This document shows, piece by piece, positions 1 through 64,000 of a DNA stretch of 64,000 nt. Source of the DNA: an uncultured Chloroflexia bacterium. GTDB lineage: Bacteria; Chloroflexota; Limnocylindria; Limnocylindrales; CSP1-4. Each line of letters starts with the position of its first letter. The stretch's first letter is position 1. Position numbers and translations under genes: made by a program. Under the pieces are notes generated by a model. That model worked only from the letters and a program-made list of their open reading frames with translations, was not told the DNA's origin and searched no databases. Location of the stretch: the NCBI GenBank assembly GCA_963828165.1, contig CAWHDR010000001.1, positions 2,144,001-2,208,000 on the forward strand. Direction: 5' to 3'.

Positions 1-99
1 CTCTGTTCCGAGGCTCCTGCGTGCCGGGCCCCGGGCCGGCGGATCGTGCCGTTTGCGGGGCGGGGTTTCGGGGTCTCGGTAGGGCGAGTGACCACAAGA

Positions 100-128
100 A
101 CGATACGCCGATGGATAGCGGTAGTCAA
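100..128 (-). promoter_or_regulatory. Sigma70-type promoter for a gene starting just left of the window
   Basis: Minus strand TTGACT (128-123), 17-nt spacer, TATCGT (105-100); AGGAG RBS-like motif on the minus strand near positions 14-18. Confidence 0.65.
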
Positions 129-136
129 GGCCAAAA

Positions 137-185
137 CCACAAGATGTAGTGGTTGTGTTGCGAACGCTACCGCTAGATGTGGTGG
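137..185. promoter_or_regulatory. Tandem NrdR boxes
   Basis: CCACAAGATGTAGTGG (137-152) and CCGCTAGATGTGGTGG (170-185) fit the NrdR consensus acaCwAtATaTwGtg and start 33 bp apart. Confidence 0.75.
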
Positions 186-202
186 TTTGCGTGTTTTCAC
201 GC

Positions 203-308
203 TCATCCACGCTCGCCGCCCGTTCGTCCACATCGGGGAGCGGCTTTTCCACGGGCTGTTGCGGGGATGTCCACGTGCGTCTGGGCGGTTCTCAACGACG
301 TATCCACG
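203..308 (+). promoter_or_regulatory. Cluster of degenerate DnaA-box-like 9-mers
   Basis: TCATCCACG 203, TCGTCCACA 224, TTTTCCACG 245, ATGTCCACG 268, GTATCCACG 300, all in the same orientation; compare TT(A/G)TCCACA. Confidence 0.45.
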
Positions 309-319
309 GATCGTACACC

Positions 320-331
320 GAACGGGTGTTC
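320..331. promoter_or_regulatory. Putative LexA (SOS) box, Gram-positive/Chloroflexota type
   Basis: GAAC-GGGT-GTTC in the context cGAACgggtGTTCt, intergenic. Confidence 0.5.
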
Positions 332-365
332 TGTTTGTGCTTGGACGGTTCTGTCCGCGGGGCTC

Positions 366-448
366 CAGCCCCGAGCCGGCTGCGGCCGCCCCAGCCCCGA
401 GCCGGCTGCGGCCGCCGCAGCCCCGAGCCGTTTGAGGCCGCCGCAGCC
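366..448. repeat. 26-bp tandem repeat, about 3.2 copies
   Basis: CAGCCCCGAGCCGGCTGCGGCCGCC(C/G) at 366, 392 and 418 (third copy degenerate) plus a partial copy at 444. Confidence 0.9.
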
Positions 449-452
449 TAAC

Positions 453-642
453 AACTCCGCCAAATGTGCTTCCACCGGAACGTAAGGCGGTCAGTTAGTG
501 GGCCGGGAGGGTTGCTCGGGGCTGCCCCGACCGGGATCTGAGCGTGACGCGACGCCCATGCAGCTGCGAATCGCGCCTTCGGCGGCCAGGCGAGGCTCAG
601 TTGCCCGCCTAACGTTCCGGTAGCGATACAAATGGCGGAGTT
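453..642. repeat. Intergenic inverted-repeat element, family 1, copy A (REP/MITE-like)
   Basis: Arm 453-490 AACTCCGCCAAATGTGCTTCCACCGGAACGTAAGGCGG; arm 605-642 reverse complement AACTCCGCCATTTGTATCGCTACCGGAACGTTAGGCGG (30/38 identical); homologous element at 11431-11630. Confidence 0.85.
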
Positions 643-717
643 TCGACGCGAGAACGGATCGGTTGCGGCCGCTCCCCCGATAAGCGGCAGTGCAGCGTTC
701 CTGGTCATGATCGGTCG

Positions 718-1443
718 ATGGAGGATCTGCGTCTCGGCTCAGTCGTCCGGACGGCGCGCCTGCGACGCGGCTGGCGCCAGCAGGACCTGGCCGCGAAGGG
801 GCGAGTCTCGCGGGTCACGATCTCGCGGGTCGAGCAAGGGCATGTCGGACCCTTGTCCCTGGACTCGATCCGTGCGATCTGCGGGGCCCTGGACATCCGC
901 CTGGAGCTCCAGCCAAGGTGGCGTGGCGGCGACCTGGATCGGATGATGAGCCGGCGGCACTCGGCCCTGCACGAGTCGGTCACGCGAACGATCGCCGCGG
1001 CATTCCCGGATTGGGAGATCTCGCCGGAGGTCTCGTTCTCCATCTACGGAGAGCGTGGCGTCATCGACCTGTTGCTATGGCATCCCGGCCGCCGAGCCCT
1101 GCTGGTCATCGAGCTCAAGACGGACATCGTCGACGTTGGCGAGATGCTCGGCACGCTCGACAAGAAGCGGCGTCTTGCCTGGGAGATCGCCAAGGAGAAG
1201 GGCTGGTCGCCGCGAACCGTGTCGGCCTGGATCGTGGTTGGCGGATCCCGAACCAACGAGCGGCGAGTCGCTCAATTCCAGGCGATGCTCCGATCGGCGT
1301 ACCCGGCCGACGGCCGCCAGGTGCGGGCGTGGCTGCGGGATCCCGTGGGGTCGATCGCCGCCCTGTCGCTGTGGTCCGCGGCCGCCAGCGGTGCTCGTGA
1401 TGTCGCGCCGCGCCGGCGGGTCCGGACGACGCGGGTCGCGTAG
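718..1443 (+). CDS. XRE-family HTH protein fused to a PD-(D/E)XK (restriction-endonuclease-like) domain
   Basis: N-terminal HTH (VRTARLRRGWRQQDLAAKGRVSRVTISRVEQG); C-terminal E...GVIDLL...LVIELKT nuclease-type motif; CATGAT -10 six nt before the ATG. Confidence 0.8.
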   Translation: MEDLRLGSVVRTARLRRGWRQQDLAAKGRVSRVTISRVEQGHVGPLSLDSIRAICGALDIRLELQPRWRGGDLDRMMSRRHSALHESVTRTIAAAFPDWEISPEVSFSIYGERGVIDLLLWHPGRRALLVIELKTDIVDVGEMLGTLDKKRRLAWEIAKEKGWSPRTVSAWIVVGGSRTNERRVAQFQAMLRSAYPADGRQVRAWLRDPVGSIAALSLWSAAASGARDVAPRRRVRTTRVA

Positions 1444-1544
1444 GACCGGCGGGCCAGCGACGCTGGTCGGCTAGCGCCGGGGGGGCCAGCGACGCGGTTG
1501 ATAGCCGGGCGCGACCTTGTGCGTCGGCCGCGGGTCCGGACAAC

Positions 1545-1979
1545 CTAGAGGGGGTCGGCTGACCCGCTGATCGCGGCCGCTGCCTCGCAGCATGGGCCGG
1601 ATTGGTCGAGGACCGGCAGGGTCCGGGCCGTGGAGGTGAGGTGTTGCTCGAGGCGCTCGAGTCGGCGCTCGGTTGCCTGGAGGCGCGCGATGCGGTCGTG
1701 GATCTCGCGGCGTTTGGCGGCCAGCAGGGATGGCAGGTCGTTGGTGGTCTCTGCGCAGTGGCCGGCCTGGCACCAGCTCGCCATCCGGGCGGCGTCCGCC
1801 AGGGGGAGGTCAAGGCCGCGCAGGTCGATCAGCAGTCGCAGCCTCGCGACATCACTGACCGCGTACTCGCGGTAGCCGTTGTCGCGGCGTGACGCTGCGG
1901 GCAGCAGGCCCTCGCGTTCGTAGAAGCGGATGGTGTCGGCGGACACCCCGACCTCGCGCGCGAACTCGCCGATCCTCAT
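1545..1979 (-). CDS. MerR-family transcriptional regulator, probably metal-responsive
   Basis: MRIGEFAREVGVSADTIRFYEREGLL...NGYREY HTH; Cys residues WCQAGHC and C-terminal GPCC. Confidence 0.92.
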   Translation of the reverse strand: MRIGEFAREVGVSADTIRFYEREGLLPAASRRDNGYREYAVSDVARLRLLIDLRGLDLPLADAARMASWCQAGHCAETTNDLPSLLAAKRREIHDRIARLQATERRLERLEQHLTSTARTLPVLDQSGPCCEAAAAISGSADPL

Positions 1980-2006
1980 CCCGGGCCTCCGCCATAGTGC
2001 GCCTGA

Positions 2007-3152
2007 CTAGCTGCGTGATCCAGTCGGGGGCACCGGGACTGCGCGGGCTATAGGCAGGCATTGGAGTGCACGCCGAATGGGTGGGCATGGCGGGGCGGGC
2101 CCGGCCCCGACGAGTCTCGCGAGGCGCTCGAAGGCGGCAACTTTGTCGACGCGCATCCGCTCGATCACGGTTCCCACTGCCGGCGAGTCCCCGTGACGCG
2201 CCCATCGGAGCCGGAGCCGGGTCCCGCCCTCGACCGGGTCGAGGTCCGTGACCGCCTCGATCGGACCGACGTCCGGCACGGCAAGTCGCCACGCGACGCG
2301 TTCATACGGCTGCCAATCGACGATCTCCTCGAGCGTCGCCAGCCGGCCCGTCACGCACTGCGATGTCGTGCCCACGCCACGCCGGCCGCCGACCGCCACG
2401 TCCTCCATCACCAGCGGGCCTTCCCACAACGTCCGCAGCGCCGGGGCCGTGAGATGGGCCCATACGACCGCGGGGTCCGCCGCGATGGTCGCCGCGACAT
2501 CAAGAATGACGTCGGCTGCGATGGGATCGATGCGGCGGACGCCGGTCTCGGCCTGCCAACGAGCCTCCAGGTCGAGCGTGAAGGTCGCGATCCGGCCCAG
2601 ATGCTCGATCGAGAGCTCACCCGCCCGCAAGCCAAGAGCGCCGGGCTCGAGATCAAGGGCCCGGACCGCGTCGTCTGTGAACAGCGCGAAGCCATCGCTC
2701 ACCGTCCCGGCAGTCGTCGCCCCCTTCAACAGACGGTGCACGAGGATGACGTCCGACCCAGCCAGCTCGTCCCGACCGGCGATGCGTCCACGAACGAACG
2801 CGCCGTGGTGCACGAAGAGTTTGAGGTCGAGCCGGGGCGCCAGCCGGCACGAGTTGCAGTCGCAGCTCGTGGCCCCGTCGATGCTCCGCAGCCGACGCCG
2901 GAATGCGACGTAGGCCGCCTCGATCGCGTCGAGGAGCAGCGAGCCGTCGGACCGCCCGTCCTCGACGAAGAGGAATGCCGCATCGCCCTCGAACTTGGCC
3001 AGCCGGAACGGTGGTTCCAGGCGGCCGACGATCGTCTCGAGGAGGTCGCCCGCGATCGCCGGCGCATGCTCGATCTCACTGCCGGTCAGGTACGCCGTGT
3101 ACCCGGTGAGGTCCGCGATGACCAGGAACCCAGACTCGGGTGTCGCTGCCAT
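2007..3152 (-). CDS. DUF2652 (nucleotide-cyclase-like fold) domain fused to an SRPBCC/START domain
   Basis: FLVIADLTGYT, KFEGDAAF, CDCNSC, LKLFVHHG, GSDVILVHRLLK; C-terminal IAADPAVVWAHLT...EEIVDWQP; start placed at the ATG at 3152 just downstream of a MerR-type promoter. Confidence 0.8.
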   Translation of the reverse strand: MAATPESGFLVIADLTGYTAYLTGSEIEHAPAIAGDLLETIVGRLEPPFRLAKFEGDAAFLFVEDGRSDGSLLLDAIEAAYVAFRRRLRSIDGATSCDCNSCRLAPRLDLKLFVHHGAFVRGRIAGRDELAGSDVILVHRLLKGATTAGTVSDGFALFTDDAVRALDLEPGALGLRAGELSIEHLGRIATFTLDLEARWQAETGVRRIDPIAADVILDVAATIAADPAVVWAHLTAPALRTLWEGPLVMEDVAVGGRRGVGTTSQCVTGRLATLEEIVDWQPYERVAWRLAVPDVGPIEAVTDLDPVEGGTRLRLRWARHGDSPAVGTVIERMRVDKVAAFERLARLVGAGPAPPCPPIRRALQCLPIARAVPVPPTGSRS

Positions 3153-3159
3153 GGCGGCA

Positions 3160-3190
3160 ACGCTAGACCCTGGAGCCGCTCCAATGTCAA
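3160..3190 (-). promoter_or_regulatory. MerR-type promoter with 19-bp spacer and dyad operator
   Basis: Minus strand TTGACA-ttggagcggctccagggtc(19 nt)-TAGCGT, 7 nt, ATG; dyad TGGAGC-n-GCTCCA at 3171-3183. Confidence 0.85.
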
Positions 3191-3378
3191 CAGCGAACTG
3201 GCCTGACCCTGTCACACGATGCTTCGAAATCGACGTTTCCCGGTCTGCCGGCAGGCGCCCGAGTGCTCGGTGCTGCGATGACGCCCCGAGTCGCGGCTGT
3301 GTCGTTCGTGGCTGGAACGCAACGACCCGATCGCCTTCGCGAGCGCCGCTGTACGGCCCGGGGACGCAGGCTCCGGTG

Positions 3379-4101
3379 GTGGCGCTGCACGTGGGCACAT
3401 CGGGGTTCGACTACAAGGATTGGCGTGGGTCGTTCTACCCGCGGTTCCTGAAGTCGGGCGACCGATTGGCGTTCTATGCCGAACATTTCGACACCGTCGA
3501 GCTCAACGTCACGTTCTATCGGATGCCGAAGGCGGAGGCGTTCCGGGGCTGGCGGGATGCCGTTCCGGACGACTTCCGATTCGCGGTCAAGGCCAGCCGG
3601 TACCTGACGCACATCAAGCGGCTCGAGGACCCGCAGGGTCCGGTCGAGTTCCTGATGGAGCGTGCCGGCGAGCTCGGCGACAAGCTCGGGGTGGTGCTCC
3701 TGCAGCTGCCGCCCACCCTCGAGATCGACCTGGACCGATTGGACGACACGCTGCGGGCGTTTCGGCGGGCGGTGCCCATCGCGGTCGAGCCGCGCCACCA
3801 GAGCTGGTTCGTGCCGGAGCTGTGCGAGCTGCTCCGCGAGCACGGGGCGGCGTTCGTCCTCGCGGATCGGCGCGGGCCGATCACGCCACTCTGGAGCACG
3901 ACCGACTGGACGTACCTGCGGCTCCACCAGGGGAGAGCCACCCCACGGCCGTGCTACGGGCGGCACGCCCTCGCGAGCTGGGTCGACCGGCTGGCCGCGC
4001 TACCCGGCGGCGACCGCGGGTTCGTCTACTTCAACAACGACCACCGAGCGTGCGCCGTCTACAACGCCCGGACGTTCGAGCGGATCGTCGCCCGGCGCTG
4101 A
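3379..4101 (+). CDS. DUF72 (YecE/UPF0759) family protein
   Basis: HVGTSGFDYKDWRGSFYP, FDTVELNVTFYRMP, FAVKASRYLTH, LLQLPP, YLRLH, VYFNND; GTG start estimated. Confidence 0.92.
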   Translation: MALHVGTSGFDYKDWRGSFYPRFLKSGDRLAFYAEHFDTVELNVTFYRMPKAEAFRGWRDAVPDDFRFAVKASRYLTHIKRLEDPQGPVEFLMERAGELGDKLGVVLLQLPPTLEIDLDRLDDTLRAFRRAVPIAVEPRHQSWFVPELCELLREHGAAFVLADRRGPITPLWSTTDWTYLRLHQGRATPRPCYGRHALASWVDRLAALPGGDRGFVYFNNDHRACAVYNARTFERIVARR

Positions 4102-4141
4102 GGGCTCGCGCGTTCGAACCCCCAAATCGAGACGGCAAAGG

Positions 4142-4210
4142 CTTTGTCCTAGGTATTGACAAAGTCGTCGCCTCCCGCCACCATCCGCTTCGTCAACTCT
4201 CTGGACGAAG
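4142..4210 (+). promoter_or_regulatory. Operon promoter with two ROK-type palindromic operators
   Basis: TTGACA 4156-4161, 17 nt, CACCAT 4179-4184; palindromes CTTTGTC-N9-GACAAAG (4142-4164) and CTTCGTC-N9-GACGAAG (4188-4210). Confidence 0.8.
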
Positions 4211-4234
4211 TGGCGAGGGGCCCGTATCCCACCC

Positions 4235-5389
4235 GTGGCGCGCACCGAATTCCCGTCCAAGGCGACCCACGCCCAGACCCGCGCCCACAACGCGGCCCTG
4301 GTCCTGCGCGCGCTCTACGACCTGGGTCCGATCAGCCGCGCCGACATCGCCCGGCTGACGGGCCTGACGCGAACCAGCGTCGGCGAGCTGGTCGCGGACC
4401 TGGAGCGGGACGGCCTGGCCCAGGACGTCGGCCGCGGCCCGAGCACCGGCGGCAAGCAGCCGACCCTCGTCGCCCTCAAGGACGACGCTCGAAGTGTCGT
4501 CACGCTCGACCTCGGCGAGCGCACCTTCACCGCCGCCCTCGCGAACCTGCGCGGGGAGCTCACCACGAAACGCACCCGCGAGCTCGAGGGCCGTGATGGC
4601 CAGCAGGCCGTCCAGCTCGTCCACGAGCTCATCGACGACGTCCGGCGTGAGGCCACGAGCCCCCTCCTCGGCATCGGGGTCGGCACGCCGGGCGTGGTCG
4701 ACGCGGACGGCACGATCCGCTGGGCGGTCAACCTCGACTGGCAGGACCTGCCGCTCGCGCGCATCCTCGAGGAGCGCCACGGCCTACCGGCGGTCGTCGC
4801 CAACGACTCGCGCGCCGCCGCCCTCGCGACGTACCTCTTCGGTGGCGACGAGCGGCCGCAGAACCTCGTCGTCATCAAGGTCGGTCGCGGCGTCGGTGCC
4901 GGCATCATCCTGCGCGACCAGCTGTTCGGTGGCGACGGTGATGGCGCGGGCGAGATCGGGCATGTCGTCGTCGACCCGGACGGCATCGAATGCCATTGCG
5001 GGCGCTTCGGCTGCCTCGAGACCGTGGCCAGCGTGCCGGCCGTCGTCCGCGCCGCCGGAACGGCCTCGTTCGGGGAACTCGTCGATCGCACCACCGCCGG
5101 CGACGACCGCGTCCTCCCCGTGGTCCTCGCCGCCGGCCGAGCGATCGGTGCAGCCATCGCCGGGCTGAGCGGTGCCCTCGATGTCCGCAACATCACGATC
5201 GTCGGCAGCGCGACCGCGCTTGGTGATCGGTGGTTCGCGGCGATCCGGGATGAGGCCGGCCGCCGCAGCCTGGGCACGCTGGCGCGCGACACTCGGATCA
5301 TCGACGGCGGCACCGGCGAGGACGTGACGCTGCTCGGCGCGTGTGCGCTGCTGCTCACCCGCGAGCTCGGCCTGACGGTGCATCGATGA
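4235..5389 (+). CDS. ROK-family transcriptional repressor (NagC/XylR-like)
   Basis: HTH ISRADIARLTGLTRTSV, STGGKQP, GIGVGTPG, ANDSRAAA, AGEIGH...CHCGRFGCLE. Confidence 0.93.
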   Translation: MARTEFPSKATHAQTRAHNAALVLRALYDLGPISRADIARLTGLTRTSVGELVADLERDGLAQDVGRGPSTGGKQPTLVALKDDARSVVTLDLGERTFTAALANLRGELTTKRTRELEGRDGQQAVQLVHELIDDVRREATSPLLGIGVGTPGVVDADGTIRWAVNLDWQDLPLARILEERHGLPAVVANDSRAAALATYLFGGDERPQNLVVIKVGRGVGAGIILRDQLFGGDGDGAGEIGHVVVDPDGIECHCGRFGCLETVASVPAVVRAAGTASFGELVDRTTAGDDRVLPVVLAAGRAIGAAIAGLSGALDVRNITIVGSATALGDRWFAAIRDEAGRRSLGTLARDTRIIDGGTGEDVTLLGACALLLTRELGLTVHR

Positions 5390-6369
5390 CGGGCATCGTC
5401 GCCGGCATCGACATCGGCGGCACGAAGATCGCGGTCCTCATCGTCGACGCCGAGGGCGAGGTCCGGGGTCGGGCCACCCACGCCGCATCCGTCGGCGACC
5501 AGGCCGGTGCCGCCTCCGCCATCGCCGCCGCACTCGACGAGGCCCTCGCGGCCGCCGGCCTGCAGCGCCACGACCTCGACGCGATCGGTGTCGGCGTCCC
5601 AGGTCGGGTGGATCCCGTGGCCGGCCACGTGACGCTCGCCGTCAACCTGGGCTGGACCGACTTCGACCTCCGCGGCGCACTGGAAGCGGAGTTGGGACGA
5701 CCGGTCGTGATCGAGAACGACGCGCGAGCCGCCGCGCTCGGCCTGCACCGGCGTCGCGTCGCCGATGGGCCCGACCGCCTCAACGGCAGCGATCTCGCCT
5801 ACCTCGCCGTCGGCACCGGGATCGCGGCCGGCGTCGTGCTCGATGGCCGGCTCCACCGTGGCACTCGCGGCCTCGCCGGCGAGATCGGGCACGCCATCGT
5901 CGACCCGCTCGGTCCAACCTGCGCCTGCGGCCAGTCGGGCTGCCTCGAGGCCTTCGCCTCTGGCCCATCCATCGCCCGGCGAGCCACCGCGGCCGGCATG
6001 GGGGCCGGGACCGCGAAGGACGTCTACGCCGCCGCGGGCGGCGGCGATCCCACCGCTCGCGAGCTCGTCGACGACGTCGGTCGCCGGCTGGCCTGGGCGG
6101 TCCACCTCCTGGTCATGACCTACGACGTCGATCACGTCGTCGTCGGTGGTGGCGTGTCGCACGCGGGCTCCGCATTCTCGGAGCCCATCCATCGAGAGCT
6201 CGAGCGCCTGCGTGCCGTCTCGAGCCAGGCCGGCGAGCTGCTGCCGGCCCACATCGTCGCGGTCCTGCCACCCGAGGCCGAGCCCGGGGCGTGGGGAGCC
6301 GTCGCCGTGGCCAGTGCCGTCCGGGATCCGGATCGGCTGAGGGGAACGGAGGTGGTCCGTCACGCCTGA
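5386..6369 (+). CDS. ROK-family sugar kinase (glucokinase/GlcNAc kinase-like)
   Basis: GIDIGGTK ATP motif, ENDARAAA, GTGIAAG, AGEIGH...CACGQSGCLE; ATGA overlap with the upstream gene. Confidence 0.92.
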   Translation: MTGIVAGIDIGGTKIAVLIVDAEGEVRGRATHAASVGDQAGAASAIAAALDEALAAAGLQRHDLDAIGVGVPGRVDPVAGHVTLAVNLGWTDFDLRGALEAELGRPVVIENDARAAALGLHRRRVADGPDRLNGSDLAYLAVGTGIAAGVVLDGRLHRGTRGLAGEIGHAIVDPLGPTCACGQSGCLEAFASGPSIARRATAAGMGAGTAKDVYAAAGGGDPTARELVDDVGRRLAWAVHLLVMTYDVDHVVVGGGVSHAGSAFSEPIHRELERLRAVSSQAGELLPAHIVAVLPPEAEPGAWGAVAVASAVRDPDRLRGTEVVRHA

Positions 6370-6430
6370 CCCCGCCGCGCACCGTCGGAACGAACGACCC
6401 CACGTGAAAGAAGGAGTTCAAGGAGGAGTG

Positions 6431-7832
6431 ATGCACACCAAGCGAACCATGGCACTGGCCCTGGCGGCGATCCTCGCCGTCATGGCCTGCACCCCCGCAG
6501 TCGCCCCGTCGGCGAGCGCGCCGGCCTCGCAGCCGCCCGCGTCCCAGCCGCCGGCCAGCACGGAACCCTCGGCACCCGCCGCGTCTCCGTCGGAGGCGGC
6601 ACTCGCCGTTGATCCGGCCGAAGCCGTCATCCCGAACGTCGAGCCCAACGCGGAGATCGGCTTCTGGACGTTCTTCCTGTCGCCGACCTTCGACGGGTAC
6701 ATCGCCGAGACGATCGCCCGCTTCGAGGCCACGTACCCCGGCGTCAAGGTCAACTGGGAAGACCATCAAGGCACCTTCCAGGAGGACCTCAACAACGCGT
6801 TCTCCGCGGGCAACGCACCCGACGTCATCAACCTGTCGGTCGGTGAGGGCTGGGTCGCGGACTACGCCAGCCGAGGCGTCCTTCTGGACCTCGATGCGAG
6901 CGTGCCCCAGGAAGTCAAGGACATCTACTTCGAGGGTCTCTGGAAGTCGCAGCTGGTGGACGGCAAGAACTTCCAGTTCCCGTGGTACCAGGGCATCGCG
7001 GTCGAGCTCATCAACAAGCGCATCTACGAAGAGGGCGCCGGGCTGGCCGTCGCCGATTTCCCGAAGACGACGGATGGCCTGCCGGCCGTCTGCAAGACCA
7101 TCAAGGACAAGACCGGGGCGCTGTGCGACGTCCGCCTCACGGTCAACGACCTGCTCGCGCAGATGACCTACGAGGGCGACGTCGACGTCCTTGCCGCCGA
7201 CGGCAAGAGCTTCACCTTCGACTCCGCCGCTGGCGTCGAGTGGCTGCAGATGTACGTGGACATGGTCAAGGAAGGCAGCGTCGACACCGCCGCGCTGACC
7301 ACGGCGGAAGACCGCGTCGGCCTGCTGATCTTCTCGGCCGGGCAGGCGCCGTTCTACCAGACCGGCCCGAACCTCATCCGCGAGGTCAAGTCGAACAACG
7401 CCGTCGCTCTACGAGGATCTGGCCGTCGTGCCCGCGCCCGTCGGCAAGTCCGGCGTCGTCGGCAAGGGCTCGATGGGCATCTCGGTCAAGGGAGACACCA
7501 AGTTCCCGAACGCGTCCATCGCGCTCGCGCAGTTCTTCACGAACCCGCGGAGCATGGTCGATTTCGCCAAGCAGGTGGCCGTCTACCCGTCGTCCGCGGC
7601 GGCCTATGACGACCCGTTCTTCAGCTCGCAGCCCGAGCTGATCGAGGACAGCGCGCGCCCGATCGCCAGGGACATCGTGTCCAAGTACGCCGACATCGTC
7701 CCGACGGTGCCCAAGAAGGCGGACGTCAACGCGATCGTGCTCGACGCCATCGAGTCCGCGCTCTTCAACGACGTGCCGGCTCAGCAGGCGCTGACCGACG
7801 CCGTCGCGGAGGCGAACAAGCTGATCGAATAG
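6431..7832 (+). CDS. Carbohydrate ABC transporter substrate-binding lipoprotein (one frameshift near 7405)
   Basis: Strong RBS, lipobox VMAC, Pro/Ala/Ser linker, FEATYPGVKVNW, AGNAPDV; continues in another frame (ORF 7428-7832). Confidence 0.88.
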
Positions 7833-7852
7833 CGACTGGCTCCGCCCGTCAC

Positions 7853-7889
7853 CCTGGCCCGCCTCCCGTCCCCCGGGGGCGGGCCAGTC
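7853..7889 (+). terminator. GC-rich stem-loop after the binding-protein gene (attenuator or mRNA stabiliser)
   Basis: CTGGCCCGCC...GGCGGGCCAG inverted repeat; no U-tract. Confidence 0.5.
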
Positions 7890-7924
7890 CACCGTCACAA
7901 GGCTCGTACCATCAGGACCGACCG

Positions 7925-8805
7925 ATGACCCGGAAGCGCTCGATCACGCCGTACCTGTTCCTGTTGCCCGCGCTGGCCCTGCTGGGCGTGTTCGTCGTGT
8001 ACCCGATCATCGCGGTCGTCTACTACAGCTTCACCGACTACGACATCATCCGGCCGCCGGTCTTCGCCGGCCTCGACAACTACCAGCGCCTGATCGAGGA
8101 CGAGACGTTCTGGCTGGCGCTGACGCACTCGTTCGTCTACCTGCTGGTCACCCCGATCCTCATCGTGCTGTCGATCGCGCTCGCCATCGTCGTCAACCGC
8201 AAGCTGCGCGGGATCCACCTCTACCGGGCGCTGTACTTCGTGCCCGCGGTCAGCGGCAGCATCGCCATCGGGCTGTCGTGGCGCTGGCTGTTCGACCGGA
8301 CCGGGTTCATCAACGGCGTGCTCCAGTCATGGGGCGTCATCGACCAGCCGGTCCAGTGGCTCACGACGCCGTCGCTCGTGCTGCCGATCGCGATGATGCT
8401 CACGATCTGGGCGGGCATCGGCTACTACGCGGTCATCTTCCTGGCCGGGCTCCAGAACGTGAACGAGGAGCTGTACGACGCGGCCCGCATCGACGGCTGC
8501 ACCGACCTCCAGAAGCACCGCTACGTCAGCGTCGCCGGCGCTCCGCCCGCAGATCGTGTTCGTGGCGGTCATCTCGAGCCTCGCCGCGCTCAAGGTCTTC
8601 GACGAGATCTACGTCCTCACGAACCGGACCGGCGGCATCCTCGATAGCGGGCGTGACGATGGTCTTCTACCTGTGGCAGCAGGCCTTCCAGCGCAGCAAC
8701 GCGGGCTACGCATCGGCGATCGCGATCGCGCTGCTGGTCGTGACCTTGGCGTTCTCGATCGTCAACGTCCGGCTGCTCGAGCGCGGGGGCCAGGGCGAGG
8801 GATGA
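7925..8805 (+). CDS. Carbohydrate ABC transporter permease 1 (frameshifts near 8535 and 8650)
   Basis: YLFLLPALALL, GLDNYQRL, EAA loop ELYDAARIDG, LKVFDEIY and GYASAIA across three frames. Confidence 0.88.
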
Positions 8806-9723
8806 GCGACGTGCGCGCCCGTTGTCCACGCCGCTGGCGTCGTCGCTGACGGCGGGCGAAGCGGCCGAGGGCGCTTCTCGTCGGCGGGCACGGCGGCGCG
8901 GTCGCTGGCTGCGCGATGGCGGCTGGTATGCCGTGCTGTCCGCGCTCGCCGTGGTCACGGTCTTCCCGTTCGTGTGGATGCTGCTGACCTCGCTCAAGGG
9001 TCCGGCCGACGTCATCACCTCGGTGCCGCCGCAGTTCCTGCCGAACGACCCGACGCTCGCGAACTACGCCAAGGTGCTGGGACAGCCTGCCGATCGCGAG
9101 CTTCTTCCTCAACAGCGCCACGGTCGCCGTCGCGACGGGGCTGCTGAACGTGCTGGTCGCGGCGCTGGCCGCGTACCCGCTGGCGAAGATGCGGTTCCTG
9201 GGCCGCGAGGCGATCTTCTACGCCCTGCTGGCGACGCTGATCGTGCCGGCCCAGCTGACCTACATCCCGAGCTTCGTCCTGGCGGTCAACGTCTTCGGCT
9301 ACTACGACTCGCTGCCGGCGCTGATCTTCCCGAACATCGTGAGCGCCTTCAACATCTTCCTGCTGCGCCAGGCGTTCCGCGGCGTGCCCGAGCGACCTGA
9401 TCGATGCCGCCCGCGTCGACGGGGCGGGGGAGTGGCGGATCTGGTGGTCGATCCTGCTGCCGATCGTCCGGCCGTCGCTGGCCGCGGTCGCGATCTTCAC
9501 GTTCGTCACGTCGTGGAACGACTTCCTGTGGCCGTCGCTGATGCTGCACACGCCCGAGGGCATGACGCTGCCGGTCGGCCTGGCCGCGCTGCAGGGGTTC
9601 TTCGCCTCCGACTTCCGGTCGATCGCGGCGGGCGTGACGATGACGGTCGTGCCGATCCTGCTGTTCTTCATCGTGGTCCAGCGCTACTTCGTGCGGGGCC
9701 TGGCGGGGGCGGTGAAGGGGTGA
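8802..9723 (+). CDS. Carbohydrate ABC transporter permease 2 (several frameshifts)
   Basis: FPFVWMLLTSLK, PTLANY, LAAYPLAKMRF, IFLLRQAF, DAARVDGA, TLPVGL, VQRYFVRGL across frames. Confidence 0.88.
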
Positions 9724-11366
9724 CTGTCGTCGATCCTGGGCCGGGTGATGCTCGCGTTCGAGGGGGAGGTGCTGCCCGGCCCGGATCGCCGAGCGCGCTC
9801 GCGGCGGCGCCGGCGGCGGGGATGACGCTGTTCCGGTATCACAACGTCCGGTCTCCGGGTCAGGTCCTGGAGCTGACCTCCGCTTTCCAGCGAGCGGGCG
9901 CGGCGGACCCCCACGCCGCGCCCGCCGACGTCCCGGGTCCCTCGCCGATGCTCGTCGCGGCCGACCAGGAGGGCGGCCAGTTCATCGGCCTCGGTGACGG
10001 GCTCGACGGCGTTCGCCGGGAACATGGCCCTGGGCGCGGTCGACGATGCGGCGCTCACGGAGCGGGTCGGGCACGCGATCGGTACCGAGGCCCGAGCGAT
10101 GGGCGTCAACGTGGTCTACGCGCCGGTCCTGGATCTCGCCACGGACCCCGCCAACCCGGCGCTCGGGATCCGGTCGTTCGGCGACTCGCCTGAGGCAGTC
10201 GGGCGCGCATGGGGCCGCGATGGTCCGCGGCCTCCAGGCGGCCGGGGTGGCCGCCACGGTCAAGCACGCCCCGGGGATGGGGCACATCTCGAGCGATACG
10301 CACCACGGCCTGGCGGTCGTCTCGGCGGCACGCGTTCCGTGCTGGACGACCGCGAGTTCGTGCCGTTCCGTGCCGCGCTTCGCGGCCGGGGCCCGGCTCG
10401 CGATGTCGGGGCACATGGCGCTGCCGGCCGTGACCGGTCGCGACGACCTGCCCGGGACGCTGTCGCGGGCCGTGATGACCGACCTGCTGCGGCGCGATCT
10501 CGGCTTCGAGGGAGTGACGATCTCCGACGCGCTCGACATGCGGGCACTCGCCCAGGGCCCGGCCCAGGTCGCTCGACGTCATCGCGGCCGTCCGGGCGGG
10601 CGTCGACCTGTTGCTCGCCGTCGGCCGATCCCGAGGCGCTGGCCCGTATCGAGGAGACGCTCGTCCGGGCCGTGGCCCGCGAGCTGCTCGATCCGGCCGA
10701 GGTGGCTGCCACGGAACGTCGTGTGGCCGCGCTCCGGGCGTGGCTCGGCTCGGCCGGGCCGGCACCGGACCTGTCGGTCGTCGGCTGCGCGGAGCACCGC
10801 GGCCCTCGCCGACGGAGCTCGCCGCCCGCTCGATCACGCTCGTCCGCGACCCGGCGCGGGCTCCTGCCGCTGCTCCGCGCGAGTCCGGCCCGATCCTCGC
10901 CGTCATGCCGCGCCCGGCCGACCTCACCCCGGCCGACACCTCCTCGACCGTCGCACCCGTGCTCGCCGCCGCGCTGCGCCGCCATTTCCGGGACGTCGAC
11001 GAGATCGTCGTGGACCAGACCCCGGACCACGGCTCGATCGCCGCCGTGCGCGACCGGGCGGCAGCCGCTCGCGCCGTGGTCATCGGCACGATCGACGGCC
11101 ATCGCCAGCCCTCCCAGATCGACCTGGTCCAGGCGATCGCCTCCACCGGCACGCCGGTCATCGCCGTCGCGCTGCGCGGCCCGTGGGACGTCGCGGCGTA
11201 CCCCGCCAACGTCACGGCCCTCGCGACCTACTCCATCCTGCCCGCGTCGCTCGATGCCCTCGCCGCGGTCCTCGCCGGCCAGGCCGAGGCGCCCGGTCGC
11301 CTGCCCGTCCGCGAGGGGGCGATGACGCCCCGGCCGCCTGCCGGCCAGACCACCCTGGGACGATGA
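9720..11366 (+). CDS. nagZ: GH3 beta-N-acetylhexosaminidase-like glycosidase (multiple frameshifts)
   Basis: AADQEGG, GVNVVYAPVLD, RSFGDSP, KHAPGMGHISSDTHH, GFEGVTISDALDM and a C-terminal GH3 domain, spread over several frames. Confidence 0.8.
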
Positions 11367-11421
11367 CGCCCGCGTCGACCTGCCGTCCGGACCGGCCTCG
11401 GACGATCACGCCCGCGTCGAC
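11321..11421. repeat. Degenerate 41-42 bp tandem repeat spanning the GH3 stop codon
   Basis: GAT(G/C)ACGCCC... units start at 11321, 11362 and 11404. Confidence 0.75.
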
Positions 11422-11430
11422 GCCGAGCCC

Positions 11431-11630
11431 AACTCCGCCAGATGTATCGCCCATGGAACGTACGGCGGGGAATCGATGCTCGATCGGACCTGACCGGGTC
11501 GCATCTTGGCCCGTCGCCAGCGGGACCGTGCACGATCCGAGCGTCGGCAGCCACTCGAGGGTCCTCGGCGGGGTCGCTGCAGGCGGTCGAGTCCGCCTAA
11601 CGTTCCCGCGGAGGCACATCTGGCGGAGTC
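11431..11630. repeat. Intergenic inverted-repeat element, family 1, copy B (inverted relative to copy A)
   Basis: Arm 11431-11468 AACTCCGCCAGATGTATCGCCCATGGAACGTACGGCGG; arm 11593-11630 reverse complement GACTCCGCCAGATGTGCCTCCGCGGGAACGTTAGGCGG. Confidence 0.85.
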
Positions 11631-11700
11631 CTGATCGTCATGGCGGTCGAATGACCGGCGGCGCCCTGCACGGCCCCACGCGGTCTGACACCATCGGGTC

Positions 11701-12738
11701 ATGAGCCTGCGCGACGAGATCCTCGAGCAGCCCGAGGTCGCCGCCCGTTTCCTCCGCCGCGCGCCCGAGGTCGTCGGCCCGCTGGCCGACGCGATCCGCG
11801 CGCGCGACGTCGATCATGTCGTCATCGCCGCCCGCGGTACCAGCGACCACGCGGCGATCTATGCCCAGTACGTGCTCGGTGTCCGCCACGCGCTGTCAGT
11901 CGGGCTGAGTGCGCCGTCGGTGATCTCGTTGTACGGCGCGGAGCCGCGGCTCGATCGGTCGCTCGTCGTGGGCATCAGCCAGTCGGGCGCTTCGCCGGAT
12001 GTCGTCGCGGTCATCGAGGCGGGGCGCCGTCACGGCGCGCCGACGCTGGCCATCACGAACGACCCGGACTCGGCGCTCGCGAACGCCGCGGAGACGACCA
12101 TCGACCTCGGCGCGGGGCCGGAGCTCGCGATCGCCGCGACGAAGACGTACACGACCGAGCTCCTGGCGGTCGCTGCCCTGTCGGCGGCGATGTCGCGCGA
12201 CCCGGCCGACGCGACGGCGCTCGCCGCGATCCCGGATGCCCTCGCCGGCGCCCTCGCCCTCGAACCCGATGTCGAGACGATGGCGGCCGAGCAAGCGGAT
12301 GCCGATCGGCTGCTCGTCCTCGCGCGCGGCTACGAATACGCGACCGCGCGCGAATGGGCCCTCAAACTCAAGGAACTGGCGCGAGTGTTCGCCGACCCGT
12401 ACTCGGCCGCCGACTTCGAGCACGGGCCGCTCGCCCTGCTCGAGCCCGGCGTTCCGGTCCTCGCAACGGTCCGGCCCGGCCCGACGTACACGTCGCTGGT
12501 GGCGTTGCTGCGGCGGCTACGGGCGGATCTCGAGGCCGACCTCGCGATCGTGTCGGACGCCGACGACGCGCTGGCGCTCGCGCGGTGGCCGTTCCGCTTG
12601 CCGTCTGGCACCCCGGAATGGCTCGGGCCGATCGTCTCGATCGTCGTCGGGCAGCTCCACGCGCTCTACCTGACGCGCGCTCGCGGCCACGACCCGGAGG
12701 TGCCGCGCAACCTCAACAAGGTGACCCGGACGCGCTGA
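11701..12738 (+). CDS. Double-SIS-domain protein (GlmS-isomerase-like; probable glucosamine-6-phosphate deaminase)
   Basis: EILEQP, ARGTSDHA, GISQSGASPD, AATKTYT, EWALKLKE, DFEHGP, PRNLNKVT; no glutaminase domain. Confidence 0.88.
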   Translation: MSLRDEILEQPEVAARFLRRAPEVVGPLADAIRARDVDHVVIAARGTSDHAAIYAQYVLGVRHALSVGLSAPSVISLYGAEPRLDRSLVVGISQSGASPDVVAVIEAGRRHGAPTLAITNDPDSALANAAETTIDLGAGPELAIAATKTYTTELLAVAALSAAMSRDPADATALAAIPDALAGALALEPDVETMAAEQADADRLLVLARGYEYATAREWALKLKELARVFADPYSAADFEHGPLALLEPGVPVLATVRPGPTYTSLVALLRRLRADLEADLAIVSDADDALALARWPFRLPSGTPEWLGPIVSIVVGQLHALYLTRARGHDPEVPRNLNKVTRTR

Positions 12739-12951
12739 ACCGACCCGCCCGACCGCGCTCGGGCATCCGACCTATCTCGCGCGAGGGTGAGACCGAGGCG
12801 CCGGCGGCGCGAGACGCCGTCGAGCGACGGCGCGGTGTGGACCCGAACGCTGTGCCTCCCTGGGCGACGCGGCCGCGTCACTGAAACCTTCCGGCCCGCC
12901 GCGGTCTCAGAGAAGCAGTGAGTCCTGTCGCCCGTCCCCGGAGGTCCGTCC

Positions 12952-14334
12952 GTGCGTTCCGTCGTCCCGCCCGCCTCGTCCCGTCGCCGCATCCGCCTCG
13001 TGCTGGGCTTCGCGGCGATGATCTACGCCGTGTCCGTCGTGGGAGTCGCGACCGTCGTCGCCCACGACTTCGACGTCGGGACACCCGACGTGACGATCAC
13101 GATCCGATCCGGCCTGAGTGACCGCGACGTGCGCGTGTCGGTCGGCGACGTCGTCCGATTCGTGAACCGCGACGACGATCGTCACCGGATGCGGTCACGC
13201 TCGGGGCAGGAGTTCGATACGGGGAACCTGGAGCCTGGCGACTCGTACCAGGTGCGCCTGTCGGTCGCGGGCACGTACGCCTACCTGGATGAGCGGAACG
13301 ATGACGCGGCCGCGTACCGCGGGCGGATCGTGGTCGTCTCGGGCTCGGGCTCGGGTGGTGGTTCGGCGGGGGGCACGACCCCGCCGTCAGGCGGCTCGGC
13401 GGGCGGTTCGGCCGGCGGTGGCGCGGCGTCCAGCGCGACGATGACGATCGGTGACGACTTCTATGACCCGACATCGGTGCGGATCGCGGTCGGTGGCACG
13501 GTCGAGTTCCGGAACAGCGGCGGCGACGAGCATTCCGCGACGTCCTCCGCGTTCGACACCGGGGTCCTGGGCAGCGGCGCGTCGGTCAGGAAGACGTTCC
13601 CGTCCGCCGGCACGTTCGCGTTCCTGTGCATCTTCCATTCCGATATGCGCGGCACGATCGAGGTCGTGGCCCCGGACGGGGGCGGCGATCTGACCGAACC
13701 GGACGCCCCGCGCCCCACCCCGACCCCGACGCCATCCGCGGTGCCCGCGCCGGCCGCCGACCCCACGCCGAAGCTGGTCGGTGCTCCGTTCCAGGTGTCC
13801 GTGGACGCCGCCGATTTCGCGTTCCGTCCCGCGACCATCGAGGTCGCAGCCGGGGGCCGGGTCACCTGGACGAATCGGGGCGTGGCTCCGCATTCGGTCA
13901 CGGCGAAGGACGGCGCGTTCGACAGCGGGATGCTCGAGCGTCGCGCGACGTTCGCGCGGACCTTCGCGACGGCGGGCTCGTATGCCTACCTCTGTGCGTT
14001 CCACCCCGAGATGACCGCGACCGTGCGGGTCGTGGCGGCCACCTCGGGGAATGGCGCGAGCGCCGCGGTCGACCCGGCGGCGGCCGGTGGCAGGGCGACC
14101 GAGTCGGTGGCACCGAGCGCCGACGCGGCGGCAGTTGGCGAGGCGGCGCCCTCCGATGCGGCAGACCCACCCACGGAGGTGCCCGCCACCCAGGTCGCCG
14201 CCGACGGCAACCCAGCCACCGACGTCTCGAGCCTGGCCGGCATCGTGCTCACGGTAACGCTCGTGTCCGCGGCCGCCGCACTCTTCTCGAGGGTTGTTCG
14301 CGGCACGGTGCGCGACCCCGGTCGAAGCGACTGA
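12952..14334 (+). CDS. Secreted, membrane-anchored multi-cupredoxin (plastocyanin/azurin-like) protein
   Basis: Signal/TM segment; three cupredoxin repeats; HSAT...CIFHSDM and HSVT...CAFHPEM type-1 copper ligands; C-terminal TM helix; GGAGG RBS. Confidence 0.85.
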   Translation: MRSVVPPASSRRRIRLVLGFAAMIYAVSVVGVATVVAHDFDVGTPDVTITIRSGLSDRDVRVSVGDVVRFVNRDDDRHRMRSRSGQEFDTGNLEPGDSYQVRLSVAGTYAYLDERNDDAAAYRGRIVVVSGSGSGGGSAGGTTPPSGGSAGGSAGGGAASSATMTIGDDFYDPTSVRIAVGGTVEFRNSGGDEHSATSSAFDTGVLGSGASVRKTFPSAGTFAFLCIFHSDMRGTIEVVAPDGGGDLTEPDAPRPTPTPTPSAVPAPAADPTPKLVGAPFQVSVDAADFAFRPATIEVAAGGRVTWTNRGVAPHSVTAKDGAFDSGMLERRATFARTFATAGSYAYLCAFHPEMTATVRVVAATSGNGASAAVDPAAAGGRATESVAPSADAAAVGEAAPSDAADPPTEVPATQVAADGNPATDVSSLAGIVLTVTLVSAAAALFSRVVRGTVRDPGRSD

Positions 14335-14364
14335 AGGGCCTGGCCACCGGACCGATCGTCGGGG

Positions 14365-15312
14365 CTAGAGCCCGCTGTACGAGTGCAGGCCGCTGAACCA
14401 GAGCGAGCCGGAATACGTGACGAGGACCATCCCGAAGCCCACCACCAGCAGGAGCGCGGCCGGCCGGCCCGCCCATGAGCGACGGTTGCGGGCGTGGAGG
14501 TAGACCGCATAGGTCAGCCACGTCACGAGGGCCGCGGTCTCCTTCGGATCCCAGCCCCAGTAGCGCGACCAGGCGATCGAGGCCCACCAGGAGCCCAGGA
14601 TGATCATCGTGGCGAAGATGGGGAACCCGATGATCACGGCCCGGTAGGCGACCTCGTCGAGCACCTTGTGTGGCGGCAGCCAGGCGAACCGGTCGTCCTG
14701 ACCCTGGATCAGGTAGGCGACCCCGGCCGCGAAGGCGGTCGCGAAGATCCCGTACGAGAGGACCGCCATCCCGACGTGGATCGTGAGCAGCGGTGGGTTC
14801 TGGAGAGCCGGCACGAGCCGCGAGATCTCCGACGGCAGGCTCGATGCATAGAGGAGCAGCATCAGGGCCACGCCGAGCGGGATGAACCCGATGGAGCGGA
14901 TGGCGTAGCGACGAGACAGGACCAGGTAGCCCGCCACCATCGACGTCGAGAACGCGACCGTGAACTCGAACATGTTGCCCCACGGACCTCGGCCCACCAC
15001 GATGCCGCGCAGGAGGAGGGAGACCCCAAGGAACGCCACGGCCAGGGTGGACAGCACGGTCGCCGCCCGGGACAACGGGCTCGGCGCGGCGGCCAGGGTG
15101 GGCCCGCTGGTCGCCGCTCGGGTCGACTCCGTCACGAACGAGCCGGTCACCACGCCCGCGAAGGCCGGCTGGCGAGCGGCGCTCAGGACGGGGAGCGCCG
15201 CTCGGCGGCCGTTGGCCAGCATCACCGCGTGTCCGACATGCGCCGCGAACCCGAGCGCCACGAAGACGACACCGATCGGGAAGAGCGCGGTGGACAGCTC
15301 CGCCATGGTCAT
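14365..15312 (-). CDS. ccsA: System II cytochrome c biogenesis protein CcsA/ResC
   Basis: GRGPWGNMFEF, LVPALQ, LTIHV, WWD domain WSRYWGWDPKETAA, GLHSY. Confidence 0.93.
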   Translation of the reverse strand: MTMAELSTALFPIGVVFVALGFAAHVGHAVMLANGRRAALPVLSAARQPAFAGVVTGSFVTESTRAATSGPTLAAAPSPLSRAATVLSTLAVAFLGVSLLLRGIVVGRGPWGNMFEFTVAFSTSMVAGYLVLSRRYAIRSIGFIPLGVALMLLLYASSLPSEISRLVPALQNPPLLTIHVGMAVLSYGIFATAFAAGVAYLIQGQDDRFAWLPPHKVLDEVAYRAVIIGFPIFATMIILGSWWASIAWSRYWGWDPKETAALVTWLTYAVYLHARNRRSWAGRPAALLLVVGFGMVLVTYSGSLWFSGLHSYSGL

Positions 15313-15389
15313 CGTGTCAGGAGACGCCCGAACACGGTCGCGGGTTGCGAAGCGAGCGTCGCGGTGTCACGGGTCATCGATCGTTCGGG

Positions 15390-15878
15390 TCAGGCGACCG
15401 CTGCGCCGCCGGGCTTCGGCCCGGATGCCGCACGGCGCACGACGACCGAGCGTGGCTTGACCTTGAGCACGAGTCCGCAGTTCGTGCAGGTGTCGACCAT
15501 CGCCATCCGACCGAGCCCGCACATGGGGCAGATGACGGCCAGCGGGTCCTGGCAGCGCTCGCATCGCGCAGTTCCCGACGGATAGATGAGCCCATCGCGC
15601 CGGCAATGGGGCAACCCCGGCTGGAAGATCGGCTGGCCGTCTGCGCCGATGGCCGCGACGGTCGGACCTTCCTCGAATCGAACGCCCTTCACCCGGGGCT
15701 TGCGGAACTGGTAGATGACGATCCCGAGCGGCAGCAGCGTCAACAGCGGCCCCACGACGCCCAGGAAGATCAGGAGCGGCAGCAGCCCGATGATCGCGTT
15801 CCAGTCCGGGATCACGAACTGGGTCATGATCTCGAGGAGCCCGGTCCACATCTCGTTGAGCGTGTCGACGATCGTCAC
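15390..15878 (-). CDS. Small membrane protein with a C-terminal multi-CxxC (double zinc ribbon-like) domain
   Basis: N-terminal hydrophobic segment; HCRRD, CERC, CPMC, CTNC; TAGCAT -10 before the GTG; 4-bp overlap with the upstream gene. Confidence 0.75.
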   Translation of the reverse strand: MTIVDTLNEMWTGLLEIMTQFVIPDWNAIIGLLPLLIFLGVVGPLLTLLPLGIVIYQFRKPRVKGVRFEEGPTVAAIGADGQPIFQPGLPHCRRDGLIYPSGTARCERCQDPLAVICPMCGLGRMAMVDTCTNCGLVLKVKPRSVVVRRAASGPKPGGAAVA

Positions 15879-16459
15879 GACGGCATGCTACCCGAGGACG
15901 GTCGCCCCCGGCGCGGGTTGCCTCGCTTCGTGGTTGCGCCGCGTCCCGGCTTCCAGCGCTGCGGTTCCGTAGCGGGGTCGCGCTCCTCCGGAGGGCGAAC
16001 GGCGGCAGGCCGGCGGTTGCCGACGGACGGCGCCGACAACTTCGGGCGCTCGAGCCTGCCGAGAAGCCACGCCGAGCCCGCGGTCCGGGCGCCCTTCGCG
16101 CGCAGCGACGCCCGGAGTGCGTGGTCGTCGCTGACCACGAGCAGCGCGCCGGTCGCCGCCGCCCCCGCGACAGCCCGTGTCTCATCCACGAGCGACAGCA
16201 AGACCTCGTCGGCGGTGCGCCGACCGGAATGGCGCACGATCAGTCCCGCCGCGACGCGCTCGCCGCGCATCCCCCGATCCGGCGCCCCGTCGAACACCAG
16301 CTCGATACCGATGGCGGCCGGGACGATCGCCCGCAGCCGACCGATCAACGCGGCCTGCGGCGCCGCGCCGGGCTTGCGCGACAGCGCGTGGAGGAGATTC
16401 GTGCCGTCGATGAGCAGTCGATCGGTGCCGGTCAGCGGGTCGCGCGGAAGCGTCGTCAC
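15875..16459 (-). CDS. NYN/PIN-like domain protein (YacP-like)
   Basis: LLIDGTNLL, LVFDG, TADEVL, VVSDDHAL acidic motifs. Confidence 0.85.
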   Translation of the reverse strand: MTTLPRDPLTGTDRLLIDGTNLLHALSRKPGAAPQAALIGRLRAIVPAAIGIELVFDGAPDRGMRGERVAAGLIVRHSGRRTADEVLLSLVDETRAVAGAAATGALLVVSDDHALRASLRAKGARTAGSAWLLGRLERPKLSAPSVGNRRPAAVRPPEERDPATEPQRWKPGRGATTKRGNPRRGRPSSGSMPS

Positions 16460-16504
16460 GACGCCATCCTACGCGCGGTCCGAGCGGCGGCTACGATCGG
16501 CCGC

Positions 16505-17350
16505 GTGAGCCTCCTTCTCCTCGTCGACCTCGACGGTGTCGTCTACCGCGGCGCCGACCCCGTGCCCGGTGTGGCCGAGGTCCTCGCCGACCGAGCCGCT
16601 CGCGGAGACGACGTGGTGTACGTGACCAACAACTCGATGCACTACCGCGCCGACTACGTGACCCGGCTCACGGCCATGGGCGCGCCGATCACGGCCGACA
16701 CGGTCGTCTCGTCGGCGCGGGCCACGGCGCTCCACCTGGTGACCCACGAGGTGGGGATCCGGCGCGTCCTCGTCGTCGGCGGGGGCGGTCTCGAGCGTGA
16801 GCTGCGCGACGTCGGGCTCGAGGTGGTGACCGCCGCTCACGCCGCCACCCGGATGCACCAGGAGGGCATCGATGGCTGGGCGGCCGCCGGCGCCCCGGAC
16901 GCGGTCGTCACCGGCCTCGACCCGAACCTCACCTACCTGCGCCTCGCGGCGGCCGCCGATTGCGTGCGTGCCGGCGCTCGATCCATCGCGACGAACCGCG
17001 ACCCGGTCTACCCCACCGAGCGGGGCCTCCGCCCGGGGGCGGGCGCCGTGGCCGCGGCCCTCGAGGCGACGACCGGGGTCACGCCGCTCTCGATCGGCAA
17101 GCCCGAGCCGAACCTGCTGGAACTTGCCGCCGAGGCCGTCGGTCGGCACGCCAGCGAGGCGATCATGATCGGCGACGGGATCGGGACGGACCTCGCCGCG
17201 GCACGGGCGGTCGGGGCGCGCTGCGTGGTCATGCTGACCGGCATCAGTACCCGCGAGGACGTCGACGCTCTCCCGGCTCACGAGCAGCCGACCGCGATCG
17301 CCGCGGATGCGACCGAGCTTGCCGCCGCCCTGGAGTCGTTCGCCGGGTAG
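16505..17350 (+). CDS. HAD-IIA family hydrolase (NagD-like)
   Basis: VDLDGVVY, YVTNNS, ATNRD, IGKPEP, MIGDGIGTD; TACGAT -10 just before the GTG at 16505. Confidence 0.92.
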   Translation: MSLLLLVDLDGVVYRGADPVPGVAEVLADRAARGDDVVYVTNNSMHYRADYVTRLTAMGAPITADTVVSSARATALHLVTHEVGIRRVLVVGGGGLERELRDVGLEVVTAAHAATRMHQEGIDGWAAAGAPDAVVTGLDPNLTYLRLAAAADCVRAGARSIATNRDPVYPTERGLRPGAGAVAAALEATTGVTPLSIGKPEPNLLELAAEAVGRHASEAIMIGDGIGTDLAAARAVGARCVVMLTGISTREDVDALPAHEQPTAIAADATELAAALESFAG

Positions 17351-17362
17351 CGGGCGCGCCAG

Positions 17363-18445
17363 TCAGCCCCCGTTGCCGCTCAGCTCCGGGATCCCGGCCG
17401 CCCAGTCGTCGAAGGACTCCCGCAACGGGGCCAGCGTCGCCTCGTCGGCGAAGGCGACATCGAGCGCCCGCCGGTCGATGGCCCACAGCTCGGGCAGGGT
17501 CAGCCCGATCTGCTCGACCGCGTTGACGTACTCCTCCGACAGCTTGATGTCCGACACCGTCGTGTCGTCGGTGCTCAGGGTCACGGGCACGCCGCGGCGA
17601 TGCAGCTGCGCCAGCGGATGCGCAGCCACGGAAGGGACGATGCCGGCCTGCCAGTTCGAGGTCGGGCAGAGGTCGAGCGAGATGCCGCGGACCCGCAGCT
17701 CATCGCACAACGGGGGGTCGTCGATGGTCCCCGGGCCGTGGGCGATGCGCTCGGGCTCCACCACGAGTGCGCGGCGGACCTGGTCTGCGCCGCCCCATTC
17801 CCCGGCATGGATGGTCAAGCGCAGGCCGTTGGCGCGCGCGGCCTCGAAGGCTCGCGCGTGGTCGAGCGGGTCGGGATAGGCGGCCTCCGGGCCGGCGAGG
17901 TCCCAGCCGGTCAGCCCCCCGTCGAGGAACTGCGCCGCCGTCTCGGCCAGCTCCACGTTCCCTTCGGCGTCGTGGGAACGCAGCGCCGTACAGATGAGGC
18001 GCACGACCGTGCCGGTCCGGGAGGCCCCATCACGTGCGCCCGCGCACACGGCCGCGATGCCGTCCGCCAACGAGAGGCCGCGCGCGACATGGAGGCGGGG
18101 GCCCCAGCGGATCTCGACATAGCGCACGCCGTCCGCGGCCTTCGTCTCGACGAGCTCCCTCGTGATGCGCTCGAGCGCGTCGGTGTCCTGCATCAGCGCG
18201 ATCGGCAGGTCGAACGCCCGCAACAGCTCCGCCTGGTCGGCGCACGGCATCGGGGCGATCAGGGCCGCGGACATGCCGATCCAGTCCGACGGGGCATCGA
18301 TCCCGCGCGTTCGGGCGAGCTCGAGCGCGGTGTCCACTCGCAAGGAACCGTCGAGGTGGAGGTGTAGTTCGGCCTTCGGCAGCGCCTCGATCAGGCGACG
18401 GCGGGCGTCGGTCTCGGTCTCGCGGTCGTCCGGCGGGGTCGTCAT
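17363..18445 (-). CDS. add: Adenosine deaminase
   Basis: LPKAELHLHLDGS, DGVRYVEIR, DLAGPE, TIHAGE, RIAHG, CPTSN, STDD. Confidence 0.93.
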   Translation of the reverse strand: MTTPPDDRETETDARRRLIEALPKAELHLHLDGSLRVDTALELARTRGIDAPSDWIGMSAALIAPMPCADQAELLRAFDLPIALMQDTDALERITRELVETKAADGVRYVEIRWGPRLHVARGLSLADGIAAVCAGARDGASRTGTVVRLICTALRSHDAEGNVELAETAAQFLDGGLTGWDLAGPEAAYPDPLDHARAFEAARANGLRLTIHAGEWGGADQVRRALVVEPERIAHGPGTIDDPPLCDELRVRGISLDLCPTSNWQAGIVPSVAAHPLAQLHRRGVPVTLSTDDTTVSDIKLSEEYVNAVEQIGLTLPELWAIDRRALDVAFADEATLAPLRESFDDWAAGIPELSGNGG

Positions 18446-18491
18446 CGCCCGATGCTACGATTCCCTGACTTCCGACGCTCGCGTCCACTGC

Positions 18492-19487
18492 GTGCGCCGA
18501 TCCGAGTCGATCATCGGAGCCGACCAACCGCTCGTGCCCCAGATCCGCCAATCCCTCCTCGCCCTCGCCTGGTTCGTCGCGGTCATCCTCATCGCGCTCG
18601 GTGCGGCAGGGCTCGTCGCGGGCATGGACGGTCCCGCTACCGCCGGATCGCGCCCGTGGCTGACCGCCCGCGACGACGTCGTCGTCACGAGCCACCTCGA
18701 CGCCATCGCGGCAGACCTGGAGCTCGTCGCGGACCGGCTCGATGCGCTCGGGGCGCAGGGTCGCGGCGCGCTGTCGGCGCTGGTCGCGAGCGACCCTACG
18801 ACGGCGGCGGCTGCGCTCGATGAAGGCGACCGACTCGTGACGGATATCGCGGCGCGGGCGGCCAGGATCGGGACCGCGCTCGACGACGTGCCGCTCGTCG
18901 GCACGGAGGAGGCCGGCTACCGGCTCGGGCCGGCGGTCCGCGATCGGCACGCGCGGCTTGCCGCGGCTCTCGCGTCCACCAGGGGCGTCGAGGCGTCTTG
19001 GCTGCAGCTCGCCAACGGGTCGGCGGCTGCGACGCGACTCTCGAATCTCCTCGCCGCGCACGATGAAGCCGTCCTCGCCGCTGCGGAGCAGGGGCGCGAC
19101 GCCCAGTACGCGGCGGCGCTGACGATCCTTGACGGCGCGGACGCCGCGATCGCCGATGCCCGAAGCCTGCGCAACGCCCTGGCCCGGACGGTCGAGGTCG
19201 TGACGCTCGACGAATGGCTGGACCGCAGCGCCACCTATGACGCCGCGCTCCGCGCCCTGTACGCCGCGCTCGACGACAGTGGCGGGCGGATCAACGATGC
19301 CGTTCGCGAGGCGATGACCGAAGAAGGCAAGGCCAAGGATCGGCTCCCGCCGGACACGCGCGGCCTCGTGCTGATCATGGCTGAGATCGGCCGCGGCGGG
19401 ATGAACGGCGCCGTCATCGCGATCGAGGAGGCTCGCGGTCAGCTGAGTGCGGCGCTCGCCGAGCCTGCTCCCAGCCCGGGAACGTAA
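18492..19487 (+). CDS. Hypothetical N-terminally anchored helical protein
   Basis: GC3-rich long ORF, one TM segment (LALAWFVAVILIALGAAGLVAG) then Ala/Leu-rich helices; start approximate. Confidence 0.7.
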   Translation: MRRSESIIGADQPLVPQIRQSLLALAWFVAVILIALGAAGLVAGMDGPATAGSRPWLTARDDVVVTSHLDAIAADLELVADRLDALGAQGRGALSALVASDPTTAAAALDEGDRLVTDIAARAARIGTALDDVPLVGTEEAGYRLGPAVRDRHARLAAALASTRGVEASWLQLANGSAAATRLSNLLAAHDEAVLAAAEQGRDAQYAAALTILDGADAAIADARSLRNALARTVEVVTLDEWLDRSATYDAALRALYAALDDSGGRINDAVREAMTEEGKAKDRLPPDTRGLVLIMAEIGRGGMNGAVIAIEEARGQLSAALAEPAPSPGT

Positions 19488-19608
19488 GTCCGGACGTTCG
19501 TGCCATGGGCAGCCCGAGGCATCGGCCGGACGCTACACTTTCGACCACTGTCCCTGACTCGCGGTCGCCCGCGCCCATGCGGCCCGACACCCGGAGGAAC
19601 CCACCACC

Positions 19609-21121
19609 GTGCAGCTTCGTGTCGTCACCGACCAGCCGTGGGACGTCAAAGCCGACGTCCTCGTCATCCCGTATGTGGGCGATCCGACCTTCGAAGGGCC
19701 TTTCGACGAGATCGACCGGCGAACCGGCGGTGAGCTTCGAGCGCTCGCCGGCTTCAAGGAGCTGACCGGCAAGCGTTACGCCACGACGCTGGCGGCGGTC
19801 GGCGAGCTTCCGGCCGGGCGGCTCGTCCTGATCGGGGCCGGGGACACGGCGACGATCGACCGCGAAGTCATCGTCCGAGTGGGAGCCGCGGCGTCACGCC
19901 GCCTGGGTGGTCGCGTCGTCCGCAGCGTGGCCTTCTGGCTGGCCCCACTGTCGGGCCTCGACACGATCGACGGCGACGTCGCGGTCGTGGCGGAGCTGCT
20001 GACGCGCGGCGTGGTCGAGGGTTCGTACGACCCCAAGTCGATCTACCGCGACGACGACGAATTCAAGCCACCGAAGCTCGACGAGCTGATCCTGGTCATG
20101 CCGGACGGTGACGCCGGTGCGATCAAGGCAGCGGCCGAGCGCGGCGTGATCATCGGCGAGGGCGCGAACAACGCGCGGACATTGTCCAATCGTGCCGCGA
20201 ACGACGTGTCGCCAGAGGTCCTGGCCGAGGAGGCGCGCGCGATCGCCGAGCGCAACGACCTGTGGATCGACGTCATCGAGCCCGATCGGGCGACCGAGCT
20301 CGGGATGGGCATGTTCATGGCGGTCGGGCGCGGGAGCGACAACCCGCCGCGGATGATCGTCATGCGGTCCGGCAAGGAGGGGGAGCGCGATTCGCTGGAT
20401 CGCCACGTCGCGATCGTCGGCAAGGGCGTCTGCTTCGATTTCGGGCGGCATCAGCATCAAGCCATCCGACCGGATGGAAGAGATGAAGATGGACAAGACC
20501 GGCGCCTGCACGGTCCTCGCGGTCATGGAAACCGTGGCACGTCTGGCGCCGGGGACTCCATTGCTCGGGCTCGCGCCGGCCGTTGAGAACATGCCAGGGC
20601 CGCACTCCACCCGACCCGGCGACATCGTGACTGCGCTGAACGGCAAGAAGGTCGACATCACGAACACTGACGCCGAGGGCCGGCTCATCCTCGGCGATGC
20701 GCTGACCTACGCGGAACGGTTGGGCGCCACGCATCTCGTCGATGTTGCGACGCTCACCGGCGCCGTCGCGCGAGCCCTCGGATACCTCATCACGGGGGCG
20801 TTCGGTGCCCCGCAGGACTGGTACGACCAGGTCGTGGCCGCGGGCACCCGGGCCGGCGAGCGCTACTGGCAGCTGCCGCTGATCGACGAGTACGTGCCGG
20901 ACATGGACAGCTGGTATGCCGACTTCCAGAACGCCGGGTCGGCCGAGGGTTCGCTCGTGAAGAGCGGTCTCTTCCTGCGCGAGTTCGTCACCAAGCCGTG
21001 GGTCCACCTCGACATCGCCGGGACCGCGTACTACCGCAAGGCCCTGCCGTTCGCGCCACGCGGGTCGACCGGCGTGTCGCACGCCACGCTCGTCGAGCTC
21101 GCCCTGGCCGGTCGGGCCTGA
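19609..21121 (+). CDS. pepA: Leucyl aminopeptidase (M17), frameshift near 20440
   Basis: VGKGVCFD/GGISIK split across the frameshift, MKMDKTG, ENMP, NTDAEGRL, DVATLTGA, WVHLDIAG. Confidence 0.92.
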
Positions 21122-21149
21122 GCGCGGCGGCGGCCCGACCGCGAGCGAC

Positions 21150-21791
21150 GTGGAGCCGCTGAGCCTGATCCTCGGCGTTGCCGGGGCGGCGCTCGGCGTG
21201 GCCGCCGACCGGTTCGCGACCCGCTGGCCGGAGCACGACGAGGAGCATCCGCCGGGGCGGAAGGTCGATTGGCGAACCGTCCTCTGTGGGATGGCGGGAG
21301 CCGTGGCTCTTGGGTTGCTGCCCACGCGGTTCGGTGGGGACCCATTGGCGTTGGCCGTGTTCGGAGCATGGATCGTGACGCTGGTCGTTGGCCTGGCCAC
21401 GGATCTCGACCAGCGCCTGCTCCCCGACGAGTTGACGCTACCGGTCATCCCGATCGCCCTGGCCTACGCGGCTTCGGGACTCAACCCCCTCGTGGGCGTG
21501 GCCCTGCCGCTGGCCGTGCTGGCGGCTGTCCTGATCCCGGCCGTCCTGTACCTGCCGTCGATCCCATTCGGGGCCGGCGCGTTCGGCATCGGGGACGTGA
21601 AGCTGCTGGTCGGGACCGGACTGTTGCTGGGGGGTGATCGGGCGTTGGGCGGCACGATCTTCGGCCTGATCCTCGCGGGCGTGGTCCTGCTCGCGCTGCT
21701 GGTCACGCGCCGCATCGGGCGGCGGTCGTACGTCCCGTTCGGGCCGTTCCTCATCATCGGGGCGTTGTGGGCGGTGCTCATCCGCGCCTGA
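21150..21791 (+). CDS. A24 family prepilin peptidase-like membrane protease
   Basis: TDLDQRLLPD, FGIGDVKL, VPFGPFL; lacks the Cys-rich N-terminal methylase domain. Confidence 0.88.
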   Translation: MEPLSLILGVAGAALGVAADRFATRWPEHDEEHPPGRKVDWRTVLCGMAGAVALGLLPTRFGGDPLALAVFGAWIVTLVVGLATDLDQRLLPDELTLPVIPIALAYAASGLNPLVGVALPLAVLAAVLIPAVLYLPSIPFGAGAFGIGDVKLLVGTGLLLGGDRALGGTIFGLILAGVVLLALLVTRRIGRRSYVPFGPFLIIGALWAVLIRA

Positions 21792-21843
21792 GGCCCGGTC
21801 GCCGACCCGGGGTGGTCGCCGCTTCCGCGACCAAACCCCGACG

Positions 21844-21961
21844 AAACACGGACTCACCGCGGACCAAACACGGACTAAACGCTGACTAAACGTGCCCGAA
21901 CCGTTGACACCGCTCGGGCCGGAAGCGCATCCTGTCCCGACGTCGCCCTAAACCGGTTTAG
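21844..21961 (+). promoter_or_regulatory. Promoter, LacI-family operator and upstream direct repeats for the amylopullulanase
   Basis: TTGACA 21904-21909, 18 nt, CATCCT; perfect palindrome CTAAACCGGTTTAG 21948-21961; AAACACGGACT-like repeats upstream. Confidence 0.7.
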
Positions 21962-22064
21962 CCCCCGACCCAGCACCGCCTCGCGCGGCGTCCGGAGGGC
22001 TCCGGACGGCGCTGTCGAAGTCGTGTCAGGGGCTCGCCCCCGCGCTCGTCTCGGAGGTTCGTCG

Positions 22065-25000
22065 ATGCGCTCCCCGTCCGGTCAGGCCCGCTGCGCGGGC
22101 GTTCGGTCGCGCCTGGTCGCTCTCGTCGGGAGCGTGCTCCTGCTCGCCGGTCTCGTGCCCGCAGCGACCGTCGTGCCCGTGTTGGCCTCGCATACGACGG
22201 CGCCCACGAGCGTGACGATCGCCGGCAGCCTGCAGAGCGAGCTGGGATGCCCAGGCGACTGGCAGCCGGAGTGCGCCGCCACGCACCTTACGTACGACCC
22301 GGCAGACAGCGTCTGGCAGGGCACGTTCGCGGTGCCGTCCGCCGCCGCCCCGTACGAATACAAGGCCGCCGTGAACGACACCTGGGACGAGAACTACGGC
22401 GCCAACGCGACGTTCAACGGGGGCAACATCGGCCTGACGGTCGGCGACGCAAACGCGACGAAGTTCTACTACTCGCACGATTCGCACTGGGTCACGAGCA
22501 ACCGCAATGCCGTGATCGCCACGGCCGCCGGCAGCTTCCAGAGCGAGATCGGCTGCCCCGGCGACTGGGCCCCCGACTGCCTGCGCTCGTGGCTCCAGGA
22601 TCGCGACGGGAACGGCGTCTACACGTTCGTCACGGCCGACATCCCCGCCGGCGACTACGAGTTCAAGGTGGCGCTCGCCGAAGCGTGGGACACGTCCTAT
22701 CCCGCCGATAACGTCGCGTTCTCGGTCGCGAGCGGGAACACCGTCACGTTCACGTACACGGCGTCCACCAACGAGGTCGCCGTCGACGTCGAGGGCGACG
22801 ACCCGCCCGATCCCGCCGACGAGGCCCTGGCCCTTCGCTCGCTGCGGGACGACCTGACCGAGGAGGTCTTCTATTTCGTCATGCCCGACCGTTTCGACAA
22901 CGGGAACGCGGCCAACGACGAAGGTAGTCTGACCGGGGATCGCATGACCACCGGGCTCGATGCCACGGACAAGGGCTTCTATCACGGGGGCGACATCGCC
23001 GGCCTGCTGGAGCGGCTCGACTACATCGAGTCGCTCGGTACCACGGCGGTCTGGATGGCGCCCATCTTCAAGAACCGGCCGGTCCAGGGTTCAGCCGCGG
23101 ACGCGTCGGCTGGCTATCACGGGTACTGGACCACGGACTACACGCAGATCGACCCGCACTTCGGCACGAACGCGGAGCTGGAGGCGTTCGTGGACGCGGC
23201 CCACGGTCGTGGGATCAAGGTCTTCTTCGACATCATCACGAATCACACCGCGGACGTGATCGATCACGAGGAAGGGACGTACACCTACCGGAACAAGGCG
23301 ACGTTCCCGTATGTCGACGCCGACGGCAACGAGTTCGACGACCGCGATCACGCGGGCTCGGACACGTTCCCGCCGCTCGACCTCGACTCGTTCCCGTACA
23401 GCCCGATCTTCCGGACCACCGCCGACGCGACCGTCAAGGCGCCGGCCTGGCTGAACGACCGGACGATGTACCACAACCGCGGCGACTCCACATTCGTGGG
23501 CGAGAACTCCGAGTACGGCGATTTCTTCGGGCTCGACGACCTCTTCACCGAGCGTCCCGAGGTCGTCGATGGGATGGTCGACATCTTCGAGACCTGGGTC
23601 ACGGACGTCGGCATCGACGGATTCCGCATCGACACCGCGAAGCACGTCAACATCGAGTTCTGGCAGGAATTCGGGCCGGCCATCCAGGCTCATGCTGCCA
23701 GCGAGGGCAACGACGACTTCTTCATGTTCGGCGAGGTCTTCGACTCGAACCCCGCCTTCATGTCGCGCTACACGACCGAGGGCAAGCTTCAGGCGACGCT
23801 GGACTTCGGCTTCCAGGCACGGGCACAGACCTTCGCCGCGAATTCCGCCGCGACCGACAACCTGCGCGACCTCTTCGCGCTCGACGACCACTACACGGAC
23901 GTGGATTCCAACGCCTACAGCCTGCCGACGTTCCTGGGCAACCACGACATGGGCCGCATCGGACGGTTCATCGCGGAGGCAAACCCGGGTGCGTCGGACG
24001 ACGAGCTGCTGGCCCGCGACCAGCTGGCGCACGCGCTCATGTACCTCGTCCGCGGGATGCCCGTCGTCTACTACGGCGACGAGCAGGGCTTAACCGGTGA
24101 CGGCGGCGACAAGGACGCGCGCCAGGACATGATGCCGAGCCAGGTCACCTCCTACAACGACGACGACCTGATCGGGACGAGCGCCACGACCGCCGACGCG
24201 AACTTCGACGAGGCGCATCCGCTCTACGCGTTCCTCGGCGATCTTGCCGCGCTGAAGGCCGATCACGCGGCGCTGCGCGACGGCGCCCAGGTTCATCGGT
24301 ACTCGACGAGCGAGGCCGGCATCTACGCCTTCTCCCGGATCGACGCCGACGAGGGGATCGAATATGTCGTCGCGCTCAACAACGCCGAGACGGCGAAGAC
24401 CCAGACGATCCAGACGTACTCGGCCGACGCCGGCTTCAGCGGCTTGTGGCCATCCGGCCTCGGCGACCTGACGTCGAACGGTTCGGGCCAGATCACGATC
24501 ACCGTGCCGCCGCTGTCGGCCGTCGTGTATCGCGCCGACGCGGCTCTCGCTGCTGACTCGCAGGCGCCCGGCATCACGCTGGCCGCCCCGCCCGACGGCG
24601 CGACCGTCGTTGGCAAGGTCGAGGTCGGCGCCACGCTCGCCGATCCGGAGTTCGCGGAGGTCACGTTCGCGGCCAAGGTCGGTGACGCGACGGAATGGTC
24701 GGTCATCGGGACCGACGACAACGCGCCCTACCGGGTCTTCTACGACACGAGCGGCCTCGCGGAAGGCACCGACCTCGCGTTCAAGGCCGTCGTGCGCGAC
24801 GCAGCGGGCAACGTCGACTCCGACACCGGCTCGGCGGTGGTCGGCGCGGTCGAGCCGCCACCGAGCGGCGGCGGGACCCCGGACTACGCCGTCGTCCACT
24901 ACCAGCGGCCGGCCGGCGATTACGACGGCTGGGGCTTCCACTTCTGGGGCGACATCGATCAGACCGTCGAGTGGACGAGCCCCGTCCCGCTCGCAGGCGA

Positions 25001-28000
25001 GGATGCCTACGGCCCGTTCGCCTGGGTCAAGCTCCTGCCCAACGCGAGCGAGGTCGGCTTCATCCCGCACAAGGGTGACGAGAAGGACCCGGGCCCCGAT
25101 CGGTTCTTCAACCCCTCGCAGAACCCGGAGATCTGGCTCAAGCAGGGCGACCTGACGGTCTACACGTCACGTGCCGACGCGCAGGGGTACGTGGAGATCC
25201 GCTACCAGCGCCCGGACGACGACTACACCGGCTGGGGTCTGCACCTCTGGGGAGACGCGATCGACCCGAGCGAGGGAACGACCTGGGAGGCGCCGAAACC
25301 ACCGACGGCGATCGATGATTACGGGGCCTACTGGAAGGTCCTGATCGGCGACGCGACCCAGCCCGTCAACTTCATCGTTCATCAAGGGCGACGAGAAGGA
25401 CACGGCCGAAGACCGCAGCTTCCTGCCGACGGAGAACGCGGAAGCCTGGCTCCAGTCCGGCGACTCCACGATCCACAGGACGCGCGGCTCCGCTGAGGAC
25501 TTCGCCGTCATCCACTATCACCGCTCGGATGGCGATTACGGTGACGCAACCTCCACCGACTTCGCCGACTTCTGGGGCCTCCATACGTGGGCCGGGCACC
25601 TCGACCCGGATCCGGAGTGGACGGCACCGATCAAGCCTGCCGGAACCGATCGCTTCGGTCCGTTCTTCGAACTGGACCTCGACGATGGCGCGACCGAGCT
25701 TGCCTACATCCTCCACCGCGGCGACACGAAGGATCCCGGCCCCGACCAGTCCCTGGATCTCGTTACCATCGGGCACGAGGTCTGGTACCTGTCCGGGCAT
25801 ACGGACGCCGACCAGGTGGCCAAGTACCTGCTGCCCATCCAGGCCGGCTCGGGCACGGACGCCAACCTGTCGCGCCAGAAGGCCCACTGGCTGACCGAGA
25901 ACACGATCGCCTGGGACATCGAGCCGCTGCCCGGCGGCGAGTACGCCGCTCCACTACGCGCCCGATGGCGGCCTTGCCGTCGCGGGAGGGATCACCGGAG
26001 GGGAAGACGATCCCGCTGGCCCGTGTCGCGACCGGCCTCACGGCCGAGCTCAAGGCGAAGTGGCCGCACCTCGCCGACTACGAGGCGTTCCGCATCGCCG
26101 CGGGCGACCTCGATGCGGTCCCTGAGGCGCTGAAGGGCCAGCTGGCTGTCTCCGCGACCGACGCGGAGGGCAGTCTGCGCATCGCGACCGGGGTCCAGAT
26201 CCCGGGCGTCCTCGATGACCTGTACGCCAACGACGGCGCCCTGGGCGTCGCGTGGGCCGGCACCGTGCCGACGGTCCGCATCTGGGCACCCACCGCGAAG
26301 TCCGTCGCCCTGCGCCTCTACCCGGATGCCACGACGGCATCGTCCACGACGCATGCCATGACCCGCGACGACGCGACGGGCGTCTGGAGCGTGACCGGCA
26401 CCGCCGCCTGGAAGAACCAGTTCTACCTCTACGACGTGGAGGTCTTCGCTCCATCGACCGGACAGGTCGAGCACAACCTCGTCACCGACCCGTACTCGCT
26501 GGCGCTGGCCACGCAACTCCACTCGCACCCAGATCGTCAACCTGTCCGACGCCAGCGCTCCGGCCGGCAGGCTGGTCCACGCTACACGAAGCCCGGCCAG
26601 CGGTGCGCCGGAAGGCATCTCGCTCTACGAGCTCCACGTCCGTGACTTCTCCATCAACGACGCGACGGTGCCGGCCGCGGAGCGCGGCACGTACGCCGCG
26701 TTCACGCGGACCACGGCCGCTGACGGCATGCAGTCACCTCCGGGCCCTCGCGAACGCCGGGCCTGACCCATGTCCACCTCCTGCCGGTCTTCGACATCGC
26801 GACCGTGGACGAGGACCGCTCGACGCACCTGGTACCGCCGTGCGACCTCGCCGAGCTTCCCGCGCGACTCGGCGGAGCAGCAGGCCTGCATCGCGCAGGT
26901 CCGCGCCCAGGACGGCTTCAACTGGGGCTACGACCCGTGGCACTACACGGCGCCCGAGGGCAGCTACGCGACGAACCCCCAGGGCGCGGCGCGCGAACGA
27001 CCGAGTTCCGCGCGATGGTCAAGTCGCTCAACGACGACCGGGCTGCGGGTCGTCATGGACGTGGTCTACAACCACACGAATGCGGCCGGCCAGGCCGAGA
27101 AGTCGGTGCTCGATCGGATCGTGCCCGGCTACTACCACCGGCTGCTCGAGGACGGCACGCTGGCCAACTCGACCTGCTGCGCGAACACCGCGACCGAGCA
27201 CGCCGATGATGGAGAAGCTCATGGTCGACTCGATCGTGACGTGGGCACGCGACTACAAGGTCGATGGCTTCCGCTTCGACCTGATGGGCCACCACTCCGA
27301 AGGCCGAACCTGCTCGCCGTCCGCGCGCGCGCTCGACGAGCTGACCCTTGCCGCGGACGGCGTCGATGGCTCGAAGATCTATCTCTACGGCGAGGGCTGG
27401 AACTTCGGCGAGGTCGCGAACGACGCTCGCTTCGTCCAGGCCACGCAGACGAACATGGACGGCACGGGGATCGGCACGTTCAACGACCGGCTGCGCGACG
27501 CCGTCCGTGGCGGTGGCCCATTCGACGCCGACCACCGCGTCAACCAGGGGTTCGCAAGCGGTCTGTACACCGATCCGAACGGCGTCGAGCACGATGTCCC
27601 CGGAGGAGCAGCGCCAGCGGCTGTTGCTGCTCCAGGATCAGATCAAGGTCGGCCTGACGCGGCAACCTCCAGGACTTCGAGTTCGTCGACCGGACCGGCG
27701 CGACCGTGACCGGTGCGGAGGTCGACTACAACGGCTCGCCCGCGGGCTACACCGAGCGACCCGCAGGAGGCCATCACCTACGTCGAGGCGCACGACAACG
27801 AGACGCTCTTCGATGCACTCGCCTACAAGCTCCCGCAGGACACCTCGAGAAGCGACCGGCGCGCGCGCCCACGATCGTGGGCCTGAGCACCGTCGCATTC
27901 GGGCAGGGTCATGCCGTTCTTCCATGCCGGCACCGAGCTGTTGCGATCGAAGTCGCTCGACCGGAACAGCTACGACTCCGGCGACTGGTTCAACCGCGAT

Positions 28001-28571
28001 CTTCTGGAACAAGACGGACAACAACTTCGGCGTCGGCCTCCCGCGCGAGGACGACAACGGATCGGCGTGGCCGATCATCGGGCCGATCCTGGCCAACGCC
28101 TCGATCGATCCGGCTGCAGGCCGACATCGAGTGGACGAACGAGCGCGTTCAAGGACCTGCTGCGGATCCGCCGTTCCTCGGCGCTCTTCCGGCTCGGTAC
28201 CGCGGAGGCGATCGAGCAGCGGCTGACGTTCGCGAACGCGTGGCCCCGACCAGATCCCAGGGTTGATCGTGATGCGCATCTCGGACAACGTCGGCGCCGA
28301 CCTCGACCGCAACGCCAAGTCGCTGGTGATCATCTTCAACGGCAGCGACACGGGTCAGTCGATCAGCCTGGCCGACACGGTGAAGGGTCAGTTCAAGCTG
28401 CACCAGGTCCAGCAGACCTCGGACGACGACGTCGTCCTGACCTCCAAGTTCAGCCAGAAGACGGGCACGTTCTTCGTGCCCGCGCTCACCACGGCCGTCT
28501 TCGTGGAGCATCAGCCGGGGCCCCCGTCAGGGCAGCTGAACCGTTCGTTCCTGGGTGTCGGTGGGTCGTGA
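22065..28571 (+). CDS. Large secreted amylopullulanase (GH13 alpha-amylase, CBM41-type repeats, pullulanase-type alpha-1,6-glucosidase); many frameshifts after about 25380
   Basis: Signal peptide; two AGS(L/F)QSE.GCPGDW modules; [40 protein letters not shown]; then [48 protein letters not shown] across shifting frames. Confidence 0.88.
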
Positions 28572-28843
28572 CTGCGGCCCACCGCAGCAGACCCCACCTA
28601 ACGTCCCAGTACCGCCCCTGACCTTCGACCCATCCAGTTCGGGAAGCAGGCCGTCTAGACTGGTCGTTGGCGGTTGGGTTGCCCCTCGGGGTATCATCCC
28701 CCGAAGCCGGAACTCTGATCGTCGTCCTGCGGCATGTGCCCGTCAATGGACGTCGGCACCGGCGGGCTAACCGTCGACCGCGCCACGGCCCCAGCCAGGC
28801 GCCGACCAACGGAGTTTGCTCGCACGATGACGCCGCCCAGGTG

Positions 28844-30238
28844 ATGCCCCGCACCATTCGCCCTGACACGGGCCGTCCCGGACCCACTGGCTGGTCGAAC
28901 CCGGTCGGCGTTCGCCGCGCACGTCGCTCGAGCCGTGGCCTGCACGCCCTCGTGCTGATGATCCCTCTGCTCGTGGGCATGCTGGGCGCGTCCGTCTCGC
29001 CCCAGGTCGCACGCGGCGATGAGCTGTCCGACGCCAAGGCGAAGTCGGCGCAGCTCAAGAAGCAGGTCGCGGAGCAGAAGGCCCGCGTCGCCGCGCTCAA
29101 CGACCTCCAGGCCGGTCTCGCGGCCGAGATCGCCGATACGAAGAACCAGCTCCGGGCGATCGGCGCCGACCTGACCGCGGTCAAGAAGAAGATCGTGAAG
29201 ATGGAAGCGCGGATCGTGGTGGTCAAGGCGGCCTACGCCGACCTCGTCGAGCAGGTCAAGCAGATGGACGCCCAGCTCACGCTCGTGATCGCCCAGGAGG
29301 CGGCCAAGCGGGTCGAGCTCACCGAACGCCGGGCGCTCCTGGCGGACCGCGTCCGCAATGCCTACGACACCGATCGGACGTCACCGCTCGAGACGTTCCT
29401 GTCGGGCGGCACCTTCACCGACATCCTCGCCGAGATGAGCTACTACATCGATGTCGGGGAGCAGGATCAGGCGCTGGCCGACCAGATCACGCGCGACAAG
29501 GAAACACTCGCCGCGATGCACCAGACCGTCCTGGACACGCGCATCCGGACGAACCTGCTGCGCCAGGAGACGGCGGCGCAGAAGCGGGCTCTCGACAAGA
29601 GCCTGCTCGAGCTCAAGGAAACCAAGAAGGAGCTCGCCAGGCTCCAGCGCGCCATCGCGAAGAACCTCGCCGCGCAGAAGGCCCGGTACGCCGCGGTCAA
29701 GCGCAGCAGGGCGAATGCAGCCGCGATCATCCGCAGGGCCGCCGCGGATCAGCGGCGCCTCGCCAAGGAGATCAACAGCCTCATCGCTCGGCAGGTCTCG
29801 CGCGGCAACATCCCCTCGAAGTTCAACGGGACGATGCGCTGGCCGATGGACGACTTCAACATCAGCGGCAACTACGGCTGCAGTTCCTTCGCCTACTACG
29901 CGCCGGGTAACGGGTGTGCGCACTATCACAACGGGATCGATCTCGTGGCGCCCTACGGCACCAAGGTCAAGGCCGCCGCCGCCGGGACGGTCGTCTATGT
30001 CGGCTGGAACTGGGCGGACGGCGCCGACCCTGCGTGGGTCGTCGTGATCGCGCATTCGGGCTCGCTCAAGACCTGGTACGCCCACATGCAGCCCAAACGC
30101 CCCGTGTCGGTCGGCGAGACCGTCAAGAAGGGCGAGCTCATCGGGTACGAAGGCAGCACCGGCAACTCGACCGGCGCCCATCTCCATTGGATGGTCGAGT
30201 TCAACGGCACGTTCGTGAACCCGCGCCTGTTCCTGTAG
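28844..30238 (+). CDS. Coiled-coil plus M23 peptidase domain protein (EnvC/CwlO-like)
   Basis: TM/signal segment, long coiled coil, HNGIDL, TWYAHM, GSTGNSTGAHLH; start approximate. Confidence 0.88.
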   Translation: MPRTIRPDTGRPGPTGWSNPVGVRRARRSSRGLHALVLMIPLLVGMLGASVSPQVARGDELSDAKAKSAQLKKQVAEQKARVAALNDLQAGLAAEIADTKNQLRAIGADLTAVKKKIVKMEARIVVVKAAYADLVEQVKQMDAQLTLVIAQEAAKRVELTERRALLADRVRNAYDTDRTSPLETFLSGGTFTDILAEMSYYIDVGEQDQALADQITRDKETLAAMHQTVLDTRIRTNLLRQETAAQKRALDKSLLELKETKKELARLQRAIAKNLAAQKARYAAVKRSRANAAAIIRRAAADQRRLAKEINSLIARQVSRGNIPSKFNGTMRWPMDDFNISGNYGCSSFAYYAPGNGCAHYHNGIDLVAPYGTKVKAAAAGTVVYVGWNWADGADPAWVVVIAHSGSLKTWYAHMQPKRPVSVGETVKKGELIGYEGSTGNSTGAHLHWMVEFNGTFVNPRLFL

Positions 30239-30361
30239 CGGACCGGCTCGCCCCGGGTCGAACGTTCACGCAGCCTTGACCAGGCGAAACAGGTTCCCCC
30301 GCACCTCGCGTGCTAGCATCGCGACTCGGAACCCATCGACGTCGGGAGGCGGATCCGGACC

Positions 30362-31738
30362 GTGAAGCGGACCATGGCGATCATCCTTGCGGGCGGAGAA
30401 GGCGAGCGCCTCTCGATCCTGTCGCAGGAGCGCGCGAAGCCCGCCGTCCCGTTCGGTGGCAAGTACCGGATCATCGATTTCACGCTGTCCAACTGCGTCA
30501 ACTCGGACATCCACGACGTCGTCGTGCTGACCCAGTACAACCCGCGCTCGCTGAACGACCACATCGGCCTGGGCCGCCCGTGGGACCTCGACCGCAACCA
30601 GGGCGGGGTGAAGCTGCTCCAGCCGTACATCGCCCGGGGCAAGGTCGCCGAGTGGTATCGCGGGACCGCCGACGCCGTCCTGCGCAACATGAACGTGGTC
30701 GAGCACGACCCCTCGGACGTCGTCGTGGTCCTGGCCGGCGATCACATCTACAAGATGGACTACCAGCCGTTCATCGCCGCGCATCGGCGCCGGCGCGCGG
30801 ACGTGACCATCGCGGTGCGGCGCGTGCCGCTGGCCGAAGCGTCGCGGATGGGCATCCTGGCCCTCGACGACGCCGACCGGGTCACCGAATGGCAGGAGAA
30901 GCCCAAGCAGCCCAAGAGCGACCTGGCCTCGATGGGCGTCTACGTGTTCTCGAAGAAAGCCCTGCGCCGGTGGCTGTCCGAGGACCGCGTCGACTTCGGC
31001 CGCCACATCATCCCGGCGATGCTCGAGGCCAACGCTCGGGTCTTCGGCTACCGCTACAACGGCTACTGGCAGGACGTCGGCACCATCCAGTCGTTCTGGG
31101 AGGCCAACATGGCGCTCCTCGTCGACGACCCGGAGCTCGACCTCTACGACAAGGACTGGCTGATCCATACGCGCTCCGAGGAGCGTGCCCCGGCCAAGGT
31201 CGGGCCCACGGCCCAGGTTCATCGGTCGATGATCAGCCACGGCTGCGTCATCAACGGCACGGTCGTGAACTCGGTGCTGTCGCCTGGCGTGCGCGTGGAT
31301 GTCGGTGCCGTCGTCCGCGATTCGATCGTCATGTTCGACTCGGTCATCCGGTCGGGTGCCGTGGTCGATCGGTCGATCCTCGACAAGGAGGTCGTCGTCG
31401 GGCCGGGCGCGATCGTCGGTGACGGCCCGTTCCCGGACAAGCCCAACAAGATCGAGCCGAGCCGACTGAACACCGGCATCACGGTCGTCGGCAAGCGTTC
31501 GGTCATCCCCCGCGGCGCGCGTATCGGGCGCAACGTGAAGGTCGCGGCGGACGTTCGTGCGCCCGATTTCGTGAAGCGCGTCATCAAGAGCGGCGAATCC
31601 GTGGAGCCTCGTCCCGCGAAGCGCACGAAGACCGTGCGCGACGTCGTAGCGCCGATCCCCGAGATCGTCGCACCGCGCGGGGTCGCCAGTGGCGGACGCG
31701 CCAGTGGCGCACGCGGCAAGGGCGGCAGCGCGAGCTGA
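30362..31738 (+). CDS. glgC: Glucose-1-phosphate adenylyltransferase
   Basis: [62 protein letters not shown]-terminal beta-helix. Confidence 0.95.
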
Positions 31739-31824
31739 TCCGACGGTCCGTTCGGCCGCGCGAGTCTGCGATCCGACGGTCCGTTCGGCCCGCGCGAGCT
31801 GATCCGACGGTCCGTTCGGCCGCG
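31728..31824. repeat. 31-33 bp tandem repeat (3 copies) overlapping the glgC stop codon
   Basis: Exact core GATCCGACGGTCCGTTCGGCC at 31737, 31770 and 31801. Confidence 0.9.
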
Positions 31825-31902
31825 ACTCGAGTCGGCGGCCAGGTTCGTGGATCATGGGCGCATTGGCAGGGCCGATCGGCGTTTGGGCCGATGTATGCGT
31901 GC

Positions 31903-32067
31903 GGATTCACTGCAGGTGAACGCTGACGAAGGCAAGGGTCCCTCGCACCGCGTGTAGCTGCGCCTGAAGGCAAATCCTTCACGGCGGGTGAAGGGTCGGA
32001 CACGAAAGGGCAGGCGGCGCGCGGACAGAGCCATTTCGACTCGCAAACGTTCACCCACGCAGAATCC
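31903..32067. repeat. Intergenic palindromic element, family 2, copy A
   Basis: GGATTCACTGCAGGTGAACGCTGA (31903-31926), hairpin CCTTCACGGCGGGTGAAGG (31976-31994), CGCAAACGTTCACCCACGCAGAATCC (32042-32067); the same motifs recur at 58468-58629. Confidence 0.7.
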
Positions 32068-32127
32068 AATTCGGGCTGATGAGCTGATCGGCCGCGAATC
32101 CCCGCGGGTGGGCTAGACTCCGCGGGC

Positions 32128-32709
32128 ATGTCATCCGCCGACCCCGGTGCACCCACCGTGCACCCGGCCGACGTCGAGCGCTGGCTCGCTGACCTCGGCC
32201 TGGAGCCGGTCGAGCGAGCCGATCGTGACGGGATCACCAGCTGGGACCTCGTGCTCGACGGCCGTCGCCGCTTCGATCTCCGCGTGACGGTGATCCTGGA
32301 CCCGTCGCTCGCGCTCATCTGCTGGGCGCATTTCGCTCCCCCGATCAACGACATGTTCCGCAAGTCGTATCGGAAGCTGCTGCGCTGGAACGACGAATTC
32401 CCGTTCGCGAAATTCAGCGTCGGGGAAGACGAGCGGCCGCTGCTGGCCGTGGAGCTGCCGATCGAGACCCTGGCTGCGGCGGACGGAGAGGACTCCCTTG
32501 GCCTCGCCCTGACCCGGGTCGTGGGCATCGCCGACCGCCTGCTCGACGACTCGAAGTCGTGGCTGTGGATCGGCGGCCGCGCTCCCGATCAGGGCGCTCG
32601 AACACCACGCAACGCGGCCCTGCTCGATCGGTTCGCGGGCCGGTTGCCGGAGATCTTCGAGGACGCGCCCGCTGCGAGCGACGCCGACCCCACGGCGGTG
32701 TCGCGATGA
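32128..32709 (+). CDS. YbjN domain-containing protein
   Basis: SWDLVLDG, YRKLLRWNDEFPFAKFSV pattern; TAGACT -10 just upstream. Confidence 0.75.
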   Translation: MSSADPGAPTVHPADVERWLADLGLEPVERADRDGITSWDLVLDGRRRFDLRVTVILDPSLALICWAHFAPPINDMFRKSYRKLLRWNDEFPFAKFSVGEDERPLLAVELPIETLAAADGEDSLGLALTRVVGIADRLLDDSKSWLWIGGRAPDQGARTPRNAALLDRFAGRLPEIFEDAPAASDADPTAVSR

Positions 32710-34734
32710 CCGCCCGGCGGCTCCCGATCCTCCTGCTGGCGTTCGTGGCCGCCGTCGGCCTGCTCGGTGCGCCGGTCGGGCCGACCGCCCCGACGGAGGT
32801 CCACGCCGCCGTCCAGCCGCTCCGGTTCACGAGCAACGCCCGCTACGACGTCCAGCCCAAGCAGCGCCGCGTCCGGGTGATCGTCGACCTGCGGATGACG
32901 AACCCGAGCAAGGACACGCCGACCACCGCCTACTACTACGACAACGCCTTCGTCCAGGTCATGGCCGGGGCGAGCAGCTTCAAGGTCGACGGCCCGGGCT
33001 CCCCATCGGTTCGCGTCGTCAAGCGCAGCAAGCAGGACACCCAGCTGCGGATCGACTTCGGCGCGCCGGCTGACCAGCGGGAAGTCGGCCACATATCGCC
33101 TCACGTTCTATCTCAAGGACCCGGGTGGATCGGCGACCCGGGACCTGCGGATCGGCGACTCGCTCGTGTCCTTTCCGGTGTGGGCATTCGCCACGCGGGC
33201 GACGCCCGGCAGCACCGTCACGGTCGTGTTTCCGAGAGGCTTCGACGTCGAGGTCGAGGCCGGGAAGATCGCGGCCCCGACGACCGAGGAGGACGGCCGG
33301 ACGATCTTCCGTACCGGCAAGCTCGCCAAGCCCCTCGAGTTCTTCGCCTACCTCGTCGCCGATCGACCCGGCGCCTACCGTGACGACACCGTCGCCACCG
33401 ACGTGCTGGGGGCGCCTGTACAGATCAACGTCCGGGCGTGGCAGGACGACGAGCCCTGGGCCAAGCGGATCAGCGGCCTGCTCGACGTGGGGTTGCCCGC
33501 GCTCGGCACCCGGATCGGCCTCGATTGGCCCGAGTATGCCCAGCCGCTCACGGTCCAGGAAGCGGTGAGCCGCACGACCGGTGGCTACGCGGGACTGTTC
33601 GACCCGAGTGCCGGCAAGGTGGAGATCGCGTACTACGCCGACGATTTCGTCGTGCTCCACGAGGCGGCCCACGCCTGGTTCAACGGCTCGCTCCTCGCTG
33701 ACCGCTGGGCGAACGAGGCGTTCGCGTCCTACTACGCGACGATCGCTGCCGCCGACATCGACAAGAAGATCCGCGCTGACGAACTCACCGACGAGCTCGA
33801 GAAGTCAAGGATCCCGTTGAACGCCTGGGGACCGGTCGGCTCGGAGGACATCGCCGAGGAGGACTACGCGTATGCCGCCGCGCTGGCCCTCGCCAGGGCC
33901 GTCGCGAAACGAGCCGGCGACGAGGGCCTGCAAGCCGTGTGGCGCGATGCGCAGAGCGGCGTCGGCGCGTATCAGCCGGCCGGTGGTGGCGCCGCGGAGA
34001 CGATCGAGACACCGCCGGATTGGCGTGGCCTGCTCGATCTGCTCGAGGAGCGGACGGACGCCACGTACGACGACTTGTGGCGGACGTGGGTCGCGCGCGC
34101 CACCGATCTGCCGCTGCTCGACGCGCGGGCCCAGACGCGCCAGCGCTACGACATGATGGTCGTGGCGGCCGGAGACTGGAACCTGCCCCGCCCGATCCGC
34201 GACGCTTTGCGGTCGTGGCGCTTCAGCGACGCGGCCGCGCTCCTGTCCGACGCCGAGGCCGCCCTGGCGGGGCGCGCGACGGTGACGAAGGCCGCGGCCG
34301 GCGCAGGCCTCATCGCGCCGGCCAGCCTCCGGCTCGCGTTCGAGGACGACGACGGCTTCGACGACTCGACGGCCGAGGCGGCTGCCGAGATCGACGTCAT
34401 CGGGCGGTACGAGGCGGCGAGCGCGCTGCGACCGGCCGAGATGACCCCGTTCCTGACCCTCGGCCTGTGGGGTCTGGCACCGGAGCAGGAGCTGGCTGAG
34501 GCCCGCGACGCCTTCGCGATGGGGGATCTGGCGGTATCGGCGGCCGCTTCCGATTGGGTCGCCACGACATGGGCCAACGCGGAATCGGTGGGGCAGAGCC
34601 GGGCGCTCAGCATCGGACTGATCGTGCTCGCTCTGATCTTCGCCCTCGCGGTGGTCATCGAAACGGCCCGCAGGCGTCGACGCCGACGACGCCGGCGACT
34701 GATCATGCAGGCCCGGCCTCACCTCGACCCCTGA
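32706..34734 (+). CDS. Secreted, C-terminally anchored gluzincin (M1/MA-like) metallopeptidase; frameshift near 33065
   Basis: Signal peptide; GGYAG, HEAAHAWF...WANEAFASY; C-terminal TM followed by poly-Arg; ATGA overlap with the YbjN gene. Confidence 0.75.
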
Positions 34735-34846
34735 CCATTCCCTCGTCGGCGCATCGTCTACACTCCCGCCACGTCGGCCAGGGCGGTGCGTCGTCCCGGG
34801 GCGTCGGCAAGGTCCACCTACCTGTACCAGGAGCCGCGTCCGACTG

Positions 34847-35875
34847 ATGGGGATCCAGCGCGCTCGTCCCTCGCACGAGATCCTGTCCGGCGACTCGGCC
34901 GACGTCTATTTCGCGCGAGCGGACAGCATCCTTGCCGCCGAGGGCCTCGACCCGCTCGTGACGATGGAGGTCTTCACCCGCCACGAGGCCGTCCTGTGCG
35001 GCATCGACGAGGCCAAGAACCTGCTGGGACACGTGCTGGCCGCCGCGGACCCGAGCGAGACCCACCTCGAGTCGCTCGACGATGGCGACCGCATCGCGCC
35101 CCGCGAGATCGTCCTGCGCATCCGCGGGCGATACCGCCAGTTCGGGCTCTACGAGACCGCCTTCCTGGGCATGCTCGCCCATTCGACCGGCTGGGCGACC
35201 GCCGCGCGCGAATGCGTGGACGCCGCGGCTCCCCATCCGGTCATCAGCTTCGGGGCGCGCCACATCCACCCGGACATCACCGACGTCCTCGACTACGCCG
35301 CCATCATCGGTGGCTGCGTGGGCGCGTCGACGCCCGCCGGCGCGCGACTGGCCGGGCTCGCGCCGACGGGGACGATGCCGCACTCGCTCGTCCTGATCTT
35401 CGGCGACACCGTCGAAGCCGCGCTGGCATTCGACCGCCACCTCGGGTCGGACGTGGCGCGGATCGTGCTCGTCGACACCTTCAAGGACGAGGCCGAGGAG
35501 GCGTTGCGCGTCGCGCACGCGCTCGGTGACAAGCTGTACGGCATCCGGCTGGACACGCCGTCCGAGCGAGGCCGCGTCACCGCCGACCTCGTGCACGAGG
35601 TGCGGGCCCGGCTCGACCAGGAGGGCTACCAGCACGTCCGGATCGTGGTCTCGGGCGGACTCAACCCCGATCGAATCGGGTACTTCAAGGAGGCCGCCGC
35701 CCCGGTCGATTCGTACGCCGTGGGCTCGTACATCAGCGGGGCGAGCCCGATCGACTTCACGGGCGACATCAAGGAGATCGACGGACGCCCGATCGCCAAG
35801 CGCGGCCGGATCCCGGGCATCACGGACTCCCCACGGTTGAAGGCCGTGGACCTCTCGGCGTATCGGGAGCGCTGA
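34847..35875 (+). CDS. pncB: Nicotinate phosphoribosyltransferase (short type)
   Basis: ADVYF, ETAFLG, SFGARH, GTMPHS, LVDTF, GIRLDTPS, VSGGL, KRGR. Confidence 0.9.
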   Translation: MGIQRARPSHEILSGDSADVYFARADSILAAEGLDPLVTMEVFTRHEAVLCGIDEAKNLLGHVLAAADPSETHLESLDDGDRIAPREIVLRIRGRYRQFGLYETAFLGMLAHSTGWATAARECVDAAAPHPVISFGARHIHPDITDVLDYAAIIGGCVGASTPAGARLAGLAPTGTMPHSLVLIFGDTVEAALAFDRHLGSDVARIVLVDTFKDEAEEALRVAHALGDKLYGIRLDTPSERGRVTADLVHEVRARLDQEGYQHVRIVVSGGLNPDRIGYFKEAAAPVDSYAVGSYISGASPIDFTGDIKEIDGRPIAKRGRIPGITDSPRLKAVDLSAYRER

Positions 35876-35910
35876 CGGCGGCCCGTCCGGTTCCGTGCCA
35901 CCATTTCCTC

Positions 35911-36399
35911 ATGGACGACGAACACGGGTCGAGCGGCGAGCCCGGCACCGACGACCCGGCTCCCGAGAGCGCCTACGAGCTGCTCCAGCGCGGCCAGACG
36001 CTGCTGGACGGACGCCATCACGCCCAGGCGGCGATCGTCCTCGAGCGAGCCGACCGCGCGGAGCCCGGCAAGGCGTCGATCCTCGAGGCGCTCGGTCGGG
36101 CGTACTTCAACTCGGGCCAGCACGAGGCGGCACGAGTCACGTTCGAGCGGCTGCTGGAGGTCGATCCATCCGAGCACTACGCCCACTTCGCCCTGGGGCA
36201 GAGCCTCAAGCGCCTGGGGCGGCGTGACGAGGCGGGCACCCATCTCCGGCTGGCGGTGGCCCTGAGCCCGGGCTCGCGGCTATACCGGGACGCTCTCGCG
36301 CGCCTGCCGTCGGGGCCGAGCCGGCCACCGGGGATCCCGACTCGTGACCCGGACGGCCCCCCGAGGGGTGACGGGCCGGAGCCGAACGCCCCGGCCTGA
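35911..36399 (+). CDS. TPR-repeat protein
   Basis: EALGRAYFNSG, YAHFALGQSL TPR helices; CACCAT -10 six nt before the ATG. Confidence 0.85.
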   Translation: MDDEHGSSGEPGTDDPAPESAYELLQRGQTLLDGRHHAQAAIVLERADRAEPGKASILEALGRAYFNSGQHEAARVTFERLLEVDPSEHYAHFALGQSLKRLGRRDEAGTHLRLAVALSPGSRLYRDALARLPSGPSRPPGIPTRDPDGPPRGDGPEPNAPA

Positions 36400-36440
36400 C
36401 CCGACGCCCCGGCCTGACCCGCCGGTACCGGCCTGACCCG
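36386..36440. repeat. 18-19 bp tandem repeat spanning the TPR gene stop codon
   Basis: ACGCCCCGGCCTGACCCG twice, then CCGGCCTGACCCG. Confidence 0.8.
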
Positions 36441-36447
36441 TGGGGCG

Positions 36448-37610
36448 CTAGGTCCGACCGCCGCTGGGCAAGAGGCCGTTGCGATCCAGCTTGCGATAGA
36501 CGACGGCGAGCTCCGAGTCGGAGAACGCCCGCTTGGGCACGACCATGCTGACGCCCGCGGCGTTGTCGAACAGGAAGCACTCAGCGACATCGTGGACCTT
36601 TCGGAACGTCGACCAGGTCCTCCGTCCTTGGGTGACGTCGCTCCCGATCCGGATCCCATCGTCGTCCACGGTCAGGGTCGTATCGGCCCCGACAAGGTCT
36701 GGCCGCTTGCGAAACATCCACCACGCGAACGGCGCGATGAACCAGCCAGTCGCGATCGCGAGACCCAGGGCCAGGAAGATCAGGCTGACGAGATCGCCAT
36801 TCATGACCGGCACGATCGCCAGCACCACCATCAGCAGCCCGAAGAGGCGGACGATGTTGGACCGACGTGACAGCCCGACCGTGGCGCGAAGCACCTCGCC
36901 CATCGTCATCCGGTAGGTGACCGTCACCGATTCCCCGCCAGTCGTCGAGCCGTCGGTCGCGGCGACCGCAGCCGACGCATCGATGCCCGTCGTGTCCTGA
37001 GGACGTCGCAGCCGCTCCAGCCAGAACAGCCCGACGATCGACTTCGCGTCGCGGATCTCGCCACGCTCCGCCGCCGCGACCGCGTCCTGCCACGGGCGCC
37101 ATTCCAGGATCAGCCGCTCATCCTCGTCCGGACCCAGCCGACCGTCCTCTGCGGCCGGCTCCAGGTCCGTCGCGAGGTACAGGTGCATCAGCTCATCGGT
37201 GAAGCCCGGCGCGGTGTAGAACACGCCGAGCTTCCGCCACGTCCGGGCACGAAGGCCCGTTTCCTCTTCGAGCTCTCGCCGGGCCGCGATGTCGGGGTCC
37301 TCCTTGGTGGCGTCGTCGGCGACATCGAGCCCACCGGCGGGGATCTCCAGGAGTGCCGCATCCGCCGGCAACCGCCACTGGCGAACGAGCGCCACGCGAT
37401 CCTCGGCGTCGAGCGCGACGATCGCCACCGCTCCCGGGTGGCCCGCGATGTCCCGGACGGCGCGCGAGCCGTCGGCACGCTCGACGGTAACGATCCGGAA
37501 CTCGAGGAACGCCCCGCGATGGAGGACGCGGGTATCGACGACCCGTTCGACGAGATCGGCCCCGGAGGGGTCCTCCGGGGCCGTGGTTTCGCGTTCGGGC
37601 GGCTCGGGGG

Positions 37611-37614
<4 letters not shown>
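36448..37614 (-). CDS. NUDIX hydrolase (ADP-ribose pyrophosphatase-like) fused to a membrane YcxB-like domain; probable CTG start
   Basis: HPGAVAIV, LVRQWR, EIPAG, AARRELEEETG, YTAPGFTDE; two TM helices then VVPKRAF; frame open and NudF-like up to the CTG at 37614. Confidence 0.8.
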
Positions 37615-38741
<1,127 letters not shown>

Positions 38742-38880
38742 GGCGCGCAGTCCTCCGTCCCGTCAGCTCATCGCGGGCCCTTGCATCCTGCCGCCGAAGC
38801 GAACGTGGACGGGCCCCGTACGTGGCAGCGCGGGGTCGCCGCATCGTACGGTCCGCGTTCCCCGGGCGCAAGCCTCGGAC

Positions 38881-39288
38881 TCAGCCGGTCGGCAGGTGCC
38901 GTGCGATCTCCGCGAGCAGTGCGTCGACCCGCACCGGCTTGTCGATGAACCCCGCGCAGCCGGCCTCCTCGGCCGCGATCCGGTCGACCGGGAGGACGCT
39001 CGCGCTGACGAGCAGGATCGGGATCGTGGCGGTCGTTTCGGACGCCCGCAGCTCGCGGGCGAGCGAGAGGCCGTCGCCGTCGGGCAGGTGGCGGTCGAGC
39101 AGCACCAGGGCCGGCGTCCTCGCGCCGACCGCCGCGCGTGCCTCCGCGAGCGATGCCGCGATCGTCAGGTCGTAGCCGGCCGGACCAAGGATCGCGCGCA
39201 GCAACGCGGCGTTGCGGGCCTCGTCCTCGACGGCCAGGATCGGCGTCCCGGGGCGGCCCGTCGCGCGACCCGTCATCAAATCCGTCAC
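38881..39288 (-). CDS. Single-domain response regulator (CheY/DivK-like)
   Basis: AVEDE, LLDRHLP, VSAS, FIDKP; 4-bp overlap with the kinase gene. Confidence 0.9.
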   Translation of the reverse strand: MTDLMTGRATGRPGTPILAVEDEARNAALLRAILGPAGYDLTIAASLAEARAAVGARTPALVLLDRHLPDGDGLSLARELRASETTATIPILLVSASVLPVDRIAAEEAGCAGFIDKPVRVDALLAEIARHLPTG

Positions 39289-41891
39289 GACGACGCCCGT
39301 GGGCCCGTCGCGATCCGATCGAGCCAGCCCTTCAACGCATCGAGCCCGCTGCCGCCCCGCACGACCACGCCCTGGACCTTGCCGTTGATCCGGGCGCGCT
39401 CGCGGTCGTCGAGGTCGCCGCGGGTCGTCACCCAGATCGGGATGTCGGAGGTTGCGGGATCGGCCTTGAGCCGGGCGACCAGGTCAGGCCCGTCCGTGTC
39501 CGGAAGGATGAGGTCGAGCAGGATGAGATCGGGCCGCTCGTCGCGGGCCCGCTGCATGCCCGTCTCGCCGGAGTCGGCGACCACGACACGGAACCCATCC
39601 GGCTCCAGCTGCGCCCGATAGCTCGCGCCGGCGGCGGGATCGGCATCGATGACGAGGGCGGTCACGACCCGAGTCTGCACCTTCGTCGTGAACGTCAACA
39701 ACCCGAGAGACCCGAGCAGCGCTTCGCGCGAGACCGGCTTGACGAAGTAGTCCACGGCACCGAGCGCGAACCCAAGCGGCGCGTCGTCGACGACGGAGAC
39801 GACGATGACCGGGATGTCGCGGGTCTCCTCGGCGCCCTTGAGTCGCTGGAGGACCTCCCAGCCGTCGAAGTCGGGCAGCAGGATGTCGAGGATGATGGCG
39901 GCGGGTCGCAGCGAGGTCGCCCACTCGACCCCCGTGCGTCCATCCGCGGCGATCGCGAACGCGAAACCGGCCTCCTCGAGATAGACGCGCAGGAGCTCGG
40001 CCGCAGACGGGTCGTCCTCGATGGCGAGGACCAGTCGCTGTCCCGCGAGCACGGGTTCCGCCGAGACGGCAGTCGCCACCACTGGCTCGCGCGACGCCCG
40101 GCCGAGCGGCAGGACCACCGTGAACCGGCTGCCGCGACCCACCTCGGATTCGAGGTCGATGCTGCCGCCGTGGGCCTCCACCAGCTGTCGCGCGAGCGTC
40201 AGGCCCAGCCCCGTGCCCTCGAGCCCGGCCGCCGCCGCGGCCTGCTTGAAGGCCTCGAAGATCGACGCCTGATCGTCCATCGCGATGCCCACCCCGGTGT
40301 CGACGACCTCCAGCCGCGCGGTGCGACCATCGCCCGACAGCAGCACCCGCACCGATCCACCCTCCGGGGTGAACTTGATGGCGTTCGATAACAGGTTGAA
40401 GACCACCTGCCGGATGCGGCCCCGATCTGCCTCTACGTCCTGACGTCCGTCAGCCTCCGCGCCGAGCCGGATGCCTTTTCGATCGGCGAGCGGTTGCATC
40501 TGGTCGATGGTCTGGCGGACCAGCTCTTCCAGGTCGAACACCGTCGGCCGAAGGTCCAGCTTGCCGGCCTCGACCTTCGCGAGGTCGAGCACCTCGTTGA
40601 TGAGCTCGAGCAGGTGAAGACCGGACCCGTGGATGTGGCCGGCGAACTCCTCGACCGTCGCCGCTTCGTGCCCGTCGGGCGAGATCGGCCGCTCCAGGAG
40701 CTCCGAGAAACCGATGATCGAGTTCAGCGGCGTCCGCAGCTCGTGGCTCATGGCGGCCAGGAAATCGCTCTTGGCGGCACTCGCCGACCGTAGCTCGACG
40801 ATGAGCCGCTCGCGATCCGCGAGGACCTCCTCGCGCTCGGCCGCCAGGATCGCCCGGCGCGAGATGAGCTGCAGGACCGCAAGGTCGTCGGCGACGAACA
40901 GCGGGCTGCCCTCGACGTACAGGTCGAGGTCGCCGATGGACCGCCCATCCAGCGACAGGGGCACGCCGATGTGGCGCCAACGACGAGGCAGGTCCTCGGG
41001 CGAGAGCTGGGTGGGGTCGCTCGGGGCGCCCGCGGCGTCCTTGGGCCAGGCCCCGACGGTGATCCGCCTCGCTCGACCGTGGTCGTCGCGGACCGCGACC
41101 GCGGCCGCGCGTGCGCCGATCGAGTCGGCCGAGATCTGGGCGAGGAGCCGCCAGATGTCGTCCGCTGCGCCACTGGTCGGGAGCGCATTCACGCGACGGA
41201 CGAACTCGTAGGCGGTCGATTGCTGGCCAAGCCGATACAGGACCGCCGGCGGCTGGAAGGCGATCAGGTATCCGAAGGCCGCCGTCAGGGCCAGCACGCT
41301 GACCAGGGTGCCCGTCGAGTTGGTCCCCTCCGTGCCCGAGCCGAGCCCGCCCACGATGATCGTCAGCGCGGCGATCCCCAGGAGGGCTGTCGACACCCCC
41401 GCGATCATCAGTCGCGCTCGGGACGCCCCGGCCCGGCGGACGGATTCGTGGAGGAACCCGGCGGCGGCGACCAGCTCCAGGACGACGAAGAACGACAGGG
41501 ACGCCAACAGCACCGCCAGGATCGTCCCGGTGCCCGTCTCGGCGGCGCCCCGCCAGGCGACGACGATCGCGCCCAGTCCGAGCAGGATCGCGAACGCCGT
41601 GCTCGCGCGGATCAGCCAGTCGGGGATGGCCTCGAAGTGGCGCACGAGGTTGAGGGTGAGGACGGGGAGCGCCAGGAATGCCGCGAAGGCGCTGGCCGCC
41701 GTGATCGTCCGGAGCTCGGGCAGCAGCCTGCCGAGACCGGTGACCGCGAAGAGCACGAACACCGCGAAGAAGACCGTGACGACGGCGCGACTCACCGGTT
41801 CGCGACGGCGGCGGTATTCGTTCACGGCGATGACGAGGACGCTCAGGTATGCGACGCCGAGCGCGAGGGTCAGGACGTCTGCGAGGGTCAT
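39285..41891 (-). CDS. Membrane-bound hybrid sensor histidine kinase with two receiver domains
   Basis: Multi-TM N-terminus; AMSHELRTPL, NLLSNAIKFT, DTGVG, GTGLGL; two REC domains. Confidence 0.93.
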   Translation of the reverse strand: MTLADVLTLALGVAYLSVLVIAVNEYRRRREPVSRAVVTVFFAVFVLFAVTGLGRLLPELRTITAASAFAAFLALPVLTLNLVRHFEAIPDWLIRASTAFAILLGLGAIVVAWRGAAETGTGTILAVLLASLSFFVVLELVAAAGFLHESVRRAGASRARLMIAGVSTALLGIAALTIIVGGLGSGTEGTNSTGTLVSVLALTAAFGYLIAFQPPAVLYRLGQQSTAYEFVRRVNALPTSGAADDIWRLLAQISADSIGARAAAVAVRDDHGRARRITVGAWPKDAAGAPSDPTQLSPEDLPRRWRHIGVPLSLDGRSIGDLDLYVEGSPLFVADDLAVLQLISRRAILAAEREEVLADRERLIVELRSASAAKSDFLAAMSHELRTPLNSIIGFSELLERPISPDGHEAATVEEFAGHIHGSGLHLLELINEVLDLAKVEAGKLDLRPTVFDLEELVRQTIDQMQPLADRKGIRLGAEADGRQDVEADRGRIRQVVFNLLSNAIKFTPEGGSVRVLLSGDGRTARLEVVDTGVGIAMDDQASIFEAFKQAAAAAGLEGTGLGLTLARQLVEAHGGSIDLESEVGRGSRFTVVLPLGRASREPVVATAVSAEPVLAGQRLVLAIEDDPSAAELLRVYLEEAGFAFAIAADGRTGVEWATSLRPAAIILDILLPDFDGWEVLQRLKGAEETRDIPVIVVSVVDDAPLGFALGAVDYFVKPVSREALLGSLGLLTFTTKVQTRVVTALVIDADPAAGASYRAQLEPDGFRVVVADSGETGMQRARDERPDLILLDLILPDTDGPDLVARLKADPATSDIPIWVTTRGDLDDRERARINGKVQGVVVRGGSGLDALKGWLDRIATGPRASS

Positions 41892-42940
41892 CGGCGGCTG
41901 GAGGCTCGCAGCGCGGCGAGGGAGTCGATCCGCAACCGGTCGTCGGTCCCGTCGAGGTCGTTTCGCTCAACGATCGCCGCGAACCGTTCGACGAGGTCGG
42001 GATCGAAGTGGTGGCCGGATTGAGCGACGATCTCCCCGATCGCGTTCTCCGCTGAACCCGCGTCGCGGTACGGCCGGTCGTGGACGATCGCGTCGAAGGC
42101 ATCGACGAGGCCGACGATGCGGGCGCCGATCGGGATCTCCTCGCCCTTCAGGCGGTCCGGGTAGCCGCCGCCGTCCCAGCGCTCGTGGTGGTGCCGCACG
42201 ATCGGGGCGAATTCGCGCGAGCTCGCGAGGGGACGGCAGATCTGCTCGCCGATGATCGGGTGGCGTCGCATCTCGATCCATTCGTCCTCGGTCAGGGCGC
42301 CGGGCTTCTTGAGGATACCGTCGGAAACGCCGATCTTGCCGATGTCGTGGAGAAGGGCCCCGAACACCACGCCCTTGATGCTCACAGGATCGAGCTCGGC
42401 GGCGGTCGCGAGGAGATGGGCGAGGCCTGCCAGGCGCTGGCAATGATGCTCGGTCATCGTGTCCTTGGCTTCGACCGCATTGGCCAGGGCGGCCACGACG
42501 CCCTGGGCGCTCTCCATCTCGGCCATGACGAGGGCCAGGCGCCGGGCACTGCGGAGTCGCGCGAGCAGCTCCGCCTCGTGGAAGGGCTTGGCGAGAAAGT
42601 CGTCCGCGCCCGCATCGAGCCCAGCCACGACATCGTCGACCGACGTGCGCCCCGTCAGCAGGACCACGGGCAACGTCACCGTGCGCGGGTCCGCTCGCAG
42701 GCGGCGGCAGATCTCCAGGCCATCCATCCCGGGCAGGCCGACGTCCAGCAGCACGACATCCGGCGCCGTCTCGAGCGCGGCCTCCAGGCCGGACGGTCCG
42801 TCGTTCGCGGTGACCGCGCGGTAGCCCGCACGCTGGAGCAGCGCGGTCAGAAGGGCACGGTTCGCCGGGTCGTCCTCGATCACGAGGACGGTCGGCGCCG
42901 TGGGTTCGATGAGGGTTGCCGACGTGGCGGCGTGCAACAT
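41888..42940 (-). CDS. Response regulator with HD-GYP phosphodiesterase domain (RpfG-like)
   Basis: REC domain, then LHDIGKIG, HHERWDGGGYP, DAFDA, RPYR; start estimated from CACACT-7 nt-ATG. Confidence 0.92.
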   Translation of the reverse strand: MLHAATSATLIEPTAPTVLVIEDDPANRALLTALLQRAGYRAVTANDGPSGLEAALETAPDVVLLDVGLPGMDGLEICRRLRADPRTVTLPVVLLTGRTSVDDVVAGLDAGADDFLAKPFHEAELLARLRSARRLALVMAEMESAQGVVAALANAVEAKDTMTEHHCQRLAGLAHLLATAAELDPVSIKGVVFGALLHDIGKIGVSDGILKKPGALTEDEWIEMRRHPIIGEQICRPLASSREFAPIVRHHHERWDGGGYPDRLKGEEIPIGARIVGLVDAFDAIVHDRPYRDAGSAENAIGEIVAQSGHHFDPDLVERFAAIVERNDLDGTDDRLRIDSLAALRASSRR

Positions 42941-43054
42941 CGCGTCGAGTGTGACCCTTCCATGGTCCTCTGGGCAATGCACCATGGGTCCCGATTCGGC
43001 TTGCGAGTGCCGCACGAATCGGTTCTCGTGCATCACACCGGCGTGTCGGGGGCG

Positions 43055-43957
43055 TCAGCTGATGAAGTCGCCGCCGGTGACCGGAAGCACCGCTCCGGTG
43101 ATGTAGCTCGCTGCGGGGGAGGCAAGGAACACGAATGCTCCTGCCAGCTCAGCTGGCTGCGCGGGTCGTCCGAAGCCGCTTCCGGCGCCGAACTGGGTCA
43201 GCTCCTCCGGATCGGTGGTGGTGGCCACCAGGGGCGTCCAGACGGGGCCGGGCGCCACGACGTTCACCCGGATCCCGCGTGGGGCCAGCATCTTCGAAAG
43301 CCCCTTCGAGAAGGTGATCAGAGCCCCCTTGGTCGTGGCATAGGCAAGGAGCGACGGCGACGGTTGGGCGGCCTGGATGGAACTGACGTTGATGATCGAG
43401 GCGCCCGGTTCCATCACGGTCGCGGCCTCGCGGCACAGCCAGAACGTGGCCGTCAGGTTGGTGCGCAGGATGCCCTCCCACTCCTCGGTCGTGATCTCCT
43501 CGATCTGAAGTCGCTTGCGTTGCGTCGCCGCATTGTTGACCAGGATGTCGATCCCGCCGAAGTCCTCGCGGGCCCGCTCGACGAGCTGCCGGCAGTGGTC
43601 CTCGTCCTGCAGGTCGCCTCCAACCGCGATCGCCCGGCGTCCCGCGGCTTCGACGAGCCGCACCGTGGCGGCTGCATCGTCGTCCTCGCTCCGGTACGAG
43701 ACGAGGACATCCGCGCCCTCGCGGGCAAAGGCGATCGCGACGGCGCGGCCGATGCCACTGTCCGACCCCGTGATCAGGGCACGCAGCCCGGCAAGCCGCC
43801 CCGCCCCGACGTAGGAGTCCTCCCCGTGGTCGGGTCGCGGGTCGATTTCGTCGACATCGCCGGACTGCGGCTCGCGCTGCCGCGGAAACGGGGGACGAGC
43901 GTAGGCGTTGCGAGGGTCGACGAGCTCACGCTTCGTCGTCGCGTCGGGTTTGGGCAT
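43055..43957 (-). CDS. SDR oxidoreductase (YghA/YdaD-like)
   Basis: PDHGEDSY, ALITGSDSGIG, LVNNAA, YATTK, VAPGPVWTP. Confidence 0.92.
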   Translation of the reverse strand: MPKPDATTKRELVDPRNAYARPPFPRQREPQSGDVDEIDPRPDHGEDSYVGAGRLAGLRALITGSDSGIGRAVAIAFAREGADVLVSYRSEDDDAAATVRLVEAAGRRAIAVGGDLQDEDHCRQLVERAREDFGGIDILVNNAATQRKRLQIEEITTEEWEGILRTNLTATFWLCREAATVMEPGASIINVSSIQAAQPSPSLLAYATTKGALITFSKGLSKMLAPRGIRVNVVAPGPVWTPLVATTTDPEELTQFGAGSGFGRPAQPAELAGAFVFLASPAASYITGAVLPVTGGDFIS

Positions 43958-44219
43958 CACCGCTGGTTTACCAAGACTGGTGTCGCAGGCGTGTGTGCGC
44001 GGACCGCGCGCGGCTTGCGGCGACGCAACGACCGGTTCGCGCATGCACCGGCCGGCGTCTACCGAGCCGCATCAGCGTTAGTGACCGTCCGGCCGATCGC
44101 TCTGCGAGATGGCTGCAATGCGTCGGAGATCGCCTTCCACACGAGCGTGCAGCCGCGTGGCCTACGGTCACGCTGCGACCAGCGATCGGGTCGCTTCTGT
44201 TTAGAGGAGCGCGTGAACT

Positions 44220-44558
44220 GTGGATCAGCCGCTGAACGAAGCCACCTCCCACCCAGCCCTCAGCCGCCTTCAGCCCGGGGAGACCGTGCAGGCCCTCGCC
44301 AAGGCCGCCACCGCCAGCCTGTTGGTCACCGATCGGCGGCTCGCGGTCGCCGATGAGGATCGGCTGGCGCTCGACATCCCGTTCGACGGCCTGCGCCGCA
44401 TCCAGTTCGACATCGAGCGGGAGCGCCCGGCGACCCTCGTGATCGTGCCCGAGCACCCGGCGCACGAACCACAGGTGATCGCCGTCCCGCCAGAACGCTT
44501 CGATGAGGTCACTCGGGCGCTCGCGCTCATCGGCGCGCGGCTCTACCAGCTCGACTGA
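44220..44558 (+). CDS. Hypothetical small protein (possible PH-like fold)
   Basis: GAGGAG RBS, coding-like codon usage, LLVTDRRL motif. Confidence 0.65.
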   Translation: MDQPLNEATSHPALSRLQPGETVQALAKAATASLLVTDRRLAVADEDRLALDIPFDGLRRIQFDIERERPATLVIVPEHPAHEPQVIAVPPERFDEVTRALALIGARLYQLD

Positions 44559-44591
44559 GCGGTTGCGCGAGCCCGCCGTACGATAGGGGCG

Positions 44592-44999
44592 TTGGATGCC
44601 CTTTTCCCGCTCCTGATCACCCTCGGTGCCATTGCCGCCGTCTGGCTGGCACTCGTCGGGCTCATCTGGCTCCACCGACCGTCCAGGGAGCTCGCCCTGC
44701 CCGCGCTGCGGACACTGCCAGACATCCTCCGGCTCGCCCGTCGGCTGCTGGTCGATCCGCGCACGCCGACACGCCATCGCGTCGGCCTTATCGTCCTGAT
44801 CGTCTGGCTCGTCAGTCCCATCGACCTGCTGCCGGAGTTTCTCCCCGGCATCGGCCCGCTCGACGACATCGTGGCTACCGCAGTGATCCTGGGTTGGATC
44901 GGTCGTGGTACCGGCCGCGGCCGATTGCAGGAGCACTGGCCGGGCGACGCCGCGGGCTTCAGGGTCATGACACGGTTGCTGCGACTCCCCGCGGAGTAA
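44592..44999 (+). CDS. DUF1232 (YkvA) family membrane protein
   Basis: VSPIDLLPEFLPGIGPLDD; TACGAT -10 before the TTG. Confidence 0.88.
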   Translation: MDALFPLLITLGAIAAVWLALVGLIWLHRPSRELALPALRTLPDILRLARRLLVDPRTPTRHRVGLIVLIVWLVSPIDLLPEFLPGIGPLDDIVATAVILGWIGRGTGRGRLQEHWPGDAAGFRVMTRLLRLPAE

Positions 45000-45024
45000 C
45001 CTCGAGTCCAGGACGCCAGGTGGT

Positions 45025-45101
45025 TGGGGTGGCCTACGGGGCTCGAACCCGTAACCTCTGGAGCCACAATCCAGTGCTCTGCCCATTGAGCTAAGGCCAC
45101 C
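45025..45101 (-). tRNA. tRNA-His (GUG)
   Basis: GGTGGCCTTAGCTCAATGGGCAGAGCACTGGATTGTGGCTCCAGAGGTTACGGGTTCGAGCCCCGTAGGCCACCCCA; G-1:C73 pair, GTG anticodon, encoded CCA. Confidence 0.97.
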
Positions 45102-45196
45102 GCGGGCGTTCGTCCGTGGCGGTGCGCGCGTGCGCGGGTGGACGAAGCCTGCGGAGTATATCGAAGGCGCTTGGAGCCGACGTCGAAAGGGGTCAG

Positions 45197-46858
45197 ATGG
45201 CCATGAACCCGAAAGCCGGCAAGCCGGTGGATCCCTCGTCGCTGGTCGATGTCGACGCGCTCGTCGGCGCCTACTACGACACGACGCCCGATCCGGGCGA
45301 TCCGGCGCAGCGGGTCGCGTTCGGGACGTCCGGCCACCGCGGCTCGGCGTTCCGTGGCGCATTCAACGAAGCCCACATCCTCGCTATCACCGAGGCGATC
45401 TGCCGGTACCGGGCTACGCGCGGATACACGGGGTCGCTGTTCCTCGGGCGCGACACCCACGCGCTCTCCGAGCCGGCGACGCGGACGGCGCTTCAGGTCC
45501 TCGTCGCAAACGGCGTCGACGTGCGTGTCGATGCCGTCGACGGCTTCACCCCGACCCCGGCGCTGTCCCACGCGATCATCGTCGCGAATCGGCCGGCGGA
45601 CAGCTGGCGGCGACTGGCGGACGGGATCGTGGTCACGCCGTCGCACAACCCACCCGACGACGGCGGCTTCAAGTACAACCCGCCAAACGGCGGCCCGGCG
45701 GACACGGAGGTCACGCGCTGGATCCAGGACGAGGCCAACCGCATCCTCGAGGCGTCCGGGACCGACGGGGTGGCAGGGATCAAGCGGGTCTCGGATGTCG
45801 ATGCACGCGTCCGCGCGACGCCGTACGACTTCATGGGCATCTACGTCGCGGACCTCGACGCCGTGATCGACATGAACGCCATCGCGGCGTCGGGATTGCG
45901 GATCGGGGTGGACCCGATGGGCGGTGCGTCGGTGCGGTACTGGGGCGCCATCGCGGAGCGCTACGACCTGGACCTGACGGTCACCAACGACAGGGTCGAC
46001 CCGCAGTTCGGATTCATGACCGCCGATTGGGACGGCAAGATCCGGATGGACCCGTCGTCACCGCATGCCATGGCCCGCCTCGTCGCCCTGCGCGACGAGT
46101 TCGACATCGCGCTCGGCAACGACGCGGATGCCGACCGACATGGCGTGGTCACGCCAAAGGCCGGACTACTCAACCCGAACCACTTCCTGTCCGCGGCGAT
46201 CGCCTACCTGTTCGGGGGAGCACGCGGCTGGGGCAGCGAGGTGGCGATCGGCAAGACGCTCGTATCGTCGTCGATGATCGATCTCGTGGCAGCCGACGCG
46301 GACCGGCGCCTCATCGAGGTCCCCGTCGGGTTCAAGTGGTTCGTGGACGGGCTCGTCGACGGGTCGCTCGGATTCGGTGGCGAGGAGAGCGCCGGCGCCT
46401 CGTTCCTGCGGCGCGATGGCACGGTCTGGACGACCGACAAGGACGGGATCATCGCCGACCTGCTCGCGTGCGAGCTGACCGCGCAGACCGGGCGCGACCC
46501 CGGCGAGGCGTATCACGAGCTCACCGAGCGGTTCGGCGTCTCGCCGGCGTACCGGCGGATCGACGCGAAGGCGACGCCGGCCGAGAAAGCCGCGCTCGGC
46601 CGGCTGACGCCCGACGCGGTGACTGCGGCGACGCTCGCCGGCGATCCCGTCACGGCGATCCTGACCGAGGCCCCGGGGAATGGCGCGCCCATCGGTGGCT
46701 TGAAGGTCACCACGGGCCACGGGTGGTTCGCCGCCCGCCCGTCCGGCACCGAGGACGTCTACAAGGTGTACGCCGAGAGCTTCCGAGGCGAGGAGCACCT
46801 CGAGAGACTCATCGAGGAGGCCCAGGCCCTCGTCTCGGCGACGGTGGCCGGGGCCTGA
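45197..46858 (+). CDS. pgm: Phosphoglucomutase (alpha-D-glucose-1,6-bisphosphate dependent)
   Basis: [41 protein letters not shown]. Confidence 0.95.
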
Positions 46859-46966
46859 GACCGCCGTGTCATACGCCTGTCACGGACGCAGGCCGTCGCG
46901 TAGGCCCGTCTCGCTGCAGCTCGTGGGACGTTATGCCCAGTCAGAATCCGCCGAGGAGTGGTCGAC

Positions 46967-47299
46967 ATGAGCGATGACGTGCGCGAGCGTGACCCCCAGC
47001 GCGACCAGGGTGACGTCCCGCTTGAGGACGGGATCCGCAGCGATCCGGCCGGCGCCGGGGCCGGGGTGGTGGGGCCTGCGCCGGGCGGAGGCGATCCCGA
47101 GAACGTGGCGCAGAGTCCGGCCGGCGATCCCGAGCCGCCATCCGGGGCAGGGAAGACCGCAGGTGGTGGGTACGGATCGGGAAGCGACCGCCAGTCATCC
47201 GGCGGGACGGGCGAGGCACAGGCACCGGCCGGCGACGACGCCCAGACCGACTGGCTGCGGAGCACGGGCGACGCTCCGCCCGGATCGGAAGGACGCTGA
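46967..47299 (+). CDS. Small acidic Gly/Pro-rich low-complexity hypothetical protein
   Basis: GAGGAG RBS before the ATG; fills the gap between pgm and the SDR gene. Confidence 0.55.
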   Translation: MSDDVRERDPQRDQGDVPLEDGIRSDPAGAGAGVVGPAPGGGDPENVAQSPAGDPEPPSGAGKTAGGGYGSGSDRQSSGGTGEAQAPAGDDAQTDWLRSTGDAPPGSEGR

Positions 47300-47305
47300 C
47301 GCCGA

Positions 47306-48013
47306 TCAGCTCCGGTTGTAGAGGGGGATCCGCGCCCCGTTGACCGCCGCCGACTCGTCCGAGGCGAGGAACCGGAAGGTGGCCGCGATCTCAGTCGGCG
47401 CCGTCCAGGACGCCTTCTTCGGGTCGGTCGTGCGCACGCCCTTCTCGTCGATCGCCTTGACGATGACCAGGTTCACCGTGACGCCGGTGCCACCGACTTC
47501 CCGCGCCAGCGTCCGGAGCAGCACCTCCTGCGCAGCCTTGCCGATCGCGTACGGCGCCATCTTTGCGGGCGGCTCGGACGCGACCGGCGGCGAGACCGCA
47601 AGCACCCGGCCCCAGCCGCGCTCGACCATCCCGGGGATCACGGCCTGCGCCAGGTGCAGCGTCGTCCACAGGTGCTGGTCCAGCATCCCGGCGATATCGG
47701 CAGGATCCAGCTCCGCGATGGGCGTGCCCGCGGTATAGCCACCGACGAGGTGGATCAGCACGTCGACACGCTCGAAGGCCGCCTTGACCGCGTCGACCGC
47801 GGCCCGGGCGCCGTCGCGCTGACGAACGTCGCCGACGGCCGCCACCCATCGGTCGTTTGACAGGCCGAGGTCGCTCGCCACGCCGACCAGTCGATCGTTG
47901 TCCGTGCCGGCCAGGCCCAGGCGGGCGCCGGTGTCGGCGAAGACCCGCGCCGTTTCCCGGCCCAGGACGCCGGTCGCACCGGTGATGAGGACGACGCGGT
48001 CGGTGTCGGACAT
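47306..48013 (-). CDS. SDR family oxidoreductase
   Basis: VLITGATGVLG, YAIGK, GVTVN, VNGARIP. Confidence 0.9.
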   Translation of the reverse strand: MSDTDRVVLITGATGVLGRETARVFADTGARLGLAGTDNDRLVGVASDLGLSNDRWVAAVGDVRQRDGARAAVDAVKAAFERVDVLIHLVGGYTAGTPIAELDPADIAGMLDQHLWTTLHLAQAVIPGMVERGWGRVLAVSPPVASEPPAKMAPYAIGKAAQEVLLRTLAREVGGTGVTVNLVIVKAIDEKGVRTTDPKKASWTAPTEIAATFRFLASDESAAVNGARIPLYNRS

Positions 48014-48057
48014 CTCGCGAGCGAGTGTGCCACGGAGTGGCATCCGGGGTTTTGTGG

Positions 48058-48594
48058 TCAGCCGACCTGCTGGGCCCCCCGGGTCGAGGACGCGTCGATG
48101 GAGACGGTACCGCACGGTTGCAGATCGCCGAGGACGTCATCGATGGTCGCCGCATCGTCGGCGAAGACCACGGCGTTCCAGCGTTGTCCCTGATCGAGGG
48201 CGCCGGCGCTCGGCGCCAGCAGGCCGTCGCATGCACCCGTCCTTCGGACCTGTCCGGCGATCGCCCGCGTCCGATCGCGATCGAGGATCCATTCGTTGTC
48301 GAGCGGCAGGTTCAACGCTTCGCGGACGGCATCGCGGCGCAGGTCCAGCGCTCGCAAGAGCCGGAGTTCCACGCGAAGCAGGTGCGAAGTCTGCTGAAGG
48401 TCGTCCGGGTGGCGGCCTGACTCGATCAACGCGAGGCCGGGGTCGCCGCTCAGGTAGATGGTCGGCTCGCCCTCGCCGTTCCAGCGATTGGGCCGGTCGG
48501 ATCGAAGATCCAAGGCCGACGTGCTGGGCACGTCGTCAGGCCGGCACACCCACGCCATCCGTCGGGCCGGCTCGACGAGTCGCACGAGGTCCAT
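48058..48594 (-). CDS. RES domain protein (NAD+ phosphorylase/ART-like toxin family)
   Basis: NRWN...TIYLS...ALIE, GLLAPSA, NAVVF. Confidence 0.8.
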   Translation of the reverse strand: MDLVRLVEPARRMAWVCRPDDVPSTSALDLRSDRPNRWNGEGEPTIYLSGDPGLALIESGRHPDDLQQTSHLLRVELRLLRALDLRRDAVREALNLPLDNEWILDRDRTRAIAGQVRRTGACDGLLAPSAGALDQGQRWNAVVFADDAATIDDVLGDLQPCGTVSIDASSTRGAQQVG

Positions 48595-48857
48595 GCCGTG
48601 AGACTGCGTCAGCTCCGATATCGCCCGCCCGGTGCGCCCCGAAGGCTTCGGTTGCACGGCTCTTGCAGTCCCTCCAACCCGACCTGACCGCACCGGACGC
48701 ACCCGAACGCCCCACGACCGACCGGTACCGGGGGTGTTGCCCGCTTGGGACCTTCGCGTCGGAGACCCGACCGCACTCCCTGCTTACCGTGAGGACCACA
48801 CCAGAATGCCCGCCGCCGCTCCCGCGGATCGGCCGCATCCGGACTCGAAACGAGCGC

Positions 48858-49842
48858 ATGACCCTTCCTCCGAGCAGTACGACCCCGGCCTCCCGGTCGT
48901 CCGCGCGCGTCTCGCGACGGATCGCGGGACTCGTGGCGGTCGTATTCGCACTGGCCTCCGTCATGAGCCTCGCCCAACCACGATCTGCGCTCGCGTGGGA
49001 CAGCGGCGCCTACAGCGTGGCGTCTGAGAAGGACCTCATCGCGCTGACCAACCGCAGCCGCGCCAATGCCGGGCTGCGGGCGCTCAAGATCGACAGCACC
49101 CTGACCTCGGTCGCGCGCTGGCGCAGCCAAGGACATGATCCAGCGCGACTACTTCAGCCACGACATCCCGGGCTACGGCTCGGTGTTCAAGAAGCTCGAT
49201 TCAAAGGGCTACTGCTACAAGGTCGCCGGCGAGAACATCGGCTGGAACACCTACCCGGACGACACCGCGACCGCGGCGATCCACAAGATGTTCATGGATT
49301 CCTCCGGCCACCGGAAGAACATCCTGGGCCGGGCCTGGGACGTCATCGGCGTCGGGGCGTATCAGGGACCGGGCGGGAAGAAGATGTGGACCGTGCTGTT
49401 CGCGGACAAATGCGGTGGGACGGCCCCGAAGCCGACGGCGAAGCCCACGCCCAAGCCGACTGCCAAGCCCAAGCCGACCGCCAAGCCGAAGCCCGTGGTC
49501 CGGGCGACCCCCAAGCCGACCGCGAAGCCCACGCCCAAGCCGACGTCGAAGCCCACACCCAAGCCCACGCCGTCACCGACACCGTCACCGACCCCGCGGC
49601 CCCAATTCGAGGAGCCGCCCGTCCCCGAGAACAGCGGTGGCGGAAACGGCCTCGGCCCGGGCGGTCAGGGCAACGGCAACGGCCAGGGCGGCGAAAACGG
49701 CAACGGCGGCTCGTCCGGCAACGGCACGCCGCCCGGTCAGGCGGCTGGGGAGACCGGGCTCCGGATCGTCGCCTCGAACCATTCGGCCGGGCTGCTCGAG
49801 ACGATCGTCGGCGGAGTCGCCGGAGTCTTCTTCGGCGGCTGA
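48858..49842 (+). CDS. Secreted CAP/SCP domain protein with a Pro/Thr/Lys-rich tail; frameshift near 49130
   Basis: Signal peptide, [31 protein letters not shown]; KPT repeats. Confidence 0.85.
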
Positions 49843-49953
49843 CCGGCGCTCGACCAGGCCCGGTACTAGCAGGACCGTGACCATCGGGCTGCCGACCGCT
49901 GCCGACCGCACGGTTATGGTCACCCCACAAGACCGCTCCGCACCGAGGCAGAC

Positions 49954-50778
49954 ATGACCGCGCAGCTCGACACCAGCCGGGCCGACGGCGCCCCCGACCG
50001 CATGCCCGGCCCCGCGACCGTCGCGACCGGCCCGATCCTCGAAGGTCGCGCCCTGACCAAGTCCTATCCGCTTGGCGAGACGACCGTCGACGCGTTGCGC
50101 GGCGTCTCCCTGTCCGTGGCTGCCGGTGAGTTCGTCGCGCTCATGGGCCCGTCGGGCAGCGGCAAGAGCACCCTCCTGCAGCTGCTCGGCGGCCTCGACC
50201 GGCCCACGAGCGGCGAGGTGATCCTGGAGGGCGAGGTCATCAGCCAGCTTTCGGACGACCGAGCCACGCGGTTGCGCCGCGATCGGACCGGGTTCGTGTT
50301 CCAGTCCTTCAACCTGATCCCGCTCCTCGATGTGAGCGAGAACGTCGCGCTGCCGTTCACGATCGCCGGGCAAGACACCTCGCGCGGTGAGATCGCCGAG
50401 CGCATCCGCGACGTGATCGAGCTCGTCGACCTGACCGGCAAGGAGCACCACAAGCCGGACCAGCTGTCCGCGGGCGAACAGCAGCGCGTCGCGGTGGCAC
50501 GCGCGCTCGTGACCCGACCGGCGCTGCTCTTCGCGGACGAGCCGACCGGCAACCTCGACTACACGACCGGCACCGAGATCCTCGATGCGCTGTGGCGCTC
50601 GTGCGAGGAGCGTCACCAGACGATCGTGCTCGTGACCCACGACTCGAAGGCGGCGGCCTACGCGGACCGCGTACTGGTGGTCGGCGACGGGACCATCCTC
50701 GACACGATCGAGCTCGGACGTCGCCGGGACCACGACGCGGCCACCCTGATCGGTCGCCTCGCCCAGCTCGGGCTGTAG
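49954..50778 (+). CDS. ABC transporter ATP-binding protein (LolD/MacB type)
   Basis: [37 protein letters not shown]. Confidence 0.93.
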
Positions 50779-53283
50779 ATGGCTGGCCTCAACGGCCTCG
50801 CCTGGCGTGGCCTCCGGGCCCGCCCGATGCGGACCGGCCTGACCGCCGCGGGCGTGACCCTTGGCGTCGCCGTCCTCTTCGCGGGCCTCGCCACGAACGC
50901 CGGCATCGAGACCGCCGTGGACCGAGCCGTCTCGACGATGGTCGGTCGGGCAGAACTGCGTGTTGCGGCCTTCGGCGAGATCGGCCTGTCCCAGGACACG
51001 CTGGCCACGATCGCCGGCACCCCCGGCGTGGCCGTGGTCGCGCCCGCCTTCGAGCGCCGGACCTACCTGGGCGCCGAAGCCTTTGGGCCGGGCGATCCGC
51101 TGCCCCCGCCGGTGACGATCGCCGGGATCGACCCCGCAGCCGAAGCAGCGCTGCACGACCTCACGTTGCGCGAGGGATCGGCGATGACCGGGGCCGCCAA
51201 CGACGCGCTCGTGAACGCGACGCTGGCCCGCGAGGACGGACTCGCGGTGGGCGACATCATCGACCTCGAGACCATCGAGTCACCCGTCCACCTCCGGATC
51301 GTCGGGATCCTGGCCGGCGACGGTCCCTGGGCGGGTGGTGGCGGCCGCGCCGTCATCGTGCCGCTCGAGACCGCCCAGGCGGCCTTCGCGGCGGACGGGC
51401 TCACCCGGGTCGACATCGGGACGGCGTCGCCAGCGGCGGTGACGGATGCCCTCGAGAGCACGCTCCTCAACGAACCCTACGTCCTGTCCTCGCCGCAGGA
51501 CATCGGCGCGTCGATGCGGGCGTCGACCGGGGACTTCGCCGCGACCACGGCGCTCATCGGCGCCATCGCCCTGTTCGCGGGCGCCTTCCTGATCTTCAAC
51601 ACCCTGTCGATGACCGTCGTGGAACGAGTCCGCGAGCTTGGCCTGCTCCGAGCCGCCGGCGCCTCGCGCGGACAGCTGACCTCCTACATCCTCGTCCAGG
51701 CCACGGCGATCGGCATCGTCGGATCGCTGCTGGGCGTCGCGCTCGGTGCCTTGCTCGCGGCAGGTATCGCCGCCTGGGTGCGGACGGTGGGATCGGTGGC
51801 CCTCGGCGCTCCGGTCGTGACCGTCAACAACGCCATCGCGGCGCTGGCGATCGGCATCGTCGTGACGCTCGCGGCGGCGATCGAGCCGGCTCGACGAGCC
51901 GGTCGCATCTCACCGGTGGAGGCGCTCAAGGCTCGCCTGGACCTGCCGACGGCGCGTCGGGCGCGGCTGCGCTGGCTGATCGGCGTGTTCGCGCTCGTGG
52001 GGGTCGCGGGCCTGCTCATCCTGCCGCGCGGAGCCGACGAGAGGGCCGTCGTGCGGGCCCTCGTCGTGTACGCCGTCCTGCTGGTCGTGGCGCTCGTCGT
52101 GCCGTTCATCCTGCCCGCGATGGCCCGGATCGCCGGCTGGCCGTTCGCACGCTTGGTCCGGTTCGAGGAGCGGCTGGCTCGGGCATCGCTGTTGCGCGAC
52201 CGCAGCCGCGCGGCGCTGACGGTCGGTGCCCTCACGATCGGCCTTGCGATGATCGTGGCGCTCGGCGGCGTGGGGCAGAACGCCCGGCTCGCGGCGAGTG
52301 CCTGGATCGCGGACGTCGTACCGGGTGAGCTCGTGCTCACCTCGATCTTCCCGCGTGGCCTCGACGAGCTCGAGGACGTGCTGATCACGCCGGGTGTCGC
52401 CTCGGTCAGTCCGATCGGCACGTTCGCGCTCGCCATCGATGGCGTGCGGATCGACGCTGTCGCGATGGTCGGGGCAGACCTCAAGAGCGACGGCCGGCTG
52501 CGGTTCGTCCTCGGCGGCCGCGAGCTGGCCCTCGCGGCGATCGATGTCGGCGGGGCGATGATCGTCCCGGCGGGCGTGGCAGAGCGCGACGGCCTGGGAC
52601 TCGGCCAGACGTTCGACACCACGGCCGCCGACGGTTCGGTCCTGAAGCTGCGGGTCGCCGGCATCACCGAGCGCACGCTGCCCGGCCCTGCCGGCGAAGC
52701 CGTGATCGTGGGCTGGTCCGACGCCGAGAAGCTGGGCGTCGCAGGGGCCGATGCCTTTGCCGTGCGTTTCGCTCCTTCGGCGACCGCGGCCGACCGGGCG
52801 GAGCTCGCGTCCGTGGCTCGCTCGGTCGCCCTGGAGCCGACGGCGCTCGGGCGTATCGAAGGCGCCATCGGCCAGGCGCTCGACCGCGTCTTCGGGCTGT
52901 TCGACGTGCTCGCGCTCGTCGCGGTCGTCGTCGCGGCCCTCGGCATCGTCAACACCCTCACGATGAACGTCTTCGAGCGCGTCCGCGAGATCGGCGTGCT
53001 CAGGGCGGCCGGGATGACCAGGCGCCAGGTCTGGCGGTCGGTGGTCGTCGAGGCCGGGATCACGGGGCTCGTCGGCGCGATCTGCGGCGTCGTCGCCGGT
53101 CTCCTGGTCGGTGCGTTGATGGTCGTCCTCGCCGGGGGTCGCCTGGAGCTCGCGACGGCGGTGCCCTGGCCGGCGGTGGTGGCTGCATCGGTGCTGGGCG
53201 TGGTCCTCGCGATGCTCGCGGCTGCCTATCCGGCACGGCTCGCGAGCGGCGTGTCCATCGTGCGTGCCGTCGGGTACGAATAG
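50779..53283 (+). CDS. FtsX/MacB-like ABC permease (duplicated)
   Basis: Two NTL(S/T)M..ER.RE.G.LRA.G motifs, multiple TM segments. Confidence 0.92.
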   Translation: MAGLNGLAWRGLRARPMRTGLTAAGVTLGVAVLFAGLATNAGIETAVDRAVSTMVGRAELRVAAFGEIGLSQDTLATIAGTPGVAVVAPAFERRTYLGAEAFGPGDPLPPPVTIAGIDPAAEAALHDLTLREGSAMTGAANDALVNATLAREDGLAVGDIIDLETIESPVHLRIVGILAGDGPWAGGGGRAVIVPLETAQAAFAADGLTRVDIGTASPAAVTDALESTLLNEPYVLSSPQDIGASMRASTGDFAATTALIGAIALFAGAFLIFNTLSMTVVERVRELGLLRAAGASRGQLTSYILVQATAIGIVGSLLGVALGALLAAGIAAWVRTVGSVALGAPVVTVNNAIAALAIGIVVTLAAAIEPARRAGRISPVEALKARLDLPTARRARLRWLIGVFALVGVAGLLILPRGADERAVVRALVVYAVLLVVALVVPFILPAMARIAGWPFARLVRFEERLARASLLRDRSRAALTVGALTIGLAMIVALGGVGQNARLAASAWIADVVPGELVLTSIFPRGLDELEDVLITPGVASVSPIGTFALAIDGVRIDAVAMVGADLKSDGRLRFVLGGRELALAAIDVGGAMIVPAGVAERDGLGLGQTFDTTAADGSVLKLRVAGITERTLPGPAGEAVIVGWSDAEKLGVAGADAFAVRFAPSATAADRAELASVARSVALEPTALGRIEGAIGQALDRVFGLFDVLALVAVVVAALGIVNTLTMNVFERVREIGVLRAAGMTRRQVWRSVVVEAGITGLVGAICGVVAGLLVGALMVVLAGGRLELATAVPWPAVVAASVLGVVLAMLAAAYPARLASGVSIVRAVGYE

Positions 53284-53386
53284 TCGATCTGTGGCTCGGC
53301 CGGCTGGGGGTTCGCCGGTCGCGGCGCCGGTGCTAGACTCCGGGCGTCCAGCGCGTGCCCCAGCACGACGACCCTACGGAGCCTCG

Positions 53387-54025
53387 ATGACGATCGCCAT
53401 TCCGCGGCTGGACCGCAGTACCGCCGCCGAGCGCGGCATCACCCTCGCCGACTTCCTGGTTCCGATCCGCGTCGGCGAACGCCTGGGAACCCGGATCCGG
53501 CACGTGGCGCTGATCGCCGCCGGGACGTTGTTCGTCATCCTGTGCGCCCGGATCGTCATCCCGACGACGCCCGTGCCGTTCACCGCGCAGACGTTCGGTG
53601 TCCTGGCGGTCGGAGGCGCTCTCGGCTTCCGGCGTGGGGCGGCGGCGCTCCTGCTCTACGTCGCGATCGGGGCGATCGGCATACCGGTGTACGCGCAGGA
53701 CAAGTCTGGGATCGCGATCATCCAGGGTGCCACCGGTGGCTACCTGATCGGCTTCGTCGTTGCCGCTGCGGTCGTCGGCCGCCTTGCGGAGCTTGGCTGG
53801 GACCGGCGCATCGGCGGGGCGCTGGCGGCGATGGCCATCGGCACCGCGATCATCTATGCGATCGGTGTGCCATGGCTCAAGGCGACGACCGGCCTACCGT
53901 GGGAGACCGCGGTCGCCGAAGGCATGACCAAGTTCCTCGTCTGGGACGTGGCCAAGCTGGCCGTGGCGGCCGGCATCTTCCCCGCGGCGTGGTGGCTCAT
54001 CGGCCGCCGGCCGGACGATCGCTGA
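53387..54025 (+). CDS. bioY: Biotin transporter BioY
   Basis: PVPFTAQT, GAIGIPVYA, GATGGYLIGF, IIYAIG. Confidence 0.9.
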   Translation: MTIAIPRLDRSTAAERGITLADFLVPIRVGERLGTRIRHVALIAAGTLFVILCARIVIPTTPVPFTAQTFGVLAVGGALGFRRGAAALLLYVAIGAIGIPVYAQDKSGIAIIQGATGGYLIGFVVAAAVVGRLAELGWDRRIGGALAAMAIGTAIIYAIGVPWLKATTGLPWETAVAEGMTKFLVWDVAKLAVAAGIFPAAWWLIGRRPDDR

Positions 54026-54629
54026 GGCTCCCCTTCGCCGCGACCGGAACGGCCGCACCCTCGAGATCTGCGCGCAGCCGGCGGTACGACGCGTCCAGCA
54101 GCTGGGCCACGTCCGGCCAGTAGGACGAACCCTCGCCGCCCGCGCCATCCGGGTCGTCGGCGGCCCCCCGGTCCCGGATCTCGGCCGCCAGCCCGCGCAG
54201 TCGTGCCGCCTCGCCGATTTGTCCCTGCGGTAGCTCGTAGACCGCGGCATACAGGTCGGCGATCGCCGCGCCAGCGGCCTCGCCCGCCGTGACACCGATC
54301 TCGCGGCGGACGACCCACCAGCGCAGCTCGCGCCGGCCGACCTCGTCCGCGTCCACGGACGCCGGCAGCCCGAGGAGTCGATAGGCTCGACCGATGTCCG
54401 GCCCGAATCGTTCGTAGTCGCCGCCGGCCCTGGCGAAACCGGCCGCCGCCCTTGTCAGGTGCAGGCTGGCACGGAGCGCGCGCAGCCACGAGACGCGGGC
54501 CTGTTCACGGAGCGCCAGCACCAGCAGGGCGAAGAGGCGGACCGGCTGGCGTCGGTAGTACGCCTTCCACATCCGCGTCTCCAGCGACGCAACGCGGGCT
54601 GGCTCGAAGTCCGCGCCCCACCGTCCCAT
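53997..54629 (-). CDS. Conserved-looking hypothetical helical protein
   Basis: GGAGG RBS; LETRMWKAYY and RELRWWVVRR motifs; overlaps the bioY 3' end. Confidence 0.65.
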   Translation of the reverse strand: MGRWGADFEPARVASLETRMWKAYYRRQPVRLFALLVLALREQARVSWLRALRASLHLTRAAAGFARAGGDYERFGPDIGRAYRLLGLPASVDADEVGRRELRWWVVRREIGVTAGEAAGAAIADLYAAVYELPQGQIGEAARLRGLAAEIRDRGAADDPDGAGGEGSSYWPDVAQLLDASYRRLRADLEGAAVPVAAKGSLSDRPAGGR

Positions 54630-54665
54630 CAGCGTCCTCCGTGGTTCCCGGGATATCGTGCCCGC

Positions 54666-55485
54666 ATGGATACGCACACCGAGGCGATCGGGATGTTCGG
54701 GCCGGGATCGGAGGCGTGGCAGCTCGACCGCGAGGCGATGCTGATCCTGGGCGTGGGGCCCCGGGCGTTGCTGCTCCAGCTCGCGGACCCGGCCGTGGCC
54801 GCCGGTGTCGACGAGCACTCAGACTTCCGGGAGGATCCCTGGCGCCGCCTGGACGGCACGCTCCGCAGCTACGAGCGGATCATCTATGGCTCGCTGTCCG
54901 CCGCGCGGGGAGAGATCCGGCGATTGAACGCGCTGCACCGGGGGATCCGTGGGACCGGCTACTCCGCGCGGGATCCCGTCCTGTCGCTGTGGGTCCATGC
55001 CACGCTCATCGACTCGACGATCGTCGGCAACGACGCCTGGCTGGGGCCGTTGTCGCGCGAGCGGGCCGCGCGCTTCTATGACGAGACCCTGCCGATCGCC
55101 CGGGCCTTCGGGGTGACCGACCGGCTGCTGCCGCCGACCCTCGACGCGTTCGATGCGTACATGGCCGAACGGCTCTCCCCGGGTGGCGGGGTCAACGTCA
55201 CGGACACGGCGCGAGAGCTCGCGAGGACGATCCTGCAACCCACCTCTCCCCGGGCTGCTGGCACGCCTGCCGCTCGATCCGCGCGCCTACGGCTGGACGC
55301 TGTGGCCGGCCATCGGCCTGTTGCCGCCGGCCGTCCGCGAGGGGTACGGGCTGCGCTGGGGGTGGCGCGAACGCCTCGTGGCGGACTGGCTCGTGGCGGG
55401 CTGGCGGGCCTGGAACCCGCTGCTACCGGCCGCGTTCCGACAGATGCCGCAGGCACTCGCCGCGGACCGCCGCGTCGGTCAGTAG
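54666..55485 (+). CDS. MpaB/DUF2236 oxygenase-family protein; frameshift near 55245
   Basis: FGPGSEAW, RALLLQLADPAVAAGVDEHS, LWVHATL; C-terminus GLLPPAVREGYGL in another frame. Confidence 0.85.
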
Positions 55486-56891
55486 TACTTGGGGAATCGC
55501 GGCCCGAACAGCTTCGAGAGATCGACCGAGGTCGAGTTGTCGAGCGTTCGAAGCAACGTGCTCGTCCCGGTCAGTCCGAAGCGATTCGCCACGACGTACT
55601 TGCGCAGCGCCGACCAGAACGCCGTCGAGCCCATCCGCCGGCGCGCCTCGTTGAGCAGGTTGCCGCCCTGGATGTAGACGATCTCGTAGTAGCACGCGCT
55701 CGAGTAGCTGTAGATCGACCGGTCGAGCAGCCCGGTCGAGCAGCGCGAGCCGCGTCGTGTCCGGGTGATCTCGCGGGCGAGGAAGTCCGCCGTAGCCTCG
55801 TCCGCGAACGGCTGGCGCGCCTGGTCGTTGCCCACGAGGCTGTAGAACCACTGGTGGGCCGTCTCGTGCGACACGAGGTAGCGCAGGTTCGCGCTGCCAT
55901 GGCCGTACGGGATCCAGATCAGGCCCGGTGACTCCATCCCGTATCCGCCGGCCGATTGGGCGACCTTGAACGTGGTGTACGGGTACGGACCCACGCGCGC
56001 CTGGTAGGCGCGGATGGCGTCAGCAGCCGCGTCGAGGATGGTCGCGGCGTTCGACCCCGATCGGTAGAAGTAGCGAACCTGGACCTTGCCCACATAGGTC
56101 GTCCTGGTGCGGAAGTCAGGGGCGGCCGTGATCGTCACGTCGCGCACGTTGCGGGCCTCGAATGTCTGCGTGAGGCCGTTCGCGGACACGGACATCCGGT
56201 TGGCGTTCACGGCGAACCGGAGCTTGCGGTCCGTCACGATCCGGAGCTGCACGAGCGGGCTGACCGGCGTGACGAACGGGTCACCATGGTTCGGTCGGCT
56301 GAACGGGGTCTCGCGGCTGACCCACGGGATCCAGCGGTAGGCATCGACGATGCCGTTGACCCTCGTGAACAGCCAGTTCGAGCCGCTCAAGCTCGACCGC
56401 AGCGTGGCGTGGTACTTGACGCGGACCTTGACCGTCGCCCCGGCAGCCAGGATGCCACCCAGGGGCACGATGATCGTCTGGTCCTTGACCCGGCGAGCGA
56501 CGTCGACCCCGTCCACCTGGACGTAGCGCAGCGTCATCCCGCCGAGGCGGGCGGCGATCGTGTTGAGCTCGACCCGGTCGATCGAGACGCCCGAGGTGTT
56601 CGTGATGGTCGCCGTCGAGTCGACCGAAAACGCCCGCGACCCGTACCGCAGCGCGAGCGTGACGGCGTACGTGGCGGTCAGGTTGACGCTCGTGCGGTTG
56701 ACGGTCCCGGGGGTGATCGCGCTCGCGCCAACGACCGTCGTCGGGCGCGAGGCGACCGAGTGCGGCGCGGCCTCAGGGTCTCCCGCGAGGGCGGGGCGCG
56801 CCGAGCCCGGGACCAGCGTGAACAGGCTCGCGACGATCAGGGCCGCAAGCGTGATGGGCAGGCGGCGTGGACCTCGAAGACGCTCGGACAT
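55479..56891 (-). CDS. Secreted M1-family aminopeptidase-like metallopeptidase
   Basis: Signal peptide; GYGMESPG, HETAHQWFYSLVGND...DEA, VYIQG. Confidence 0.85.
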   Translation of the reverse strand: MSERLRGPRRLPITLAALIVASLFTLVPGSARPALAGDPEAAPHSVASRPTTVVGASAITPGTVNRTSVNLTATYAVTLALRYGSRAFSVDSTATITNTSGVSIDRVELNTIAARLGGMTLRYVQVDGVDVARRVKDQTIIVPLGGILAAGATVKVRVKYHATLRSSLSGSNWLFTRVNGIVDAYRWIPWVSRETPFSRPNHGDPFVTPVSPLVQLRIVTDRKLRFAVNANRMSVSANGLTQTFEARNVRDVTITAAPDFRTRTTYVGKVQVRYFYRSGSNAATILDAAADAIRAYQARVGPYPYTTFKVAQSAGGYGMESPGLIWIPYGHGSANLRYLVSHETAHQWFYSLVGNDQARQPFADEATADFLAREITRTRRGSRCSTGLLDRSIYSYSSACYYEIVYIQGGNLLNEARRRMGSTAFWSALRKYVVANRFGLTGTSTLLRTLDNSTSVDLSKLFGPRFPKYY

Positions 56892-56958
56892 CTGTGACCA
56901 TCCTACCCGCGCCCGTCCAATCGGCCCCGGGCCGATGGTCCCGCCTACACTCAGCGGC

Positions 56959-58353
56959 ATGGCCACGGGCACCGTCACCGAACCGTTCCTCGACGCCGTT
57001 CGAGCCCGCGTGCCCGGCCTGCACGTCCTGACCGACGCCACCGATCGCGAGACCTACCGGCGCGACGAGACCGAATACCTGCCGACCGGGTTGCCGGGCG
57101 CCGTCGCGCTTCCGACGACGACCGCCGAGGTCGCCGAGCTCGTGAAGGTCTGTGCCGACCACGACGTCCCGATCGTGCCGCGTGGCGCGGGCTCCGGGCT
57201 GAGTGGTGGTGCCGCCGGGCTGGAGGGCGCGCTGACGATCGCCTTCACGGCGATGGACCGGATCCTCGAGGTCGATGTCGAAAACCTGTGCGTCGTCACC
57301 CAACCCGGGGTCATCAACGCGACGCTCAAGGCCGCGGTCGCGGAGCACGGGCTGTTCTACGCGCCCGATCCGGCGAGCTTCGAGATGTGCTCGATCGGCG
57401 GCAACCTTGGGACGAACGCCGGCGGCCTGTGCTGCGTCAAATACGGCCAGACGCGCGACGCGGTGCTGTCGCTCGAGGTCGTGATGGCCGATGGCGCGGT
57501 CATCCGGACCGGCGGCAAGAACATCAAGGATGTGGCGGGGTACTCGCTGACGCACCTGATCGTCGGGTCACAGGGCACGCTCGCGCTGATCACCGAGGCC
57601 ACCCTCCGGCTTCGACCCGCGCCCGCCCCGCGTGCGACGCTCCTGGCGTTCTTCCCCACCCTCGAGTCGGCCGGTGACGGGGTGGCGGCGATCGCGGCGG
57701 CCGGGCTCTCCCCGGTCACCCTGGAGCTGATGGATCGGTTCACGATCCGCGCGGTCGACGATATGCACAGCCTGGGCCTGGATCGCGACGCCGCGGCCAT
57801 GCTGATGATCGAGTCCGACCTGCCGGGCGCGGCCGCCGACGACGAGCTGTCCCGCGGCGAGGCGGCGTGTGCGGCCGCGGGCGCGACGACCACGGTCCGC
57901 TCGCGCGACGTCGCCGAGGCCGACCTGCTGCGCCAGGCGCGCCGGGCCGCCCACTGGGCCCTTGAGAAGCTCGGCGACGTGAAGATGGAGGACGTCGGGG
58001 TCCCACGGTCCAAGGTTCCGGACATGCTCCGCGAGGTCGAGCGGATCGCCGCCAAGCACGACGTCCGCATCGGCACGTTCGGGCATGCCGGCGACGGCAA
58101 CCTGCATCCCGACCTCGTACTGGAGCGCGGCGACCCGAACGGCGCTGCGATCACGAAGGCCGTCCAGGCGGATCTGTACCAGGCCGCCATCGACCTCGGT
58201 GGCACGGTGACCGGGGAGCACGGCATCGGCTCCGCCCGCGTCGAGTGGTTGGAGGCGCAGCGTGGCCCAGACGCGGTTCGAGTGATGCGGGCGATCAAGG
58301 CGGCGCTCGACCCGCAGGGTCTGCTGAACCCGGGGCGAGTCCTCGGGCTGTAA
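56959..58353 (+). CDS. FAD-linked oxidase (GlcD/D-lactate dehydrogenase-like)
   Basis: PRGAGSGLSGG, PDPAS, SIGGN, GSQGTL, GHAGDGNLH, GEHGIG, LNPG. Confidence 0.92.
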   Translation: MATGTVTEPFLDAVRARVPGLHVLTDATDRETYRRDETEYLPTGLPGAVALPTTTAEVAELVKVCADHDVPIVPRGAGSGLSGGAAGLEGALTIAFTAMDRILEVDVENLCVVTQPGVINATLKAAVAEHGLFYAPDPASFEMCSIGGNLGTNAGGLCCVKYGQTRDAVLSLEVVMADGAVIRTGGKNIKDVAGYSLTHLIVGSQGTLALITEATLRLRPAPAPRATLLAFFPTLESAGDGVAAIAAAGLSPVTLELMDRFTIRAVDDMHSLGLDRDAAAMLMIESDLPGAAADDELSRGEAACAAAGATTTVRSRDVAEADLLRQARRAAHWALEKLGDVKMEDVGVPRSKVPDMLREVERIAAKHDVRIGTFGHAGDGNLHPDLVLERGDPNGAAITKAVQADLYQAAIDLGGTVTGEHGIGSARVEWLEAQRGPDAVRVMRAIKAALDPQGLLNPGRVLGL

Positions 58354-58467
58354 CTCCTGGCCGGGCGCTCATCCGCTCGACGTTGGTTCGGGGAGCGCGC
58401 AGACCATGGAAGGCCGCCCCTGCGAATAAGGCCGCCCATCGCCCATGCGATAAAGCCGCCCCCTGCG

Positions 58468-58629
58468 ATTCACCAGAGGTGAATGGCAGCAAGGGCAGGC
58501 GCCGTGGGCGGGCGAAGGCGGCCACGACTCCGCGTCCATAAGCCTGGCTCTTCACCAGTGGTGAACGCTGATGCTCGGATCGTTCGAAAACGGCTCGTCA
58601 CCGCGCAAACGTTCAGTGCCGGTGAATCC
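58468..58629. repeat. Intergenic palindromic element, family 2, copy B
   Basis: ATTCACCAGAGGTGAAT (58468-58484), TTCACCAGTGGTGAACGCTGA (58551-58571), CGCAAACGTTCAGTGCCGGTGAATCC (58604-58629); preceded by degenerate GCCGCCCCTGCGA repeats (58410-58468). Confidence 0.7.
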
Positions 58630-58680
58630 GTCCGCCTATGCCGCCGTGGTGGCGCCGCGACCCCATTCACTTGCCTGGGT

Positions 58681-58705
58681 CATCCGCCGCGGCAAGCGGT
58701 GCGTA
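58681..58705 (+). promoter_or_regulatory. Putative SigK-like ECF sigma promoter
   Basis: CATCC-N16-CGTA upstream of the DUF4331 gene. Confidence 0.45.
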
Positions 58706-58813
58706 TGACCAGCGAGCCCGGCGGAGGTCGCGAACGACGTCGAGGCGGACTGATCGGCCGGGCGCCGTGGAGGAGCCCGCCCACATCCGACGTCAAAGGA
58801 GATCCGACCAACC

Positions 58814-59974
58814 ATGTTTCCCCGCAAGCTCGCCATGCTCGGGACGGCCCTCGTCGTCCTGACGATCGGCGCGGCACCCTTCCTCACCAGCGCCGCCGAC
58901 CATCTCGACGCCCCCGCCCTCGGCGGGGCCACGGCCAATGGCCAGATCGCTCCGCACTCGGAACACGGCGACCGCGACATCAACGATGTCTACGTCTTCC
59001 CGGCACCCGATGGCGGCAATCGCACCGTTCTCGCGATGACCGTCAATCCGGCCATCAACCTGTTCGGTGGCAATTTCGGAACGAACGTGCGCTACGCGTT
59101 CAACATCGACCGGGACGGCGACAACCTCCCGGACACCGCGTACGTCACCACCTTCGGGAGCGAAGACGGTGCCGGCAACCAGAAGTTCAAGATCACCAAG
59201 TACACGGGCAGCCGCGCTCGCAGCCTGACCGGTGGGAGCCCCGTCGTCCATGGCTTCACCAACGGCAAGGGCAAGGTTCGCGCCACGGATGGCCTGTGGG
59301 CATGGAGCGGCGTCCGTTCCGACCCGTTCTTCTTCGATCTCACGGGTTTCATCGGGACCACGACGCTGCTGACGACCGGGACCGCAGTCGGCGGTGACGG
59401 CCTGGGCAACAACCCGACCGACTTCTTCGCCAACCTCAACACCAACGCGATCGTGCTGTCGATCCCGAACGGCCAGCTCCCGAACGCCATCGGCGTCTGG
59501 GCGACGACCTCCTGGTACGACGGAACGACGTGGCGCAAGGCCGACCAGATGGGTCGTCCGGCGATCAACACCGTGTTCAACCCGGCGGCCGACAAGGACC
59601 TGTTCAACCGGACGCCGCCATCCCAGCAGCGGACCGCGTCCGGTGGCAAGTTCCGGACCAACGTCATCAACGGTCTCCAGTTCTTCTCGAGCCTCGACAC
59701 GGAAGGCGCGTATTCGAACGCGCAGGCCGGAGCGCTCGCCGACGTGCTGATCCCGGATGTCCTGGTCTACAGCCGCACGAGCACGCTGCCCGCGCCGCTC
59801 AACGGCCGTGCGCTCGCCGATGACGTCATCGATGTCGAGCTCAACGTCACCACCGGTGGCGACCCGCTCGGCCTCTTCGCCGATCGCAACGCGACCGGGG
59901 CCGTGCCGAGCGACGGAGTCGGCCCGCACACCGACTACCTCGGCAGTTTCCCGTACCTCGGCCTGCCGCACTAG
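58814..59974 (+). CDS. DUF4331 family secreted protein
   Basis: Signal peptide then ADHLDAP, DINDVYVF, RSDPFFFDL, MGRPAINT, NGRALADDVID, FPYLG. Confidence 0.9.
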   Translation: MFPRKLAMLGTALVVLTIGAAPFLTSAADHLDAPALGGATANGQIAPHSEHGDRDINDVYVFPAPDGGNRTVLAMTVNPAINLFGGNFGTNVRYAFNIDRDGDNLPDTAYVTTFGSEDGAGNQKFKITKYTGSRARSLTGGSPVVHGFTNGKGKVRATDGLWAWSGVRSDPFFFDLTGFIGTTTLLTTGTAVGGDGLGNNPTDFFANLNTNAIVLSIPNGQLPNAIGVWATTSWYDGTTWRKADQMGRPAINTVFNPAADKDLFNRTPPSQQRTASGGKFRTNVINGLQFFSSLDTEGAYSNAQAGALADVLIPDVLVYSRTSTLPAPLNGRALADDVIDVELNVTTGGDPLGLFADRNATGAVPSDGVGPHTDYLGSFPYLGLPH

Positions 59975-59987
59975 GCGCTGGTCGATC

Positions 59988-60015
59988 GGAGGGCGGCCCA
60001 TCCGGGTCGCCCTCC
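59988..60015 (+). terminator. Stem-loop between the DUF4331 and TPR genes
   Basis: GGAGGGCGGCCC-ATCC-GGGTCGCCCTCC. Confidence 0.55.
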
Positions 60016-60038
60016 CGCAAAACCTGGGGACGTACGAC

Positions 60039-61427
60039 ATGACCGCTACGCGAGCCACCCGACCGTTCCGCCGCCCGCGACTGACGGGGTTCGTCGCCGC
60101 GGCGATCCTGATCGTCGTCGCCTCGTACGCGGTCTCGGCCGTCACCGGACCGCGCCGCTCGGAAGCTCCGGCCGAGCACGGCAGCACCGGGACCACTCCG
60201 ATCACGCCACGCGGCGAGGCTTCGATCCCCGGTGCCGGCGGGAGCGACCCCGCGGCGGGTTCGATCGAGCGCATCGATCGGTCCATCGGAGCGTGGTCGA
60301 AGAATCTCGCGGCGAATCCGCTCGACTTCATCAGCGCGACGAACCTCGCCACGCTCTTTCACGGCCGCGGCCGACTCAGCTACGACCTGGGCGACCATCA
60401 GCGGGCCCTGGCTGCTGCGCGGACCGCGATCGAGATCGAGCCGACCCATGTGCCCGCTCGGGCGCTCGAAGCCACGATCCTGTTCACGCTCCACGACTTC
60501 GATGCGGCCTTCGTGGCTGCCGACGCCCTGGTTCGCGTGGACCCCGCCAACACGAGCGCGCTGGCCACGCGGTTCGACGCCGAGGTCGAGCTCGGCCGCA
60601 TCGACGACGCGCGGGCCGACCTCGAGCGGCTGACCGGCGTTGGTGGGCCGGGCGTAACGATCCGTGACGCTCGCCTCAGCTCGGTCACCGGGGACCCGGC
60701 GGGTGCGCTGTCACAGGCCCGGGCGGCCCGAGCCGAGGCGCTTGCCGACGGACCCACGGACGCGGCGTTCTACGCGTTCGCGGTGGGGGAGTACGCACGC
60801 CTGGCTGGCAACGCTGCCCTGGCGCGGACCGCGTTCGAGGACGCGCTGGCGGCGCGTCCCGAGGATCCCGCCGCGCTGCTTGGCCTCGCCCGCATCGACG
60901 CCTTCGAAGGTCGTTCGGATGCCGCCATCGCGGGCCTCCGTCGGGCGACCGAGGTCGCACCCCAGCCGGAGGCGCTCGCCGTGCTTGGCGACCTGCTCAC
61001 GGCCGCCGGCGATCCGGCCGCAACGAGGTCGTTCGAGACCGTCCGCTTCATCGAGCAGCTCGGCGACATCGGGGCCACGACCTACGATCGCCAGCTCCTC
61101 CGCTTCGAGCTCGATCACGGCGGCGCGACGGCGACGGTCCTGGAACGCGCCCGAGCGTCGGTTGCCGAGCGGCCGGACTGGACGGGACACGACACGGTCG
61201 CGTGGAGCCTCTACCGCCTCGGCCGCTTCGAAGAGGCGGCCGCCGAGATCGCGGCCGCCCGATCGCTCGGCGCCGACGACGCGCGGCTGCGCTTCCACGA
61301 AGGGGCGATCCTCATGGCGCTGGGCGCGGTCGCCGAAGGGGAGCTGCTGCTGACGTCGGCCCTCGATCTCGGCCCAGCACTCGATCCCGTCGAACGGGCG
61401 GAAGCAAAGGCTCTTCTGGAGTCTTGA
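60039..61427 (+). CDS. Membrane-anchored TPR-repeat protein (DUF4331-associated)
   Basis: N-terminal TM segment, repeated TPR helices, DTVAWSLYRLG, LRFHEG. Confidence 0.85.
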   Translation: MTATRATRPFRRPRLTGFVAAAILIVVASYAVSAVTGPRRSEAPAEHGSTGTTPITPRGEASIPGAGGSDPAAGSIERIDRSIGAWSKNLAANPLDFISATNLATLFHGRGRLSYDLGDHQRALAAARTAIEIEPTHVPARALEATILFTLHDFDAAFVAADALVRVDPANTSALATRFDAEVELGRIDDARADLERLTGVGGPGVTIRDARLSSVTGDPAGALSQARAARAEALADGPTDAAFYAFAVGEYARLAGNAALARTAFEDALAARPEDPAALLGLARIDAFEGRSDAAIAGLRRATEVAPQPEALAVLGDLLTAAGDPAATRSFETVRFIEQLGDIGATTYDRQLLRFELDHGGATATVLERARASVAERPDWTGHDTVAWSLYRLGRFEEAAAEIAAARSLGADDARLRFHEGAILMALGAVAEGELLLTSALDLGPALDPVERAEAKALLES

Positions 61428-61489
61428 GCAAGCGGACCGGCGTCAGGCGGTCGCCGGCTCATGCATGGGTCCAGCTGGCGCCGACGAAC

Positions 61490-61559
61490 TTGACGGGCAC
61501 GGATCGTCCATCGATGATGGCACTCACATGCATGCACATCTGTTCAGAACATCTGTGCA
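61490..61559 (+). promoter_or_regulatory. Promoter and palindromic operator for the SorC-family operon
   Basis: TTGACG-17 nt-GATGAT; dyad TGCACAtcTGTTCaGAACAtcTGTGCA at 61533-61559. Confidence 0.65.
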
Positions 61560-61586
61560 CGGGCCTACGCGTGGCGGCGCCACAAG

Positions 61587-62519
61587 GTGAGCGACTACAA
61601 CCAGCTCGTGCAGGCGAGCCGGCTCTACTACGAGCTCGGTGAGACGCAGAACGCCATCGCCGATCGGCTTGGAGTCACCCGACCACAGGTAAGCCGCCTC
61701 CTGAAGCGCGCCCGCGCCGAAGGCATCGTCGAGATCCGGATCGTGGACCAGGCCGCCGTCGAGTCGCCGGCCGCCGATGCCCTGCGCCGTCGTCACGGCC
61801 TGGACGCCGTCCATCTCGCCCCGACCGTGACCGGCCCCGAGGACCTTACCCGCCGCATGGTCGGCCGGCTCGCGGCCCAGCTGCTGCGATCGAGGATCCG
61901 CGACGGGGCGATCGTCGGGATCGGGGACGGGGCGTCGGTCGGCGCCGTTGCCGACGCGCTCGAGGACGCGGCCACACCCGTGAGCGCGACCATCGTGCCG
62001 TTGGCAGGCGGCTATTGGGCGCCCGGCCCCGAGCGCGAGCCATTCCGCCGTATCGCCGACGCCCTTGGTGCGCAGGCCCACGGCCTGATGGTGCCCGGAC
62101 TCGTCGACGACGCCACGACCAAGCACGCCCTCGAGGCGCACGCTGGCGTCCGAGCCGTCCTCGACCTGTGGGATCGGCTCGACGTCGCGCTCGTCGGGAT
62201 CGGGGGCCGGGCCTGGGGGGCCGCGTCCGTTGGCGACGAGGTGGCCTCGGAGCTGGAACGGGCCGATGCGGTCGGCGAGATCCTCATCGCCCCGTTCGAC
62301 ATCGATGGACAGTTCGTCTGCCCGGCGCTGCGCGAGCGGGTGCTGGCCTTCGACGCGCGGGCTCTCGGGCGCGTGCCGGTCGTGATCGGCGTCGGGGCCG
62401 GGGACAGCAAGGTCCGGCCGGTCCTGGGCGCCCTTCGGAGCGGCGCGATCCGGACGCTCGTCACGGACGTGGCCACCGCCGAGGCCGTCCTGGCCCTCGG
62501 AACCGAGACCGCGTCGTGA
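61587..62519 (+). CDS. SorC/DeoR-family sugar-binding transcriptional regulator
   Basis: ASRLYYELGETQNAIADRLGVTRPQVSRLLKRARAEGIV, ALVGIG, LVTD. Confidence 0.93.
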   Translation: MSDYNQLVQASRLYYELGETQNAIADRLGVTRPQVSRLLKRARAEGIVEIRIVDQAAVESPAADALRRRHGLDAVHLAPTVTGPEDLTRRMVGRLAAQLLRSRIRDGAIVGIGDGASVGAVADALEDAATPVSATIVPLAGGYWAPGPEREPFRRIADALGAQAHGLMVPGLVDDATTKHALEAHAGVRAVLDLWDRLDVALVGIGGRAWGAASVGDEVASELERADAVGEILIAPFDIDGQFVCPALRERVLAFDARALGRVPVVIGVGAGDSKVRPVLGALRSGAIRTLVTDVATAEAVLALGTETAS

Positions 62520-64000
62520 CGGACGGCCGCTCCACGCCCGCGATCCTCGGCCTCGATCTCGGGACGACCGAGGTGAAGGCGGGCCTCGTGACGCTCGAGG
62601 GGCGATTGCTGGCGATCGCCCGGGCGGGCTACGGACTCGACGTCGGGCACGTACCGGGGTGGGCGGAACAGGACCCGGGGGCGTGGTGGTCTGCCGTGGT
62701 CGGCGCCGTCCGCGCGCTGCATCCGACCGAGCCCGTCGATATCGTCTCGATCGGGGTGGATGGCCACGGGCCGACGCTGGCCGCGATCGACGGTCGCGGC
62801 GAGGCGACCCGTCCCGCGATCACCTTCCTCGACACGCGTGCTGGTGCCGAGGCCGCGGATCTCGCCGCCGCCACCGGCATCCACGGCTGGGCGCTGGGGC
62901 CGCTGCCCGCCGCCCTCTGGCTCGAGCGGCACGAGCCCGAGGTCGCCGCGCGGACACGCTGGTACCTGACTACCTGGGAATGGCTCGCGTTCCGCCTGAC
63001 CGGCGAAGCCGTCGCGCCCCTGGTTCCCGACCAGGCCGTCCCTGATCCAACGGTCGTCACGGAGGCGACCGGACTCCACATGGACCGCCGGCCGTCGAGC
63101 GGCTCGATGGGCAGCGTCGTCGGCACCCTTGCCGAGGCTGCCGCCGATGCGCTCGGACTGCGAGTCGGGATCCCGGTGGCCGGTGGGACGAACGACGCCT
63201 TCGCGAGCTACCTCGGGGCCGGGCTGCTGGAGCCGGGCGACGCCTACGACCCCGGTGGGTCCGCCGGCGGCTTCGGCGTGTACTGGCGCGAGCCCGTCGA
63301 GGTCGCCGGTGCGTTCGTCACGCCGGCCCCACTGGCCGGGCTGTACAGCGTGGGAGCGGCGATGGCGGCGACCGGCCGCGCCCTCGACTGGTTCCGCGAC
63401 GCGATCGTCGGCGGCGACGTGAGCACCGAGCGGCTGCTCGCCGAGGCGACGGCGACGCCCCCGGGTGCCGACGGCGCCGTGTTCCTCCCGTACCTGGCCG
63501 GCGAGCGCTCACCGATCTGGGACCCGACCGCCACCGGCATCTTCGCGGGCCTGACGCTGTCGCACGGTCGTGGTCACCTGGCGCGCGCGATCATCGAAGC
63601 GAGCGCGCTTGCGATCCGCCACGTCGCGACGCCGATGCTGGCGGCCGGCGTGACCGTCACCGCGATGCGTGCCTGCGGCGGCCCGGCTCGAAGCGACGGC
63701 TGGAACCAGGTGAAGGCCGACGTGACGGGCTTTCCCGTCCTCGTGCCGGACGTGCTGGAGACGGCCGTCCTGGGCTCGGCGATGCTCGGCGCGGTGGCGA
63801 TCGGCGCGAATGCCGACGTCCGCTCGGCGGTCGGCGCCATGACGCGGATCGACCATCGGATCGACCCACGGCCCGAATTCGTCGAGATCTACGACCGCCT
63901 GTTCACGGCGTACACCGCGTTGTATCCGGCGGTCGCGCCGGTGATGCGGCCGCTGATCCGGGGGGCCGCGCCCTCGGACGCCGGTGCCGCCCGGATGGAA
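62516..64000 (+). CDS. FGGY-family carbohydrate kinase (xylulokinase-like), runs off the window end
   Basis: GTG overlapping the upstream TGA; ILGLDLGTTEVKA, WAEQDPGAWW, GGTNDA, FLPYLAGERSP, GGPARS; no stop inside the window, so it is absent from the ORF track. Confidence 0.9.
   Translation, partial: MTDGRSTPAILGLDLGTTEVKAGLVTLEGRLLAIARAGYGLDVGHVPGWAEQDPGAWWSAVVGAVRALHPTEPVDIVSIGVDGHGPTLAAIDGRGEATRPAITFLDTRAGAEAADLAAATGIHGWALGPLPAALWLERHEPEVAARTRWYLTTWEWLAFRLTGEAVAPLVPDQAVPDPTVVTEATGLHMDRRPSSGSMGSVVGTLAEAAADALGLRVGIPVAGGTNDAFASYLGAGLLEPGDAYDPGGSAGGFGVYWREPVEVAGAFVTPAPLAGLYSVGAAMAATGRALDWFRDAIVGGDVSTERLLAEATATPPGADGAVFLPYLAGERSPIWDPTATGIFAGLTLSHGRGHLARAIIEASALAIRHVATPMLAAGVTVTAMRACGGPARSDGWNQVKADVTGFPVLVPDVLETAVLGSAMLGAVAIGANADVRSAVGAMTRIDHRIDPRPEFVEIYDRLFTAYTALYPAVAPVMRPLIRGAAPSDAGAARME

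Follow-up and report, generated by a model that had tools for sequence, protein, structure and literature searches.

The locus described here raises the question of whether an inverted-repeat element and the gene behind it, which codes for a predicted DNA-binding nuclease, belong together as a repeat and the enzyme that spreads it, or whether they are independent features that happen to be adjacent. The original prediction took the first view and proposed a REP/RAYT-like system with an XRE-PD-(D/E)XK protein as the enzyme. In the following, the window is the whole stretch of DNA that was analysed, i.e. 64 kb of a 2.9-Mb contig. Its beginning contains the following features:

About 365-448 (366-448 by repeat search), no strand assigned: 26-bp tandem array (TRF period 26, 3.2 copies, 93% matches, score 133)
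453-493, forward strand: left arm of element 1, core motif 454-490 (exact motif; arm HMM E 3.3e-11)
494-601, no strand assigned: spacer of element 1, 108 nt, not conserved (DNA fold z +0.26)
602-642, reverse strand: right arm of element 1, core motif 605-641 (exact motif; arm HMM E 4.8e-11)
718-1443, forward strand: XRE-HTH/PD-(D/E)XK gene, 241 aa, with an XRE-type HTH at about aa 5-63 and a PD-(D/E)XK-like nuclease domain at about aa 78-220

The inverted arms of element 1 had been placed at 453-490 and 605-642, and the repeat search gives almost the same borders, i.e. 453-493 and 602-642, with 41 nt per arm, 78% complementarity and 108 nt between the arms. The gap between the right arm and the ATG at 718 is 75 nt, the distance that had been stated. 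The tandem array on the other side of the element was found by both programs, since TRF reports 3.2 copies and the repeat search gives three copies of a direct repeat with 26-nt spacing at 366-448. The array stops 5 nt short of the left arm, and no relation between the array and the element is evident. A promoter scan of 600-718 gave no match.

A homologous second element had been announced near 11431-11630, and an exact motif pair is indeed present at 11432-11629:

11430-11471, forward strand: left arm of element 2, exact motif 11432-11468 (arm HMM E 1.5e-10)
11472-11589, no strand assigned: spacer of element 2, 118 nt (DNA fold z -0.24)
11590-11631, reverse strand: right arm of element 2, exact motif 11593-11629 (arm HMM E 7e-12)

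Element 2 lies between a GH3 gene (ORF end 11366) and a SIS-domain gene (start 11701), both assigned by Pfam, in a cluster that runs from two ROK genes over a solute-binding-protein gene and a permease gene to GH3 and SIS. No nuclease gene like that at 718-1443 is found near it, as had also been claimed.

All four arms of the window share a 37-nt motif, ACTCCGCCA-N2-TGT-N9-GGAACGT-N2-GGCGG, which can also be written ACTCCGCCANNTGT-N9-GGAACGTNNGGCGG. A scan that allowed up to 3 mismatches gave exactly 4 matches in the 64 kb (454 and 11432 on the forward strand, 605 and 11593 on the reverse strand), all with 0 mismatches, where the expectation from 100 shuffles is 0.00. An HMM that was built from 12 arms likewise finds only these four arms in the window (E 7e-12 to 1.5e-10), and its next match, at 41148, has an E value of 0.14. 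The decayed half-arm that had been suspected at 28594-28614 fared differently. If up to 2 mismatches to the 14-nt inner block GGAACGTNNGGCGG are allowed, the window contains 18 matches, this site among them, where 20.8 are expected and 77 of 100 shuffles give 18 or more. As this is the level of chance and the site gives no match to the arm HMM even at E ≤ 10, we rejected it as a third copy.

The arms recur in related genomes. A collection of genome contigs, to which the genome of the window does not belong, was scanned with the exact arm pattern ACTCCGCCANNTGTN{8,10}GGAACGT, which matched 7 loci. Two of them, L003 in Prevotella and L005 in an Actinomycetota genome, were dropped as chance matches because only the bases specified by the pattern agree; they have neither the GGCGG block nor a partner arm, and their arm HMM E values are 1.2e-3 and 3e-3. 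The 5 loci that were retained come from three Chloroflexota/Limnocylindrales MAGs, and a relaxed search was used to find the inverted partner arm at the same spacing:

L001, 1853-2029, MAG MFD05567.bin.2.62: element whose partner (left) arm is decayed, with 6 substitutions
L002, 1844-2029, MAG MFD05567.bin.2.62: element with inverted partner arm
L004, Candidatus Limnocylindrales MAG: solo arm at 2001-2036 beside a weak decayed pair (arm HMM E 8.5e-5 and 1.1)
L006, 681-874, Candidatus Limnocylindrales MAG: element with inverted partner arm
L007, 1844-2030, MAG MFD06742.bin.2.198: element with inverted partner arm

Inverted arm pairs with spacers of 100-124 nt are thus found in both window elements and in 3-4 elements of the related MAGs, with overall lengths of 177-198 bp, i.e. 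the same anatomy occurs at unrelated sites in four genomes. The neighbouring genes differ at every related site (ArsR/AHSA1; S9 peptidase and ABC ATPase; MerR; S8 subtilase; and, at L006, class II aldolase and methyladenine glycosylase). None of the 5 loci is orthologous to either window site, and the sole match to a window ORF in them is a MalK-like ATPase in L002. The distance from the end of the element to the next gene start is 60-75 nt in three cases, namely before 718, before 11701 and before the L006 aldolase. The copies in L001 and L002 lie just past stop codons, 39 nt and 37 nt after the upstream ORF respectively, and the L002 copy, which apparently follows its stop codon directly, is possibly situated between convergent genes.

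Each related genome has 1-2 exact arm matches, with a single one in a 2.57-Mb contig. Together with the 2 elements in 64 kb, these matches make the copy number look low, as counted with an exact pattern that misses diverged arms (it matches 0 of 6 partner or decayed arms). When the ends of the elements were inspected for flanking direct repeats, target-site duplication was seen in 0 of 6 elements. There is no arm-like DNA on the plasmid and phage records that were searched. The literature, covered largely at the level of abstracts and with the inner block queried on both strands, gave no description of the element or of an HTH/PD-(D/E)XK repeat system. On the sequence comparisons made here, this is a previously undescribed repeat family of ~190 bp, genome-specific arm variants and decayed copies included.

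Sequence conservation is confined to the arms. The spacers, though of similar length, are essentially unrelated in sequence: in 12 of the 15 pairwise comparisons the observed local alignment score is equalled or exceeded by no fewer than 29 of 200 shuffles. The other three pairs are marginal (4-11 of 200 shuffles), and the window pair is among them, with a local score of 20 for element 1 versus element 2, a shuffle mean of 13.2 and 5 of 200 shuffles reaching 20. A similar division is seen in the folding. The whole window elements fold better than shuffles (z -4.14 and -4.49), and the z scores of the spacers alone are +0.26, -0.24, +0.70, -0.90, -0.62 and -2.21 for the six elements, i.e. five of the six spacers fold no better than shuffles. 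As the spacers are unstructured, the fold signal of the whole elements comes from the arms.

If the arms were kept for their pairing, the two arms of one element should resemble each other more than other arms do. Partner arms are 75.4% identical (n=5) and other arm pairs 76.9% (n=61), and at the 20 variable columns the values are 54% for partners and 56% for arms of different elements. Since partner arms are no more alike, there is no sign of compensatory evolution, and the arms appear to be preserved as a sequence motif, which is most simply read as a candidate recognition site for a protein. A structured RNA or a single-stranded DNA hairpin under selection was rejected on the same two grounds, namely the lack of compensatory change and the unstructured spacers. 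There is a weak dyad within the arm: in all 6 of the 6 single arms that were folded, CCGCC is paired with the block GGCGG or GGCGC, and 4-6 of the pairs between these blocks form. The energies of these folds, -4.4 to -7.7 kcal/mol, are no better than those of shuffles (z -1.57 to +0.73).

The arms also carry a signature of the genome in which they reside. Arms of different elements are 81.2% alike within the same genome (n=8) and 74.8% alike between genomes (n=53), and permutation of the genome labels reaches this gap in 52 of 5000 trials. All three arms of MFD05567, for instance, share the ending GGCGC. Genome-specific variants in unlinked copies, together with decayed and solo arms, argue for copies that spread or are homogenised within each genome and against static host sites at conserved loci.

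We now turn to the gene. It had been described as leaderless. Its predicted start at 718 (MEDLR) agrees with the N termini of the homologs, and no Shine-Dalgarno-like GGAGG is visible directly before it. The N-terminal part of the protein matches Pfam HTH_3 with 45.6 bits (cut-off 23; E 7.3e-12; aa 11-63) and HTH_31 with 34.9 bits (cut-off 27), both within aa 5-63. Its PDB profile matches are C.BclI, SinR and HipB, and the relatives of solved structure that sequence searches reveal cover the HTH part only. The C-terminal half gives a sub-threshold Pfam match, to YhcG_C PDDEXK (E 0.024), and no other. In an alignment of 22 homologs that are 59-85% identical to the protein, every sequence has H81, E104, D117, E132 and K134; 44 other positions are likewise invariant, and E86 is nearly so. 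An AlphaFold2 model built from this alignment has a mean pLDDT of 82.7 and a pTM of 0.61. Its best Foldseek match in the PDB is Shedu SduA (8ps5, E 5.7e-5), and BsoBI, BstEII, PfoI, the R2 retrotransposon endonuclease domain, XisH and a Cas4-family protein are also matched; the nuclease matches range from E 5.7e-5 to 1e-2 at 10-18% identity. The order of strands and helices in the model agrees with that in SduA, BsoBI, BstEII, XisH and the Cas4-family protein, and the N-terminal domain matches XRE regulators. The Pfam HTH, the invariant D/E/K residues and the AlphaFold2/Foldseek results together support the reading of the protein as an XRE-type HTH joined to a PD-(D/E)XK domain, and in this respect the original prediction, which had noted an HTH and a nuclease motif, was borne out. 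In all probability it binds DNA in a sequence-specific manner and acts as a nuclease or a regulator, with a role of its own.

The protein belongs to a large family. Among 7094 candidates, 3786 proteins are homologs at E ≤ 1e-3, and for the top 120 of them the identity is 58% or higher, with 85% or more of the query covered. At the level of 50%-identity library clusters the family comprises 2143 clusters at E ≤ 1e-3, 1338 at E ≤ 1e-10 and 389 at E ≤ 1e-30. Both members that carry an organism name, P0038 and P0180 (the latter 42% identical), are from Candidatus Limnocylindrales. A search of 72,556 plasmid records and 50,697 phage records gave no homolog of full length. The GC3 value of the gene, 0.85, is like that of its neighbours. 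Within the window the protein has no paralog (next best tblastn match E 0.61). The neighbour-like GC3, the large conserved family and the absence from plasmids and phages make the gene look native, vertically kept and chromosomal. A plasmid or phage origin was rejected for gene and element alike, as no full-length homolog and no arm-like DNA, respectively, occur on such records. Membership in a defence system was rejected as well: PADLOC returned only HTH models and short, weak PDC-S02 matches for the protein.

A single adjacency, with the element on one flank of the gene, is what ties the two together. A search for the arms beyond the window had been suggested, and in the related genomes they do recur at unrelated sites, but no homolog of the 718-1443 protein lies within 2 kb of the elements at any of the 5 related loci (best tblastn E 1.6). 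It had further been proposed to test whether homologs of the gene are flanked by arms. This was approached by a proxy for the upstream DNA, namely homologs whose predicted ORFs run past the true start. Among 275 proteins of the family, an upstream extension of 25 aa or more is present in 19, and one of 45 aa or more, long enough to include an arm at the distance seen in the window, in 15. A peptide that an arm could encode was found in 1 of these 15, P0080, as a weak match: the residues IWRS, 23 aa before the start, can be encoded by the outer arm block, and there is no sign of the inner block. The remaining 14 of 15 have no arm-encoded peptide, a count of low power given that the homologs are only 40-64% identical, that their arms may differ and that one arm frame has a conserved stop. 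Since these tests are weak and few elements were sampled per genome, we regard the partnership of element and nuclease, which rests on the one adjacency, as unsupported and not as refuted. What stands of the proposed REP/RAYT-like system is a REPIN-like repeat family that is present in other genomes as well; the part that has gained no support is the XRE-PD-(D/E)XK protein as its enzyme.

We consider that the element is best explained as a REPIN/MITE-like repeat that is specific to one lineage, the Limnocylindria-type Chloroflexota, and is dispersed between genes at low copy number, and we give this reading a probability of roughly 0.55. The end motifs (36-37 nt, with the weak dyad CCGCC...GGCGG), which flank 100-124 nt of largely unconstrained spacer, would be the recognition sites of a trans-acting transposase or recombinase encoded outside the window. 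This enzyme would have placed further copies of the unit in other intergenic positions of each genome; the copies would then drift, and some would decay. The copy at 454-641 would have come to lie in the long intergenic stretch 5' of a native gene, 718-1443, and gene and element would be independent of each other. Several points speak against this reading. As for the mobilising enzyme, Pfam gave no transposase or recombinase family among the 49 window ORFs that were scanned (64 kb of the 2.9-Mb contig), and none of the six copies has a visible target-site duplication. The nearly equal length of the spacers could be a constraint, which a purely selfish element would not need. Moreover, the adjacency of one window copy to a gene is attributed to chance; for the only nuclease-like gene of the window this chance is ~0.08, on a rough post hoc estimate.

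The constraint on spacer length is one of the points in favour of a different view, which we hold to be unlikely: the arms would be paired host operators, kept ~150 bp apart so that the DNA can loop or wrap, and bound by a transcription factor, perhaps the XRE protein as a regulator, or by a nucleoid or topology protein, and they would not be mobile. The motif is conserved as sequence and not as a hairpin, the spacer is constrained in length (100-124 nt) and not in sequence, the internal dyad of the arm (6 of 6 folds) would suit a dimer, and three elements end 60-75 nt before a gene start. Against paired operators stand the non-orthologous positions in different genomes, the decayed and solo arms, the genome-specific arm variants across unrelated loci, the L001 and L002 copies just past stop codons, and the lack of a promoter-like site inside or beside either window element. 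The last point also bears on the idea that the elements are invertons, in which the arms would be the sites of one shared invertase and the flipping of the spacer would switch the expression of a neighbour. Inverted arms that share invariant blocks around a short variable segment of ~110 bp would fit such an arrangement, as would the several copies upstream of genes; nevertheless we think it improbable, as no promoter-like site lies within either window element, no recombinase family is encoded by the 49 window ORFs, and some copies apparently lie directly past stop codons (L002 possibly between convergent genes). We give still less credence to the view that the element encodes or forms a structured RNA, i.e. 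a small RNA, a 5'-UTR element or an mRNA-stabilising hairpin. It would account for the whole elements folding better than shuffles and for their position within transcribed intergenic regions, but the fold signal is that of the arms alone (spacer z between -0.9 and +0.7 in five of six elements), the partner arms have no compensatory changes, and Rfam gave no family at gathering score at either window element and, at E ≤ 10, only two chance-level matches there (E 0.31 and 8.7). Interpretations of the arms as attC-like, Tn3-like or parS-like sites were also considered and set aside.

There remains the reading closest to the original prediction, in which the 718-1443 protein would be a RAYT-like single-copy enzyme whose HTH binds the arms and whose nuclease nicks or cuts, thereby spreading or maintaining the elements. 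It draws on the element that ends 75 nt upstream of the gene, on the combination of a DNA-binding domain with a nuclease core in which D117, E132 and K134 are invariant, on the common origin of both organism-named homologs and of the arms in Limnocylindrales-type Chloroflexota, and on the IWRS peptide of P0080; genome-specific arm variants would also be expected if the arms co-evolved with a resident enzyme. On the other hand, arms are present on one side of the gene only, homologs within 2 kb are missing from all 5 related loci, 14 of the 15 homologs with long extensions have no arm-encoded peptide, and element 2 has no such gene nearby. Concerning the chemistry, PD-(D/E)XK enzymes hydrolyse DNA, and to our knowledge strand transfer by such an enzyme alone is not known. 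If it were the enzyme, the protein might instead act as PD-(D/E)XK homing endonucleases do, by a nick or a double-strand break that is followed by copying. All in all we see little chance that the protein is the enzyme of these repeats, and an equally slight one for the more specific analogy, in which it would be a domesticated RAYT analogue on a nuclease fold, with arm variants that co-evolve with the resident copy of the protein.

For the uncultured and poorly studied Limnocylindria-type Chloroflexota the dispersed repeat adds a new intergenic repeat family, and the gene adds a large uncharacterised family of HTH-nucleases (389 clusters at 50% identity) whose C-terminal half has no Pfam domain. 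If the link between gene and element were true, REPIN-like repeat populations would have a second way of arising, by a different mechanism. The present value lies in annotation: the arm HMM can mark the repeats, and the genome-specific variants could serve as strain markers.

It is useful to compare the gene and the element with known systems. The protein shares its C-terminal fold and the D...E-x-K core with PD-(D/E)XK nucleases that have DNA-binding modules (SduA, type II restriction enzymes, XisH, R2). It differs from them in that the Foldseek matches are weak (10-18% identity) and no Pfam domain is above the cut-off in this part. The combination of an N-terminal XRE HTH with a PD-(D/E)XK domain in a protein of 241 aa is, by sequence clustering, a family of its own, with 389 clusters at E ≤ 1e-30.

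As to the element, invertons have an internal promoter and an invertase, and both orientations are present in the population. The element resembles them as a short segment between inverted repeats whose consensus is common to several loci of a genome, and differs from them in having no internal promoter-like site and no invertase gene in the window. MITEs have terminal inverted repeats, a target-site duplication and a parent autonomous IS with the same ends, and their copies usually share the interior. The likeness to MITEs consists in the length of 177-198 bp, the ~37-bp terminal inverted repeats, the non-coding and intergenic character and the occurrence of decayed copies and solo ends. The difference is that target-site duplications are seen in 0 of 6 copies and that the spacers are largely unrelated between copies. 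We know of no parent IS with these arm ends; plasmids, phages and literature on the inner arm block gave nothing of this kind.

A REP unit is imperfectly palindromic and folds into a hairpin, REPINs number tens to hundreds of copies per genome, and the RAYT gene is a single-copy gene for an IS200-like Y1/HUH transposase that is flanked by repeats. Here, single arms are not significantly stable palindromes, the copy number appears low and not in the tens to hundreds, no IS200-like Y1/HUH gene is found among the 49 window ORFs, and the neighbour is an HTH/PD-(D/E)XK gene with arms on one side only. In the passages of Bertels and Rainey (PMC3337134) that deal with their structure, a REPIN is described as a pair of inverted REPs around a spacer that is not conserved and that is never identical between two REPINs; one REPIN class is given with a 110-bp spacing, and the whole doublet, spacer included, is said to be organised as a hairpin. 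The spacers of the present elements, in contrast, form no hairpin, as judged by their z scores, and the partner arms have no compensatory change. Nevertheless, two inverted short conserved units around a non-conserved spacer, the extragenic location, the lineage-specific variants and the persistence in the lineage are common to both, and by analogy REPINs are the known elements whose architecture is closest to that of the elements described here.

The HTH-nuclease gene (718-1443, + strand), which encodes a 241 amino acid protein with XRE-HTH and PD-(D/E)XK domains, has the following features on its downstream side:

1410-1509, imperfect 32-bp tandem array of about 3 copies (69-71% matches)
1545-1979, - strand, MerR-family regulator gene, convergent with the HTH-nuclease gene
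2007-3398, - strand, DUF2652/SRPBCC gene, following the MerR-family gene

The 32-bp array overlaps the stop and final codons of the gene, and the latter is therefore bordered by tandem arrays on both sides, the other one being the 26-bp array (365-448) next to element 1, the inverted-repeat element directly upstream. An array adjoining an arm is also seen in L004, a locus of a Candidatus Limnocylindrales MAG, where a 20 bp x 3 tandem array (2087-2145 of that locus) lies next to a solo arm. This position recalls that of the window's 26-bp array. The repeat units of the two arrays show no obvious likeness. In L004 the element also has a MerR gene as its neighbour, and in L001, a related locus of MFD05567.bin.2.62, the neighbour is an ArsR-HTH/AHSA1 (SRPBCC-type) gene. 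Orthology of these neighbours to the window's MerR and DUF2652/SRPBCC genes was not detectable.

Elsewhere in the window, the following features were identified:

38739-38835, - strand, malK-III RNA motif (Rfam RF03009, 79.3 bits), immediately upstream of the gene (37611-38741) for a MalK-like ABC ATPase
48058-48702, - strand, RES-domain ORF (E 1.7e-15), which may encode the toxin in a toxin-antitoxin pair of the RES-Xre type

Genes that appear split or truncated are found at 9994-11366, 19609-20586 and 28263-28571. The N-terminal and C-terminal domains of GH3 are in separate reading frames, the M17 peptidase ORF covers its catalytic domain only in part, and the C-terminal domain of the pullulanase is an ORF of its own. 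These ORFs reflect either indel errors of a long-read assembly or pseudogenes.

Upstream of element 1, the region 121-308 contains five TCCAC[G/A] boxes, every one on the + strand:

206, 227, 248, 270 and 303, + strand, TCCAC[G/A] boxes (spacing 21, 21, 22 and 33 bp)

Boxes of this kind number only 35 on the + strand of the entire 64-kb window. When translated, the segment 177-334 weakly resembles the read-through ORF extensions of P0080 and P0108, two homologs of the HTH-nuclease protein (E 0.03-0.34), which suggests possible synteny between the box region and the HTH-nuclease gene. The stretch adjoining the boxes (121-180) has a GC content of 48%, as compared to 70% for the window. Together with this stretch, the boxes resemble an origin or a cluster of iterons (DnaA-box-like).
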